A DNA stretch of 64,000 nucleotides from Myxococcota bacterium. GTDB taxonomy: Bacteria > Myxococcota_A > SURF-8 > G963663525. Shown in pieces: positions 1-64,000 of this stretch. The translations under genes and the position numbers were made by a program. The notes beneath the pieces were generated by a model that worked only from the letters and a program-made list of their open reading frames with translations, did not search any database and was not told where the DNA came from. The stretch lies in NCBI GenBank assembly GCA_963676915.2, contig CAXXVK010000072.1, positions 190,359 to 254,358 of the forward strand. Direction: 5' to 3'. Numbering within the stretch: the stretch's first letter is position 1; each line of letters starts with the position of its first letter.

Positions 1-1389
1 ATTACGAAGCTCCAGCAGTCCTGCCCCAAGGTTGCGAATCCGCAGTTCCTTGATACTGGCGTTCGAACTCCAGCGCAGTTCCTCGGGTGTGACTTCCACG
101 TCAGGAGGTACGGAACTGGCTGAAAACACGACGAAAACTTCCGGCTCGTCGGCGTCGTTTGTTGTCAAAACAATGGCGCCGTTATCGTCATCGAGGCTTT
201 CTCCCGGTTCGAAACGTACCGAAAGATCGAGACTTTCGTTTTCTTGTAACGTGACGGATTCCGGGGGTGTTTCTTCCCATGTGAAGGACTCCGTCGTCAG
301 GTCTTCGTCTAACGAAACGAGCATTTCCAGCGGCCAGCATCCGAGGTTTGTTACGGTGGTTGTGCGTACTTCGCTTTGTCCTGCAGGAACCGTGGAAAAG
401 TCAAGTACGATAGGAACCACATCGATCTCCGGTTCGCAGACCGTCACCGTTACCGGGACAACGTACCGGCTGTTGGTTTCGTCGTTGCTTTGGATGATCA
501 GATGGTCCGTATAGGTGCCCGGTCCCTCGGGAGTGAATCCAAGGTGAACCTCTTTCGTGCTGAATACAGGGATTTCCAAAGGATTGAGCTGGTTTATCGA
601 CTGCAACTCCAAGGGCAACTCGAAACCGCTGTTGCCGGGATTTTCTAGCTTGATCTGGAAAATCACCAATTCGCCTCCCCCCTGGTTTTCAAGGTCGAAA
701 GGCAGCTCTACACCAATGGAGCGCAACGTGCCGAAATCCAGAGGATCGGGGGAAACGGCGAGAATCGGTTGTTGCTTCACCGCGCTGCGTAACTGCACGG
801 TTGCTTTGGGCAAGATCGGGTCGTTGGTGGTGAGAATCCACTCGGCTTCCAGGTCATCTACACGGATTGGACGGAAAAAGACAGAAATCGTCCGTTCCTC
901 GGAAGGTGAGAGGGTGATTGGTGTTTCCGCAAGGATTTCCACGCCTTCTGCGCTTTCCGAAAGCTCCCATTCGGAAATTGTAAGGTCGGCTCCTCCGTAA
1001 TTGGTAATCAACAGGTCGGCTGTAGCGGAACCTCCATGGTTTACCGCGCCGAAATCCAACAGCGTCGGAGTCAGTACGATCCAGGGTGCGTCGGGGTCGC
1101 GCTCGATTACAGGTTCGGACTCGATAGCGTCATCATCGCCATCGGGATAAGCATCGACGGGATAATACGGAACCGTCGCCGTACAAAGGCCATCCACGCA
1201 AAACAAATCGTCGCCGCAGTCCGGGTTTTTCCGGCACATCGGGCGGCAGCCCTTTTCGTCGTCACAGGGCCAACCTGCCGGACAATTCTGACAATCCACC
1301 GTTTGAGTGCTTGCGGAATCGTCAGAGCAACCGCTCGAAAGCAGTATCCAAACCCACACTATTGCCGTTATCCATAGATATCGTTTCAT
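1..1389 (-). CDS. Lipoprotein with Cys-rich N-terminus and tandem ASH/choice-of-anchor-D-like Ig domains (runs off the window start)
   Basis: Not in the ORF track because it has no stop in the window. Read by hand from ATG 1389: MKRYLWITAIVWVWILLSSGC (lipobox), a Cys-rich segment, a DGDDD linker, then repeats of the form P..LDFG.V...L.I.N.G...L.I....TND. Confidence 0.75.
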   Translation of the reverse strand, partial: MKRYLWITAIVWVWILLSSGCSDDSASTQTVDCQNCPAGWPCDDEKGCRPMCRKNPDCGDDLFCVDGLCTATVPYYPVDAYPDGDDDAIESEPVIERDPDAPWIVLTPTLLDFGAVNHGGSATADLLITNYGGADLTISEWELSESAEGVEILAETPITLSPSEERTISVFFRPIRVDDLEAEWILTTNDPILPKATVQLRSAVKQQPILAVSPDPLDFGTLRSIGVELPFDLENQGGGELVIFQIKLENPGNSGFELPLELQSINQLNPLEIPVFSTKEVHLGFTPEGPGTYTDHLIIQSNDETNSRYVVPVTVTVCEPEIDVVPIVLDFSTVPAGQSEVRTTTVTNLGCWPLEMLVSLDEDLTTESFTWEETPPESVTLQENESLDLSVRFEPGESLDDDNGAIVLTTNDADEPEVFVVFSASSVPPDVEVTPEELRWSSNASIKELRIRNLGAGLLELRN

Positions 1390-1688
1390 TATTCGCTGGT
1401 TCCGATTGAAGTGATTCTTTCCGAGTCGAATCCGATTCGATCGGTAAAAACCACCCAAAGTTGTTTTCATCCACTCCGCGTCAAAAGAACAGTATACCGA
1501 TTCCCGGCTTTTCGAGCAATTCCACAATGTAAAATTCGAAAACCTGAAGATGGTCAACAAACCTCACCAAGAATTCTTCATAAGTTGTGCGGCGTAGCCG
1601 ACTGCGGTACACTCCCCAAAATTTTCTAATGCCTTTAAATGATCGGGAAACGAAACGGTTGCGATGGTCCCGATAGGTCGAGGTACAC

Positions 1689-3950
1689 ATGAGTATTCGT
1701 TGGATGGTAGGTTTGTGGTCGTGTTTGTGTCTTGGATTCTTTGCCTGTTCGGACAACTCGGAATCCAACCCTCAGTCCGATGGAGACAACGACATGGAAG
1801 CGGACATGGAACGGGAGATCGACTATTCTCTGGCTCCGGTTCAGGACTGGCAAAAAGAGAGAGAAGAAGCATTTTTGAAATTCTCCTGCGATAACGGGGA
1901 GGTGTCCGCCAGCATCGGTGCGCTTTTGGCCCGTCTGGAATGTGCTCAACGCTGGGAAGGTTACGAGGTGCCGGACGGCGCTTTGGCTGACGATATTTTC
2001 GATAGCACGTACGAAAAAATGTTTCGGCTCAAAGATACGAGCGATTTCAATGCGATGCGTTTCGTCAACCTTTTGTACGCTCACCGGGGACATCCCGTGA
2101 TGAGTGAAACCGCCTGGACCAAACTCGAAGACAACATGCTGGATTTCAAGTACTGGTTCACAGATCCGACACCCGAACGGGAATGGGAGGGAGAGCCGGT
2201 GATCGACAACATGTGGTACTGGTCCGAAAACCACGTGCTGATCTTTCGTGCCAGTGAATTCCTGATGGGTCAGAAGTACCCGGAACGCATTTTCGGCGTA
2301 ACGGGTGAGACGGGAGCCTGGCATCGGGATCGTGCCCGGACGGAAATTCTCTCCTGGGTCGAGGAGCGGATGCGGTGGGGCTTCACCGAGTGGCATTCCG
2401 ATGTTTATTACAACTGGGACATGATACCGCTGCTTTCGTTGATCGAGTGGTCCGAGGATGAAGAAGTCGCGTTTCGTGCAGCCCAGGCGCTCGATTTATT
2501 CTTGCTCGATGTCGCCTTGCATCTGCATCGGGGAAACATGGGAGTGACCCACGGACGTTCGTACATCAAGGACAAGCCTGCCGCCGTCAAGCAAGATGTT
2601 TTCGATACGGCAAAACTCTTTTTTAATGATACCCCGCTGGAGTTCCGCTCGGTGTCGTCTACTGCGGCGGCATTGATCGCGCGTGGAAGCAAGTACGCTT
2701 TACCCCAGGCGATTCGGGATATCGCCAACTGGGATGAGCCGATGGTGGACCGCGAGCGGATGAATCCTCCGCTGGATGAAACGCCGCCGGAGAACTGGGA
2801 CGATCCCATACCAGAAAACCCGCTAGGGATTTCCTACACGGATGAAAGCACGATACCGCTTTGGTGGTCAATGAGTGCGTTTACCACCTGGCCGTTGTTG
2901 CCGATGACGTTGGACGTTGCGGATCGATACGGATTGTGGGACGGTCCGTTCAAAGATTTCTCAATGGTGCGCGATCTTGTGGGACTTGGCGCGTCGGACG
3001 ATCCCCCGATGAAGCTCGTTCATCCGTTTTATCTTACGCTGTATCCCGTGTTGGGTGGCGGGTTGCTTACGGAAGTCAACACCATTACCTATCGTGATGC
3101 CCATGTAATGCTTTCTTCCGCACTCGATTACCGTCCGGGACTGGCGGCCAATCAGGCGCATCATTGGCAGGCGACGTTGTCCGAATCCGCTGTGGTGTTC
3201 ACCACTCATCCCGCCTATCTCCCGATGGAGGAAGGCGAGGCCGTTCCCGAGGATTGGAACTGGCAGAAAGAAGACGAACCCGGTCCCGGTTACTGGACCG
3301 GCAATGCCTCGCGACCTCGCAGTGCTCAGCATGGAACGGCGGGGATTCACATCTACGCCCCGCAATACCAGCCGAAACCTCTGGGGCAATCTGTTTTCGA
3401 CTACCGCGATGAGACGCACGCGTATTTCCCACATGCTCATTTCGATACGGTCGAACAGGAGGGAAACTGGACCTTCGGTCAAAAAGACGATGGTTATGTG
3501 GCGCTGTATTCTTACCTTCCGACGAGTTGGCGGGAAGGTCAGCCGGAGGTTTTCGAAAACCAAAATCTTCCTTTCGATCTCGTAGCGGCCGGCAGTGCTT
3601 CGAACGTATGGATCGTCGAGGTGGGGAGCGTGGATGGCTTCGGATCGTTCGAAGCATTCAAGCAGGCAATTTTAGCAGCCGTGGTAAACGTAACACCCAA
3701 CGGCGATACGAATGAAGATAGCTTGGACGACGGGTTCGATGTGTCGTATGCTTCCCCTTCACAGGGAACGATGACGTTCGGTTGGGACAAGCCGTTGATG
3801 GTTGACGGTCAAGAGGTGCAACAAGCCGATTTCAAACGGTTCGACAATCTTTTCGTACAAGCGGAATTCGATTCGGGACGGTATGAAATCACGGTAGGCG
3901 AGAAACATCTGACGCTTGATCACGCTCGGGTGATTCGGGACTTCGATTGA
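1689..3950 (+). CDS. Uncharacterised 753-aa lipoprotein, possibly a polysaccharide-lyase/heparinase-like fold
   Basis: Long ORF with lipobox FFAC and an acidic linker (SDGDNDMEADMERE). Conserved-looking motifs WSENH, GFTEWHSDVYY and THGRSY. The fold is only a guess. Confidence 0.6.
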   Translation: MSIRWMVGLWSCLCLGFFACSDNSESNPQSDGDNDMEADMEREIDYSLAPVQDWQKEREEAFLKFSCDNGEVSASIGALLARLECAQRWEGYEVPDGALADDIFDSTYEKMFRLKDTSDFNAMRFVNLLYAHRGHPVMSETAWTKLEDNMLDFKYWFTDPTPEREWEGEPVIDNMWYWSENHVLIFRASEFLMGQKYPERIFGVTGETGAWHRDRARTEILSWVEERMRWGFTEWHSDVYYNWDMIPLLSLIEWSEDEEVAFRAAQALDLFLLDVALHLHRGNMGVTHGRSYIKDKPAAVKQDVFDTAKLFFNDTPLEFRSVSSTAAALIARGSKYALPQAIRDIANWDEPMVDRERMNPPLDETPPENWDDPIPENPLGISYTDESTIPLWWSMSAFTTWPLLPMTLDVADRYGLWDGPFKDFSMVRDLVGLGASDDPPMKLVHPFYLTLYPVLGGGLLTEVNTITYRDAHVMLSSALDYRPGLAANQAHHWQATLSESAVVFTTHPAYLPMEEGEAVPEDWNWQKEDEPGPGYWTGNASRPRSAQHGTAGIHIYAPQYQPKPLGQSVFDYRDETHAYFPHAHFDTVEQEGNWTFGQKDDGYVALYSYLPTSWREGQPEVFENQNLPFDLVAAGSASNVWIVEVGSVDGFGSFEAFKQAILAAVVNVTPNGDTNEDSLDDGFDVSYASPSQGTMTFGWDKPLMVDGQEVQQADFKRFDNLFVQAEFDSGRYEITVGEKHLTLDHARVIRDFD

Positions 3951-4089
3951 TTTCCCCGATGCCTTGATTCGTACTGCTTATTACCGAATCGGATCGGAAC
4001 GTCACAAATAGTGAGGAATCGTGCTGAATTCCAACTCGACGCTTTATCGTTGTTGGCACTCTGGGAAGTGTGCCGTTTCGGACTTTGTC

Positions 4090-5091
4090 TCAGAAGTGAA
4101 GCCCCAATGAAAAGTAAGGAATTCCAAACGGTAAGGATCTCCCAATTCCATTGAAGTAGGATTTGGAGATCGGCAAGATAAACCCGAGATCGCCAAAGAT
4201 GACATCGCCGACAATAGTCTCGCCGTGTCCGCGAAGACCGTAATTCAATAACCATAGACGACAGTTTTTTGCCTTTTTGTCTTTTAGATTGAACACGGGA
4301 GCGATGTTGGTCTGAAAGGACCATTTACGGTGGACTTCGGCACGATAGCCCAAGGCAGGCATCAACAGGACGAGTTTATAATTATACCAGGAATCAAAAT
4401 AATGACCTCCTGACATCGAACTGATGCTCAGGTTGATCAGATGCTTTCCAAAAAGGAAACTTGCCGCAGAGTAGCCCCCGGCGGTCCAAGCGAACCCGCC
4501 ATCTTTTCTAGGAAATATCGCAGGTATTCCGGCAAATCCGCCGAAAGCCAGATACATGGAGTCGGAGACGGCCCCATGTATTTTGAAAGTAGGTATGATC
4601 GTGAGAAATACAGGCGGTAGCGTAGAAATGATACCCAACTGCACGTTTTCATGAACGCCATATTCAAAGTTCAAACACCGCTATCATATACGCGGTCGCT
4701 GTGCTGTGGCCTTTTTCGATTCCGATGGCTGTTGGAGTGTAAACGATCCGATCCCGAGTGGTGACGACGTTTCTTTTTTCCTCTTTTTCGTTTTCGGTGG
4801 TTTCTATGGGAGGTTCTTCTTCTATTGGAACGTTTCTTCTTCCGGTTTGGCCTCTTTTATCGTGATCTGACACAAAGGCTCAGCGTGTAACGTTTTGGCT
4901 ATGGCAAGCGGCAGGCAGCCGGACGGACACTCGGGAAGCGTTTCGGGGGGCGTCATTTTCTGCGTTTCGACGGTGGCTTCGGGTACGCAAGCGGGTGGAC
5001 ACTCCGGGCAGTCGGGGCGTTCGTCCGCCCAGGCTGCCAATGTTCGACTTACAATCATCAATACAACAATTATGGATGAAAGTTGGTTCAC
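4090..5091 (-). CDS. Exported protein with CPECP N-terminal region and probable outer-membrane beta-barrel (paralog 1; two frameshifts)
   Basis: Fragments 4822-5091, 4664-4873 and 4090-4674 join into one protein collinear with the neighbouring paralog. Signal peptide present; C-terminus PYFSLGLHF resembles a beta-signal. Confidence 0.6.
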
Positions 5092-5147
5092 ATTCCCTCA
5101 TGTCGGATGAAAAATGGAAAAACTGCCACTCCTTAGGTCACGATAGG

Positions 5148-6114
5148 TCAGAAATGGAATCCCAGAGAAAAATATGGGATACCCAGAGGGAAGTATCTCC
5201 ACACATGGTCTAAAAAGCTTTTCACGAGTGGCATAGTGAAGCCGAGATCGCCGAAAAACAGGTCGCCGTGGCCTCGAACGCCGTAATTCAGTAGCCAGAA
5301 GTCCTCGCTTTCCAGCTTTTTTGCTTTCACGATCAGAAGGGGACTCAATTCGGTTTGAAAAGGACCAGTTGCGGTGCATTTCCAATCGGTATCCCAAAGA
5401 GGGAACCAACAGCGCTTCTTCTGCACCATACCATCCGTATTCGGTTGAGACTCCTGCCGACATAGCACTGAAACTGATGTTGATCAGATGTTTACCGCTT
5501 ACGAAACTGGCGACGCCTTGTCCGCCACCCAAAAAAACGGAACCACCAGATCCCGCGTAAGAAAGAAGGCAGCCTCCGAAACCGCCGATGGATAAATGCA
5601 GGTAATCGGTAACAGCACCATGAAATTTAACGGTAGGTATGATTCCTATGATGGATATTGGCAGGACGGTTACGACACCTGCTTGAAGGTTTTCATGAAA
5701 GCCATATTCGAAATCCCAGGCCGCTGCGATGTATCCGGTGATGGTCGCTTCACCTTTTTTTAGTCCAACCGCTGATGGGTTGAAAATAAGCCTGTGACGA
5801 GTCGATTCCACATTTCGCTTTTCTTTTTTCTTGGTGGGTTTTTTTCTTGAAGATGTCGTTTTTTGAGGTTGGGTTTCATTCGTTGTGATTTGACAAGCGG
5901 GTTCGTCGAGCATCAACTTGACCGATCCCAGCGGTATACAACCCGAAGGACATTCCGGGAGGTTCTCGGGTAAGGGGGTTTTTTGTATATCGACATAAGC
6001 GTCTGGCACGCAGTTGGAAGGGCATTCCGGGCAGGCGGGAAGTCTGCCCGCCCATGCGGGAAGGGTCAGGCCGAAAATCAGTGTTGTTACCAAGCAGAAA
6101 AACAGTTTTTGCAA
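5148..6114 (-). CDS. Exported protein with CPECP N-terminal region and probable beta-barrel (paralog 2; one frameshift near 5360)
   Basis: TTG start at 6114 after a GGAGG SD. Reads LPACPECPSNCVP...LPECPSGCIPL; the C-terminal fragment ends PYFSLGFHF. Clear similarity to 4090-5091. Confidence 0.6.
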
Positions 6115-6146
6115 ATTTCCTCCAATCGAACATAAACAATACAACA

Positions 6147-8912
6147 TCACAAGTCCTGTGCCACTATGTGTAATCGTCGCTGCTGATCGGGTCCGTTGTT
6201 GTTTGCCTGAACGATTTCCGTATAGTTTTCGCCGGTATGCGGGTCTGTCGAGTCGATTTCCAAGGTTTCGATTCGTATCACGATGGGATAGTCGTAGGGT
6301 ACGAGGTCTTGCGGAATATCCCATGGAATGTTCACGTCTTGTACAGCGGGGTAGGGGGCGACCGTAACCGTTGCATCGCCGATTTTCACGAGCGATCCGT
6401 GAAACTCCTCGCCAAAACCTTCCAGGTCCAGTCGTCCGTCGTCGTCGTCGGAGAGATCCCATGGAGTCGATTCGTAAAATATTTCCACAAGAGCACGGTC
6501 GGCGGCGATATCTCCCAGGTTACGGATCGAGGCGGAGATGTTCACCGAACTTCCCCTTACCGGTGTTTCAGAGTCGAATACGATATCCGTGACGTTGACC
6601 GTCAGGTCCGGTGCGGTGGAGCGGAAACGCTCACCCGTGACGACGGCGTTGTCAGGCGGGTTCGTAGCGTTGCCGATCTGTGACTGGAAGTAGTCTCGTA
6701 GCCCTTTCCAGGCTAGCATGTGAGTGTCGATAAAAGGTTCTCCCGTTTCGGACTGCACGACGACGGGGCGTACCGTCTCGCCGGTTTCCGGGTCTTTTGC
6801 AGAGATGATGAAGTTGAAAATATAGCTCAAATTGGTGCCCAGAGAATTGCACCATGGCCAGACGATAGGTGCGGGTCGGGGTCGATCGGTTCGCCACCGA
6901 CCCGGATGGAGTCGGAGTCGATGCGCTGAAAGTACGGTGCGTTGAGATCCACTTTGTAATCCATCATACCCGAAAGCTGGATGACATCCAGTTTGAAATC
7001 CGAAGCCAGACCACCGGGGAGAATTTCGTCGATCATCGCCATGGAATAAACCAGTTCTGTGACGTATTCGGTGGCGGTGACCTGCTTTTTCATGCTTTCT
7101 TCGTTTTCCATCAGCGTGAAATCATACAGTCCGGGTTGCATTTCGAGAATCACCAGCGGTTCGTCGTTGATTCCTTCATCGTCGAGTTGATGAAGCGGAA
7201 CGATATCGTAAATTTCATCCTCGGTGATGTCCCCCGCGACGAGGTCGCCCCGGTAAATGGAAGGCACGCCCATGGCTACGTCACAAGGGATATTCTCTTC
7301 GTTCAATTTCCACAAAAAAGCGTCCGAAATGATTTGCCCCAAACCACTTTGTGCGCCCATTCGGTGGCTGAGATCGATGGGAAAACGTTCCAATCACATT
7401 GTCGAAAGGATGGGTATATTTTTCATCCACTTTGTCTTTGAGTTTCTGAACCTCTTCCAGAATTTCCGCATCGTCGGGGATGCGGTCGTCTACCTGAATC
7501 AGGTGGTAGTCAAGCAGCGTCATGGCGTCGGTTTCGGTGTCGATTTCCAGCGCCATCGCGGCGACGAACTCCCCCGGCTTCTTTGGCCTGAGAAAGATAC
7601 GTAAGCCCACCGGCCCGGATTGGTCACGGAAATGGGGTGATTCAACTGAACATGGGAATAGTGCCGAGAGGATCAGGTCCACCGAACGGCCCTGATTCGC
7701 TGCCTTTGAGCGTAGCGCGCAATCGCTTCGTCCTTTCCCGGCGGAATGTTTTACACGATCGCCGAAACCCAACCCGGCGTGACTAGTGACGATCACCACG
7801 TCCGCGCCTTCGGTGTCCAGGCTGTCGATTCCCTGGTTGACGTACTTGGATTCGCGGGGATCGGGATTGTAGAATTCCATGTTCTGAGAGTAGGTCGTGG
7901 GTGCGCCGATGATCTGGTAAAGGAAAGGATTTCCGGCAACTTGCGTGTAAATGGCGGCGTCCGTCACTACGCCCAGAAGTCCGATTTTGATGCCGCCTTT
8001 TTCTAAAACGAGCGTCTGGTTTATAACGGGCATCGTTGGAGGTATTGCCGAAGTTCGTTTCGAACTTCGGGATAAGGTCGGCGTATTGGGATTTGAGGGT
8101 TTCCGGGTTCACGCTGCCCCAGATAAAGCGCATCGGCGAGCCTTGCAAAGTCCCGGTGAAATCCGGCATTGCACCTTCCACCTGTTCGTCGAGAAACGGA
8201 GTGCCGAAATGATAGTCGTGGTTGCCAAGTTGCAGCACGTCCACGCCCATTGCATCGAACAACCGGTAAAACGTGCTGATGCCTCCCTCGACATTGTGGA
8301 ACATCGTGTTCTCGAAGTCGTCGCCGGAATTGACAATCAGCGTCGGGATGCCTTTTTTGTCGTTCATTCTACGGATTTCTTTAAAAATCGTCGCCAGTCG
8401 CGCCAGTCCTCCCAGCGAACCAGAAACGCTCCGCCGGGGAAGAACCCGAGAATGCCAGTCGTTGATTTCGAGGATGCATAGCGGGCGGCTTTGATCCGAT
8501 GCCGGTTTGTAGGAGAAAATACGGAACAACATCGGCACCAGTCGCCGGTCGCCATCCCGCACTTCAATCAGCGCCGTTCCGCTCTCTTGTCCCAGTTGTA
8601 AAGAAACATGAGCCAGCCCGTCGTTGTCGGTAACGACGTTTTCCGAAGAAAGTACGATGTCCTGGACCGTGCTCATTCCTTCACCTGCAAGCAGGCGAAA
8701 TTGCACCGTAATGCCGGGGATGCCTTGACCGGAATCATTGACGGCCTGGACCACGAGGTCATCCAGCAGATCACCGTGAAAGCCGCTCTGGAAATTCCCG
8801 GAAGTACCGACAAATTTCGTTGCAACGTTGCTTTTGGAGTCGTTCGCATCCGAACAGGCACAACACAGAAGCAGCAAAGCGACGATCCATTCCAGGTTTG
8901 CAGGCGATTCAT
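6147..8912 (-). CDS. Bifunctional metallophosphatase/5'-nucleotidase lipoprotein with Ig-like and CARDB-like domains (multiply frameshifted)
   Basis: Calcineurin-like motifs NDWH, SGDD, GNHD and SHAG. A 5'-nucleotidase C-terminal part (GLGQIISDAF, YRGDL..GDIT) and a C-terminal PDL.V..I...RNLG domain are spread over at least four ORF fragments. Confidence 0.7.
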
Positions 8913-9091
8913 GGAACTTTCCCTTTTCCCCGTCGATTCGAATGGGCGTTTTTCGCCATTCGTTTACATGATCTTGGTTTTTTTGACAGGTGTGCGCGGT
9001 CCTTGACTATGATTCGTACCCTGATTTAGAGATCTTGTCAAACGGAACCGGGGAAAGAGGGAATGTCGTTTGCTTTACTGCAAACCAAATC

Positions 9092-10854
9092 TCAGTCGCT
9101 GAAGAAGCGGGGGAAGCGTGATTTCATCCATGGCTCGACGGTTTCGAGCACTTCCTCAACCGTGTGGCCGTCCAGTGCCTGCGTGAAGAGATTTTCGGCT
9201 TCTTGGCGGTGGGAATCGCGAATCAGGCCGCGAATGAACGGAATGCTCGAAGCCGCCATGCCGATTTCATCGATACCTGCACCGATCAATAACTGTGTAT
9301 ATAAGGGATCGCTGCCGATTTCACCGCATAGCGCAACGGGAATTCCTGCGTCTTTGCCTGCCTGGCAGATTTGAGAAATAAGTCGCAATACCGCAGGGTG
9401 TAAAGGGCTGTATAGGTAGGCTAGCGCTTGGGAATCTCGATCGACGGCCAGCGTATACTGTACGAGGTCGTTGGTGCCTATCGAGAAGAAATCGCATTCG
9501 GTCGCGAGTCGGTCGGCTACGATACCCGCCGAGGCGGTTTCGATCATCAGTCCTATCGGCGTATCCTGGTTGAAAATAACGCCGCACCGTTCGAGGCTTT
9601 CCTTAGCGCGCTCGATCAGTCGTTTGAGTTCACGTACTTCACCTACGCCGGTAATCATCGGCAGCAGCAGACGCACCGGTCCCACTGCGGAAACTCGTAA
9701 AATGGCGCGGACCTGCGCTTCCAGCCATTCCGGGTGCAGGCGGGCGGTTCGGACGCCTCGGGTTCCCAGGATCGGGTTACGCTCGTCTGCGAACGGCCAG
9801 TACTGCGGCTTTTTGTCACCGCCGAGATCCTGTGTTCGGATCGTGACGGTTCGCCCTTCGGCGCCTTCCACCAGCTTTCGATAGCAGGAATAATGTTCTT
9901 CCTCGTCGGGAGGACGCTTCCGGTCTATGAACATGAACTCCGTACGGAACAGCGTGACGGCATCCGCACCGAAGGTTTCGAGGTTCGCCAGTTTTTCCAC
10001 CGAGGCGAGGTTCGCACCCAGTTGGATGTGTGTTCCATCGATGGTTTTCGCGGGAGCGGTCTTGCCGTTAAGCAACTCTAATGCTAGGGAATTCCAGCGG
10101 TTACGCCTGCTTTCGTAGTGGTCTCGCTGTTTTTTTTTGTGGGATCGACTACAACCCGTCCACGGCCACCGTCCACAATTACGGGAGTGGAATCGTGGAT
10201 TTCATCCAGCGCATTATGAACGCCCAAAACCGTCGGAATTCCAAGCGATTGGGCGATAATCGCCACATGGCTGGCGCGTCCGCCTTTTTCAAGGACGATA
10301 CCGGCGATTTTTGTCTTGTAAAACAACGTCGTTTCCGCCGGAGATAGATTCTCGGCCACGACAATCGCATTTTCCGGAATATCCGACAGGCTTCGAGACG
10401 GAATCCCCATAAGTTGATCGAAAACGTGTCGTGTCGATTGATGGAGATCCGTGGTTCGTTCCTGCAACGTTTCGTTGGGGTTGCTGGAAAACACCGTTTC
10501 CAGATCGCGAACGGTGTTTTCCAATGCCCATTCCGCATTCAACAGGCGTGAGCGAATTTTTTCGCGGGTTCCGTCGAGAAGAATGGGATCTTGAAGCATC
10601 AAAAAATGAGCTTGCAGAATATCGTAATGATTCCTGGACGTTCTGGAATCGATTTTTCCGATTATGTTTTCAAGGTGAGCGGTGGCTTCGGTTACGGAGT
10701 TTTCGAAGCGTAAAAGTTCGTCTTTGACGGAGGATTTTTCAATATGGTAGCGCTTGAAACCTCGTTGCTCGCATTGCAAGCTAAAGGCGTTTCCCATGCC
10801 GATTCCCGCCGAGGCGGCGATTCCGGTAAGTCTTTTGCCGGGATTCCGTTTCAA
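9092..10854 (-). CDS. ptsI: Phosphoenolpyruvate-protein phosphotransferase (PTS enzyme I), frameshifted at an A9 run (10130-10138)
   Basis: GIAASAGIG, phospho-His motif ASHVAI, LFRTEF, E.NPILG.RG, FFSIGTNDLVQY and CGE. One extra A in the homopolymer joins the two halves. Confidence 0.9.
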
Positions 10855-11580
10855 TCACTCCTCCCCGAATCCTTCTTCGAACAAACGGCAGACTTCTTTG
10901 AGCATGGCGGATGCTTCGGGGCCGGATGCTCTGAGCAACAGTTTCGTTCCTTTGGAGGCAGCCAGCATCATCACGCTGGTGATCGATTTGCCGCTGACTT
11001 CCATGCCGTCTCTTTCCAACGTGAGAGTGCTTTCGTAACGATTGGCAACGTTGACGAGCTTTGCAGAGGCCGAGGCATGCAATCCCAACGTGTTGATGAC
11101 TTCCACCTGTCGTTCTAGTACTTCCTTTTCATTCATCACATTTTCGTCATCCTGAACGATGCTCGTGCTCCCGATAGGATCGGCAAAGTTTATACCGCTG
11201 ATGCTTTCGATGGCCGAGCATCCGGCTTCGGCGGCAATTTTTGCCAATTCTCCAGGATTCAATTTTTTTCGATTTGACTCGAAAATTTTGATCAACATCG
11301 CCAGGTTGATGCCTGTAACCATAGCGTTTCGAGTCTGGTTGAGCATCGTACGAGCCACGTTGGCAGGGGTTCCGCCGTAGATGTCCACAAGAAAAAGGAC
11401 GCCTTGACCTTTGTCCACTTCTTTGACCGCTTGAAGGGCATCTTTACGCAAGGTTGCAAAATCGGTATCCACCTGCTGCGAGAGTACACGAACGCCTGCT
11501 TGTGTTCCACAGAGGCGTTGAGCCGTCTCCAATAACGTGTCTCCCAGGTTCAAATGGGTCAGCAGGATCACTCCGACCAT
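10855..11580 (-). CDS. Fused PTS EIIA (mannose-type) and HPr protein
   Basis: N-terminal VILLTH...DIYGGTP...GINLAML (EIIA-Man); C-terminal NTLGLHASASAKLV...GKSI (HPr His15 and Ser46 equivalents). One continuous ORF. Confidence 0.8.
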   Translation of the reverse strand: MVGVILLTHLNLGDTLLETAQRLCGTQAGVRVLSQQVDTDFATLRKDALQAVKEVDKGQGVLFLVDIYGGTPANVARTMLNQTRNAMVTGINLAMLIKIFESNRKKLNPGELAKIAAEAGCSAIESISGINFADPIGSTSIVQDDENVMNEKEVLERQVEVINTLGLHASASAKLVNVANRYESTLTLERDGMEVSGKSITSVMMLAASKGTKLLLRASGPEASAMLKEVCRLFEEGFGEE

Positions 11581-11608
11581 GTTTTTGGGCTCCCTTCCAC
11601 GAGACGAA

Positions 11609-12511
11609 TCAGCGCTCGATATCCCGATGTCGAAGCAGGACGGGATAGGATTCCCCGAATTGTTTCAACCGTTTCTCGATTTCGATGGCCAGGGCGACCG
11701 AACGATGTCTTCCACCCGTACAGCCGATGGCTACCGTAAGGTAGGCTTTTCCTTCCTGGCGGTATTGCGGCAAGCTGAATTTCAACAGCTCCGTAACCAG
11801 TTCGATGAATTTTTTCGCCGGGTCGGTCGTTAGGACATATTCCGAAACTTCCCGGTTTTCCCCAGTTTTGTCTCGTAATTCGGGAACGAAATAGGGGTTT
11901 GGCAAAAAACGGACGTCAAAAACGAGATCGGCGTGAAGAGGCAGACCATACTTGAATCCGAACGACAATACCGTTACCTGGGGACTTACTCTCTCTTCAG
12001 CCCAGGAGTCGGTGAGGTCGAAAATACGTGCCCGCAGTTCGTGAACGTTCGAATGGGAGGAATCGATCACCGCCGTGGCATCGTCTCGAAGCGGCTCCAT
12101 CATGCGGCGTTCTTCTTTCAATGCGGAAAGAATATCGCCTTCGGAGGCCAGAGGATGAGGCCGCCGGGTTTCGGAAAAACGCTGAATCAGAACGTTTTCG
12201 TTCGCTTCGATAAAGATGATTTCAAGACCGATTCCCTGTTCTGCAAGGTCTTTTTTAATCGATTCGTATTGCGTGTCGAGGTGAACGTCCCGGCAATCCA
12301 CACCCAACACCACTTTTTTCGGTGGGACGAAGCCGGAAACATCGGGTTCCAGTCCGCTGAATACCTGAATGAGGCTCGGAATCATGATGATCGGCATGTT
12401 GTCGATGCAAAAGGCATCGCGATCTTTATACGCCTTGATCACAGTGGTTTTACCGGAGCCGGAAAGCCCGGTGACGATGGTTATGGTTTTCAGCCATTCC
12501 CTGTCGCTCAT
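11609..12511 (-). CDS. rapZ: RNase adapter RapZ (YhbJ/YvcJ)
   Basis: TGLSGSGKT P-loop, RFSETRRPHPL, SFGFKYG, FDVRFLPNP and GCTGGRHRSV. Confidence 0.93.
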   Translation of the reverse strand: MSDREWLKTITIVTGLSGSGKTTVIKAYKDRDAFCIDNMPIIMIPSLIQVFSGLEPDVSGFVPPKKVVLGVDCRDVHLDTQYESIKKDLAEQGIGLEIIFIEANENVLIQRFSETRRPHPLASEGDILSALKEERRMMEPLRDDATAVIDSSHSNVHELRARIFDLTDSWAEERVSPQVTVLSFGFKYGLPLHADLVFDVRFLPNPYFVPELRDKTGENREVSEYVLTTDPAKKFIELVTELLKFSLPQYRQEGKAYLTVAIGCTGGRHRSVALAIEIEKRLKQFGESYPVLLRHRDIER

Positions 12512-12975
12512 GGTTCTTCCTTCCGATTTTGCTGGATCATCAGGTTCCAGATGTCTTCGGAGTTTTCGGCTTGCATCACGCTTTCACGAAAGGAACGATG
12601 ACGGCACATTTTTGAAATTGTCGCCAGCGCCTTGAGATGGTCTGTCGTTGCCTGACTCGGCGCGACGATCAGGAAAAAAATATGAGAAGGTTTTCCGTCG
12701 ATAGCTTGAAATTCCACCCCTTGCGAACTTCTCGCAAAGCAGCAGCGGAGTCGGTCGAGTCCTTCGATTTTGCAGTGAGGGACGGCCACGCCGTTTTCGA
12801 TTCCCGTACTCCCCAGTTTTTCACGATCGAGAATGTTTCGGATAATCGTCTCGCGGTTGAGTTCCGGATAACATTGGAGCAATAAATCGACCAGTTCCCG
12901 AATTGCCGGTATTTTTTCACTTGCAGCCAGATCCGTAAAAATCGCTTCTGCTGAAAGTACCTCTTCGATCCTCAT
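12508..12975 (-). CDS. ptsN: PTS EIIA-Ntr (nitrogen regulatory IIA)
   Basis: REKLGSTGI..GVAVPH and F.AIDGKP motifs; directly downstream of rpoN. Confidence 0.88.
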   Translation of the reverse strand: MRIEEVLSAEAIFTDLAASEKIPAIRELVDLLLQCYPELNRETIIRNILDREKLGSTGIENGVAVPHCKIEGLDRLRCCFARSSQGVEFQAIDGKPSHIFFLIVAPSQATTDHLKALATISKMCRHRSFRESVMQAENSEDIWNLMIQQNRKEEP

Positions 12976-13045
12976 TCTATCGATACTCCTCGGTCTTTGT
13001 TGGCGACCGTGCCTTCACTTGGGGTTCAGGTGTTCGTTTGCGGGA

Positions 13046-14617
13046 TCAGTAGCTCTTTTTTCGTCCGGAAGAGGATAGAATTCCCAGCATTTCCCGGTAC
13101 TTGGCCACGGTACGTCTGGCGACGTTGATTCCTTCTTCTTTGAGAATATTGACGATTTTCTGATCGGAAAGCGGCTTTTTGGGATTTTCCCGGTCGATCA
13201 GATCTTTGATACGATTTTTTATTGTTTCCGAGGCGATGCCTTCGCCCTCGCTATTGGTGATTCCGCTGTTAAAGAAATATTTTAGCTCGAAAATACCTTG
13301 CGGCGTATGAACGTATTTTCCGGTGGTAACGCGGCTGACGGTGCATTCGTGCATACCGATGTCTTCTGCGATGTCCCGTAAAATCATGGGTTTGAGATTT
13401 TCGACCCCCACATCGAAAAATCCGCGTTGGCGTTGGACGATTGCCTCGGTGACTTTGTATATGGTTCGTTGTCTCTGATGAATGGAACGAATCAGCCAGG
13501 AGGCCGAGCGAATCTTGTTTTTGATATAATCCTTGGTTTCCGAATTCTTGTGATTGTCTTTCAAGGATTGCTGATAGGCGTTGCTGATGCGCAGCTTGGG
13601 TAGACCGTCTTCGTTCAGCAAAATGTGGTAATCGTCCCCGACTTTGTATACGTAAATATCGGGAACGACGAACTGCGTCGGAGAATTGGAATAACGGTGG
13701 CCCGGTTTCGGGTCCATACCGGCAATCAGGCGAAGAACTTCGGCAATTTTATCTTGAGGTACTTTGCACGCTCTGGCGATTTTGTCCACCCTGCGTCGTT
13801 CGACGAGTTTCCAATGATCTCTGAGCACGCGGGAAACCAGCGGGTTGGGCGGATCGAGAAAACGAGCCTGGGCCAGAAGGCATTCTTGAAGGTCGCGAGC
13901 GCCCGAACCGTAAGGATCAAACATCAAAATACGTTTGTGGACGATTTCCACGTCCGACATGTCGAAATCGTTTTGATGGGCGATATCTTCCAGGCTGATG
14001 CTTTTGACGCGACCTTTGGCGTCTTTGTATCCCAGGTAGCCATCGTCGTCGATGTTTCCGATGATTTGCTCGCCGATGGCGATTTCCTCGTCGGAAGAGC
14101 GTGAAAACCGAAGTTGCCACATCAGGTAATCGTGAAGAGAATTGTCCTGGGCCATCATCGACTCGAAACCCGGTCGGTCCTCTCCTCCCGTGTCACGGGG
14201 GGTGATGTCGGACGGTCCGGCCATGTAGTCGAAATACTTGTCCCAATCCGTATCGGGATCTTTCGTGCGTTCGGTCCCGGTTTCGGCGTTGGCAGCAAAA
14301 TCTTCCCGCAATTTCTCTTCGGCGTCTCGTGCGGGTTCTTCCATTTTGAGAAGATCGTTGGCGACATATTCATCGCCGGATGTCTCCCCCTGGACGGATT
14401 CGGGCTTTTCTCCGTCACTTTCGTTTTCGGGAAGGCTGGAAATTTCCTCAAAAGAGGATTCTTCCAGTGTTGGATTTTCTACAAGTTCCTTCTGAACCAC
14501 CTGCTGCAACTCTATCGTGTTGAGTTGTAGTAATTTGATGGCCAGTTGCAACTGAGGTGTCATCACCAGTTGCTGGGTAAGTTTTAGGCTTTGCTCAAGT
14601 TTTAACCCGATGGACAT
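13046..14617 (-). CDS. rpoN: RNA polymerase sigma-54 factor
   Basis: Q/L-rich region I (MTPQLQLAIKLLQL), HTH HE.TVSR and RpoN box ARRTVAKYRE. Confidence 0.97.
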   Translation of the reverse strand: MSIGLKLEQSLKLTQQLVMTPQLQLAIKLLQLNTIELQQVVQKELVENPTLEESSFEEISSLPENESDGEKPESVQGETSGDEYVANDLLKMEEPARDAEEKLREDFAANAETGTERTKDPDTDWDKYFDYMAGPSDITPRDTGGEDRPGFESMMAQDNSLHDYLMWQLRFSRSSDEEIAIGEQIIGNIDDDGYLGYKDAKGRVKSISLEDIAHQNDFDMSDVEIVHKRILMFDPYGSGARDLQECLLAQARFLDPPNPLVSRVLRDHWKLVERRRVDKIARACKVPQDKIAEVLRLIAGMDPKPGHRYSNSPTQFVVPDIYVYKVGDDYHILLNEDGLPKLRISNAYQQSLKDNHKNSETKDYIKNKIRSASWLIRSIHQRQRTIYKVTEAIVQRQRGFFDVGVENLKPMILRDIAEDIGMHECTVSRVTTGKYVHTPQGIFELKYFFNSGITNSEGEGIASETIKNRIKDLIDRENPKKPLSDQKIVNILKEEGINVARRTVAKYREMLGILSSSGRKKSY

Positions 14618-14674
14618 GCCCCGATCTCTCCCGATCTTCTATGAAATGACAAGTCTGCCATGATAAAAGACCCA

Positions 14675-14692
14675 TTGGCATTAAATTAGCAT
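14675..14692 (+). promoter_or_regulatory. Sigma-54 -24/-12-like site upstream of, and facing away from, rpoN
   Basis: TTGGCATTAAATTAGCAT has GG-N10-GC spacing, about 60 bp from the rpoN start codon. Confidence 0.45.
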
Positions 14693-15139
14693 GGCCTTGG
14701 GGGGACTGTCCAGTGAAAGTTGAGACAGGTTGTAACGAATATGTTTCGAACAATAGAAAAATCCCCCGAAATTTCACCGGATTTTTCGAATGCGGTGTTT
14801 TTTACTAGAAGTCAACCTAAAAAAAACGACCGAGGATTTCGAGGTGATTTCGAGACGAATTCGTCGTTGGCGAGACGCGGAATACCGGGAGTCTTTTAAG
14901 TCGAGACCGGCGGCGAAGTCGACCGAAAGCATCCGAAAGTCGACAGGAGTGTATTTTTAGGATGGCTTCTAAAAAGAATTCATTAAGAAAATGGAGAATT
15001 TTCAGGTGTTCCAAAGGAAATTGAGAAAGTCGTTGGAGGCAAATTCACAACGGAGATGTTTTGGCTGACAAGTTCTTCAGGTTTGACGTCGGACCGATAA
15101 AAGGTGTAAAGTGAATCCGTAAGGAAATTGGAGGTACGA

Positions 15140-15349
15140 ATGTCTATTTCATTCGATGAATTGAAAGCTGAGGTCCGAAAGCTTCCTGTTGCGAATAAAC
15201 GTGAGTTGCTCCTTGCGTTGATCGACGAACTGGATACGGATTCGGAAATTCTCAAAGCGCTTGATCTGGCGGAGACGAACGCAAAAACCAAAGAGATTTT
15301 TCAGTTTCACGCCGATGACGCGGATAGTTTTGAAATTGAGGACGATTAA
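15140..15349 (+). CDS. Small acidic protein resembling an addiction-module (antitoxin-like) component
   Basis: GGAGG SD and ATG. MSISFDELKAEVRKLPVANKRELLLALIDEL fits the 'LP..ER..L...L..SL' pattern. No toxin gene adjacent. Confidence 0.5.
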   Translation: MSISFDELKAEVRKLPVANKRELLLALIDELDTDSEILKALDLAETNAKTKEIFQFHADDADSFEIEDD

Positions 15350-15509
15350 TCCCCGTTGTTGAAGGGGGGGTTGCGATTTTTCGTATTTTTGGATAATATA
15401 ACGTTTCCAGTGTAGCTTTTACGAAAAAAAACGGAATTATTTACAACTTGCACGGCTTTTTATGTGGGGCGTCGTTTTTTTTCTAAACGAGGATCGGAAA
15501 GCGGTGGAA

Positions 15510-16058
15510 ATGGGTAAAATCGAGCGGGGATATTGGTTTTTTAAAAAAAACGACACGAAGAACAGGTCGAAACGTGCTTTCCAATACGGTGTGATGGTTT
15601 GGATTGTGGCCGGGCTTTTCTTTTCATGCGCCAGTAGCCCCTCTGTTGCGGATCGTACAGAAGACGCTGCGTCCTCCGCTACCCCCTGCCGGATGGAGAA
15701 ATTATTCCATTGCCCACCAGGGTTGGATCAGTGCATTGAAATTCCCTTAACGATTCCAGACGATTACACTGGCAACCGGGACGCCGAACTGATTCGCGTT
15801 TCTCACTGTCCTCCCGGTCATTCCATGTGTTACCAGATCGAATTGGCTTCAGAGAAAAAACGTCATCCTTCCGATAAAACGTCTCGTCGTTTACAACGTT
15901 TGTTGCATTGTCCTCCTGCAAGTGACGATTGCGTAGAAATTCCGCTCCACGATTCCCTTTCGGATACGGCATCTAAACCTGAGTTGATGCGCCTTTTTCA
16001 TTGTCCTCCATCCAGTGAAGAATGCTACGAAGTCGAATTGGAGCCCGATTGCCAATAG
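15510..16058 (+). CDS. Lipoprotein with four HCPPxxxxCx(E/Q)(I/V)xL repeats
   Basis: Lipobox-like LFFSC. Repeats: LFHCPPGLDQCIEIPL, VSHCPPGHSMCYQIEL, LLHCPPASDDCVEIPL, LFHCPPSSEECYEVEL. Confidence 0.7.
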   Translation: MGKIERGYWFFKKNDTKNRSKRAFQYGVMVWIVAGLFFSCASSPSVADRTEDAASSATPCRMEKLFHCPPGLDQCIEIPLTIPDDYTGNRDAELIRVSHCPPGHSMCYQIELASEKKRHPSDKTSRRLQRLLHCPPASDDCVEIPLHDSLSDTASKPELMRLFHCPPSSEECYEVELEPDCQ

Positions 16059-16176
16059 AGCCTTGTCGGAAATCACCTCGCGAGAAAGCATAGAACGGTT
16101 TGGGATCTTGAAAAACCGTTCGTGCAACTTAGACTATCCAAAGAAATTGGATGCGATGAAAACAGCGAGGTGAAGC

Positions 16177-16671
16177 ATGAACGAACAACCAACAATCGGT
16201 CGCAACAGTCACGTGACCTTTTCTTACCAGCTTTTCGATGAAAACGGCTTGCAGATCGATGCCAGCGGCAGTGACGAACCGTTGTCCTATATTCACGGGT
16301 ACGATCTGTTGATTTCCGGTCTCGAAGAAAAGATGGACGGCAAACAGACGGGAGAAGAATTTACCGTAGCCCTCGACCCGGAAGATGCTTATGGTGAACG
16401 GGACGAAAGCCTGATCATGAAAGTCGAACGTACCGAAATTCCTGAGGAAGTCGATCTTCAAATGGGAGGAAGGTTCACGGCGATCAACGAACAGGGGGAC
16501 CGGATGAACCTCGTCGTGCTCGACATTACTGACGAAGATGTCGTGCTTGATGCCAACCACCCTCTGGCCGGAAAAGCGATAACGTACAAAGTGAAAATCA
16601 AAAACGTTCGTCAAGCCACCGGTCAAGAATTGACCGCTTTAGGCGTGTCTCCCGACGGTAAAGTGCATTGA
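16177..16671 (+). CDS. slyD: FKBP-type peptidyl-prolyl isomerase, SlyD-like, without His-rich tail
   Basis: PLSYIHG...LISGLE, PEDAYGE and DANHPLAGK motifs. Confidence 0.88.
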   Translation: MNEQPTIGRNSHVTFSYQLFDENGLQIDASGSDEPLSYIHGYDLLISGLEEKMDGKQTGEEFTVALDPEDAYGERDESLIMKVERTEIPEEVDLQMGGRFTAINEQGDRMNLVVLDITDEDVVLDANHPLAGKAITYKVKIKNVRQATGQELTALGVSPDGKVH

Positions 16672-17055
16672 TCTGAAACGTTCGAGAGATTAATGCGAAT
16701 TAGATTTCCGGGAGGTGAAAAACCGAATGGTCGTTTGACGATCATTCGGTTTTTCTTTGAGCTTGTACGTCATGAATGGCAAGGAATTTGGAAAAGAAAA
16801 AAGAAGCATTTGTGTCGAAAAGTGCAGGAAATGCATGTTTTTTTTGCACTTGCGACGTCTTCGAGATACATTTAAGAAAAGCGTTTTATGACACTAGAGC
16901 AATAAGTAGTTTCTTTTTCGGGATTTGTCTTCAGAAAAAGCCTGAAGGTGACGATTTCTGTATTGTATAGGAATGCCCTATTTGAATAAGCGGTGGATCG
17001 TTTTTCACTTATGAAGAGTTCTTGATTCAGTGGACAGAAAAGGGAGGGAGAAGCC

Positions 17056-20000
17056 GTGCACGACCTGGAGAAAACTCGATCCCAGCTGATCGAAGAACTT
17101 CAAGCCGCCCATCGGAGAATCGCCGAGTTGGAAGCTCATATCTCCCCTTTCGAGGAAACAGATAAACGAAATTTGTCGGCTGGCAAGGTTGAACACCTTA
17201 ATGCTGTGCTTCGCGCTATTCGTAACGTCAACCAGTTGATTGTACAAGAGGAATCACCCGATCATCTGATTCGTAACGCCTGCAATTGTCTTACGGAAAC
17301 GCTTGGATATTACAATACGTGGATGGTTCGATTCGATCCGGTTGGGAACGTCATTTCCATGGCTCATTCGAACGTAGGCGAAGAATATTCACAGCTTGAA
17401 AAGAATATTTTGCATGGCGATTGGCCGGATTGCGCGAGAAAAGCATTTTCTCGCGAAGGTATCGTCATTACCAAAAATCCTGAAACCTCTTGTAAAAACT
17501 GCAACTTGTCTTCGCATTATCAACACAGAACAGGATATTGCGCGGCCCTTCGTTACGATGGAAAAACTTTCGGTCTTTTATCCGTTTCGGTGCCGGGACG
17601 TTTTGCCGAGGATGAGGAGGAACAATCTCTATTCAAAGAACTGGCCGACGATCTGGCTTTTGCTTTGTACCGCATCGATTTGGAAGAGAAAAACCGTCGG
17701 GACGAACCCAGGCTTCGGACACTGTTCGAACAAGCCGCGGATGCTATTTATATCTGCACGCCGGAAGGTAAATTTCTGGAAGTCAACGAGAGAGCTTGCA
17801 TACAGAGCGGGTATTCCAAAGATGAACTCCTTGAAATAAATGTTGTAGATCTGGATGCACGGATCGATGCTCCTTACAAATTGGCTGAATTCACTCAATC
17901 TCTAACAACCAGTTATCCAGTTACATTACAGTCCAGGCATCGCCGCAAAGATGGTTCGATCTATCCTGTGGAAATCACTATCTCAAGGATAGAAACTCCC
18001 GATGGAGATCAGGTTTTGGCAATCGCTCGCGATGTGTCCGACAGGAACGAGGCGATTCAAGCCTATCAAGAAAGCGAAGAGCGATTCCGTACCGTGATCG
18101 AGAATCTCCCGGTAGCCTTGTTTGCCCACGATATGGACGGAAACCTCGTGCTGGTCAACAAAACGGCTTGTCAAAGCACAGGTTATTCCTGTGAAGAAAT
18201 GTTGAACAAAAAGGTACATGATCTCGACCCGGCAAGTGTGGAACGTAAAGACAAAGAGCTGTATTGGCGCACTTCCGGATGAGTGGAAACCCACGGTTAT
18301 CGAATCCAGGCAAGTATGCAAAGATGGAACATCCTTTCCCGTTGAAATCCACCTAAACGCGATTCGTTTGGATGGAAAGCCTTTGATTTTAGGGATTGCT
18401 TTCAATATTTCCGAACGGAAGCGTCTGGAAACAGAACGTGCAAACCGCGAGTTGTTCCTGAGTCGATTGATCGATCAAAGTCCCTTTGCTACCTGGATTG
18501 CGGATGAAAAAGGAACACTCATTCAAGCGAATCCGGCAATAAAACGATTTCTCAACCTTACCGACGAACAATTGGTAGGGAAATACAATATTTTCGAAGA
18601 CCCTCAATTGAAGGAACAAGGGATTTCTCATTTAGTAGAGAGCGTTTTCACGAAAGGAGAAACCGTTCATTTCGAGATAACGTGGAATGGTGAGTTTATC
18701 GACAAACAAAAGTTTGCAGGTTCACGAACCGTTCATATCGACGCAACGATGTACCCCGTTTTCGACTCTGCTGGTCAATTGACGCATGCGGTAGTTCAAT
18801 GGGTCGAAATCACCGACAGAAAAAATGTCGAAAGGGCTTTAAAGGCGGCTCTGCACGAGCAAGAAGCCATTTTCGAGAGCAGCATGGTAGGAATCATGGT
18901 GCTTCACCATGATCGGATCATTACCAAGGTGAATCGTCGAATGGCGGATATGCTGGGGTACACGCAAGAAGAGATGACGAATGTCAGCCCAAGGCCGTTC
19001 CATGTTTCTCACGAGCATTACGTTGATTTTGGCAAATCGTATTATTGGCGGCTCGCCGAAAAAGAGCAGGTACAAATCGAATTTCCGTTTCGTCATAAAA
19101 ATGGCAATACGGTGTGGTGTTTGTTCAGTGGCAAGGCTTTCGCTCCTCCCGATTTGAAAAAAGGCGTTGTATGGGTGATCGACGACATCACCGAACGTAA
19201 ACGGATGCAGGACGAGTTAATCAAAAGGAATTCGGCAGCGAAACAAGCTGAAATTCTTGCAGAAACCGGTTATTTCGAGCGGAACTGGCTGACGGGAAGA
19301 GGGTATTGGTCCGATGGTTTTTGCCGTTTGCTCGGTCTCGATCCGGGGAACGTTCTCAATCATGATGACTTCATGGTTTTTATCCACGACGATGATCGGC
19401 AACGAACGGCAGATCATATCCAAGATTGTTTGGCTCATCATCAACCGATGGATGTGGAATTTCGCATCGTGCAAAAGCACGGAAAGATTCTGGATATTCA
19501 CGGGATCGGAGAAACGGAATACGACGAAAAAGGACGCCCCTGGAAAACCCGAGGAACGTTCCAGAACATATCGAAGCGAAAAGGGGAAGAGGAAAAGCGC
19601 AAGAAGCTAGAGGAACAGCTTCGGCAATCGCAGAAAATGGAATCCATCGGAAGACTTGCCGGTGGAATTGCTCATGATTTCAATAACTTGCTTACGGGTA
19701 TCTCGGGAAATATCTCTTTGGCGCTAATGGATCTTGACATCGACGATCCTGTGGTGGAGATGCTGGAAGAGATCGACCATGCTTCGCAGAGCGCAGCGGA
19801 TCTGACGCGCCAGCTATTGGCCTTTTCCCGCAAGCAGATCATCAAGCCGAAAAATCTCGATCTCAACAAGCAGATCGATACCATGCACAGGATGCTGGTA
19901 CGGCTGATCGGTGAAGATATCGAACTGAAAACGATATTCGGGTCCGATGTGGGAACGATTAAAGCCGATCCGGGGCAATTGGAACAGATTCTTATCAATC

Positions 20001-20791
20001 TGGCCGTCAATGCTCGTGACGCGATGCCCAAAGGCGGTAAAATGATCATTGAAACCGCCAATGCTTCTTTGGATCTGAAATATTGCATGATGAATCCGGA
20101 TGTTGAGCCGGGTTCTTACGTCATGTTCGCGATTTCAGATACCGGAGAAGGAATGGACGAAGACACACTTGCGAAAGTTTTCGATCCGTTTTTTACAACC
20201 AAACAGGAAGGTGAAGGCACCGGTTTGGGGTTGGCTACCGTGTATGGAATCATCAAGCAACACAACGGACATATCAGGGCGTATTCGGAAATAGGGCAGG
20301 GCACGACGTTTAGAGTCTATTTCCCAAGAGTGCTGGAACATGCAGAGGATTTCGTCCGGCAAACGTCTGCGGGGGATTTGCCCAAGGGAACGGAAACAGT
20401 TCTTGTGGTCGAAGATGAAACGATGGTGCGGAAAATTGCACTGAAAATTCTGAAACGACAGGGATATGAAGTGCTTGAAGCGGATTGTGGCGCAAATGCT
20501 TTGACGTTGGTAGAAAAGACCTCCAAGCACATCGATTTATTGATGACGGATATCGTGATGCCGAAAATGAACGGTCGTGAGTTGGCCGAAAAACTGTGCA
20601 AGCGGCTTCCCGACCTGAAAGTCCTGTTTACCTCCGGGTATACCGAGAACGTCATCGCCCATCATGGTGTGTTGGAAAAGGGACTCCATTTTATAGGAAA
20701 ACCCTATACGCCTTTGGCTTTGGCCAAAAAAGTACGTCACGTATTGGATCAGGAAAAAAATAGGGAAATCTGCAATAAAAAGAAAAAGTGA
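17056..20791 (+). CDS. Hybrid sensor histidine kinase (GAF, multiple PAS, HisKA, HATPase, REC); frameshift near 18270
   Basis: GAF domain and repeated PAS motifs (KDGS.YPVEI); GIAHDFNNLL, NLAVNARDAM, FFTTK..GTGLGL; REC with VEDE and TDIVMP. The two ORFs join inside a PAS domain. Confidence 0.9.
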
Positions 20792-20836
20792 TCAACGTTC
20801 CTTCTACGGTTTGGCTTTCCCCAAAAGAGCAATCCC

Positions 20837-21577
20837 TTACCCTTTCAGGATGATAGCCGTTCCCGCGAACAAAAGAACGATATAAACCGCTGTTCGAAAA
20901 TTTCGTTCGGGCAGGCGGTTGTGGACAGCTTCGCCGAGTAAAATCCCGATGAGCAGAGCGGGAAGCAGTTTCATGCTCAACAGCGAGGTTTCCTGGTCGA
21001 TTCGTCCCGCTGCCAGATGTCCGACGAACAGCACGATGTTCAAAATCAACCATACGGCGGCCAGAGTACTGCGGAAACGTCCCTTGGTCACGAGGGAACG
21101 GCTGGCCCAATAGGCGACCAACGGCCCGCCGGAAACCCACAATCCCTGGGCAACTCCTCCGCCGACCAGCCAAAGCCACGAGGCGTCTTCTTCGGGTGTT
21201 TCCTGGGTGGTTCTGGAAGCTTTATAGATGCGCCATAGCTCGAAACCTGCAAGAAACAGGACGAAAACGCCGAAAAGAGGCTTCATCCAATCGGCGTTGG
21301 CATGTTCGAATAGCCAGATTCCGAGCGGCATTCCGAGCATGGACAGGGGCAAAATTTGTTTCAAAAGGCGTTTGAAATCGATTCCTTGTCGATGGCGTCC
21401 GACGAGATAGATGCAGATGACGAGGTTTAGCGGGACAATCACCGGAACCAGCAGTGAAAGGGGAAAGAACAACAGGCCGAAGGTCAGCGAAAGGATGGCG
21501 CTGCCGAATCCCACTGCCGTACCGACCATGTATCCCACCGTAATCACGATGAAGAGAAAAAGATCTTCCAGTCCCAT
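20837..21577 (-). CDS. TauE/SafE-family (sulfite exporter-like) membrane protein
   Basis: Hydrophobic; GTAVGFG and a repeated G...SGGP motif. Last gene of the GRE operon. Confidence 0.8.
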   Translation of the reverse strand: MGLEDLFLFIVITVGYMVGTAVGFGSAILSLTFGLLFFPLSLLVPVIVPLNLVICIYLVGRHRQGIDFKRLLKQILPLSMLGMPLGIWLFEHANADWMKPLFGVFVLFLAGFELWRIYKASRTTQETPEEDASWLWLVGGGVAQGLWVSGGPLVAYWASRSLVTKGRFRSTLAAVWLILNIVLFVGHLAAGRIDQETSLLSMKLLPALLIGILLGEAVHNRLPERNFRTAVYIVLLFAGTAIILKG

Positions 21578-21590
21578 TTGTGCCGTTCTT

Positions 21591-22433
21591 TCAACCCGAA
21601 ACACGGGCGGCGGCTCCTCGCGAAAGGAGCAGCACACCCGAAACGATAACCAGCATCAATACCACTTGGACGACGACAGGATATAGACCGTAGACGGTGA
21701 CTTCAAGAAAAAGCGGCGTGAGAATCGTGGCTGAATTCACGGCGGAAACAACCTCGATGGCTCGGCTTTTCAAAAAGCCGAACTGTGTGACGACGGTGGC
21801 GGTGGCGGCGAAGAGAAGGGCGATGTATGGAAACGGATTGCTCAGTTGTCCCACGAAATCGCCCCCGGCTTCCACCAATGCGATGTCTGCCAGAAACAAG
21901 GCCAGACCGATGAGCATCCCGGCCATGGAACCATAGGCCAATCCGTGCATTTTGGGCCAGAAACGTGACACGTAGCAACAAACCACACCACCGGCAACCA
22001 GTGTGACGACCGCCGTTACCAAGCGCCATGTGGTGAATTTTCGTATCGATTCACCATGCTCCCCGCCGAGATAGGCCAACAGTGAGGTTCCCACCACCAC
22101 AAGAGCGATTCCCAAAAAATCTTCGCGTCCGAAACGTTCTCCGATCACGTACACGGCGTACAGTCCCAGGCCGATCAGTCCCACGCCCGTCATGGCCGAC
22201 ACCGCCGAAGGAGATTGCGACAGCTTCAGGCCCAGAGAAAACGGTATGGTGGCGCTGGCGGTCATGGCAAACCCCAGAATCCAGAGAATGAGTTTTCCCC
22301 GGTACGGAGGGTGGAACATTTCCCGCCAGTGGCTAAAGACATGCACAAACTGTTTTTGCACGCCTTTGCCGACGTTCATCAGCAAGGCGGCAAGCATTCC
22401 CAGCGCGAGACCGAGGATAAAAAGGTCGTTCAT
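21591..22433 (-). CDS. DMT-superfamily (NIPA/EamA-like) membrane transporter
   Basis: About 9 TM segments; N.GK..QK in TM1 and GERF after TM4. Confidence 0.65.
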   Translation of the reverse strand: MNDLFILGLALGMLAALLMNVGKGVQKQFVHVFSHWREMFHPPYRGKLILWILGFAMTASATIPFSLGLKLSQSPSAVSAMTGVGLIGLGLYAVYVIGERFGREDFLGIALVVVGTSLLAYLGGEHGESIRKFTTWRLVTAVVTLVAGGVVCCYVSRFWPKMHGLAYGSMAGMLIGLALFLADIALVEAGGDFVGQLSNPFPYIALLFAATATVVTQFGFLKSRAIEVVSAVNSATILTPLFLEVTVYGLYPVVVQVVLMLVIVSGVLLLSRGAAARVSG

Positions 22434-22461
22434 TATAGCTTCCGTTTCGGTCCTGCCGGAG

Positions 22462-23664
22462 TTACATCATTTTCGACGCTTCAAGCATCAATGTGTCATT
22501 CGTACCGTCCATGATGGTTAGCAAGGGTGCGTCTCTTGCATATTTTTCGAGCTTGTAATCCTTGGCGATGCCGTAGCCTCCCAGAACCTGAACCATGGTG
22601 TTGGTATGTTTTACGGCAAGATCCGTCGTGTAGACTTTCCCCGTTACGCTGGTGAGCAAGTCTCCGGGGAAGGCGTTTTCGCAATGCCAGCTTCCTTTCC
22701 ACAACAGCGTTCGTGCCGATTCGATGGCGGCACGGCAATCGAAAAACTTTTTGGTGACAAGCTGATGCTCGAAAATCGGTTTGCCCCACTGTACGCGCTC
22801 TTTGGCGTAGGAAAGCGCTTCCTCGTAGGCGGCGCGCATCAATCCCACGGCCAGATAGCCGGTGCCCAGGTTGCCCACCGTCATGATGGAGCGATGCAGG
22901 AAGGGATAGGCGTCTCCCGGAGGAAACAGCAGATGATCCTCTGGAATCTCCACGTCATCAAGGTATACAGGAGCTTGATTCAAGGCCCGCAATCCCATGC
23001 GGTCCTCGGCTTTGCCTTTCGTCAGTCCGTCGGCGTCACCGGGAACGATAAATGCCCCGGACCCCAACAGTCCCTTCGCAGGCTCGACGCAGGCGAAGAC
23101 GATGTAATTCTTGGCGATTCCACCGTTGCTGATAAAGTTCGACTTCACGCCGTTGAGAATCCAGCGGTCCCCTTTTTTTACGGCTGTGGTGCGATGGCGA
23201 ACCGTAGGATCGAAGTAGTTTTTCCCGTCCGAACCTACGTTCGGTTCACTGCTGCCCCAGGCCGTCACGGCTTGCCCGGTTTCGTCTTCGCAATAGGGAC
23301 GGACGTATGTATCGACGAGAGGTTTGTTGGTGGAGGCAAGAAACGCCACCAGTGCAGGCACTACGGAAGACGCCATCAGCGACGCCGTAAAGCCGACGCC
23401 GTAACGGGCCAGTTCTTCCCATACCAATGCCGTTGTGGTCGCGCCCAAACCCAGACCGCCGAATTCCTCTTTGATGCCCATCTTGTGAAATCCGAGGGCA
23501 AATGCCTGTGCCATGGCTTTCTTAAACGTTTCCGTTTCGAAAATCGCTTGGGCGTCGGACATTTTATCCAGTTCGATTTCCGCCGGTTCCAGCACGTTTT
23601 TGCCGAAATCGCGTGCAGTTTGCACGAATTGTTCCTGGATGTCGGAGATTTTGAAATCGATCAT
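22462..23664 (-). CDS. Acyl-CoA dehydrogenase family protein
   Basis: SEPNVGSD, W.LNG.K..FISNG, RMGLR, ERVQWGKPI, QVLGGYG and IMDGTND. Confidence 0.92.
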   Translation of the reverse strand: MIDFKISDIQEQFVQTARDFGKNVLEPAEIELDKMSDAQAIFETETFKKAMAQAFALGFHKMGIKEEFGGLGLGATTTALVWEELARYGVGFTASLMASSVVPALVAFLASTNKPLVDTYVRPYCEDETGQAVTAWGSSEPNVGSDGKNYFDPTVRHRTTAVKKGDRWILNGVKSNFISNGGIAKNYIVFACVEPAKGLLGSGAFIVPGDADGLTKGKAEDRMGLRALNQAPVYLDDVEIPEDHLLFPPGDAYPFLHRSIMTVGNLGTGYLAVGLMRAAYEEALSYAKERVQWGKPIFEHQLVTKKFFDCRAAIESARTLLWKGSWHCENAFPGDLLTSVTGKVYTTDLAVKHTNTMVQVLGGYGIAKDYKLEKYARDAPLLTIMDGTNDTLMLEASKMM

Positions 23665-24437
23665 TATTCTCCCCGCTTTCCGGCAAAGAAATCGGTCATT
23701 TTGAAATAATGCGGCAAAAAGGCTTCGCCATCGACTTCCTGGAGAATCGTTCCGGGAAGCATGGTGTTGTGGCTGACGATGTGGAAGGCCAACATCACGT
23801 TAAGACCGTCGAGTTCGTACCACGGGTCGGTTTCGGATTTCTGGAACGTCACTTCAGCCGTGCCGACTTCGCAACTTACGAGATCGAGATCGGTTTTTTG
23901 GGAGGCGAGATATACGGGGCCGTCGAATCCCGGTTGAAGATCGATGCGCGGCATTCCCTTGAAGAGATACGTTGGTCCGGTGGGGGGCAGTTGGGGCAGA
24001 GTGGCGTTCAGTTCCCCTTTGACCTCCACGAAGCGTACGCCGTTGCGTTCCACCCAGCCGTGAAGTCGGTTGCCGTCTTTTTCGTAGTGAATCGACGCCA
24101 TTTTTTTGGGAAAACCGAAGATGTCCCGGCCGTTGTAATTGCGCGCTTCGTTGTCGATGGGCATCGACAGGCAGTATGCGCCGGGTTCGCCTTTGTATTT
24201 GCAGCGAATGAAAAGCGCCGCTTCGTGGTATCCCGGCCCGAGGTTGGTTTCAGGGTATTCGGCGATGAAGATCAGCCCGCCGGGCATATCGGCCTGTTCC
24301 AGAGGCGCCGGTAAAAGCGGTGCTGTGGTTTCGGCAGGTGAGCCGAACATTACGCCCATCATTTTCGCGTTTTCGAAACGTCGCACGCCTAATGCATAGT
24401 AGCTATCCAGTTCTTCCGGTGTTTTTACAAATCCCAT
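23664..24437 (-). CDS. Acetoacetate decarboxylase (ADC) superfamily protein
   Basis: YHEAAL and GRDIFGFPKK (Schiff-base lysine motif). Stop and start overlap with the ACAD gene. Confidence 0.85.
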   Translation of the reverse strand: MGFVKTPEELDSYYALGVRRFENAKMMGVMFGSPAETTAPLLPAPLEQADMPGGLIFIAEYPETNLGPGYHEAALFIRCKYKGEPGAYCLSMPIDNEARNYNGRDIFGFPKKMASIHYEKDGNRLHGWVERNGVRFVEVKGELNATLPQLPPTGPTYLFKGMPRIDLQPGFDGPVYLASQKTDLDLVSCEVGTAEVTFQKSETDPWYELDGLNVMLAFHIVSHNTMLPGTILQEVDGEAFLPHYFKMTDFFAGKRGE

Positions 24438-24467
24438 GATTTCCTCCTGTTAGGTGTCCTATGTGAA

Positions 24468-25313
24468 TCAAGAAAATTTCTTGTACAAACCCAATTCGGA
24501 TGATTGGGCTTTCAAAATTGCGCCTTCAACGAGTCCCGGCGATAGCCGATAGGCCAGCCATCCCGCTACGCCCGAAGCGGTCATGATCAAGCGCCGTTTG
24601 CGTTTTTCGATCATGTCGAGGATTTTTGCGGCGGCCTGTGCCTGCGTGTGGTGGGCTGGACGATCGGGCAGCACCAACGATCCGTCGGCCGCGAGAATGC
24701 GTTTTTCCGGGTCGTGTTCGGTAAATCCGAGGTGCGCCACGCCGAAGTGCACGCCGTCATCCATCATTTCCAGCCGTAGAGATTCGCACAAACCCGTCAG
24801 GGCGGCTTTTCCTGCGCAGTAGGTGGAAGCGCCCGGCAGTCCGAACAGCCCGGCGATGCTGGAGACGAACACCACGCTGCCTTTGGTTTGGCGAAGATCG
24901 TCGATGGCGGCGCGGGTCGGGTAGATGCAGCCCATCAGATTGGTTTGAATGGTCTGTGAACAGACTTCGGGAGACAGCTCGTAAAATTTCCCCCGCATGG
25001 AGACACCCGCATTGTTAACGAGAATGTCCACCGGTCCGAAATGCTTTTGCGCCGTTTCGACCATATGCAGAGCATCTTCCCACTTGCCGACATCTCCCGT
25101 GACCGCTTCGACGTTGGGGTTGATTTTTCGCAGCTTTTCCAGCGAATCCATCAGGCGCTTTTCGCCTCGTGCGGAAATGACGACGTTGGCTCCCCGTTCT
25201 GCGAGCGCTCGGGCGACCGCCAGACCGACACCTCGGCTGGCTCCGGTTATCAGTGCCGTTTTTCCCGTAAACCGGGTTTGCACGATGGGCATGCTTTCGT
25301 TCTCGTTCGGCAT
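24468..25313 (-). CDS. Short-chain dehydrogenase/reductase
   Basis: TGASRGVG, NNAG, SSIAG and YCAGK (YxxxK). Confidence 0.93.
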   Translation of the reverse strand: MPNENESMPIVQTRFTGKTALITGASRGVGLAVARALAERGANVVISARGEKRLMDSLEKLRKINPNVEAVTGDVGKWEDALHMVETAQKHFGPVDILVNNAGVSMRGKFYELSPEVCSQTIQTNLMGCIYPTRAAIDDLRQTKGSVVFVSSIAGLFGLPGASTYCAGKAALTGLCESLRLEMMDDGVHFGVAHLGFTEHDPEKRILAADGSLVLPDRPAHHTQAQAAAKILDMIEKRKRRLIMTASGVAGWLAYRLSPGLVEGAILKAQSSELGLYKKFS

Positions 25314-25418
25314 GGTTTGGTTCCTTTACTTCCAGTCGTTTCAAAAGCGATGAAGGATTGACGTTGGTTCCGTTCCTTTAAAAATCTTTCATTTCACGAA
25401 GATTCGCTCCAAATCCCG

Positions 25419-28031
25419 CTACAAGGCTTCATGCTCGGTTCGGGCGATGATTTCGTCCTGGATTTCCCGTCCAAGATCCACGAAATACGTGCTGTATCCC
25501 CCCACCTTGACGATCAAATCACGATGCCGCTCCGGGTGTTCTTTCGCTTCTTTGAGCGTTTCTGAAGAAATGCAGGTCGGCTGAAGCTGTGCCCCACCAA
25601 GCTTGAAATACGTACGGATCAGGTCGGCCCATTTTTTTCGTGCTTCCTGCGATTCTCCGATGGAACTGGGATGAAATTTCATGTTGACGGCACAGCCGAG
25701 CACGTCTTCGAACGGCAGAGATGCCACCGAGCGAAGAGCCGCCGTGGCTCCGCAACGTTCTACGTTGTAGGGATTGCAGCTTGCCGCATAAGGTACGGCT
25801 GCTTTTCGACCGTCTGCTCCGGCCATCGACAACCGACCATCGATGGTGTGGGTGATCATGCTGATGATATAGACCACGAACGGTCCGTTACGTGTGGTGC
25901 GATAATCGTAGGTGATATCGAAAAGCCCTTTGCAGACTTTTGCCGCCAGTGCATCCGTTTCTTCGTGACCGTTGCCCCATTTTCCCGGCAATTTTTCAAT
26001 GCTTCGGAGTAAGTCTGCATCGTCCATGAACGAACGATCTACCGCTTCGAGCAACCGACGCATCGTGCAGGTTTTCTGTTCGTAGATCAGTTTTTGAATG
26101 ACATAGAGCGAATCGATCAGGTTCGCCACGGAGTTGATCATCGAAATCCCGGCGAGGTCGTATGTCGCTCCGCCCTGGGTCACGTCTTTTCTCGATTCCA
26201 GGCAACCATCCATGAAGGCCGAAATCTGTGGTGCGGGGAGGTATTTGGCGAACAGGTCGTCCCGCAGGTTGGAAGCCCGTACGATTTTGTCGATGAAAAA
26301 TTTTGCCTGCTGGAAAAAAGCCTCCAAAAACGTGTCGAAATCGTCAAAAGTGTCCGGATCTCCCGTTTTCAGTCCTTCTCCCCGGATTGTTCCCGCCAGG
26401 ATCGCCGAATCCCCATTGCGCATGGTAATGTCCAGCAGACGCGCCAGTTGTAAGGCGTTGGCGCTCATGCTGCCGGTTTTTCCCGGACATATTCCCTCGA
26501 CACAGCCCATGATGGCGTAGTCCCGTGCATCTTCTTCCTTGAAGTCTCGGCGCTTCATGGCCTCGACCATCGTTTCGTCGTTGAACAGCGAGAAGCTGGA
26601 TGTCCCCTGTTGCAGAAAGGAAGCCACGTCGAGCAGGAGGTCATCGGGCGTTGCGTCGTGGACGCGCAACGAAATGTTGGTGATGGCTTTGGACTTGTGC
26701 GCCGCTTCGAGAAACAGCCGGGTCAACTCGTTGGTGGCATCGCGGCCTTCTGCATCGACGCCGCCGAGGGTCACGGGCGAAGATCCCAAGAAGCGATGGT
26801 AGAAATGACCCAAAATGTTCGATTCAGGTCGAATGTTTTGCGACATGATCTTTAAAAGGAGTTCTTCTAAAAGATCCAATGCTTCTTCGCGGGAAATTTC
26901 GCCTGTTTCGAGATCCTTCCGGTAGTACTCGATAAGATCCTGATCCAGACGTCCGAAACAGTGCAGGTTTACCGGGTGGGCCAGTTCCACTGCGGTTTTG
27001 ATCGTCCACAGCGCCTGTACCGCTTCACGAAAATTCCGGGCTGGATGTAGAGGCGCATGGCCGCAGATCGCAGCCATCTGTTGCAATTCCCACTTTCGTT
27101 CTCCATCAGGCTCGTTTTTGGCTTCACGCTCGATTTTTTCGGCAAGTCTGCCGGCAAACACCGCCACGCCTTCTAGGGCGACGAGTTGAGATTCGAGAAT
27201 TTCCTTTTCTTCACGCTCCAGATGTTGCGAATCCAGCTCGGCCCGGATGTTTTCCATCATTCCTACAAGACCGAGCTTCAGTGGGGTTCGGTAGTCGAGA
27301 ATGACATGGCCCTGATAGGTCGCGATGGTCGCGCAGGTGGAAATCATCTGGACTTGTCGAGACGTATTTCCCGGAAGCGCTACGGCGAAATCGTGCATGT
27401 CTTTCGAGTAGAGTCCTGATTTCAGCGTCTCTTCTTCCAGTCGATCGACGACGGTTCGACCTTTCCAATAGGGAAGTAACCGTTTTAGTAGTTCATCCCG
27501 GTCGTTTTTTTTGATCCGATAGGGGTTGATGTCCCTCTCGGACATGGTTTTGAGTTCCATGTTGAGAGGTTGAGCGCCTGCGTGGCGGACGATTTTCTGA
27601 TTGCGGATGAAATCCCCGAGTACGCCTTTACCCAGCATGTAACGGAACGCTTTGGCCATCGATCCCAGACGAAAGCGCAGCATCGAAGAACGGGTCAATT
27701 CGGACTCGAACACCTGGTTGAACACGCCGCGTTCGATATCGATGGGAATACCCAGAAAAAATTCCGTCCAGGTTCCCGCTATGCGCTCTTCACGGTCGAG
27801 GTAGATGGTTACGTTTTCATATACATGTTTCAATGCGCGAGCGACACGAAGCGCCTGGGTTACGTCCTGACCTTCTTGCGCCTGCCATCCTTGGGTGAAA
27901 TAGCGGGCGCGTTCCACCGAAATCATGGCGTCCCCGGATTGATACCGTTGCTTCATGCTTCGGATGCGGTCCCGTCGTGTTTCCGAAGTTTTTACGCGCT
28001 CTACCGTTTCCCTTCCGGCGAACGTTTCCAT
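25419..28031 (-). CDS. Glycyl radical enzyme (PFL2/eliminase-like), function unknown
   Basis: ERAR N-terminus, GRLDQ, Cys loop IMGCVEG and Gly-radical loop IVKVGGYSTYF...QDEIIART. Confidence 0.92.
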   Translation of the reverse strand: METFAGRETVERVKTSETRRDRIRSMKQRYQSGDAMISVERARYFTQGWQAQEGQDVTQALRVARALKHVYENVTIYLDREERIAGTWTEFFLGIPIDIERGVFNQVFESELTRSSMLRFRLGSMAKAFRYMLGKGVLGDFIRNQKIVRHAGAQPLNMELKTMSERDINPYRIKKNDRDELLKRLLPYWKGRTVVDRLEEETLKSGLYSKDMHDFAVALPGNTSRQVQMISTCATIATYQGHVILDYRTPLKLGLVGMMENIRAELDSQHLEREEKEILESQLVALEGVAVFAGRLAEKIEREAKNEPDGERKWELQQMAAICGHAPLHPARNFREAVQALWTIKTAVELAHPVNLHCFGRLDQDLIEYYRKDLETGEISREEALDLLEELLLKIMSQNIRPESNILGHFYHRFLGSSPVTLGGVDAEGRDATNELTRLFLEAAHKSKAITNISLRVHDATPDDLLLDVASFLQQGTSSFSLFNDETMVEAMKRRDFKEEDARDYAIMGCVEGICPGKTGSMSANALQLARLLDITMRNGDSAILAGTIRGEGLKTGDPDTFDDFDTFLEAFFQQAKFFIDKIVRASNLRDDLFAKYLPAPQISAFMDGCLESRKDVTQGGATYDLAGISMINSVANLIDSLYVIQKLIYEQKTCTMRRLLEAVDRSFMDDADLLRSIEKLPGKWGNGHEETDALAAKVCKGLFDITYDYRTTRNGPFVVYIISMITHTIDGRLSMAGADGRKAAVPYAASCNPYNVERCGATAALRSVASLPFEDVLGCAVNMKFHPSSIGESQEARKKWADLIRTYFKLGGAQLQPTCISSETLKEAKEHPERHRDLIVKVGGYSTYFVDLGREIQDEIIARTEHEAL

Positions 28032-28054
28032 GCGTCCATCCTTTCCGGTGTCGT

Positions 28055-28663
28055 TCAGGGCGCTTCACCCTCTACCGAATCCAACAATGTCGAAGCCATC
28101 CATTTCAGGTGTTGTTTGCGCCGAACGATCGATTCGTCCGACATCGGGTCGTCGCCAAGCAGTTGGCTGATAAGCTCTCCGTAAGTGAAATAGCTGATGA
28201 TGGCTCCGTAAAAACTGATCAGCAGGTGTTCGGCGGCGGCTTCGCCTTGTTGAGTTTTCGGATACACGTCTTTCAGCGTTTGGATGCCCATCGAAAAAAT
28301 CGGTGCCATGTGCCCGGCGATGCGTTCCATGTGAGCACCCCCGGCGGCTTCACGCTGGACGATCCGCCCGAAATTCCGGTTTTCCACCAGAAATTCGATG
28401 TAAACGTCTATCAAAGACAACAGGCGCGTTTTGATATCTCCGTCTTGGGTCAGCGCTTTGGCGAGTTTTCCTCCAAGCTTGCTGTAATAGCGATCCAGCA
28501 GCTCGGTCAGCAGTCCTTGTTTGCTTTGAAAATGGTAGTGGATTAGTGCTTTATTTACACCCGATTTTTCGGCAATTTCCCGTGTAGTTGCCGCATCGAA
28601 ACCGACGGTGCCGAACAACTCATCCGCTGCCGACAGAATTCGTTCTTTCGCGTTTTTATTCAT
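28055..28663 (-). CDS. TetR/AcrR-family transcriptional regulator
   Basis: HTH motif RILSAADELF...GFDAATTREIAEKSGVNKALIHYHF.SK. Confidence 0.93.
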   Translation of the reverse strand: MNKNAKERILSAADELFGTVGFDAATTREIAEKSGVNKALIHYHFQSKQGLLTELLDRYYSKLGGKLAKALTQDGDIKTRLLSLIDVYIEFLVENRNFGRIVQREAAGGAHMERIAGHMAPIFSMGIQTLKDVYPKTQQGEAAAEHLLISFYGAIISYFTYGELISQLLGDDPMSDESIVRRKQHLKWMASTLLDSVEGEAP

Positions 28664-28684
28664 ATTGTAACGTTTCTTCGCTTT

Positions 28685-28733
28685 TTTAACCAACCGGCCA
28701 GTTAAATTGTAGTTCGTTTCTTTTTTTTGTCAA
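28685..28733 (-). promoter_or_regulatory. Sigma-70 promoter with adjacent palindromic operator for the tetR-GRE operon
   Basis: Minus strand TTGACA-N16-TACAAT (28733-28706). Palindrome TTTAAC-caaCCGGcca-GTTAAA at 28685-28706 covers the likely transcription start. Confidence 0.65.
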
Positions 28734-28894
28734 ATATTTCGTTTTTTTGTTGAAAAATAAGAAAGAGAAATACCCCTACGAGCTTCAGTTTTCGGGCACA
28801 TGTCCCCTAATGAGCAATCGCTCGAAAGCGTGCTCTGAAAATGCTCAAACAAACGTATTTTACCGAAACTTAGGCCAAAAAGAGGGGGAGTGGA

Positions 28895-30313
28895 TTACTC
28901 CTGCCATCCTCCGTCGAACCAACCTAGGGACTCCATGGCCGTCCATGTGCTCGGATCGCCAAAACTTCCCAAACCCATTTTGTACTCGTAATTTACAAGT
29001 TTATCTACTGGGTCGTTTTCTACGGATTCGTGGTCGATGATGTAGCCGACATCGTCGTTACCAAGCCCCACGATGAATTTATGCGGGCTGACCATTTTCT
29101 CCTTCAGGCGCAGGCTGAATTCAGGGGTGGATTCTCCTGGAAACGAAGCGAATTCCGCCGGGCCCAGTTTGTGCCAACTGACTTCCAGTTCTTTGACGAT
29201 CAGTCCTTCTTCCGGGTCGTCGATGAAAGTGCGAAACGGAATTCCGGCATAGTTGACGAGATCGTCGAAAAAGCCATCCGTTGCTGAAGAATAAACAGCC
29301 CAGCGGTGACGAATATCGAACTCTTCTGCTTTGGAAGGCGTTTCGATGGCCTCCATTGCGGCATCCGCGAGAAGTTTTCCCATGTTGTAGGCGCGTTCGT
29401 ATTCATCGCCTCCGGGAACGTCGGGAGATAGCGGTCCATCGTGCACGGCGGCGGAAAAACCTTGTAAAAACATGGCAGGTGCGCCGGTGCGTTCTTCGAT
29501 TTCCTCACGATACCCCCAAATATAATCCGCCGAAACGAGGTTGTCGGCCCAGGGAAGTTGGGTAGGATGCTTGGCGAAATTGGTCAGTGTCAAAACGACT
29601 TCGTCCGAGGTGTTTTTGGCCTGCATCACGGTAACGGAATCATCGAGGATCTCCGAGCACCCCTCGTCCCTGCCGGTGTAGCCGACGAGTTCACTTTTTC
29701 CGAAATACAACTCTGTTTCATCCATCGAATTAGCGGCATCGACGGCGGCTTGCGTGATGCGTTCCACATGCCATTCCAGAAATTCCTTGGGAATGGCTTG
29801 GTTGACATCTTGGAAGATGCCCACAAGATCCGGTGTTGTATGGCTGTGGCTGGAACCGAGTAAAATGTGTTGCGGTTCCAGCGAGATTTTGGGAGAGATC
29901 GCCTCAACGATGGATTCCCGAAGGGATTTGACTCCCGGCCCTTCGGCGCCGAAATCAAAATAATACCCGGCGGAGTCCATGCCGATTAGAACAAATGCCT
30001 GTCCTGCATCGTTTTGGAAAATCGCCACCTGCGCTCGCAGCCGGTCGTTGATCCCCACGCAATCTCGATGGATGCTGGGAGTACCGTATCCGCCGAGGAG
30101 TGTCCCGATTTCCGGTGTAATGTCCGCTTCTCCGTATCCCAGGTAAAATCGTGTGGCCGTAGTGGCTACTTCCTCTTCTTGTTCCTGCTCCTGCTCCGTA
30201 TCGCCACCATCGTTGGAGGGGTTGGAGTTTTCGTCTTCCGTACAGAAGGTCAGCGTAACCAACAACGGGAGCAGAAGAAATGGCAGCAAGCGCAATTGCG
30301 AAGAACGGATCAT
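28895..30313 (-). CDS. Neutral/alkaline ceramidase-like exported hydrolase
   Basis: DITP...LGGYG, D.L.A, SHSHTTPD, N.AKHPT, SADY, FPGE and GLGND..GY. Signal peptide with Cys and an acidic linker. Confidence 0.72.
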   Translation of the reverse strand: MIRSSQLRLLPFLLLPLLVTLTFCTEDENSNPSNDGGDTEQEQEQEEEVATTATRFYLGYGEADITPEIGTLLGGYGTPSIHRDCVGINDRLRAQVAIFQNDAGQAFVLIGMDSAGYYFDFGAEGPGVKSLRESIVEAISPKISLEPQHILLGSSHSHTTPDLVGIFQDVNQAIPKEFLEWHVERITQAAVDAANSMDETELYFGKSELVGYTGRDEGCSEILDDSVTVMQAKNTSDEVVLTLTNFAKHPTQLPWADNLVSADYIWGYREEIEERTGAPAMFLQGFSAAVHDGPLSPDVPGGDEYERAYNMGKLLADAAMEAIETPSKAEEFDIRHRWAVYSSATDGFFDDLVNYAGIPFRTFIDDPEEGLIVKELEVSWHKLGPAEFASFPGESTPEFSLRLKEKMVSPHKFIVGLGNDDVGYIIDHESVENDPVDKLVNYEYKMGLGSFGDPSTWTAMESLGWFDGGWQE

Positions 30314-30567
30314 CGGGAAACTCCTGGAATAGAATGGATTCTCGAAAACGCCGTATTATTATCCTTCGTTGGACATTCGTCAACATGACAGTTATCATTT
30401 GTCGAGTGGGAAAAAAGCTGTCAAACTCTTAAAAATCCTTCAATTGTCCGTTGGGATGAAGGAAACATTTTCTTCCCAAGAATCGATTGGCATGGTAATG
30501 GGGATTGCGCTAGGATTGAAAAAAAGCCGCATCTACAGTGACCTTCAATGGCAGGAATTTAACGACG

Positions 30568-32370
30568 ATGCCACAGGATAATGTTAGAAATTTCAGTATC
30601 ATCGCCCATATTGATCACGGCAAATCCACGCTGGCCGATCGCCTGTTGGAACTGACCGGAACGGTGCAGGGTCGCGAGATGCGCGAGCAGTTTCTCGATA
30701 AAATGGATATTGAACGGGAACGCGGCATCACGATCAAATCCCAGGCCGTTCGTTTGCCCTACAAGGCTAGCGACGGTCAGACCTACATCCTCAATTTGAT
30801 CGACACCCCTGGCCATGTGGATTTCTCGTACGAAGTTTCCCGTTCGCTCAAAGCCTGCGATGGTGCCCTTTTGGTGGTGGATTCCACCCAGGGCGTCGAG
30901 GCTCAGACTTTGGCCAATGCATATCTCGCCGTAGATGCCGGATTGGAAATCATTCCTGTAATCAACAAGATAGATCTTCCTTCCGCCGATGTGGAGCGTG
31001 TCAAAGACGAAATCGAGGATGTCGTGGGCATCGATGCTTCCGACGCCGTGCCGATCAGTGCCAAAACCGGCAAGAATGTCGAACAGGTATTGGAGCAGAT
31101 CGTTCATCTCATTCCGTCGCCGGAAGGCGATGCCGAGAAACCGCTGAGAGCGCTGATTTTCGACTCCTGGTACGATTCCTATCTTGGTGTGGTTGCGTTG
31201 ATCCGAATTTTTGACGGTCAGGTCAAGCGAGGCGACCGAATTCGAATGATGGGAACGAACGCCCGATTCGAAACGGTCAGGGTAGGGCTGTTTACTCCCG
31301 AAATGACAGAGTCCAAAAACCTGGTGGCCGGTGACGTAGGATTCATCACGGCGGCGATCAAGCAGATCGGCGATTGTCGAGTAGGCGACACGATCACGCT
31401 CGACGAGACGCCTTGCGAAGCTCCGATGTCGGGATTCAAAGAGGTTAAACCGATGGTGTTCGCCGGATTGTATCCGGTGGAAGCCGCCCAATATCAGCCG
31501 CTGAAAGATGCGCTCGAAAAACTCAAGCTCAACGATTATTCCCTTACCTACGAGCCGGAAAGTTCCCAGGCGCTAGGGTTTGGCTATCGTGCCGGTTTTC
31601 TTGGGCTTTTGCACATGGAAATCATCCAAGAACGCCTGGAGCGGGAATACAACCTCGACCTGATCGTTACGTCACCTACCGTTATCTATCGCGTGAATCC
31701 GGTAAAGGGCGAGCCGTTTTTCATCGACAATCCAGCCGCATTGCCGGACCCGCAGGCGTTTTCTTCCATCGAAGAACCGTTGATCGATGCCAACATTCAC
31801 GCGCCGGCCGAGTATGTCGGAGCGATTCTGAAACTTTGCGAATCACGCCGAGGTATTCAACAGGAAATGGGCTATGCTGGCGAAAATCGGGTGCTGATCC
31901 GTTATTCGTTACCGTTGGCGGAAGTGATCCTGGATTTTTACGACCGACTGAAAACCGTTTCACGGGGATACGCCAGTTTGGATTACGATTTCCGTGAATA
32001 CAGCCCCGATGACCTTGTGAAAATCGACATTCTGGTCAACGGTGATCCGGTGGATGCACTATCGATCATCACCCATCGCAGTGCTTCCCGCGAGCGGGGT
32101 TTGTTGCTGTGTCAGAAATTGAAGCAGATCATTCCGAGGCAGCAATTCGAAGTGGCGATTCAGGCGGCGTTGGGAACGAAAGTCATTGCCCGCACGACCG
32201 TCAAAGCCTACCGAAAAAACGTGACGGCCAAATGCTACGGTGGTGATATCTCTCGTAAGCGAAAGCTGCTCGAAAAGCAAAAAGCGGGTAAAAAACGCAT
32301 GAAACAGGTCGGAAACATCGAAATTCCGCAAGATGCGTTCCTGGCGGTGCTGAAAATCAACGACGATTGA
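30568..32370 (+). CDS. lepA: Elongation factor 4 (LepA)
   Basis: [31 protein letters not shown] and [18 protein letters not shown]. Confidence 0.98.
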
Positions 32371-32388
32371 ACAGTTTCTATCAAGGAA

Positions 32389-33342
32389 ATGGGAGTGTCG
32401 GACGTTATGAATGATACGACAAGTTTGCTCCGGCAAATGAAAATCGCACTCCTGTTTTTGGTGTTGGGAATTTGCCTCGGTTGTTCGGAGGATTCCACGG
32501 AACCTCGAACCATGACCGATGAGGATCTCGTGGAAACCGGCGATCAAGACTCCGAAGACATGGAAGAAAACGCCGAAAGCGTCGTCGATGCATTCGGGCT
32601 GACCTGGATTCGTCTTCCTGCCGGAGAATACGACATGGGATGCAGTCTCGGGGATGAAACCTGCGACGATGTGGAAAAACCGCGTCACCATGTAAATCTC
32701 GAAGGGTTTTCTATTACCCAAACGGAAATCACTCAGGGACAGTTTGTGGCGTTTTTGAACGATCATGGTAACGATTGCATCGAAAGCGAATGCATCGTGG
32801 CCGATCATCCAAGTCTCTCCTGGAATGAATCCGAGAAAGTATGGCGCGTTGAAGACGGTTTTGAGCACTATCCTCAAGCCGAAGTCAGTTGGTATGGTGC
32901 GAAAGCGTTTTGCGAATGGGTTGGTGGTCGTTTGCCGTCCGAAGCGGAATGGGAATATGCCGCCAGAGGAGGGACGACGACGAAATACTATTGCGGCGAC
33001 GATGCCTCCTGCCTGGATGACATCGCCTGGTACTGGGACAATAGCGAGAACGGAACTCATCCTGTCGCACAAAAAGATCCAAATGCTTTCGATCTTTACG
33101 ACATGAGCGGTAATGTTTGGGAATGGGTGGAGGATTGCTTTCACGATAATTACGAAAATGCTCCGGAAAACGGTCAGGTTTGGGAAGACGGCAATTGTCT
33201 GATGCGTGTTTTGCGCGGAGGCTCCTGGGATGAGGACGGCGGTACCGAATGGACGCTACGGGTCTCTCGCCGGGGGAGTTATTTTCCAACCGCCCCGGAT
33301 GACGATGGCGGGTTTCGTTGTGTAAGCTCTGTAGCTGAATAG
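32389..33342 (+). CDS. Formylglycine-generating-enzyme (SUMF1)-domain lipoprotein
   Basis: RLPSEAEWEYAARGG, YDMSGNVWEW, RVLRGGSW and GFRC; lipobox LGC. Start may be 32407 or later. Confidence 0.88.
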   Translation: MGVSDVMNDTTSLLRQMKIALLFLVLGICLGCSEDSTEPRTMTDEDLVETGDQDSEDMEENAESVVDAFGLTWIRLPAGEYDMGCSLGDETCDDVEKPRHHVNLEGFSITQTEITQGQFVAFLNDHGNDCIESECIVADHPSLSWNESEKVWRVEDGFEHYPQAEVSWYGAKAFCEWVGGRLPSEAEWEYAARGGTTTKYYCGDDASCLDDIAWYWDNSENGTHPVAQKDPNAFDLYDMSGNVWEWVEDCFHDNYENAPENGQVWEDGNCLMRVLRGGSWDEDGGTEWTLRVSRRGSYFPTAPDDDGGFRCVSSVAE

Positions 33343-33539
33343 CTTTTTCACGTTTTATTGAGGGGTCAAAGGCGTATGGAATAACGCCTTTGGATCGTCG
33401 AATGCCGGAATAGCGGTATTCTTCATGAAGCCGTTTTTCTATGTTCAATTCAATTCCATTATAGTGCGATTTTTTGTAAGTTTGATGGTACGTTCCATTG
33501 GCGTATTGCCAAACAGGCTCCAACGAAAAAGAAAGAACC

Positions 33540-35852
33540 ATGAAATTATTGTTCTCGACTATGATTTTTGGCTTGTTTTTGTTTGTATTTGCAACAGGAT
33601 GCGACGAAAGCACAGGTTCCTCGGTTTCGAATGGAGACGAGGAATTGGAAGTTGAAACAGAAGATCAGTTTACGATTGAAGAGGTCGATCTTGTCCAATA
33701 TGTCGATCCCATGATTGGCACTCAAGGATCGGGAAACACCGTACCCGGTCCATCGATGCCGCATGGAATGGTAAAATTAAGCCCCGATACCCATGCGGAA
33801 GCCGGATCGATCGATGCCTATGACTACGGCCACGAGAAAATCGACGGATTTTCGCATACCCACCTGGAAGGTCCGGGAGGATCGGGAAACGGATACAGCC
33901 AGATTCTATTCATGCCTCGCGTTGGAGATGTCGCTTACGAGCGCGAAGATTACGCATCCGTTTTCACTCATGATAGTGAACAAGCCTCGCCCGGATATTA
34001 CACGGTAACGTTGGAAGACTCGAAGGTTCGTGTGGAACTGACGGCAGCCCGGCGGGCCGGATACCATCGCTATACGTTTCCCGCTTCGTCGAAAGCGCAT
34101 GTTCTTGTCGATCTTGGGTATTCCCGTGGAGATTCCGTGGATGGACATTTCGAAATTGTGAACGAGACGACCATTCAGGGATTTGGTACCTATTGCGTGC
34201 ATCCGCTCATTCATCTCATGCTTGGGGAAGATGGAGAAAACACGGCTATCAGTACCGTCTATTTTTACGCCGTTTTCGACAAAACGTTTTCATCGTACGG
34301 GACATGGAACAAAGAGAACGATCCGGCGCTGAATCCCGGATCGAATCAGGAAACGGGAAAGAATATCGGTGGTTACGTGCAATTCGATACAGAGGAAAAT
34401 GAAGTCGTTCAAGTACAGGTGGGAATTTCATTTATTGACGTGGAACATGCTCGTTTGAACTTGCTCGAAGACATTGGGGAATCGAGTTTCGAGGAGGTTC
34501 ACCAACAAACTCGACAGACATGGAATAGCCTGCTCAATCGTATCCAGGTCGAAGGGGGAACCGATACGGATAAAACCGTATTCTATACAGCGCTTTATCA
34601 TAGTCTGTTGCAACCAGCCGATTCGACGGAAGTCGGTGGGGATTTTTACACGGCGGCATCGGGTGATGATTCCGTAACCACGGCGGATACGTGGCATTAT
34701 TTCACGGATGACTGGTGCATGTGGGATACCTACAGGACATCTCATCCTTTGGGTACCTTGATAGAACCCGAAATTCGTAGCGATATCGTTCGATCCATGT
34801 TGCATTGGTATCAGGAAGGCGGTTGGCTCCCTAAATGTACCTGGCACGCCAACGGATATTCGCGAATCATGATCGGCAATCACGCCGTCCCGATTATCGT
34901 AGATGCTTACATGAAAGGATTGCGGGATTACGACGAGTCTTTGGCCTATGAAGCCGTGCGAAAAAGTGCGATGGAAGACAACGAAAACGTCGCTTCGGAA
35001 TCCATGTGCGGATATTTCAATTTAGGGACCACGCCTTCTTACATCGAAAAGGGCTATGTTCCCAATGAATGCGACGGAACGCAATCCGTGTCCATGACGT
35101 TGGAATATGCCTATAACGACTGGTGCACGGCGCAGTTTGCCAAGGCTCAGGATCGGGATGAGGATTATACACTCTTTATGGAGCGTTCTCAGAACTTCAG
35201 GAATACGTGGAATCCGGATGTCGGTTTCATGCAGAGAAGACTCGAAGACGGCAGTTGGTTGGAACCGTTCGATCCGGAATTCGTTGATGATTTCAATGGT
35301 TTCTGTGAAGCGTCTTCCTGGGTGTATTCCTGGTTCGTTCCCCATGCCGTGCCGGATTTGATGGAACTTGTCGGTGGCGATCAGGCCTTTGTCGAACGGC
35401 TGGATACCTATTTCGATTCAGGATTTCATGATCCGACGAACCAGCCTGGATTTCATGTGCCGTTTTTGTATCATTTTGCGAATCAGCCGCAAAAATCGGT
35501 GGAAAGGGTCGAATCGCTTCTGAACGATCATTTCGGAGCCGGTCCGAATGGTTTGCCGGGCAACGATGACAGTGGGGCGATGTCGGCATGGTATGTTCTG
35601 GGTGCGCTAGGATTGTATCCCGTCGCTCCGAGCGATCCGACGTGGCAAATCGTCGCTCCACGGTTCGATCGTATTGTCCTGTACCTGCATCCTCAGTTTT
35701 ATACAGGGGAAACGTTTGTCATCGAAAAGGAAACCGGCGAAACGTTGTCGGCACAATGGAACGGTGAACCTCTGGCGGGAATGTCGATTTCACATTCGGA
35801 GATTGCAAAAGGCGGTGTTTTAACGGTTCAAGTGCCTGAAAATACAAAATAA
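33540..35852 (+). CDS. GH92 alpha-mannosidase-family lipoprotein
   Basis: YVDPMIGT, P.GMVKLSPDT, GFSHTH, WDTYR, TLEYAY and GNDDSGAMSAWY. Confidence 0.92.
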   Translation: MKLLFSTMIFGLFLFVFATGCDESTGSSVSNGDEELEVETEDQFTIEEVDLVQYVDPMIGTQGSGNTVPGPSMPHGMVKLSPDTHAEAGSIDAYDYGHEKIDGFSHTHLEGPGGSGNGYSQILFMPRVGDVAYEREDYASVFTHDSEQASPGYYTVTLEDSKVRVELTAARRAGYHRYTFPASSKAHVLVDLGYSRGDSVDGHFEIVNETTIQGFGTYCVHPLIHLMLGEDGENTAISTVYFYAVFDKTFSSYGTWNKENDPALNPGSNQETGKNIGGYVQFDTEENEVVQVQVGISFIDVEHARLNLLEDIGESSFEEVHQQTRQTWNSLLNRIQVEGGTDTDKTVFYTALYHSLLQPADSTEVGGDFYTAASGDDSVTTADTWHYFTDDWCMWDTYRTSHPLGTLIEPEIRSDIVRSMLHWYQEGGWLPKCTWHANGYSRIMIGNHAVPIIVDAYMKGLRDYDESLAYEAVRKSAMEDNENVASESMCGYFNLGTTPSYIEKGYVPNECDGTQSVSMTLEYAYNDWCTAQFAKAQDRDEDYTLFMERSQNFRNTWNPDVGFMQRRLEDGSWLEPFDPEFVDDFNGFCEASSWVYSWFVPHAVPDLMELVGGDQAFVERLDTYFDSGFHDPTNQPGFHVPFLYHFANQPQKSVERVESLLNDHFGAGPNGLPGNDDSGAMSAWYVLGALGLYPVAPSDPTWQIVAPRFDRIVLYLHPQFYTGETFVIEKETGETLSAQWNGEPLAGMSISHSEIAKGGVLTVQVPENTK

Positions 35853-35956
35853 AGTGGAGGTGGCGTTAAGCCTGTCGCTTGTTTCAAGCGTTTTGCCGTT
35901 GAATAAGCATTGAAATACCGAACGAGTTAGTTCGTTGTTGAAATTGGGAAATACGA

Positions 35957-37429
35957 ATGATTACAGCACGGTGCTTGTTTCTATCTCTGTTTCTTGTTTT
36001 TGGTTTGTGCTGCTGTGGCGAGGATTCGGGAGGGGATTCCACAATCGACCCTGCCGATACCGACCATGAAAATGAAGAAGGCATAGAAGCTGAAAACGAA
36101 ACAGCGACGGAAAGACTTTTTTTCGTCGAAAACGGCTTTATTCGGGATGCTTCCGGTCGGGCGATTGTTTTACGAGGAATCGCCTATCCCTCGAAAGACG
36201 TGGAATACTGGTCTGATAAAGATCCTTTGCAGACGAAAAGCGATATGGCCGTCATCGCGCAAGCTGGTTTCAACAGCATTCGGCAGGTCATCAATTGGGA
36301 TCGAATTGAATCAGAACCGGGAGTCATTGACGAGGAATACTGCGATCTAGTGGCGCAACATGCGAAATGGGCAGCCGAACAGGGGTTGTATGTGATTCTC
36401 GACATGCATCAGGACATGTTCGGTATGGGATTCGGTTTGCACGGTGCTCCGTACTGGGCTTGTGATGAATCCAATTACGAAACTTTCGAACCTGCGGACC
36501 CGTGGTTTTTCAGCTATTTCACCGACGAAGTGAAAGCCTGCTTCGATACGTTCTGGGAAGATGAGGAACTCCGTCGGCATCAACAGAATGCCGCCGCTGC
36601 CGTGGCGTCGCGACTCGTAGACAACGAATGGGTACTTGGTTTCGATACCCACAACGAACCGCTTCCTGGATCGATGGACTGGGAGTCTTTCGGACGGGAC
36701 GCCTTGTGGCCTTTTCACGAACGATTTTACGAAACCATCAACGAAGTGTTGCCGGGACGGATGATTTTCTTCGAACCAACGGTTCTTTTCAGTACATCTC
36801 TCGATACTTCCATGCCAGGTCCAAAAGGACGATTTCCCGGTGTTTTTTCTCCGCATTATTACAACAGCACGGTGGAGTTGGATCTCCTGTGGGATGAAAA
36901 TCCGGCCATCGATCGTCAGGTTGTCGAACGTGTTGTGGAACTTTCGCAGTCGATGGAGGTTCCGTGGATGTTCGGTGAACTTGGTGGGGATATGCGCACG
37001 CCAAACCTGAAAGAATACCTGCTTTCTCTCTATTCCTTGATCGATGAATTCATGGGAAACGCGATTATCTGGATTTATTCCAAATCCGATAAAGGGTTCG
37101 CTCTGATCGACAAAAACACCGGCACATGGAATGAACACGCACCGGGATTTCTGCGTGTTGCACCGTCTGTAGTTGCAGGGGAGATCGAAGAATTCTCTTG
37201 GGATTACAGACAGTTGGAATTCAACATGACCTGGTTGGAAGTTCCTGGTCTGGGTGATAGCGAAGTCCTTTTGCCTCAATGGGTGAAAGATGCCGGATAC
37301 GATATCCTGTTGGATGGTGCTTCCGCCGAGCTAAAGCTCAATCATTGGGGACGTCTGGTGATTCCTTCCAAAGATATGGAAGGCAAAAGAACGCTCCAGC
37401 TTCAGGTACATGCTGGATATTCCAAGTAA
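35957..37429 (+). CDS. GH5 glycoside hydrolase, endoglycoceramidase-like lipoprotein
   Basis: D..GR..VLRG, LDMHQD, HNEP (acid/base), PHYY and FGELG (nucleophile). Confidence 0.8.
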   Translation: MITARCLFLSLFLVFGLCCCGEDSGGDSTIDPADTDHENEEGIEAENETATERLFFVENGFIRDASGRAIVLRGIAYPSKDVEYWSDKDPLQTKSDMAVIAQAGFNSIRQVINWDRIESEPGVIDEEYCDLVAQHAKWAAEQGLYVILDMHQDMFGMGFGLHGAPYWACDESNYETFEPADPWFFSYFTDEVKACFDTFWEDEELRRHQQNAAAAVASRLVDNEWVLGFDTHNEPLPGSMDWESFGRDALWPFHERFYETINEVLPGRMIFFEPTVLFSTSLDTSMPGPKGRFPGVFSPHYYNSTVELDLLWDENPAIDRQVVERVVELSQSMEVPWMFGELGGDMRTPNLKEYLLSLYSLIDEFMGNAIIWIYSKSDKGFALIDKNTGTWNEHAPGFLRVAPSVVAGEIEEFSWDYRQLEFNMTWLEVPGLGDSEVLLPQWVKDAGYDILLDGASAELKLNHWGRLVIPSKDMEGKRTLQLQVHAGYSK

Positions 37430-37519
37430 AAATCAATACTTTCGTTGGGAAAATTTCTATTCACGTATGTCGGGATGGAAATCACTGGTCTTGTCGATAT
37501 TTCCCCTTGGGGGAAATCC

Positions 37520-37548
37520 TTGCTCCAATTCCTATATTTTGTTACACT
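37520..37548 (+). promoter_or_regulatory. Putative sigma-70 promoter of the fdhD-fdh operon
   Basis: TTGCTC-N17-TACACT with a TG extension, preceded by the inverted repeat TTTCCCC-TTG-GGGGAAA. Confidence 0.4.
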
Positions 37549-37644
37549 CCCACATGCCGGAGAGGCTCCGGCGTGGTGAAGAAAACAAACGAATCACCCC
37601 AATCGGGCGCATTCCAGCGTTAGCCGCAGAATCGATCGTTGCTT

Positions 37645-38577
37645 ATGCCGTTTGACCGCAACATTTCGGTGTATTCCACCCGGCGCGTCCGCGAAGATGG
37701 AGACGTGACCGTTCCCGACAGCATCGCCGTTGAGGAACCGTTGCGGATTTTTGTGCAAAACAAGCCTATGGGGTTTACTTTGCGCACTCCTGGCGACGAT
37801 ATCGCGCTGGCTGCCGGATGGTGCCTGACCGGCGGATGGATCGAGCATCCCGAGGATATCGTGTCGGTCCATCACGCGGAATCGTCGGAAACCAACGATG
37901 TTTTCGTAGAATTGACCGAAAAACGCTGGCAGGAGATTCGAGACGAAAAAGAAGGGCGGTTCGCAGACGATTTGCAGTCTGGGGAACCGAGTGGACAACA
38001 GGTCATCGAAGATCTGCTAAACCACGTAAAACCGAGCCCCAAAATTGCCAAAATCACAGGAAAGCAACTGCAAACCTGCCGAAATCGTTTGGAAAATCGG
38101 CAGAAAATGTTCGGACCTACCGGTTGCACCCATGCCGCCGCTCTTTTCGATATGCATGAACGGATTTTGTCTTTAGGAGAAGACGTAGGGCGTCACAACG
38201 CTTTGGATAAAGCTATTGGTCATGCCGTGCTGGAGGGGACGCTCGATCAAGCGATCGTAGCGTTTATCACAAGCCGCGCCAGTTTCGAAATGGTGGGAAA
38301 AGCCATTCGGGCGCAACTTGCGTTTCTGGCTTGTACGTCCGGCCCGACGAGTCTGGCCATCGATCTGGCGAAAAAGGCGGGATTGAGTCTCGCCGCGTTC
38401 GTACGCCCGAAAGGATTTACGGCCTACGCCGGATTGGAACGCTTCGATTTTACGAAGGATTCGGTCAAAGAAATATTGGAAAACACGGAGAATTCTTCTT
38501 CTGTACTTTCTTTTACACCACAAACCGAGAATCACGGTTTCACCCTACCAGGTGCTTGCGGGAAGGAGGGTAAATGA
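37645..38577 (+). CDS. fdhD: Formate dehydrogenase accessory sulfurtransferase FdhD (lacks the CxxC loop)
   Basis: EEPL, RTPG.D..LAAG, TGCTHAA, EDVGRHNALDK.IG, SRASFEMV.KA and PTSLA. ATGA overlap with fdh. Confidence 0.88.
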   Translation: MPFDRNISVYSTRRVREDGDVTVPDSIAVEEPLRIFVQNKPMGFTLRTPGDDIALAAGWCLTGGWIEHPEDIVSVHHAESSETNDVFVELTEKRWQEIRDEKEGRFADDLQSGEPSGQQVIEDLLNHVKPSPKIAKITGKQLQTCRNRLENRQKMFGPTGCTHAAALFDMHERILSLGEDVGRHNALDKAIGHAVLEGTLDQAIVAFITSRASFEMVGKAIRAQLAFLACTSGPTSLAIDLAKKAGLSLAAFVRPKGFTAYAGLERFDFTKDSVKEILENTENSSSVLSFTPQTENHGFTLPGACGKEGK

Positions 38578-41309
38578 AAATCACGATGGATGGCCGAGTG
38601 CTGGAGTTCCAAGAGGGACAGACAGTGCTCGATGTGGCCCGGGAAAACGGGATCTGGATTCCCACACTGTGCTGGCACGCCAGAACGGGGAAAGCCAGCC
38701 GGTGCCGGGTCTGTTCGGTGGAAGTCGAGGGTATGCGCGGCTTGCAGATGTCCTGCAACCTTCCGGCAAACGATGGAATGGTGGTTTCCACACAAAGTGA
38801 TCGGGTGAAGAAATCTCGCCGGATCATCGTGGAAAACCTGATCTCCAACGGTCACCACAATTGCATGACCTGTGAGGCAAACGGTCGGTGCGAGCTTCAG
38901 GATACCGCCTACTGGCTGGGCATCAAGAAGTGGGATGTCGTAGAAGAGCCGGGACGCCCAATGGATATGAGTTCCCCGATGCTCATCATGAATCCCAACA
39001 AATGCATCGAATGCGGCCGCTGCATCGAAGCCTGCCACAACCTGGTCGTCAACGAAGTATTGACGTTCGAAGGGCGCGGCTACGATACGAAGGTCGTATG
39101 CGATACCGGCATTCCCATGGCGGATTCAAGCTGTGTGCAGTGCGGTGAATGTGCCCAGGTCTGCCCCACGGCGGCGATCATCGAGAAAAAAGCGGTGGTC
39201 AAGGGCCGTGAATGGGAACTCGAAAAAGTCAACACGACTTGCCCATACTGCGGCGTAGGCTGTCAGGTCACGTTGCATGTGGACAAATTCCGTAACCGTA
39301 TCGTTCGTGTCAGTGGACGCGACGGTATTCCGCCCAATGACGGAATGCTGTGCGTCAAGGGTCGCTTCGCCTACGACTTCCCGTCCAGCCCGAAGCGTGT
39401 CCAACGACCGATGATCAAAAAGAACGGCGAGCACGTCGAAGTCAGTTGGGAGGAAGCTCTTGATTACACCGCCGAAAGGCTGCGGGAAATCAAGATGAAA
39501 TACGGACCGAGCACCTTCAGTGCGGTAAGCTCGGCCCGGACGACCAACGAAAATAACTATGCACTCATGAAGTTTGCGAGGGGCGTTATGGCGACAAACA
39601 ATGTCGACCACTGCGCCCGTACTTGACACGCTCCCACGGTCGCCGGTCTGGCGGCAAGCTTTGGTTCGGGAGCGATGACGAACTCCATTCAGGAGTTTGA
39701 AAACGCAAAATTCTTGTTTGTGATCGGGTCCAATACCACCGAGGCCCACCCGGTCATAAGCTACTACATGAAACGGGCCGTGAAAAAAGGCGCGACGTTG
39801 ATCGTCAACGATCCGCGCAAAATCGACCTCACCCGCTGGGCGACCATGCACGTGCAGATCAATCCCGGCTCGGACGTGGCCTATCTCAACGGGTTGATGA
39901 GAGAAATCATCGTCAACGATTGGTACGACAAGGATTTCGTCGAAAACCATACCGAGGATTTCGACGAACTGAAAAAAGTCGTAATGGGCTATACCCTCGA
40001 AAAGACAACGAAAATTTCCGGGGTGCCTGCCGAGACGTTGCAAAAAGTCGCCAAGATGTTGTCCGAGGCCGAAACGGCGTCTCTGGTGTATACTCTCGGC
40101 ATTACCGAGCACACCTGTGGTACCGACAACGTGAAAAGTTGCGCCAACTTGCAAATGTTGCTGGGGAACCTCGGCAAATATGCGGGTGGTGTCAATCCGC
40201 TGCGTGGACAGAACAACGTCCAGGGCGCTTGCGACATGGGCGCGCTGCCCAACGTATTCAACAGCTATCAGGCTGTGACAGATCCCAAGGCACGGGAGAA
40301 ATTCTCCAAAGCCTGGGGTGTGGATCTGCTTGATGACAAAGTCGGTAAGACCATGCCGGCGATGTTCTCAGGTTGTCTCGACGGACAGACGAAAGCACTG
40401 TACGTCTACGGCGAAAACGTTGTGCTGACCGAGCCGAACATTGCGCACACGACGCATTGTCTGGAAGAGTGTGAGTTCGTAATCGTAGGCGAAATCTTCC
40501 ACAACGAAACCACGCCGTACGCCGACGTCATCTTCCCTGACCTTGCCTGGGGTGAGGAAGACGGTACCTTCACCAACTCCGAGCGCCGGGTCAACCGGGT
40601 ACGCGGAGCGTTGAAGCCGCCGGGAGAGGCTCGTTCTCACTGGTGGGTTCTCAACGAACTGGGCAAACGTCTGGGCGTGGACATGGGCTTCAGCTCGTCC
40701 CACGCGATTTCCGAGGAAATCCGGGAGCTTGGACCTAGCTATCATGGTATCACCTGGGAGCGTATCCAGGATGTCGGCCTCCAGTGGCCTTGTCCGACCC
40801 TGGACCATCCCGGAACGAAGTTCCTTCACACGGGTGGTAATTTCACACGCGGAAAAGGCAAATTCCACGCGATCGAATACCGTCCGCCTGCGGAAACCCC
40901 GGATGAGGAATATCCCTTCTATCTCAGCACCGGTCGGCGGCTATGGCACTACCACACGGTGCAAACGCATCATTGCGACGGAATCCACAAGCTGTGCGGC
41001 GAAGAGTGGCTGGAAATGAGTCCCGCCGATGCCGAAAAGATGAATGTCAAAACCGGTGACACGGTTCGTGCGTCTTCGCGGCGGGGATCGATCGAGTTGA
41101 GCGCCTGGGTGACCGAGCGGTCTCCCAAGGGTGTTTGCTGGACGAGCTTCCACTTTGCCAAAGCCTGCGGAAATGCGCTGACCATCGATGCTTTCGATCC
41201 TGTGACCAATACGGCGGAATACAAAGTCTGTGCGATCAAGGTCGAAAAAATCGCCGATGGCGAAGCGCTCGGTCCCGAAAACGGGCACCGCAGACAAGCC
41301 AGACCCTGA
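38574..41309 (+). CDS. fdhF: Selenocysteine-containing formate dehydrogenase alpha subunit (Mo/W-bisPGD) with N-terminal Fe-S domains
   Basis: In-frame TGA at 39624-39626 in HCART-U-HAPTVAGL joins the 350-aa and 544-aa ORFs. N-terminal 2Fe-2S, HxCxxC and 2x4Fe-4S motifs, CPYCGVGC and LRGQNNVQG. Confidence 0.93.
39627..39660 (+). promoter_or_regulatory. Bacterial SECIS element
   Basis: Hairpin GTCGCC-GGTCT-GGCGGC (39639-39655) starting 13 nt after the UGA. Confidence 0.75.
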
Positions 41310-41322
41310 CGCTTCCTTCTCC

Positions 41323-41364
41323 CTCCCGAACGGCAACCCTTTGTCGGGGTGAGCCGTTCGGGAG
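41323..41364 (+). other. Intercistronic GC-rich hairpin
   Basis: CTCCCGAACGGC and GCCGTTCGGGAG form a perfect 12-bp stem with no U-tract. Confidence 0.6.
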
Positions 41365-41435
41365 TCTGGAGTTCGAGGGGGTCTACCTTTCTGACGCAGC
41401 CTTTCAACAAGGCTCACAACAAAACGGGTTGAAAC

Positions 41436-41906
41436 ATGTCAAGTGGAGTTCAAACGGTCCTTAGTCGGTTTCCCGGCGCTCATCAGGACAAACTGATTCC
41501 CATCTTGCAGGAAGTGCAGGAGGAGGAAGGGTATCTGTCGCAAGATGCCATGTACGAAATCGGTCAGCATCTCAATCTACCTCCGAGCAAAGTCTACGGT
41601 GTAGCGACGTTTTACAACCAATTCCGTTTCGTGAAACCGGGCAAATACACGATTACGGTGTGCCGTGGGACGGCCTGCCACGTCAAAGGCTCGGCGATCG
41701 TTTTGCAAGCCTTGCAGGACGAACTCGAGGTTCTGCCGGGACAGACGACCGACGACGGGCTTTTCAGCCTGGAAGTGGTTGCCTGTATCGGTGCTTGCGG
41801 TCTTGCGCCGGTCATTAATATCAATGGGGAATTCCATGCGGGAATGACGCCTGCGAAGGTTGAAAAACTCATCAGGCAATACCGCAGGATGGAAGAGAAG
41901 GAGTGA
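41436..41906 (+). CDS. NuoE/HydC-like [2Fe-2S] subunit
   Basis: LIPILQEVQ...GYL, VATFYNQF, CRGTAC and CIGAC.LAP. Confidence 0.9.
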   Translation: MSSGVQTVLSRFPGAHQDKLIPILQEVQEEEGYLSQDAMYEIGQHLNLPPSKVYGVATFYNQFRFVKPGKYTITVCRGTACHVKGSAIVLQALQDELEVLPGQTTDDGLFSLEVVACIGACGLAPVININGEFHAGMTPAKVEKLIRQYRRMEEKE

Positions 41907-41910
41907 AGCC

Positions 41911-43788
41911 ATGAATACCAGCGTTCATCAGATGGACAAAAAGAAGGTGGCGGAACTCCGGCGCGAAACGGTCGCGAAACCCGTGATTTACGTCGGTTGG
42001 GGGACGTGCGGCCTTGGTGCGGGTGCTGCCTACACCATGAGCGCCATCGAGGATTTCCTCAAAGAAAAGGGAATCGATGCCGAAGTCGTCAAAGTCGGTT
42101 GCATCGGCATGTGCTCGGTCGAACCGATCGTGGACGTGCAATTTCCCGGTAAAACGCGCCTTTCCCTCAAGGGAGTTGTCCAGAAAAAGACTTCCGAGAT
42201 TATGGAAGCGGTGTTCGACGGCAACCTGCCTGCCGAAGAGTTCGTTTTCGGACAATTCGAGGCCGAAGGCGACCAGCAGCCGTGGGCGGACGTTCCTTTC
42301 CTCAAGGATCTTCCGTTTTTCAAGCCGCAAACACGTTTCGTGCTTGCCAACTGCGGTGTGATCGATCCGACATCGATCGATGAATACATGGCTCGGGGAG
42401 GATACGAAGCGTTGAAAAAGGCGCTTGATATCCCGCGTGAGGATTTGTGCGAGTCCGTGGAGAAAAGCGGATTGCGCGGACGTGGCGGTGGTGGATTCCC
42501 CGCCGGAACCAAGTGGAAACTTTCGCTAAAAAACGCTGCGGATCAAAAATACCTCGTTTGCAACGCTGACGAAGGCGATCCCGGTGCTTATATGGACCGT
42601 GCCGTGATCGAAGGCGATCCTCACCGCTTGTTGGAGGGCATGGGAATTGCGGCCTACGGTATCGGAGCGACCAAAGCCTACGTCTACATTCGTGCCGAAT
42701 ATCCGTTGGCTATCGAACGCCTTGTCATTGCCATCGACGAAGCCAAAAAGCACGGATTCCTCGGTGAAAACATCATGGGTTCGGGATTCGATCTCGATAT
42801 CTACGTCAAGATGGGTGCGGGAGCGTTCGTTTGCGGCGAGGAAACGGCCCTGATGCACAGCATCGAGGGGAAGCGCGGCGAACCCCGGCCTCGTCCGCCG
42901 TTCCCGGCGCAAAAAGGCGTTTTCGACAAGCCCACGATCATCAATAACGTCGAAACACTCGCCAACCTGCCGGATATCGTTCGTAACGGTGACGAATGGT
43001 TTGCTTCGGTGGGAACGTCTTCCAGCAAGGGAACGAAGGTGTTCGCCCTTTCCGGGAAAATCAAGAATACCGGCCTTGTGGAAGTCGCGATGGGAACCAC
43101 GATTCGTGAGATCATCGAGGACATCGGCGACGGCATTTTGGGAGGAAAAGCCTTCAAAGCCGTGCAGATGGGTGGACCTTCCGGCGGTTGCATCGATTCC
43201 GATCACATGGGGATCGAGATCGATTACGAGTCGCTGAAAACGGTTGGCGCGATGATGGGTTCGGGCGGCATGGTCGTCATGGATGAAGACAACTGTATGG
43301 TCGATGTGGCCAAGTTCTTCATGGACTTCATCCAGCGGGAAAGCTGCGGAAAATGCGTTCCCTGTCGCATCGGTACGAAACGGATGCTGGAAATTCTCGA
43401 AAACATCTGTTCGGGGAAATACAAACCCGAGGAGATGGACGAAGTGTTGAGTCGTCTGACGGATTTGGCTCAGACGACCGGCGATTCCAGCCTTTGCGGC
43501 TTGGGGCAGACGGCTCCCAATCCTGTATTGAGTACCATGCGCTGGTTCCGTCACGAATACGAAGCGCACATTCGGGACAGCAAATGTCCGGCTCTGGTCT
43601 GTAATCCGCTGATTACCTTTGGTATTGACGCGGACGCCTGTCGTGGCTGCTCTCTTTGTGCCAAGAAATGTCCTGCCGGGGCGATCACGGGTGAGAAGAA
43701 AAAGCCGCACGAAGTCAACCAGGCATTGTGCATTCGTTGCGGTAGTTGTTTCTCCACCTGCCGTTTCGGAGCGATTACGCGCACCTAG
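41911..43788 (+). CDS. NuoF/HydB-like FMN/NADH-binding subunit with extra N-terminal 2Fe-2S-like and C-terminal 2x[4Fe-4S] domains
   Basis: GLRGRGGGGFP, NADEGDPGAYMD, GAFVCGEETAL, GGPSGG, ESCGKCVPCR, CRGCSLCAKKCP and CIRCGSC. Confidence 0.92.
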   Translation: MNTSVHQMDKKKVAELRRETVAKPVIYVGWGTCGLGAGAAYTMSAIEDFLKEKGIDAEVVKVGCIGMCSVEPIVDVQFPGKTRLSLKGVVQKKTSEIMEAVFDGNLPAEEFVFGQFEAEGDQQPWADVPFLKDLPFFKPQTRFVLANCGVIDPTSIDEYMARGGYEALKKALDIPREDLCESVEKSGLRGRGGGGFPAGTKWKLSLKNAADQKYLVCNADEGDPGAYMDRAVIEGDPHRLLEGMGIAAYGIGATKAYVYIRAEYPLAIERLVIAIDEAKKHGFLGENIMGSGFDLDIYVKMGAGAFVCGEETALMHSIEGKRGEPRPRPPFPAQKGVFDKPTIINNVETLANLPDIVRNGDEWFASVGTSSSKGTKVFALSGKIKNTGLVEVAMGTTIREIIEDIGDGILGGKAFKAVQMGGPSGGCIDSDHMGIEIDYESLKTVGAMMGSGGMVVMDEDNCMVDVAKFFMDFIQRESCGKCVPCRIGTKRMLEILENICSGKYKPEEMDEVLSRLTDLAQTTGDSSLCGLGQTAPNPVLSTMRWFRHEYEAHIRDSKCPALVCNPLITFGIDADACRGCSLCAKKCPAGAITGEKKKPHEVNQALCIRCGSCFSTCRFGAITRT

Positions 43789-43816
43789 CTACAAACCGAA
43801 TTCTAGCGATACGGTC

Positions 43817-43843
43817 AAACCCGCCTTTCGAGGCGGGTTTTTT
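43817..43843 (+). terminator. Intrinsic terminator of the fdh operon
   Basis: AAACCCGCCT-TTCG-AGGCGGGTTTTTT. Confidence 0.85.
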
Positions 43844-43930
43844 CATGAGAAAACAATGGCAATTTGTTGGGAATTGTAAGGATTCCGAAGGAAATAAGGT
43901 GTTATTTTGGGGAAATGGAGAGGAAAGAAT

Positions 43931-44107
43931 AAAAAAACCCGCCTTGGCCGTGTGAACAAAGATTCTCAGCTCGGGTTATTTCAAGTGGGTACCGAAGAGA
44001 AGGCTTCAGGCGTCCCCAGTAGGGCTGCTCACGGCCATCCGCACGGTTCCCGAGCGAGTCTCATCGAGCGATTCAATACCTTGCCAACACGAACCAGGCA
44101 GGTGATA
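43931..44107 (-). ncRNA. ssrS: 6S RNA (probable)
   Basis: About 177 nt. The 5' ACCUGCCU...CGUGU pairs with the 3' ACACG...AGGCGGGU followed by a U tract; inner stem GCUCGGG/CCCGAGC. Contains GUUCG, GUGAGCA, GAAGCC and CCCACUUGAA segments reminiscent of 6S RNAs. Confidence 0.7.
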
Positions 44108-44111
44108 TCTA

Positions 44112-44141
44112 AAGGTAACGTACATGCCCGGTCGCTGTCAA
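44112..44141 (-). promoter_or_regulatory. Sigma-70 promoter for the 6S-like RNA
   Basis: TTGACA-N18-TACCTT directly upstream of the RNA's closing stem. Confidence 0.55.
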
Positions 44142-44222
44142 TCCCTTTTCCAGGAAAAAACATAGTGAAAGACATATGTTTTTGGTCTCAGGTCTTCGAA
44201 AAAACAGAAATCACTTGATTTA

Positions 44223-45896
44223 TCATTGGGTTAAGATTTCGGATAGCACCCTTCCTTCATTCAGCGTCGGCGGCAGAACGCGGGTGAGAAAGGCAATGGT
44301 AGGAGCAATATCCACCGCTTCGGCCGGTGTGGAATACACTCCCGGACGAATGCCTTGTCCGGCGAACATCAAAGGCACCGTAGCGTCGTAGGTGTAGCCC
44401 GTTATGTGTGTCGTTTCGTAGGCTTCATCGATGACATAAGGTTTAGGAATTGCGACGACATCTCCGCTACGACCTGGAAAATACGAATGACGGATCTGAC
44501 GTTCCCACATCAAACTCGGCAGGCGGTTTTTCAAGACATCGGAAGCGCTGAAAGCAAACAGAACGTTCTTGTTTCGAAGCAGAATGCGTTTGAGATCGTT
44601 TTCCAGATCTTCGATACTTATTCCTTTGGATATGGTGGCTTCTTTGTTGAGGAAGAAATTGAAATCTTTGGAATACACGATCCACTCCCCATTCTCCGGG
44701 ATGCCGTGCAAAGTCTGCAAGGAGTTTTCGGCGTCTTGCTGGAGTTTCTTTTCGTCTAGCACTGCCGCTTCGAAGCCTTTCGATTTCAGGTATTTGGGGG
44801 TTGGAGCCACACCGTGATCTCCTGTCAGAACCACGAGGACATTGTCCAGTCCACCGGGAACCGATCGATCGATTTCGGTAAACAGTTCGGACAACATGAC
44901 ATCCAGGTGGAAGGTCAATGCTTCCATTTCGCAACGATTCGGACCGATATCGTGCCCAAGATAGTCGTGGACGGAGAAACTCACCGCGAGGAGGTCTGTT
45001 GCCTCACGATTGCCCAATTCGTAGGATTTCAAGGCTTCCAGAGCGGCTTTTTGGGTCAACTCATTGCCGGCAGGTCCGAAAAGCGCTTCTTTGCCATTGC
45101 TCTTATAGGTTTTCGAAAAGCTGGCCGTTCCGTCGTCGGAATATTCGCAGAGCACGGATTCGTTGCTCCAGTGGTGGGTTTCTCCACGATGCTTGTCTAG
45201 ATCGGCGTTTTGACGCGCCACCCATGAGGGAAGGGCACCCTCCGGGCAGTACAAACGGCTCGACACCCAGTGAAACGTTTTTTTGTCGAACCATATGGCG
45301 GCGTCGGCGCGGGTTCCACCCATCAGAATTGCGGCCCGGTCCTTAATCGAAATCGATACGACTCGGCTTTTTCCTCCAGCGTTTTTCAGTTCATCGCCAA
45401 TGGTCGAACCCAGCAGGTTCAGCGGTCCGGTACCGACGTTCGGCCCTTCGCCTGTCGTTCCTACGAGAGAAAAACGTTCGTCTCCGACAGCGTACATGGG
45501 ACTGCGGTTTTCCGCATCATACCATTTGTTGAGAGGAATCCCGCTCCGATAGGGATACGCTCCGCTTGCCAGTGTGGCATGACCCGGTCCGGTCATGGCC
45601 TGCATGACATCGTGTCGAGCGAAAGGATAATACGCACCTTGTTCCATAAGGTAGCGGAATCCACCAGGTTTGCCGTCGAGACTTCTTGCCGGGAGAAAGT
45701 GTTCCCTGTATCGTAACAGGTAATCGGCGCGGAACTGATCGACCACCAGCAATACAATCAGCCGTGGGGAGGAAAGAAAGCTATCTTCGTTGGTTTCCGT
45801 TTTCGTACAAGAGATACTGCTCAGCACCGCCAGAAACAGTAACAAGCCAAAAGTGAAAAAAGATGTTCTTTGGTGCTTTTTTGGGTGAATTTTCAT
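44223..45896 (-). CDS. Alkaline phosphatase superfamily lipoprotein (PafA/PhoK-like, Thr nucleophile)
   Basis: VVDQFR.D, TGPGHAT, S.KDRAAI, D.LGH, TGDHG and HITGY.YD. Confidence 0.88.
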   Translation of the reverse strand: MKIHPKKHQRTSFFTFGLLLFLAVLSSISCTKTETNEDSFLSSPRLIVLLVVDQFRADYLLRYREHFLPARSLDGKPGGFRYLMEQGAYYPFARHDVMQAMTGPGHATLASGAYPYRSGIPLNKWYDAENRSPMYAVGDERFSLVGTTGEGPNVGTGPLNLLGSTIGDELKNAGGKSRVVSISIKDRAAILMGGTRADAAIWFDKKTFHWVSSRLYCPEGALPSWVARQNADLDKHRGETHHWSNESVLCEYSDDGTASFSKTYKSNGKEALFGPAGNELTQKAALEALKSYELGNREATDLLAVSFSVHDYLGHDIGPNRCEMEALTFHLDVMLSELFTEIDRSVPGGLDNVLVVLTGDHGVAPTPKYLKSKGFEAAVLDEKKLQQDAENSLQTLHGIPENGEWIVYSKDFNFFLNKEATISKGISIEDLENDLKRILLRNKNVLFAFSASDVLKNRLPSLMWERQIRHSYFPGRSGDVVAIPKPYVIDEAYETTHITGYTYDATVPLMFAGQGIRPGVYSTPAEAVDIAPTIAFLTRVLPPTLNEGRVLSEILTQ

Positions 45897-46015
45897 ACTA
45901 TTTCTCCATACCCAATGGAGTCTGGAATCAAATGGTTTTCAATTCGCTATTCTCAACGATGGCGAATATATTTGTCATTAGAAAACAGCTAAAACTGTAG
46001 ATGAGGTTTCGTTGT

Positions 46016-46759
46016 TTATTCCAATTCAATGCGGTTCATGCAGGCCAGATAGGCTGGACAACCTTCCCGCTCCAGGCATTCCATCTCGGGATCATTCGGA
46101 GTGATTCCGTTGCCGACGTGTCGGCTGCACCGTTGCAGGCAGGTCAGGTCGTCCATTTCGTCGAGATCCGAGCGGCATTCGCTTTCTCGGTGGCAGAGAT
46201 CCCGGCAGAGTTGAACGTGAACGGCTTCCTGGTTTTCCAGAGGCGGCGAGACGGAAATATACCATTTGGAAGGTATACCGATGAGATCATTGCTTGTTGC
46301 CAGGAAAAACTGAACCAAGTAAAGCTGGTCGGAGAAATCTACGTTCGAGGAAAAGAAGCCGGACAATGGCACCAAGATTTGCCCGTCCACGTAAGGAATC
46401 GGTTCGACAGGAATAGACGCTATACCTTCGGCTCCCTGCACGGCAACAAATACGTGGGTAATGCGTTCGGGAAACACGAAATCGCTGACCAACACCACTT
46501 CGAAAGGCTGGTCGGGAGTTAGACGTTCGGGAAAGAAAATGTCGGTGATTTGAGGGGCGTAGAAGCTGTTTGAACCGGTAGGGACTGACCTTTCGATGCA
46601 GTCCGTATTCTCGAAACCGAAAGCGCGCAAAAACTCGGTTTCGAGCGTTTCATCTTCGCCGATTTCAAGAAGATCACTGTCGACGCAAGACAAAACAAAA
46701 CACCACATTCCCAGAAGAAAACATTGTACGATCGTTTTTGACAGGGAAAAACGGTGCAT
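46016..46759 (-). CDS. Hypothetical lipoprotein with Cys-rich C-terminus
   Basis: Lipobox VLSC; C-terminal CxxxCxxxxxC...CxxxC...C pattern. Confidence 0.55.
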   Translation of the reverse strand: MHRFSLSKTIVQCFLLGMWCFVLSCVDSDLLEIGEDETLETEFLRAFGFENTDCIERSVPTGSNSFYAPQITDIFFPERLTPDQPFEVVLVSDFVFPERITHVFVAVQGAEGIASIPVEPIPYVDGQILVPLSGFFSSNVDFSDQLYLVQFFLATSNDLIGIPSKWYISVSPPLENQEAVHVQLCRDLCHRESECRSDLDEMDDLTCLQRCSRHVGNGITPNDPEMECLEREGCPAYLACMNRIELE

Positions 46760-46767
46760 TGCAGAAC

Positions 46768-46794
46768 AAGAAACGGGCGGGAAGACCCCGCCCG
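46768..46794 (-). terminator. Probable terminator downstream of dsrD
   Basis: Minus strand CGGGCGGG-gtctt-CCCGCCCG followed by TTTCTT. Confidence 0.6.
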
Positions 46795-46812
46795 AATATA
46801 TCTCGGAACGTC

Positions 46813-47043
46813 TTATTGATCGAGCTGGTCGTAAATCGACTTCAGCATGACGTAGGTGGTGCTTCCGCTGGACCAGTAAGCCAGGCGTTCGTCGTCAACC
46901 AACTCTTTCAAAGCCGTTTTGACTTCGCGCTTTTTAATGTCGGAAAACTGCTTGGTCACGGCGCTGACGTACATTTTCTGCTGCTTTTCTTTTTTTGACT
47001 CAAACCATTCGATGATTTTGTCTTTCAGCTCTGCATCTGCCAT
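46813..47043 (-). CDS. dsrD: Dissimilatory sulfite reductase protein D (DsrD) homolog
   Basis: 76 aa with an AGGAG SD. K.K.Y...F.D.K.REVK..L..LV.DE.L.YWSSGSTT matches the DsrD winged-helix signature as recalled for Desulfovibrio DsrD. Confidence 0.85.
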   Translation of the reverse strand: MADAELKDKIIEWFESKKEKQQKMYVSAVTKQFSDIKKREVKTALKELVDDERLAYWSSGSTTYVMLKSIYDQLDQ

Positions 47044-47399
47044 TTTAGGCTCCTTTGGGAGAGAGGAATGAAACACCTACGTGCAAAAGAATTACTCCTT
47101 CTACGACTAGATGTCAAGCCTTGTCTCGACCGGGAAAAGGGGAATTCGCGCAAAGGAGACGAAATGTAATCGCAAACGTAGGTTTTGGAGAAATACGTAA
47201 TTGTTTTCGCTTGCAGAATCCCTTGATTTTGATTGTCGAGATCCATTGCTACCGAAGAGATTCCTTTCCTTGACCCTGGGAAAAGGGACGACTACAATAT
47301 TTTCACATCCCGATCTATTGGTTTTGCCAAAGGATTGGGAGTTTCAACGAAATACCATTTGCCTCGGAATGTCCGGGGTAGGAAAAACCGGAGTTCGCC

Positions 47400-48602
47400 A
47401 TGTCTCGAACGACCAAAAATGCGGTGTTGCTGCTTTTCCTCTCTTTGTGCCTGCTGATTTTCGGTGGAGTATGGAGTTGTGTAGAGGATGACGGCGGTTC
47501 TGGTGGGACTGGGACCGGATGTACCAGCAGCAGCGATTGTGTAACGGGAATGCGTTGTCTTGGAGGGATTTGCACGGCCAACACCTGCGAAACCAGTTCC
47601 AACTGTTTTTCGGGAGAAATCTGCATGGCTTATGCGGGGAACGTATCTCAACGTTGCGTTCCATCCTGCGATACGAGCAACGATTGCGAGGCGGATCATC
47701 GTTGCAAAAACGGTGGATGCACCTCGATTCAGTGCTCTCGTGAGGGAGAATGTCTGGTGGGGGAATACTGCGCCGCCATCGGTATTTGTACCGTAGAGGG
47801 GGAAGATCCTGACGGCGATGTGGAGGACAGCCGTTATTGTATTCCCGATCAAACCCGCTGTACGACAGACAACACGGGGACGGATATCTGCGTCGAAGAG
47901 GGCGATTCCCAACGTTGGGTTTTCAACGAGATTTGTGCGGCAGGTTGCGACGAGGACGAAGGCATTTGCTTCGGTGGTGATGACGATGGGGATGAAGGCG
48001 AAGAGTCGGATACGATGGGCTGCACACCTCCGCAACAACGGTGCCGCGACAACGCGATAGAGGTTTGTACGTTGGAAGAAGGATACTCCCATTATCACGA
48101 TTGCAACGACAACGAAGAATGTCAGGTCAACAGTTCGACTGGTGTGGCAGAATGCATTGAAGTGATTTCATGCGATCCGGGAGCAAGAGAATGTTTCGGT
48201 TCGGATCAATACCGAAAATGCGTTTCTAACGGTGACGGATGGGATTACATCGAATGCGATGTAGGACAGGAATGCAAAAGCGGATATTGCATGGCTATCA
48301 CCAATTGCACGAAGAATCGGGTCCGTTGCAATGAAAGTAACAACGCTGAAAAATGCGACGGATTGAATTGGAACGAGTACCTCTGGTGCGATGCAAACGA
48401 TGGGGAAAGCTGTGTGGCGCAAAATCCCGTCAATGGTGAATACACCAGCGCTTATTGTGATCGCGAAGCCGTTTGTATTCCGATATTCGAGAGCCGCTGT
48501 TCGGGCAATACCGCGCAAATCTGTAACGGTGATGGCTACGGCTGGACCGACGTGGAAACCTGCGTGTCTCCTGAAACCTGCGTGAACGGTGCTTGTCAGT
48601 AA
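47400..48602 (+). CDS. Cys-rich repeat lipoprotein
   Basis: Lipobox VWSC; C..xxDC..G..C..G.C repeats followed by C.P...RC......C...G..W.....C repeats. Confidence 0.75.
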   Translation: MSRTTKNAVLLLFLSLCLLIFGGVWSCVEDDGGSGGTGTGCTSSSDCVTGMRCLGGICTANTCETSSNCFSGEICMAYAGNVSQRCVPSCDTSNDCEADHRCKNGGCTSIQCSREGECLVGEYCAAIGICTVEGEDPDGDVEDSRYCIPDQTRCTTDNTGTDICVEEGDSQRWVFNEICAAGCDEDEGICFGGDDDGDEGEESDTMGCTPPQQRCRDNAIEVCTLEEGYSHYHDCNDNEECQVNSSTGVAECIEVISCDPGARECFGSDQYRKCVSNGDGWDYIECDVGQECKSGYCMAITNCTKNRVRCNESNNAEKCDGLNWNEYLWCDANDGESCVAQNPVNGEYTSAYCDREAVCIPIFESRCSGNTAQICNGDGYGWTDVETCVSPETCVNGACQ

Positions 48603-48621
48603 GTAGAAGATAAGGATAGTC

Positions 48622-49494
48622 ATGGATTATGTAGGCAATATTTTTCGTCCGCCTTCCGAAGCGTATTCGATGCTCGTGCAAATTACCACGGGATGTTCAC
48701 ACAATGATTGCACGTTCTGTGCAATGTACAAAGATAAGTCGTTTCGTATCAAACCCTGGGAAACGGTTAAAAAGGATCTCGACGAAGCCTTGTCGATTCC
48801 CACCGCCAAGCGGATTTTCCTGTGTGACGGCGATGCCCTGGTGCTGAGTACTCGGCGTCTGCTCCAGGTTCTCCAGTATATCCAGGAACACGGTCCTCAC
48901 GTCGAGCGCGTCGGCATTTACGGCGACCCCATTTCCATCCGGCATAAATCACAAAGTGAAATCCAGGAGTTGGCGGATGCCGGGTTGAAAATCGTTTACC
49001 ACGGTCTCGAAACAGGCGACGACGAGTTGCTGGTCAAAATACAAAAAGGCTCGACTGCTCAGGATTCCATCGAGATGGCCGAAAAACTTCGTGCTGCCGG
49101 GATCGAGCATTCGGTGATCGTGTTATTGGGACTGGCCGGGGTGGAAGGCTCCGAGCGTCATGCTCGTAAAACGGCGGAAGTGCTGACCAAAATGGACCCG
49201 CGTTATGTCGGAGCATTGACCTTGACGCTGGTTCCAGGAACACCGATTTTCGAAGAACACGCCGCTGGGCGTTTCGAGTTGCCGGACAAGTTCGGTTTTC
49301 TGAAAGAATTACGGACGCTTCTTGCGGAATCGTCGTTTACTCGTTGTCGGTTTTCATCCAATCACGCGTCCAATTACCTGCCGATTCGGGCCGATCTTCC
49401 TGAAGAAAAAGAGGCTTTGCTTTCTTTGCTGGATGATGTCATCGCCAAGGCAGACGAAAACATGCTGCGTCCGGAGTGGTCACGAGGGTTGTAA
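48622..49494 (+). CDS. Radical SAM protein (RPPSEA subfamily)
   Basis: IFRPPSEA...GCSHNDCTFCAMY (CxxxCxxC), FL.DGDAL, GLETG and SNHASNYL. Confidence 0.88.
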   Translation: MDYVGNIFRPPSEAYSMLVQITTGCSHNDCTFCAMYKDKSFRIKPWETVKKDLDEALSIPTAKRIFLCDGDALVLSTRRLLQVLQYIQEHGPHVERVGIYGDPISIRHKSQSEIQELADAGLKIVYHGLETGDDELLVKIQKGSTAQDSIEMAEKLRAAGIEHSVIVLLGLAGVEGSERHARKTAEVLTKMDPRYVGALTLTLVPGTPIFEEHAAGRFELPDKFGFLKELRTLLAESSFTRCRFSSNHASNYLPIRADLPEEKEALLSLLDDVIAKADENMLRPEWSRGL

Positions 49495-49524
49495 ATACGC
49501 AGTCGATCGAGACGATAGCATTAT

Positions 49525-49683
49525 GTAGGTCGGGCTAATTTTTAGCCCGACACCAGGCAAAACCCCACTTTGAATAAATTTTTCGTCTATAACTTATTGA
49601 AATTATTAAAGCTCAAAAACGACAAAACCACTTTGTCAGCAAACTGACAAAGTGGCATTGTCGGGCAAGAAATTTGCCCGACC
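49525..49683. repeat. Inverted pair of GTAG-type REP palindromes (REPIN-like) with an internal hairpin
   Basis: GTAGGTCGGGCtaatttttaGCCCGACA (49525-49552), an inverted copy TGTCGGGCaagaaatttGCCCGACC (49659-49683) and an inner stem CCACTTTGTCAG/CTGACAAAGTGG. Confidence 0.75.
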
Positions 49684-49764
49684 GCGAGAGATGTTTTCGA
49701 TACTTGATAACGAAATGCCATAAATACGACGTAGGATTGAAGCGATACAACCTGCCAAAATGTG

Positions 49765-51300
49765 TCAGGGTGTGAAGACTTCGATCATCGTGCGAATTTC
49801 CGCTTCGATTTCGTCCGGGTAGGCCGAGTCCTCAGCGCTCTCATCGGATGTTGGAAGTCCCCCGCCCAATAACACGACATTGCCGTTGGCCAGTCCTGCG
49901 GTTGTCATCTCCGCTCGTGGGAAAGCCATCTCAAGACGTTCGATTCTCCCAAAATCTCCGTTGGCATCGTAGGCTAGTCGATCGCAGGAACGCGCCGCTT
50001 CCATGCCGTCGTCTTCGGGTTGTCCTCCACAGGCCAGCAGATCGGCCTCTTCAGTCAAAGTAACCGAAGGATTGCTTCGTTTCGAGGAGAGCAGATCCTC
50101 AATGATTTCGACGGCACTGCAGGAAGACTCCAGGCAGGAGTGTGAATACAGCAGCCCGGCAGTGGTCTCCCCGCCTCCGACGAACAGTACCTTGCCTTGT
50201 CCCATGGCTTGCGCCGTTACCCCTGAAACGTTTGGCCAATCGACGGTCAAAGAGGTTATTGCAAGAGTTTCGTTGTCTATAAATGAAACCGTGGGCTTTT
50301 CGCTATCCGCATCGATTCCCAAGACGACGGCCCCGAGCCAGGAGTCCATATAAACTGGAGCGCAGGCCAAAACTTCAAAGCCCTCGGGAAGACTCGATAT
50401 TTCCGTCATGCGGCTTGACCCTGCTTCGATTTGCCAGATATCGTTCAATGGGGTGGTTCGTTCGGAGTCTGCGTACCCTCCGAACAACAAAGCGGTGCCG
50501 TCACCCGTCTGGGCCAGGCAGGGAGCCAATCGGGCGTCGAAACTTCCTTCTGCTTCTACAGAACGCACTACTGCGGAATCGTAGCTGTCCAAAATATAGA
50601 CCGTATCCAAAAGGCTTTCGGTGCCGGAGACGCGCTGCCGCCCGCCAGAAACCACGATGGCATGGCTGTTGATAGCCGAAACGGCATGATCCACCATGCC
50701 GTTTCCCAGTTGCACGGCTTCTCCGTCCAATGTGGTCAACAGACCAACCGTCCAGGTCAGGGGCGAAAAGATTTCCACATTCGCAACCGTGTCGGCCAAT
50801 TCATCCGAACGTGATTGTCCGCCGACGATCAGAACGTCCAGGCTGTTGGGTAGACCGAGTTTTGCTCCGACGCGTCCGTGAACCAGTTTCAGCGGTGCGG
50901 TACTGATGCTCGATGAGGACGCAAAGTACAAGGCGCGGTTGGCTGAGAATTGAAGTTCCGGGTTGGATGCCAGACTTGTTCCCCAAGCTACTCTTTGGTT
51001 TGTGGCGTCAAAACCTTCGATCTTCAAGACCAGTTCAGGCAGCATGTCGATGCGTCCCGAGAGAAAAGAAAACTCGTCCAGATCCGAGCCGGTATAATCG
51101 CGTACAGATGCATTTTCCGGTTCGGCAGGATCGTACAGGGTATAGCGTAGTCGAGTGACGTTCTGCATCGGGTCGTCATCGCTGGGGAGAACGATTTCGA
51201 AATCGGCGTAGATATCCTGGGCTTCCTCGCAGCCCATCGACAGGCACGATAGTCCGACGATCCCCGCCATGATCGATATAAATGTAGTCAACGTTCGCAT
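49765..51300 (-). CDS. Kelch-like beta-propeller lipoprotein
   Basis: Lipobox SMGC; repeated hydrophobic-GG motifs (LIVGG, VVSGG, LLFGG, LFVGG, LACGG, VLLGG). Confidence 0.72.
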   Translation of the reverse strand: MRTLTTFISIMAGIVGLSCLSMGCEEAQDIYADFEIVLPSDDDPMQNVTRLRYTLYDPAEPENASVRDYTGSDLDEFSFLSGRIDMLPELVLKIEGFDATNQRVAWGTSLASNPELQFSANRALYFASSSSISTAPLKLVHGRVGAKLGLPNSLDVLIVGGQSRSDELADTVANVEIFSPLTWTVGLLTTLDGEAVQLGNGMVDHAVSAINSHAIVVSGGRQRVSGTESLLDTVYILDSYDSAVVRSVEAEGSFDARLAPCLAQTGDGTALLFGGYADSERTTPLNDIWQIEAGSSRMTEISSLPEGFEVLACAPVYMDSWLGAVVLGIDADSEKPTVSFIDNETLAITSLTVDWPNVSGVTAQAMGQGKVLFVGGGETTAGLLYSHSCLESSCSAVEIIEDLLSSKRSNPSVTLTEEADLLACGGQPEDDGMEAARSCDRLAYDANGDFGRIERLEMAFPRAEMTTAGLANGNVVLLGGGLPTSDESAEDSAYPDEIEAEIRTMIEVFTP

Positions 51301-51346
51301 AGGATTTCCCGGTTCTTTCCGAGCTGTTTTTAGAAAATGGAAGGTT

Positions 51347-51901
51347 TTAGTTTCGTTTGACCGTTCGCACGACAAGAGAATCTTTCGGGTCTTTCTGCAC
51401 GTAATACACGCCGATCATTCCTCCGGCGAAAGCCGCCACGCCTACAGCGGTCCAGAATCCCCAGTGCTTGTACCAGGGCGTATCGCTGTCTTTCCATCCT
51501 TTTTCGCTTCCCTGGTAATCGTCCATATCGAACGATGGTTTCGCTTTGACATCGGCTACCTCGTGCCACCATTGATTGGCCGTGGATTCGGTTGTCTTTT
51601 TTGGGGTTTGGGTCGATTTCTGCGTGGATTTGTCGGTTTTCTTCGTAGTGGATTCGGAGGTTTTCGGCTCGTTTTGTTGCGATGTTTCGGTTTTTTTCGT
51701 TTCGGCTGGTTTCGTTTTTGCTTCTTCTGTTGCAGGTGGATCGGACGTTACGCCTGTTTTGGGAGACGCTTCGGTGGTCGATTGGACCGGGGCGTTTTCT
51801 TCGGCGAAAGTACAGGGCGGCAGAATCGTCCAGGTCAGAAACGAAAACAGCAGCAGCAACGTCACACTGCTCCGGAATCCTCTAGTGGCTTGTTTTCTCA
51901 T
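51347..51901 (-). CDS. Exported protein with T/K/E-rich linker and PWYKHWGFW hydrophobic tail
   Basis: Signal peptide, low-complexity linker and C-terminal PWYK.W.FW..VG...GG segment. Confidence 0.6.
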   Translation of the reverse strand: MRKQATRGFRSSVTLLLLFSFLTWTILPPCTFAEENAPVQSTTEASPKTGVTSDPPATEEAKTKPAETKKTETSQQNEPKTSESTTKKTDKSTQKSTQTPKKTTESTANQWWHEVADVKAKPSFDMDDYQGSEKGWKDSDTPWYKHWGFWTAVGVAAFAGGMIGVYYVQKDPKDSLVVRTVKRN

Positions 51902-52148
51902 GGGGAACACGGTTTCCTTGGAATGAACCTTTTCTATGTATGTCGGACGCTTTTGTATTCGTTTGCCGATTCTTGCGATATTTTGCGTCGATTTTGTTAA
52001 GCTTTGCTTAACCTGGATATTCTTTAACCAAAAAGTGCCGGATTTCTTTTATCTGACATTGTCTTGTCATAACAGGAAGTTGCCAGAAAAACAATCTTTC
52101 CGAGGAACCATCGACCGGATCAAACGTTTGTAAATCTCGATAGACAAT

Positions 52149-52172
52149 AAAAAAGGCTCCCGAAGGAGCCTT
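52149..52172 (-). terminator. Intrinsic terminator after the SLC13 gene
   Basis: Minus strand AAGGCTCC-TTCG-GGAGCCTTTTTT. Confidence 0.85.
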
Positions 52173-52184
52173 GTAAAAATCGCT

Positions 52185-53684
52185 TTATTGCGCTGCGACC
52201 AGCATGGGCATGCCCATCATCGGCCAAATCAGCCATATGAACAAGGCAAGTACCACCATCAACATCAAACTGGCGGGTATACCGCAGGTAAAGAATTCAC
52301 CCGAGGTGAATTGCTTGCTTTCGTAGGCGATGGCATTAGGTGCGGCACCTACAAGCAGCAGGAAGGGCATACCTGCCGTAACCAGCGAGGAGAAAATGAT
52401 CACTTCGGGAGCGACTCCAAGATATCCTGCAACGACGAGCGATACCGGTACGACGGCGGCGATTGCAGCGACGTTCATGATGAAGTTCGTCAGCAACAGG
52501 ACCAGGAATGCGACGCTGATAACGAATACGAACCACGAGTAGCTCTTGAAGATATTGAGCCACATGACGGCGAGCCAGTTGGCAGCTCCGGTCTGCCATA
52601 GGCAGAAACCGATACTCATCGCGCCACCGAAGAGCAGGATAATGTTCCAGGATACGTTTTCGAGGTCTTTCAGTTCCAAGATGCGGAACACGAAAAACAG
52701 GATGGTACCCGTCAGGATGACGGCGCTTTTATTGACGGATTGAAGTTCGGGGACAAGGGAACGTACGCTGAGGAAGAGGATGACAGAGCCGACGATGGCG
52801 AGCGTCATCCATTCCACGCCTTTGACCGGTCCCAGTTTGGCGTACATTTCTTTGGATCGTTGCTTCAGTCCGGGAATCGTTTTTCTTTCAGGCTTGAACC
52901 ACAACATGAAGAAGCCCCAGAGCAAAACGACCATCAATGCTCCAATGGGGAACATGTAATAGCTTAACTCGAAAAACGAAATCACGTTGCCGGTGATTTG
53001 TTGGTAAAATCCAAGAGCTACCGCGCCCCGCGCCGCACCGAGAAGAGTGATGATACTACCGGCTCCGGCTACGAAAGCCATACCGATGAACAATCCTTTG
53101 CCGAATTTCGTCGGGCTGTTGTCTTCTTGGTAAATGGAGTGAATCGCCATCAAGAGCGGGAAAATCGTAGCCGCAACGGCAGTATGCGCCATGATCAACG
53201 TCAATGCGGCTGTCAGACCGAACGACCCCAAGTATATCATGCTGGTTTTTTCACCTACGACCGAGAGCATTTTATACGCCATGCGCTTGGTCAGTCCTGT
53301 TTTGGTGAATACCATGCCGATAACCAGCGAACCCATGATGAACCAGACCGACGGATCGAGGAAATCGGTAAAAGCAGTACGGGTTTCGCGAATGAGAAAC
53401 AGGGATTGCACGACACCGATCAAAATACCGGTTACACCAATGGGAACCACTTCGAAAACCCACCAGATCGCAGCCAGGAAAAACAGCGCCATAGCGGCTT
53501 GTCCCTGGGGCGAGAGGGTGAAAACCTTTCCTTTGGGGTCGATGGCATCGGGAAACGGGGGCAGCAGATACACAAAGGTGAACATGCCAAGACCTAGAAG
53601 CATGAAAAGGAGTCGTTTTTTATCGATACGTTGGAAAAAAGACGTCGCGTTGCTGGAAACGGCTGGCTGGCTTTCGGGGCTCAT
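52185..53684 (-). CDS. SLC13/DASS anion (sulfate/dicarboxylate) permease
   Basis: Multi-TM protein with W.FEVVPIG.T, TGL.KR.A, W.IILLFGG, LTNF..N.A and A.PNAIAY. Confidence 0.88.
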   Translation of the reverse strand: MSPESQPAVSSNATSFFQRIDKKRLLFMLLGLGMFTFVYLLPPFPDAIDPKGKVFTLSPQGQAAMALFFLAAIWWVFEVVPIGVTGILIGVVQSLFLIRETRTAFTDFLDPSVWFIMGSLVIGMVFTKTGLTKRMAYKMLSVVGEKTSMIYLGSFGLTAALTLIMAHTAVAATIFPLLMAIHSIYQEDNSPTKFGKGLFIGMAFVAGAGSIITLLGAARGAVALGFYQQITGNVISFFELSYYMFPIGALMVVLLWGFFMLWFKPERKTIPGLKQRSKEMYAKLGPVKGVEWMTLAIVGSVILFLSVRSLVPELQSVNKSAVILTGTILFFVFRILELKDLENVSWNIILLFGGAMSIGFCLWQTGAANWLAVMWLNIFKSYSWFVFVISVAFLVLLLTNFIMNVAAIAAVVPVSLVVAGYLGVAPEVIIFSSLVTAGMPFLLLVGAAPNAIAYESKQFTSGEFFTCGIPASLMLMVVLALFIWLIWPMMGMPMLVAAQ

Positions 53685-53805
53685 ATCATCACTCCATAGC
53701 TTAGATTAACTCGTGAGTCGCGTGTCGAAACGGTCAGTCTGTCCCGGCCAAAAAGCAAAGCGGAAAAATTTTCGCTTTGATTGGATTTTGGGTTGAATCT
53801 AGGGA

Positions 53806-54240
53806 TTACCATCCCTTTTTCTTCAAAATGTCGTCGATAGTTTCGGCGGAACGTTCTTGGACGATCACCATGCGTTTTTGGGCGGCTTCGGAAATTTTAT
53901 CCATCAGTTCTTTGATATCCGCCGGTTTTTCCAAAAAGTCCATGGCACCGCTTTTCATCGCTTCGATGCCTTTATGCACGGTGCCGTAACCGGTCAGGAT
54001 GATGACCCGATGGTCGGGATCGATTTCCATCAGCCGGTTGAGCGTTTCGATGCCGTCCATTTCCGGCATTTGCATGTCGAGCACGATGGCGTCGAAAGAA
54101 TGTTCGCGAGCCATTTCGAGCGCGATTTTGCCGCTGGAAGCGGTCAGGACATCGATTCCACGGTTTTTCAGGCGTTTGGACAGTATCGAGGTGAAATCCT
54201 CTTCGTCGTCCACCAACAGAACTCTTTCGTTGGACATCAT
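53806..54240 (-). CDS. Single-domain response regulator
   Basis: LLVDDE, VLDMQMPEMDG, LTGYG and FLEKP. No cognate kinase adjacent. Confidence 0.9.
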   Translation of the reverse strand: MMSNERVLLVDDEEDFTSILSKRLKNRGIDVLTASSGKIALEMAREHSFDAIVLDMQMPEMDGIETLNRLMEIDPDHRVIILTGYGTVHKGIEAMKSGAMDFLEKPADIKELMDKISEAAQKRMVIVQERSAETIDDILKKKGW

Positions 54241-54828
54241 CTTTCTCCTTTACTGGGCACGAATTCCCGGCGAGAGCGTTCTAAGGTACGAACTGCGTTC
54301 AATCGAAAGCTCATTGTCGAAGGAAATGTCAGGAATTGCAGGGAACAGTGTGCCGTATTGAATGCGGATTGGGAAAAGCTAAAAATTCCCAGAATATTGG
54401 TCGAAATGTCTTCAGGCTTCTTCATGGGCATAATCACCCTTTCAAAGTCGAATTGCGCATTTTTTAACAAAACGGTCACAAAATTTCCAGACAAATCGGT
54501 CGGGCTATGCCGTTTTTTATCCACCAATGTGGTGGAGATAGGGAAGATTGACGCAGCGCAAAATAGAAAGGACATGCAAGGTGTTGGATTTCAATAAGGA
54601 TTTTAACGGAAGCGTTACGACTTAAACTTGCAGGATTGACAGAGCGTAATACGAATCCGTACAAAGGTGTTTCGTGTTCCTAGTATAAAAATAATACTCA
54701 TTTTCACGACAAGCAGGTTTTCAAAGAATAAGGCATTCATTTTTCCAACGAAGGTGTATCTTCAATTTCTTGACGCACTGCGTGGTCTTGCGTATATTTC
54801 CAAAGACTCGATGACAGGAGGGTCTTTC

Positions 54829-55374
54829 ATGGCACGATGGTTTCCCAAGGCTAAATGGCTTTCCCGACATTCCCTTTTTTTCGTCGAAACGCTGAACGGT
54901 ACGCATCGTTTCTCGGTTGGAGATCAATGGACCGAGGAGCGTAAACTCACCTTCACGCTTGATGTCCAAAGCGCTAACCTGTTGGATTTCCTCGCTTCTC
55001 CCCGAAAAGAATCACGCCGCTTGCATGTCGAAGGAATGGTTCATGCCGAGGGGCTGGCCGATTGGAACGGTTTGGAAGGTGTGCTCGAAATCGATATTCC
55101 CGCATCGCAAAGACTGCGCTATCAGTTCGATTTTACAGGGGACGACGGCCAAAAGTATCGTTTCGAAGGCGTGAAATCTTTTTCGATTCTGCATCCCTGG
55201 CAGTCGATGACCCGCCTTTTCGGCAAGATTATCCGCCGTGAGGATCATTCGATCGTTTCCTCCGGAACCGTTCTTTTCGATGCGGTGCAGTTGTTGCCGT
55301 TCTTGCTGACGTTCCGAATTCGCAATGGCGAGAAGACCGAAACCGTGCCTCTCGAAGCCGATTTTGCACAATAG
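54829..55374 (+). CDS. Hypothetical protein resembling the beta-rich accessory domain attached to some GMC/cholesterol oxidases
   Basis: GGAGG SD; F.L.V...G.V...GL...LEG...RLRY.F.F..DDG..Y.F.G.K...W..MT.L pattern, recognised from memory only. Confidence 0.5.
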   Translation: MARWFPKAKWLSRHSLFFVETLNGTHRFSVGDQWTEERKLTFTLDVQSANLLDFLASPRKESRRLHVEGMVHAEGLADWNGLEGVLEIDIPASQRLRYQFDFTGDDGQKYRFEGVKSFSILHPWQSMTRLFGKIIRREDHSIVSSGTVLFDAVQLLPFLLTFRIRNGEKTETVPLEADFAQ

Positions 55375-55398
55375 AAGCCATTCGAAAGCGTCCGAAAG

Positions 55399-57138
55399 TC
55401 AATAACGTAAAACGAGTTTCCCTTTGACTCCCTCGAATTTTGGAATCTGGCGACAGACACCACCGAAGCAGCGGTAGCCGGATTTGACCTGTCCACCGAA
55501 GACGGAAAGCTCTGCCCAGTCTGTGAAGCGGGCTTTGATTTCTCCTGCAAAATAATGGTCTTGCGTGTCGTCGCCGGAGGTGTCGGGAACATCGATGGAT
55601 TGATACGTATAGAGGAATGCAAAGCTGTAGCGGCCTTTGTAAGTATAAGAAAGCGTTGTTTCCACCTCGTCCGTCAATCGTACGGGAGCGCTTTGTTCGT
55701 CTTTGCGCCGATAGATGGCTTCCGCTTCCAGTCCGTGATTTTCTGCCAGTGGAGCTTTGAGCGCCAGTTTGGCATGGATGATTTCCTGGTATTCGACGCT
55801 GTTTTCGGCGTGGTATTCGTCCCGGAAACCGCCTTCTGCAATCAATTCCACGGCTCCGATAAACTGCGTCAGACCGCCGTAAGCATGGTGAATTCGATAG
55901 CCTTTGGAAACGTTTTCGCCGAATCCGCCCTGGGAAGGTTCCAGTTTTTCGGATCGATTGATGGAAAAATAGTAGTTGACGTACGGTTGCATCCCGATGC
56001 TGTCGAACAGATAGTCCGCTCGTAACCGAAAGCCCTGGGCGGTTCCTTCGTTCAGATGCAGTTCCATGTCTTCTTTTTCAAGGTTCGGCGGGTCGTGGTA
56101 CCAGATGTCGTCGGTGAATGTCGTTCCGCCGGGTGCGTCGCGACCTTGGAGGTCGATGGGGTTTTTCGTGCGTCGAAACTGGAACGTATCATAGTGCTTG
56201 TATTCCCCTAAAAACGTGAAATTTTCGTAATACAGATCCAGTGAGGCATAGACTGCGTAGCCATCCGCCTGGGTCGGGCGGATGTGGCGGGCGTCCTCGA
56301 TGTCGATTTTCCTGCCGGAACGCATCATGTAATCGCCCTCAACGTAGAGTGATAAAAGCTGAGCGATATCCGTAAGTTCGAGAGATGCACCCCAGATCAG
56401 GGTTTTATCCTCGGTCAGAAAACGTCGCTCGGCTTGCGAGAGCGTTGCACCGTGCTGCGTGCCTACCGCATGCATTTCCAGCGTAAAGACATCGGCGAAG
56501 CGTTGAGCGATTTCGAAACCGCCGATTAAATCGTTGGGGTCGGAGTTGACTTTTTCGGTGTAGAGATCGGTGTTGAGGGTGTTGGTCAGTCCAGCGAAAC
56601 CCGTGGCTCGGGTAGCGTCTCCCCGAAAGGCGATTCGTGCACCACGAAGGCTGTTGTCATAAAAATCCTCCGCTCGGCGGGTGATCGACAAGGCAATGCC
56701 GCGACCGAGCGTCTGGGTGAAATCTCCGAGGGTTACGGTGACGTTGTCGTCTCGATACGTGCCGTAGATTTTCTCCAGACGCACGGCATCTTCGGAATAT
56801 CCGTAGGTTTGAGAGGGCAGGGTGGAGCCTTGCGGGGCGACCGTGCGAACCTCCAGTGGGTCGGGATAGTACAGCGCATCCAGGCGAAAACCGGCCTCCC
56901 AGCGTTCCCAACCGACATTCATCCGAAGGGTTTCTTGCAATTTTACAAAATCATCCGCTTCGATGTTGGCCTGATTTTCGTTTTCCTTGTACTTGGAATG
57001 CCACTCGGAGATGGTGGTGGAATCGACGGAGAGCAGCAACGGATGGTCGCCGAGGTCATTTACCAGTACTCCCGCCTGGGATGCCGATGGCAATCCGAGC
57101 AGAATGAAAATCAAGAGATAACGCAAGGTTGCGGGCAT
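55399..57138 (-). CDS. DUF6029-like outer-membrane beta-barrel protein
   Basis: Signal peptide, alternating beta strands, GDF...GRG..L, C-terminal GYRCFGGVCR..P.FEG and a terminal aromatic Y. Confidence 0.68.
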   Translation of the reverse strand: MPATLRYLLIFILLGLPSASQAGVLVNDLGDHPLLLSVDSTTISEWHSKYKENENQANIEADDFVKLQETLRMNVGWERWEAGFRLDALYYPDPLEVRTVAPQGSTLPSQTYGYSEDAVRLEKIYGTYRDDNVTVTLGDFTQTLGRGIALSITRRAEDFYDNSLRGARIAFRGDATRATGFAGLTNTLNTDLYTEKVNSDPNDLIGGFEIAQRFADVFTLEMHAVGTQHGATLSQAERRFLTEDKTLIWGASLELTDIAQLLSLYVEGDYMMRSGRKIDIEDARHIRPTQADGYAVYASLDLYYENFTFLGEYKHYDTFQFRRTKNPIDLQGRDAPGGTTFTDDIWYHDPPNLEKEDMELHLNEGTAQGFRLRADYLFDSIGMQPYVNYYFSINRSEKLEPSQGGFGENVSKGYRIHHAYGGLTQFIGAVELIAEGGFRDEYHAENSVEYQEIIHAKLALKAPLAENHGLEAEAIYRRKDEQSAPVRLTDEVETTLSYTYKGRYSFAFLYTYQSIDVPDTSGDDTQDHYFAGEIKARFTDWAELSVFGGQVKSGYRCFGGVCRQIPKFEGVKGKLVLRY

Positions 57139-57139
57139 G

Positions 57140-57748
57140 TTATTCTCCCAGCAATTGCTCGATCATCGGTTCCAGCTTGTGTTCGTCTCCGGGGAGATAA
57201 CCCTGTTTTTTCATGCGGATACGACCCTTTTTATCGACAAGCACGGTGTAGGGGATTTCCAAGGCCGGATTGATTTTCGCCAGATGCGCGTTTTCCGGGT
57301 CAATCAGCATGGGAAAATGGACTTTCAACGAGCGGGCCAGCGACCGGACACGACTTTTGTTGCGGCTTTCGTCGGTGTTGATCCCGACAATTGTAAAACC
57401 TTTCGATTCGTATTTGCGAAACAGGGTCTGCAAGGCACGAAGTTCCGCTTTGCACGGCTCGCACCAGCTTGCCCAGAACGCAAGCAGAACCACGTGGTCT
57501 TTAAGCTTGACCGAGGAAAACGAGCCACCCTTGATGCGGGTCAGATGAAACTGCGGGGCCGGTGGACCATCGGGAGGCAGGAGATCTTTCTTCGCGTTTT
57601 TCTGCTCGTCGGAAGGTTTGTCGGAAAGTTTTTCCTTTGCATCCTCGATTTTTGTGGGTTCTGGCGATGTTTTCCCTTCGTCAGCCCATGCGCAGAATTG
57701 GAACGAAAAGAGAAAAAGTACGACAAAAGGCAATATTCGATAGATCAT
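57140..57748 (-). CDS. TlpA-family thiol-disulfide oxidoreductase
   Basis: FWASWCEPC and cis-Pro IPYT; signal peptide. Confidence 0.88.
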   Translation of the reverse strand: MIYRILPFVVLFLFSFQFCAWADEGKTSPEPTKIEDAKEKLSDKPSDEQKNAKKDLLPPDGPPAPQFHLTRIKGGSFSSVKLKDHVVLLAFWASWCEPCKAELRALQTLFRKYESKGFTIVGINTDESRNKSRVRSLARSLKVHFPMLIDPENAHLAKINPALEIPYTVLVDKKGRIRMKKQGYLPGDEHKLEPMIEQLLGE

Positions 57749-57761
57749 AGTCTGCCTCGTG

Positions 57762-57893
57762 GTAGGTCGGGCAAATTTCTTGCCCGACAAAGGAAAGGGG
57801 GCGGAAATTAAAATAGTGCGGATTCGGAATCGACCCGTTGGGATCGATGTTCCAAGTAGGAAAGGTGTCGGGCAAGAAATTTGCCCGACCTAC
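57762..57893. repeat. Perfect inverted pair of 28-bp GTAG REP palindromes (REPIN-like)
   Basis: GTAGGTCGGGCAAATTTCTTGCCCGACA (57762-57789) and its exact reverse complement (57866-57893). Confidence 0.85.
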
Positions 57894-57935
57894 TTTTGAT
57901 TTATGCAAGTTCCTTCTATTTCGGTTCATTTTCCG

Positions 57936-58619
57936 TCATTCCGCTGCAAGCGCTGCCTGAATGGCGGCTTCAATGGTCTGATCGATGCCGCCTTCCAGGA
58001 CGAACGTGATTTTCATGCGGCGATCGAGCACCAGGTTGAGCGGCATCGATGGCGACGGCCAACTTGGATGGTAAGGACCAAGCAGATTGTCGGCATCGAC
58101 CAGCAGGGGAAAGGCGACATCGTAGCGTTCTCTCCAGCTTTGACAGAATTCGGTGGTGGCCGGGCTTCCGCCGTCGTTTTCATTGAGAAGCTGTAGGATC
58201 ACCAGTCCTTGATCTTTGTACGTATCGTACCAGTCGTTGAGCGTTGGAGCTTCCGAACGGCAGACCGAGCACCATCCGGCGGAATGGTTGATGAATACCG
58301 CTTTGGCGTTTCCGAAAACATCGCTGAGGGAATGGGGCACGCCGTCGCAGTCGTTGAGCGTGAAATCGGCCATCGTCTCGCCGTTGGTCGTGCCGTAGGG
58401 GCCGGAGGGATAGCCTTCCTCCAGCGGTTCGGCCTCTTCCGTATCGGCGGTTTCCGGTGTTTCGACATCTTCGGCTGCGTCGTTTTCTTCGTCGGTGTCG
58501 GTAGCCGGGAGGAGGGTGTCGTAGTTGTCCGTTCCTGTACAGGCAGCTAGCGACAGGACAAGCAACAGCGCGAACATCACAACGATAATCCGGCGAAAAG
58601 TCCATGGGAAATGGGTCAT
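57936..58619 (-). CDS. Redoxin/TlpA-like lipoprotein
   Basis: Lipobox LAAC, YP.GPYG, AGWCSVC and MPLN. Confidence 0.82.
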   Translation of the reverse strand: MTHFPWTFRRIIVVMFALLLVLSLAACTGTDNYDTLLPATDTDEENDAAEDVETPETADTEEAEPLEEGYPSGPYGTTNGETMADFTLNDCDGVPHSLSDVFGNAKAVFINHSAGWCSVCRSEAPTLNDWYDTYKDQGLVILQLLNENDGGSPATTEFCQSWRERYDVAFPLLVDADNLLGPYHPSWPSPSMPLNLVLDRRMKITFVLEGGIDQTIEAAIQAALAAE

Positions 58620-58679
58620 CGGTTCGACTCCAAAGTTGCGAATCACATTCCTTTTGTACCATAAATGCGCGATCTTGCG

Positions 58680-58706
58680 AAAAAAAGCGGGGCCGAAGCC
58701 CCGCTT
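58680..58706 (-). terminator. Intrinsic terminator after the giant surface protein
   Basis: Minus strand AAGCGGGGC-TTCG-GCCCCGCTTTTTTT. Confidence 0.85.
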
Positions 58707-58728
58707 GGATACGTGAGAAAATGCAAAG

Positions 58729-61700
58729 TCAGCACGTCGACGCCCTTCGTCGTCTCCAAACGGCCAGTGCCAATACCGAAAGCGCCATCATCAGCACGTT
58801 CCATGGGTTGGTTGAGTTGCCGCCGACATTATTGCATTTGCATCCTTCGTCAGGTGGTGGTGTGCAGCAGTCATCTCCGTAATTGTAGCATTCGGGATCA
58901 TTTTCGTTGCAATCTGCACCCAAACACCAGATGCCAGTACCGTATTTGTCGCCGTCCAGGTCATTTTCGCAGACGTGCGTTGTGCAGCAGGTGTCTCCTT
59001 CCAGCCAGCAATCGGGATTGTCGTCGTCACAGTCGCTACCCAAGCAATCCGCTCCATCGCCATAGTTGTCGTTGTCCTCGTCGACGCAGTCTTTGACGAC
59101 CGAAACCGTGACGGAATCCACCTCGGACGTGTTGCCGTACTCATCTTCCACGACGAGTTCGAACGTTATTGTTCCTTCATATTCGGGGGTGAATTCTACT
59201 TGCGAAGCTTCGAACCAGTCAAACGTCGAATTGGGATCGGCGTTGGCAAGGTTCAGGTCGTCTGCTTCCAATTCTTCCATAGTGCCTGTAGCGTCCGAGA
59301 TCGTCCAGGAGTAGGTAATCGCGTCTTCATCGGGATCGTACGAGCCGCTGCCGTCGAGAGTAACGGCCACGTTGAGTCGTCCACTGATGGAATCTTGAGA
59401 AATCACCGCTACCGGACGACGGTTGCTGTTGACGTTGACCGTTACCAAAGCCGGTTCGGATTCGAGAATTCCGTCCGAAACGACAAGTTGGAAAGCGTAG
59501 TTTCCTTCTTTTTCGGGAGTGAAACTCATCGTGGTTCCATCGTCACTGATCGTCAGTTCGACTTCCGCCGCACTGTTTTCGAGATCCTGTTCCCAGAAGT
59601 GAGTTAGCGGTAACAGCGGACAGTTTTCCTGCTCGCCACAGTCTGCGGAGTCGTAAGAGGCGGAGTCCAGCACGACTTCCTGATACTCTTCGCCTTCCAC
59701 CGTGCAGGTATCGGTTTCCTGCTGGGTACACTGTTCGATGACAGCCTCGGGTGGGCAGTTGCAAGTATCTGTGATAACGGTGATTTCCAGCGGAGCGGAG
59801 TGCAGTTCGCCATCGAAAGCCCAGACGTTGAACTTGTACTGAACGTGGTTGATATCGGGAATGAACGATACCCGGTCACCTTCGTAGTCGGACAGTACGA
59901 CCGGCGGGCCTGCCGTCTGGCACCAGGAGAATTCGATATCTGCAAGATCTTCCGTGTCGTCGAACGCTCCGACCACCATTTCGACTTCTTCGGTGGTGCG
60001 GTCTGTAAAAATGATGTTTCCGGTTGCCATGGAACCGTCTTCGATACGGTAAATTTCGGGAACCGAGGGGTTTCTGCTGCTATGTACGCGAATGGCCACC
60101 GTGGCCGGTTCGGAATGATCCGGGGCTTCGTGAACCGAGGTTCCCTGGGGACGGGTCGTGCTGTCGGCTACGGTCAGTTCGAATACGTACAAACCCGGCG
60201 AGAAGAACGTCAGGTCCAGCGTATCCTGAAGTACGATGTGCGAGGCTTCGTTGTCTGCGTCGTATTCCGGTATTACCGGCCAGCCGCGAATCTGTCGCCA
60301 GTGGTAGTCGAGATCGGACACCGACCCGAACGGATATTCGGACGACGTGCCGAGTAGACGAATCTGGGCGTAGGGAATGGCGCTGTTGAGTGCGCTACCG
60401 CCTTGAGGATAAGCCAACTGCACCATTTCGTCTCCACCTTCCACCAGAATATTGGCCACGGGAAGTTTCTTGGTGACTCCCTCCACGGGAATGGTGATCG
60501 TTGTAACCGGGCTGACTTTGTTGTCGGCCTCTACTACGAGAGAAAAAGTGTACAGTCCCTTTTCACGCGCTGGTGTAAAGGTCATTTTGCTCCAGTCTTC
60601 CACGCTGTCGGGACCGGCGGGTTCGATGGCTTGGTTTTCCGTGGGTCCGCTGACATATTCCCAGCGATAGTCCCGTGGGTCGATCGTTGCCCCGCTACGG
60701 GTCGCACTCAACGAGCCATCCAGCACAATCGCTCCGGTCGATAGCGGCGGATCGGTTTCCAACTTGATGATCGCCACAGGCAGAACGTCGCTGTTTTCGG
60801 GCGTTTCGAGGTCGATGCTCATGATTTCGATGCTGGTCTCAGCAGGTTCCGACCAGGGCGCGCCTTCGTCGCCTTCAGTCAGTCCGTCGATATGTTCACG
60901 GGCCTGAACGCTGAACGAGTAGACACCCGCTTCGACGAAGGTGGTCGATAGAACCGGAGTCATCAGGGATTTTTGATCATCCTGCATGATGGTGACGCTG
61001 TTGTCGTCCGTCCAGAGATAATCCACCTGTTCTTCGAGCGGCGTTTGCTCGACTTGCCGTGGAAACGCCTGAGCAAGGTTCCAGTCACCGGAACCGTACG
61101 CGTTCGCCGAGGAACCGGGAGACAGAGGATCGATGTTTTTCTTGCAACTTGCGGCAGCGTAGGTCGGGTATTCGATCACCGTATGGGTGACGGTATCGAC
61201 CGCGCAGACGTCGTTTCCGTCGCAGTCGGTACAGACTTTCAACTCGAACACATAATCTCCAGCCTCGAAAGCCGCGAATTGGGTCGTAAGGCTGGTTTTG
61301 TTTTCGATATAGACTTTTTTGTTATCCGATTCTTCAAGAAGCTGCCGCCACTCGATGTCGGAAGGCTGGCCATCGCCCGGAATGGTGTAACTTCCCGAAA
61401 GGGGAATGATTCCCGGATTCCATCCTGTGGTTGGTGCGGGAACGACCGTAACCACGGGTTCGATATCGGGACGATGGATTACAACATTGAAGGCGTAACA
61501 GTCTTCTTCATTACCGGTATCGGTGACGCAGACCGTAACCGGAAAACTCTGGGAACAGGAGCCAAGCAGGTCGGCTTCTGTCGGATCGCATACGGCGATG
61601 TTGTTGGTGTTTTGCTCGAATTCCAGCCAGGCAGGACCGGATTCCACCCGGTAATACAACGTTTCTGCGCAGGCTGTATCGATATCCTCAACCTCTACAC

Positions 61701-64000
61701 GGATCGTGCTCGGATTGTCTGCATCTACGATACAAGACGGTTCCCTTGGACGAACACTAACGATATCAGGGGGATTGTTGACGTTGGTGACGGAAATTTT
61801 CCATTCTTGGATTCCACCGTCCTGTTCCGGAGTCAACGCGGTGTCGGGATCGTCTACCATGATTGTAGCGCTATGGGGTTCGTCAGGCGGTGTATGACGA
61901 AGACAGGTTACATCTTCATTTGTGGGTTCCCAGTAGACCTGGCAAGTGTTTGGATTGATAGTCATCGTCGGGGGACCGTCCAGCAGGGTGCATGTCAGGC
62001 TCATGCGATCGACGATGCTGGGCTCGATGATGTCGGGGAGGAACTGGTAAGGAGCTGTATTGCCGGGATCGTATTCGTTTGCTGTGGTAGAAAACGAATC
62101 TTCATCAAACACTGGCACCACATTGTGGATGGTGATGTATTCTGACGTGATGTCAGGGTTGAAATCGTCCACGATTGTCGAAGTAATAGCCTGAGTGCCG
62201 TCGTCGTCGGTCAGACGCAAGGCGATCCGATGAGTTTCCGGGTGGTTGTCGTCGAACCGCAGGAACATTTCCCGCTCATCGTCGAAATTGGGGTCCGGTG
62301 TGAAGTTTGCCGGCTCTCCCTGGTAATTCGTGTCCCATTCGTACTTACGGATGCTCCCGGCGGGAATGGTCGAACTGTTGGCGTTCCAAGTGTGTTCCAT
62401 TCCTTCGTCAGAACCTTCATCCACTTCTGTCGGTCCGGTAATGATCGGAATCGGCGGGATGTCCGAAACGCCGACTTTTTTGACCGAAAACTTGGTTTCG
62501 GGATCGTCCGGGTCGCCGTCCGTAACACGAACGCCGACGTAATAATATCGGTTGCTGGTGAAACTTACCGAAACTTTATCGTAATTGAGCCAAAGAACAT
62601 TTTCTTCTTTGTTGGGGCAGAATTTGACCCATTCCTGGTCTTCAGTACCTTCGAACCACTGACAGCAGTCGGCGGATGTCGGGTCCGTGTCGCAGGCGGC
62701 TGTAGGATTGGGAATGGGTTGCTGGGTGCCGTTGACCACTTCCATATCCAGATCCCATTCTACGTTGACAATCGGGTCCGTGGGCGATCCGGTGCAATAA
62801 ACCATGCAGTTGTATAGATCCGTTTCACCGCTGCATTCAGGGTAGGGGCACGAATCGCCGAAGCAATGGCGGTCGGGACAGGCCGTCTCCAGGCAGGGCT
62901 GCCGGGAAATCGGGCGGGTGGTGTCGTCACAGTTCCAGATGTTGAATTCGGTTTCGATACCTTCCTCTATGGCTTCGTCGCCTTCCGGTCCGGAGAAGGT
63001 CAAGGACAGGGGAATATCGTCCACCGTGACATCCATCGTCGTACAGGCGCGGGATTTATAGAAGGGACTGTCGGGGTTGTTTACCCAATCGTCGTCGTAT
63101 ACACAGGCAACCACTCGGTATCGACCGTCCTGCGGGAAGGAATAGGACAGCGTGGTTTGGTTGTTGTACGCGGGATCGGGAGCGAACAGCGCGTAATCGA
63201 AAGGAAGATCCGGGGAGTAGTCGAACTGGTAGCGCCGCGTCTGGATGTATTGGCCGGGGGAATCTGCCGAGGCTTCGGGAGTCGTAGCAGCCGACGTGCC
63301 GAAACGGACGATATCTCCCGGACCCTCCAGAGGGTGGCGTTCGACGAACTGGCCGTTGTGCACCACGACTTTTTCCAACTCGATAGAAGGATAAGTGTTG
63401 ACGACCTCGATCAGTTTCGGTTGTGTGGTGTTCTCACGTCCGCAGACATCGAGAACCTTGAGGCGTACCAGATATTCGCCTTTCTGACTCCAACTCCAGG
63501 TTGTCGTGGTGTCCGTCGTGCCGTTTACTTCCCACGTTGGTTCGGATTCTTCGGGATCATAGTCGAAATCCCAGTAATATCGCTCTATGGCGGGTTCGTC
63601 GTCCGGGCATTCCGTGGTGGGGAAGGGGTTGTTTCCGGCTACGGACTGTCCACCGTTGAAGACGTATTCGATGCCTTCGCAGAATCCACCGGGTACGGCG
63701 TCCGGGTTGCAGCTTTCAAAAGGCTCGGGCATGTCGATAACTGGAACCGGACCTTCATTGATGACATTGACGAGCACTACCGCGATATCCGACTCCGGGT
63801 TGGGCAATATGTCGCTACGATCATCGGGAATACCGATATCTCCTGGGAATATGGATCATTGGGATTGCTGGGGTTGTAGTAATCCCGGTCGGCGTCGGTG
63901 ACTTTGACGGCGATACGTCGTAATCCAAGTTCACTTTGTTGTGTGAATTGCAACGGTCGGGTGGTCGAGGAGGAACCGCTTGGATTGAAGGCTCCCGGCG
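58729..64000 (-). CDS. Giant PKD/Ig-repeat cell-surface protein with MYXO-CTERM sorting signal (partial; frameshift near 63830-63870)
   Basis: Many PKD-like motifs (YxWDF, LDGS.S.DPD, Y.F.L.V.D), DxDxDxYG..C repeats, and C-terminus GCKC...LSVLALAVWRRRR. PKD-like coding (RIAVKVTDAD) continues in another frame to the window end. Confidence 0.8.

Follow-up and report, generated by a model that had tools for sequence, protein, structure and literature searches.

A repressor-controlled operon of seven genes centred on an uncharacterised branch of glycyl-radical enzymes

According to a 2026 review of the superfamily, glycyl-radical enzymes (GREs) of the eliminase type turn the carbinol carbon of their substrate into the new carbonyl. 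The review also names His164 of glycerol dehydratase as the residue that donates a proton to the departing hydroxyl, and Arg183 and Arg672 of the sulfonate lyase HpsG as sulfonate anchors. It lists no GRE with SDR, acetoacetate decarboxylase-like (ADC-like) and acyl-CoA dehydrogenase (ACAD) partners, which bears out a sequence-only reading of the present locus that knew of no such combination.

We analysed a window of DNA (the whole stretch of 64,000 nucleotides) and confirm that it contains a seven-gene, repressor-controlled operon centred on an uncharacterised branch of these oxygen-sensitive enzymes. We read this, with a probability of roughly 0.55, as a catabolic operon under TetR repression whose central enzyme, from a new clade of CxE-type GREs, would be activated in trans and would initiate a new radical C-O eliminase pathway.

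The operon and its control region

All seven co-directional genes proposed from the sequence alone are present as intact ORFs (Table 1), in the order tetR, GRE, SDR, ADC-like, ACAD, DMT-like permease and TauE-like permease. Domains were assigned with Pfam, and family-level cut-offs were taken from NCBIfam. The intergenic gaps are, in operon order, 23, 105, 30, -1, 28 and 13 nt, the negative value being a TGATG overlap in which the ADC stop and the ACAD start share 1 nt. The DMT-like membrane protein has about nine hydrophobic segments, and for TauE the ATG at 21577 is a more likely start than the listed one.

Table 1. Features of the operon, in positions of the window
Feature	Position	Strand	Evidence
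Sigma-70-type promoter	28706..28733	-	TTGACA-16 nt-TACAAT, 11/12 consensus matches
TetR operator candidate	28686..28705	.	imperfect palindrome TTAACTGGCCGGTTGGTTAA of 20 nt, immediately following the -10 hexamer
tetR-family repressor	28055..28663 (listed ORF to TTG 28693)	-	TetR_N 62.9 bits
GRE, 870 aa, uncharacterised CxE-type clade	25419..28031	-	PF02901 456 bits, PF01228 78 bits
Classical SDR oxidoreductase, 281 aa	24468..25313	-	adh_short 168 bits; NF004825 221 bits (cut-off 215)
ADC-fold protein, 257 aa	23664..24437	-	PF06314 148 bits
ACAD-fold flavoprotein, 400 aa	22462..23664	-	Acyl-CoA_dh N, M, C domains
Polytopic membrane protein, weakly EamA/DMT-like	21591..22433	-	EamA E 7e-4, below cut-off
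TauE/SafE-family anion permease	20837..21577 (listed ORF start 21637)	-	PF01925 99 bits

The promoter and operator claimed for the head of the operon are likewise both found. The promoter is one of just two promoter-like sites in the 8.6 kb from 20500 to 29100, against 4.9 expected in shuffles. The operator palindrome is the sole conserved block of the spacer when compared with a congeneric genome (G001), and is unique across the 5.18-Mb assembly even when up to 4 substitutions are allowed. Related TAACTGGGCGnCCGGTTA sites occur at most 260 nt upstream of tetR in 6 of the 13 tested (L021, L022, L023, L025, L026 and L058). Because the TTG at 28693 falls within the operator, tetR more probably begins at the ATG at 28663. 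The best NCBIfam matches of the repressor, all below cut-off, are RefZ, FasR, PsrA, BetI and FadR.

A clade of CxE-type glycyl-radical enzymes

The GRE carries the CxE Cys loop attributed to it, in the form G509-C510-V511-E512 (GCVE), together with an intact glycine loop, K842-V-G-G-Y-S (KVGGYS, 842-847). Across 119 family members C510 and V511 are invariant, E512 is kept in 116 and H242, which aligns with His164 of glycerol dehydratase, in 119; the glycine loop is invariant or nearly so, and in every member the residue ahead of the radical glycine is Lys instead of Arg. From this conservation of motifs, at 24-28% identity to characterised enzymes, we infer a 1,2-eliminase/isomerase type of reaction.

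That the enzyme lies outside the characterised families also holds on closer inspection. Identity to any solved GRE is at most 28%, the PFL2-3 subfamily model gives 437.8 (cut-off 678.2), and every NCBIfam equivalog cut-off is far from reached (HpsG 415.8/1000, HypD 385/1100, CutC 349/1050). More than 100 relatives share 59-82% identity with it, and the best 120 bear generic names only. An AF2 model (pLDDT 87) finds its best fold matches in glycerol and propanediol dehydratases (TM 0.81-0.83, 26-28% identity; for glycerol dehydratase 1r8w, TM 0.83 and 26%).

These dehydratases are the best matches in sequence as well as in fold, and the catalytic Cys, Glu and His triad is retained, as would be expected of an ordinary small-diol dehydratase acting on glycerol or 1,2-propanediol, with the SDR handling its aldehyde product. 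We nevertheless consider such an enzyme very unlikely. Beyond the low identity and subfamily score, the counterparts of H281-S282 and W445-H446-D447 of glycerol dehydratase are all replaced, by N355-L356 and M522-S523-A524, and the replacements are conserved within the clade. The clade also has a helical insertion of its own, some 65 residues long (90-155), and there is no CoA-acylating aldehyde dehydrogenase. Nor are there microcompartment genes, as already supposed for this locus: a search for the BMC shell gene (PF00936) across the assembly (90.8% complete) found none.

Conserved neighbourhood and unlinked activase

We compared the neighbourhood with that of GRE homologs at 25 related loci, which span at least eight bacterial phyla and Asgard archaea, and five of which are cut off either at the GRE or a little beyond it. 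SDR, ADC and ACAD genes also accompany homologs of the GRE, and the unusual gene set noted from the sequence thereby holds up: a classical SDR is present at 17 loci, an extended SDR at 18, an activase at 15, the ADC-ACAD pair at 12, and a tetR ortholog (35-80% identity) adjoins the GRE at 12 as well as in G001 and in G005, a genome of the same order. Uncultured anaerobes from many phyla carry this gene set too. Among 41 related genomes the ADC-like gene is found in exactly the four that hold the GRE clade. Where present, the activase lies directly 3' of the GRE (15/25), and the extended-SDR domain lies ahead of the classical SDR (18/25), to which it is fused in 10 cases; in relatives the two are thereby positioned between GRE and SDR. 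ADC and ACAD are absent within 10 kb of the GRE at L027, L028, L036 and L043 (labelled Phycisphaerae, Planctomycetales and Nitrospirales), so the core of the pathway may consist only of GRE, activase and two SDRs.

The permeases are less widely shared. Orthologs of the DMT-like permease occur at L021, L024, L042 and L044 and in G001 and G005, and those of TauE only at L021 and L038, plus the near relatives G001 and G005. TauE-type exporters are used in some sulfonate pathways, and the TauE gene at the operon end had been read as possibly exporting released sulfite; HpsG is, moreover, the top-scoring equivalog model for the GRE. A sulfonate C-S lyase is all the same highly improbable, given a score less than half the HpsG cut-off and a TauE gene at only 2 of the 25 loci. 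HpsG Arg183 aligns with Ile236 (Ile in 101/119, with Arg never among the top three residues) and Arg672 with Tyr721 (Tyr in 115/119). Since HpsG and IslA anchor the sulfonate through three residues and two of these are thus replaced, sulfite release is disfavoured and, judged by these alignments, so is a sulfonate as substrate.

The operon had been described as self-contained and without an activase. The first description is misleading, in that the activase and extended SDR adjacent to the GRE in relatives are here encoded on other contigs; the second stands for the contig of the window (C72), which has no match to the GRE-activase model TIGR02494, but not for the genome, where an orthologous activase lies on a second contig (C62:92786-93709; 324 bits) and is the only intact TIGR02494 match. 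Its best matches in the same-order genomes G005 and G007 are their cluster-linked activases, and a maximum-likelihood tree nests it, with its G001 ortholog, within the clade that 16 cluster-linked activases form (support 98/98), and apart from four activases of the same order that stand alone. The homolog of the relatives' extended-SDR domain is an intact gene on contig C49, where it adjoins a START/SRPBCC lipid-binding-fold protein, with a FadD11-like fatty-acid CoA ligase nearby. It may partner either the operon GRE or a paralogous GRE on contig C4. As the operator is found at no other site in the genome, there is no visible sign that the unlinked genes for activase and extended SDR are regulated together with the operon.

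Relative to G005 and G007, about 2 kb, comprising the activase and extended-SDR domain, is absent from the operon, and G001 has the same operon likewise without them: the two have been lost from the operon in the source genus. This loss, in a genome that also has a truly decayed GRE-activase pair on contig C4, could suggest that the operon is itself a decaying remnant, no longer functional. We regard that as extremely improbable. The seven ORFs are intact, promoter and operator are conserved, and the arrangement is kept in G001 at a dS of about 1 with all seven genes under purifying selection (dN/dS 0.05-0.16); the activase ortholog and extended-SDR homolog are, furthermore, intact elsewhere in both genomes.

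Partner enzymes, proposed pathway and known systems

The SDR has the motifs TGxxxGxG and YxxxK and is 75% identical to residues 345-615, the C-terminal half, of the two-domain fusion protein of 615 residues at L021. The Schiff-base Lys-Lys pair and the Glu of solved ADCs have aligned counterparts in K111-K112 and E72 of the ADC-like protein (the pair is kept in 13 of 14 sequences, the first Lys and the Glu in 14), and true ADCs are its closest solved ADC-fold proteins. A24, however, aligns with Arg29 of true ADCs, a position where all 13 orthologs have Ala or Ser and none has Arg, so decarboxylation is not assured; the true-ADC model PRK02265 scores 56.6 bits against a cut-off of 150.

Decarboxylation would be central if the GRE were a beta-keto-acid-forming eliminase, in which loss of a leaving group beside a 3-hydroxy acid (3,4-dihydroxybutyrate, 4-amino-3-hydroxybutyrate or carnitine-like compounds, for example) gives a 3-oxo acid that the ADC-like protein decarboxylates and the SDR reduces. 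The carbonyl placement of GRE eliminases given in the 2026 review fits this scheme, as do the retained Lys-Lys and Glu. It is quite unlikely, however: apart from the replaced Arg and low true-ADC score, several loci retain GRE and SDRs but have no ADC-ACAD pair, ACAD and extended SDR are left without a role, and no carboxylate- or ammonium-binding residues were identified.

The best PDB match of the ACAD is butyryl-CoA dehydrogenase 1buc (180 bits), whose YEGT aligns with MDGT; Asp386 occupies the position of the catalytic Glu, and no equivalog model comes near its cut-off (best AcrC, 204/640). The acyl-CoA oxidation first proposed is uncertain given the Asp, and a CoA ligase or transferase, sought among the conserved neighbours of the GRE, was not found.

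Under the eliminase reading that we prefer, the radical-SAM activase on C62, as a relocated ortholog of the GRE-adjacent activase, would activate the GRE in trans. A thiyl radical at Cys510 would then take a hydrogen from the carbinol carbon, with Glu512 deprotonating the hydroxyl and the invariant His242 protonating a vicinal oxygen leaving group, to yield an aldehyde or ketone. NAD(P)-linked redox of this carbonyl would fall to the SDR, probably working together with the extended-SDR homolog on C49. An accessory module, made up of the ADC-fold Lys enzyme and the Asp-type ACAD flavoprotein that is translationally coupled to it, would convert the carbonyl intermediate further, through iminium/enamine chemistry and flavin dehydrogenation, and the two permeases would move substrate or product. 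Of the undescribed anaerobic catabolic route suggested for this locus, an uncharacterised GRE with conserved and unprecedented partners thus stands, whereas its sulfite release is unlikely and its acyl-CoA oxidation uncertain.

The substrate is probably hydroxylated and bulkier or more hydrophobic than glycerol or propanediol. A bulky or hydrophobic compound is hinted at by the N-L and M-S-A swaps in the GRE, as read from pairwise alignments, and by three sets of matches: those of the extended SDR, whose best curated hits are the sub-threshold HpnA, sterol demethylase SdmB and OleD; that of the classical SDR to 17-beta-HSD13 among solved structures; and the sub-threshold TetR matches, which include the fatty-acid-sensing FasR, PsrA and FadR. 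The HpnA (211-243 bits) and SdmB (139-153 bits) matches also suit biosynthesis or remodelling, as do the lipid-related neighbours of the C49 gene and the possibility of beta-keto acid decarboxylation by an ADC-fold enzyme. The cassette would then modify one of the cell's own lipids or metabolites when oxygen is absent: the GRE would stand in for an oxygen-dependent step, and the two SDRs would work in the manner of the 3-beta-HSD/decarboxylase and ketoreductase pair of sterol C4-demethylation. We think this unlikely: both matches fall below their family cut-offs (367 and 600), no squalene/oxidosqualene cyclase domain (PF13243) is found in the four genomes that bear the cluster, G000, G001, G005 and G007 (91-96% complete), and the CxE/His loop indicates elimination rather than methyl activation. 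Repression by TetR, the presence of permeases and a patchy, cassette-like spread (4/41 relatives) are, in addition, more typical of a catabolic operon.

Set beside described systems, the operon GRE shares with B12-independent glycerol dehydratase and GRE 1,2-propanediol dehydratase (1r8w, 5i2g, 9rco) the ten-stranded-barrel fold, the Cys-x-Glu loop, the C-terminal glycine loop and a His at the aligned position of the leaving-group acid. It differs in its low identity, in the Lys before the radical glycine, in having N-L and M-S-A for the polar H281/S282 and W-H-D, in its helical insertion, and in its clade's association with unprecedented SDR, ADC and ACAD partners and not with microcompartments. 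With the sulfonate C-S lyases HpsG, IslA and IseG it has in common that all are CxE eliminase-type GREs, HpsG being the best-scoring curated equivalog (416 against a cut-off of 1000), but it lacks two of their three sulfonate anchors. The extended-classical SDR fusion of relatives matches both halves of the two-domain SDR of NCBIfam PRK07201 type, an architecture that includes alcohol-forming fatty acyl-CoA reductases, although at 158 against a cut-off of 549; the window's operon holds the classical half alone, the extended half being a separate gene on another contig. The ADC-like protein belongs with acetoacetate decarboxylase (3bgt, 3bh2) to the PF06314 fold family and conserves its Lys-Lys and Glu, but matches 3bgt weakly (45 bits), lacks the Arg29 counterpart and is always encoded beside an ACAD-fold gene. 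That ACAD has the three-domain fold of the butyryl-CoA dehydrogenase type (1buc) and its best matches among short-chain ACADs of anaerobes, but differs from them in that 13 of 13 orthologs have Asp where the catalytic Glu would be; within the ACAD fold, nitroalkane oxidase uses Asp as its base.

Operon layout and predicted control

All seven ORFs lie on the minus strand with the extents that the sequence-only reading of this DNA had assigned them, and Pfam identifies in them, in order, a TetR_N domain (the N-terminal HTH, 62.9 bits), PFL-like and Gly_radical domains, adh_short, ADC (the acetoacetate decarboxylase fold), three acyl-CoA-dehydrogenase (ACAD) domains, EamA (a weak, sub-threshold match to the DMT-like permease) and TauE. 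The genes are closely packed - the ADC stop and the ACAD start have one base in common - and the promoter proposed in that reading is likewise present, being one of two promoter-like sites in the 8.6 kb scanned (see the table for coordinates). Immediately 3' of its -10 hexamer is an imperfect palindrome that we consider a candidate TetR operator, a block that is near-identical in the congeneric genome G001 although the rest of the spacer has diverged. Related sites (TAACTGGGCGnCCGGTTA) occur no more than 260 nt upstream of tetR in six of the 13 loci tested in other genomes (L021, L022, L023, L025, L026 and L058), and the candidate palindrome is kept in eight loci, the window included; the loose pattern used to find such sites occurs 54 times in the 406,516 nt of all loci together. 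No second copy was found in the 5.18-Mb assembly, even allowing four mismatches, and thus none in front of the unlinked genes for activase and extended SDR described below. With a HTH domain in the protein and a palindrome at its own promoter, TetR is predicted to be a repressor of an operon that includes its own gene, and the promoter-operator pair offers a handle on the inducer, a compound expected to resemble the substrate. Since the listed TTG start of tetR falls within the operator, an ATG downstream is the likelier start; the TauE ORF, too, probably begins at an ATG.

Just upstream of the operon is a ceramidase-like gene, whose product has the N-terminal domain of neutral/alkaline ceramidases and, by prediction, a hydrophobic segment at its N-terminus; paralogues are on three other contigs of the genome (C14, C43 and C10). 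The gene was rejected as an operon member because a terminator-like hairpin follows it and it shows no synteny in G001 or at any other locus. Converging on the operon's end is a gene for a hybrid kinase with a CckA-like kinase core.

Coordinates of features in the window, on other contigs of the same genome (C4, C49, C62) and at related GRE loci in other genomes (L numbers)
Feature	Location	Position	Strand	Detail
Promoter	window	28733-28706	-	TTGACA-16-TACAAT, 11/12 consensus
Candidate TetR operator	window	28705-28686		20 nt, TTAACTGGCCGGTTGGTTAA
Likelier tetR start	window	28663	-	ATG
Probable TauE start	window	21577	-	ATG
Ceramidase-like gene	window	28895-30313	-	472 aa
Hybrid PAS histidine kinase/response regulator	window	18218-20791	+	857 aa
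GRE activase (TIGR02494)	C62	92786-93709		324 bits, cut-off 174
Extended SDR	C49	49930-50919		
START/SRPBCC protein	C49	51028-51762		Polyketide_cyc
FadD11-like fatty-acid CoA ligase	C49	44330-46279		
Second intact GRE	C4	5704-8313		869 aa; GCVE and RVSGYS loops
Decayed GRE-activase pair	C4	40051-42868		
HMG-CoA-reductase N-terminal/URO-D-like protein	L022	8414-9940		508 aa
HMG-CoA-reductase N-terminal/URO-D-like protein	L025	8331-9854		508 aa
FAD_binding_4 protein (Asgard)	L033	12136-13674		512 aa
FAD_binding_4 protein (Asgard)	L034	3286-4824		512 aa
FAD_binding_4/FAD-oxidase_C gene	L021	7582-9006		

The glycyl radical enzyme and its active site

The glycyl radical enzyme (GRE) has 870 residues and matches PF02901 (456 bits) and PF01228 (78 bits). 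Among 8000 candidates scored, from 5.8 billion proteins searched, 542 were relatives; the top 120 share 59-82% identity with it and have generic names only. An alignment of 119 of these (one 919-residue protein fell outside the length filter) shows 209 of the 870 positions to be at least 97% conserved. C510 is present in every row, and H242, V511 and the glycine loop (K842-V-G-G-Y-S) vary little or not at all; within that loop no row departs from Gly, Tyr or Ser, and the Arg of the RVxG[FWY] type is Lys in 119/119. The eliminase-type CxE Cys loop is there as had been claimed (G-C510-V-E512, GCVE at 509-512), with Glu at 512 in 116 rows and Asp in three. Fold, glycine loop, Cys and a genomic activase place the protein in the PFL-like GRE superfamily, and it is predicted to form a stable glycyl radical. 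The CxE motif, as defined for GRE eliminases and isomerases in the main text of the 2026 GRE superfamily review, assigns it to the 1,2-eliminase/isomerase class, with the reaction itself a prediction.

The enzyme scores below every curated family model: 437.8 against a cut-off of 678.2 for the PFL2-3 subfamily of glycerol and propanediol dehydratases (TIGR01774), 415.8 against 1000 for HpsG, 384.6 against 1100 for HypD and 348.5 against 1050 for CutC, the last two so far short of the equivalog cut-offs that both identities were rejected. The solved GREs closest by sequence reach about 320 bits at most. An AlphaFold model (AF2, 34-row alignment; pLDDT 87.1, pTM 0.89) has as its nearest structures glycerol dehydratase 1r8w, at TM 0.83 and 26% identity, and propanediol dehydratases, at 26-28%; HypD, CutC, HpsG, IslA and isomerases come next in the ranking, at 23-27% identity. 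High identity to a known enzyme such as HypD, the finding that would have told against a GRE outside the characterised families, was thus not encountered. Residues 90-155, about 65 in all and many of them basic or hydrophobic, form a conserved, clade-specific helical insertion for which solved dehydratases have no aligned counterpart.

In glycerol dehydratase, according to the main text of the 2026 review, His164 is the acid for the leaving hydroxyl and the CxE glutamate the base. His164 aligns with H242 of our enzyme and is kept. The dehydratase's H281-S282, in contrast, becomes N355-L356 and its W445-H446-D447 becomes M522-S523-A524, swaps that are conserved in the clade; H281, S282 and D447 we take to be the polar diol-binding residues. 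A plain small-diol dehydratase, to which the nearest folds and the retained histidine would point, is therefore unlikely, and together with the PFL2-3 score the loss of all these polar residues save the H164 equivalent led us to reject glycerol or propanediol dehydratase as the enzyme's identity. Cleavage of a sulfonate, with TauE exporting the released sulfite, had also been suggested. The sulfonate anchors of HpsG are Arg183, Gln187 and Arg672 (main text of the same review), and here Q187 is kept as Q240 whereas R183 is replaced by I236 and R672 by Y721 (Tyr in 115/119). The anchor is thus incomplete, the HpsG score is far below its cut-off and TauE occurs at two of the 25 related loci, so that this suggestion is not upheld and a sulfonate substrate is unlikely.

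An unlinked activase and a conserved neighbourhood

A scan of neighbourhoods, one genome per species, covered 25 loci with GRE identities of 55-73%, five of which end at or just after the GRE. Their record titles name Myxococcota, Deltaproteobacteria, Planctomycetales, Phycisphaerae, Nitrospirales, Gemmatimonadota, Hydrogenedentota, Syntrophomonadaceae and Promethearchaeota. The SDR, ADC and ACAD partners of the sequence-only reading do recur, with a classical SDR at 17 loci and an adjacent ADC-ACAD pair at 12. An extended SDR is present at 18 (fused to the classical SDR at ten, a separate gene at seven, cut by a contig end at one), a radical-SAM activase lies immediately downstream of the GRE at 15, a TetR orthologue is present at 12 and the DMT-like gene at four. 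No further gene family recurs near the GRE at more than a few of the 25 loci, and the extra neighbours at Planctomycete-type, Nitrospirales and Asgard loci have no informative family in common. Of 41 related genomes, four have a member of the GRE clade (at least 67% identity), and the same four have the ADC-like gene: the window's own (G000), G001 and the same-order genomes G005 and G007. Given the kinship of the four and the linkage of the genes, this co-occurrence shows a patchily distributed cassette, not independent co-evolution.

Several loci carry additional genes: a 508-residue protein lies between tetR and GRE at L022 and L025, a FAD_binding_4 protein follows the GRE at two Asgard loci in place of activase and SDR, and at L021 a FAD_binding_4/FAD-oxidase_C gene is situated just upstream of tetR.

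G005 and G007 (= L021) have the order tetR-GRE-activase-extended SDR-SDR-ADC-ACAD-DMT-TauE, whereas in the window and in G001 a stand-alone classical SDR directly follows the GRE. The operon had been described as self-contained and lacking an activase. The second part stands locally, as neither the operon nor the rest of the window's contig has a TIGR02494 match; the first does not, since the search of the genome gave a sole intact match on contig C62, surrounded by unrelated genes. In both G005 and G007 the protein that matches it best is the cluster-linked activase; its G001 orthologue (62%) is 1.7 Mb away from the G001 GRE. A maximum likelihood tree of 22 activases nests the C62 protein and this orthologue within a clade of 16 cluster-linked activases (98/98), separate from the four stand-alone ones that the same order contributes. 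Adjacency of GRE and activase is consequently an unsafe criterion for calling a GRE orphan, and the unlinked cognate activase is a component needed for reconstitution.

A similar picture emerges for the extended SDR. The gene on contig C49 encodes a protein 58% identical to the cluster-linked domains, which is the range among those domains themselves. In G005 and G007 alike the cluster domain matches it best, but G005 also carries another copy beside a paralogous GRE. The C49 protein may thus be the relocated counterpart of the cluster domain, serving either the operon GRE or the paralogous one. Between the window and G001 (dS about 1) dN/dS is 0.05-0.16 for all seven operon genes, from which we conclude that the split arrangement is functional; the dispersal of genes could be read as operon decay, but these values make that unlikely.

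The START/SRPBCC gene follows the extended-SDR gene on C49, with the CoA ligase nearby. Contig C4 holds a second intact GRE, 36% identical to that of the operon and with no adjacent activase, whose G005 orthologue adjoins the extended-SDR paralogue, so GRE and extended SDR are perhaps a recurring pairing. The same contig bears a decayed GRE-activase pair: its PFL-like pieces are spread over several frames, its Gly_radical piece is short and there is a TAA stop within the activase pieces.

Partner enzymes and comparison with known pathways

Among curated models the extended SDR comes closest to HpnA (211-243 bits, cut-off 367), to SdmB, a sterol demethylase (139-153, cut-off 600), and to OleD. 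The fused SDR at L021 (615 residues, an Epimerase/3-beta-HSD domain followed by adh_short) scores 158 bits against the two-domain model PRK07201 (cut-off 549), and the classical SDR exceeds the NF004825 cut-off (221 against 215). A hopanoid or sterol link was rejected: no triterpenoid cyclase domain was found in the four cluster-bearing genomes, and two PNP_UDP_1 genes near the unlinked genes encode ordinary uridine and purine nucleoside phosphorylases, not HpnG.

In solved ADCs we take the key residues to be a Schiff-base Lys with an adjacent Lys, Glu76 and Arg29. The ADC-like protein has the Lys-Lys pair (K111-K112) in 13 of 14 rows, the first Lys in all 14, and Glu (E72) in all 14; at the Arg of the N-R-E motif it has Ala or Ser (Arg in 0/13; A24 in the window protein). 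It scores 56.6 against the true-ADC model PRK02265 (cut-off 150), and its protein-atlas matches are generic ADC clusters only. The ACAD can be aligned over its full length with butyryl-CoA dehydrogenase 1buc and has the fold's domains. Where 1buc reads Y-E-G-T, with the Glu that serves as catalytic base, it reads M-D386-G-T, with Asp in 13/13 orthologues, and so lacks the catalytic Glu that marks an acyl-CoA dehydrogenase; nitroalkane oxidase uses Asp at this position.

We consider it somewhat better than an even chance (about 0.55) that TetR represses a catabolic operon here and that its GRE, activated in trans, is a new 1,2-eliminase or isomerase that cleaves C-O bonds; a biosynthetic role and a beta-keto-acid route are less probable alternatives. 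The swaps at polar positions, the leaning of both SDRs towards lipid-type families and the resemblance of the TetR matches to fatty-acid sensors, all of them indirect hints, incline us tentatively, at well below even odds, towards a bulky or hydrophobic hydroxylated substrate. A more specific scheme is decidedly speculative. Under it, the clade would use radical chemistry to cleave C-O bonds in hydroxylated compounds that are bulky, lipid-like or ether-linked (candidates include long-chain vicinal diols, alkyl-glycerol ethers and aryl or alkyl beta-hydroxy ethers), the two-domain SDR would disproportionate the resulting aldehyde to alcohol and acyl thioester, and the ADC-fold lysine enzyme and the Asp-type ACAD flavoprotein would desaturate a free carbonyl compound via an enamine, a pairing for which we know of no precedent. 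If true, this would be oxygen-free cleavage of substrates beyond any known anaerobic enzyme.

No description of this GRE clade or its partner set came to light in the text consulted of the 2026 review or in the literature searched, and the best 30 of 207 records on GREs from 2025 on do not describe the clade. Two candidates were set aside on passages of their text, a limonene GRE paper that concerns a fumarate-adding enzyme and an unrelated Asgard microcompartment preprint. As the sequence-only reading had it for the operon, no microcompartment shell gene was found, here in the whole assembly (90.8% complete). With more than 100 clusters at no less than 59% identity the clade is a large one, and it is unusually conserved over at least eight bacterial phyla plus Asgard archaea from environmental metagenomes. 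GREs carry out chemically difficult anaerobic reactions and, to our knowledge, every newly assigned clade so far has led to a new pathway - for choline, hydroxyproline, isethionate and anhydro-sugars. The fixed partner set found here, two SDRs, an ADC-fold enzyme and an Asp-type ACAD, fits no described GRE pathway and, taken with the breadth of the clade, suggests that a widespread anaerobic conversion in environmental microbial communities has so far gone unrecognised.
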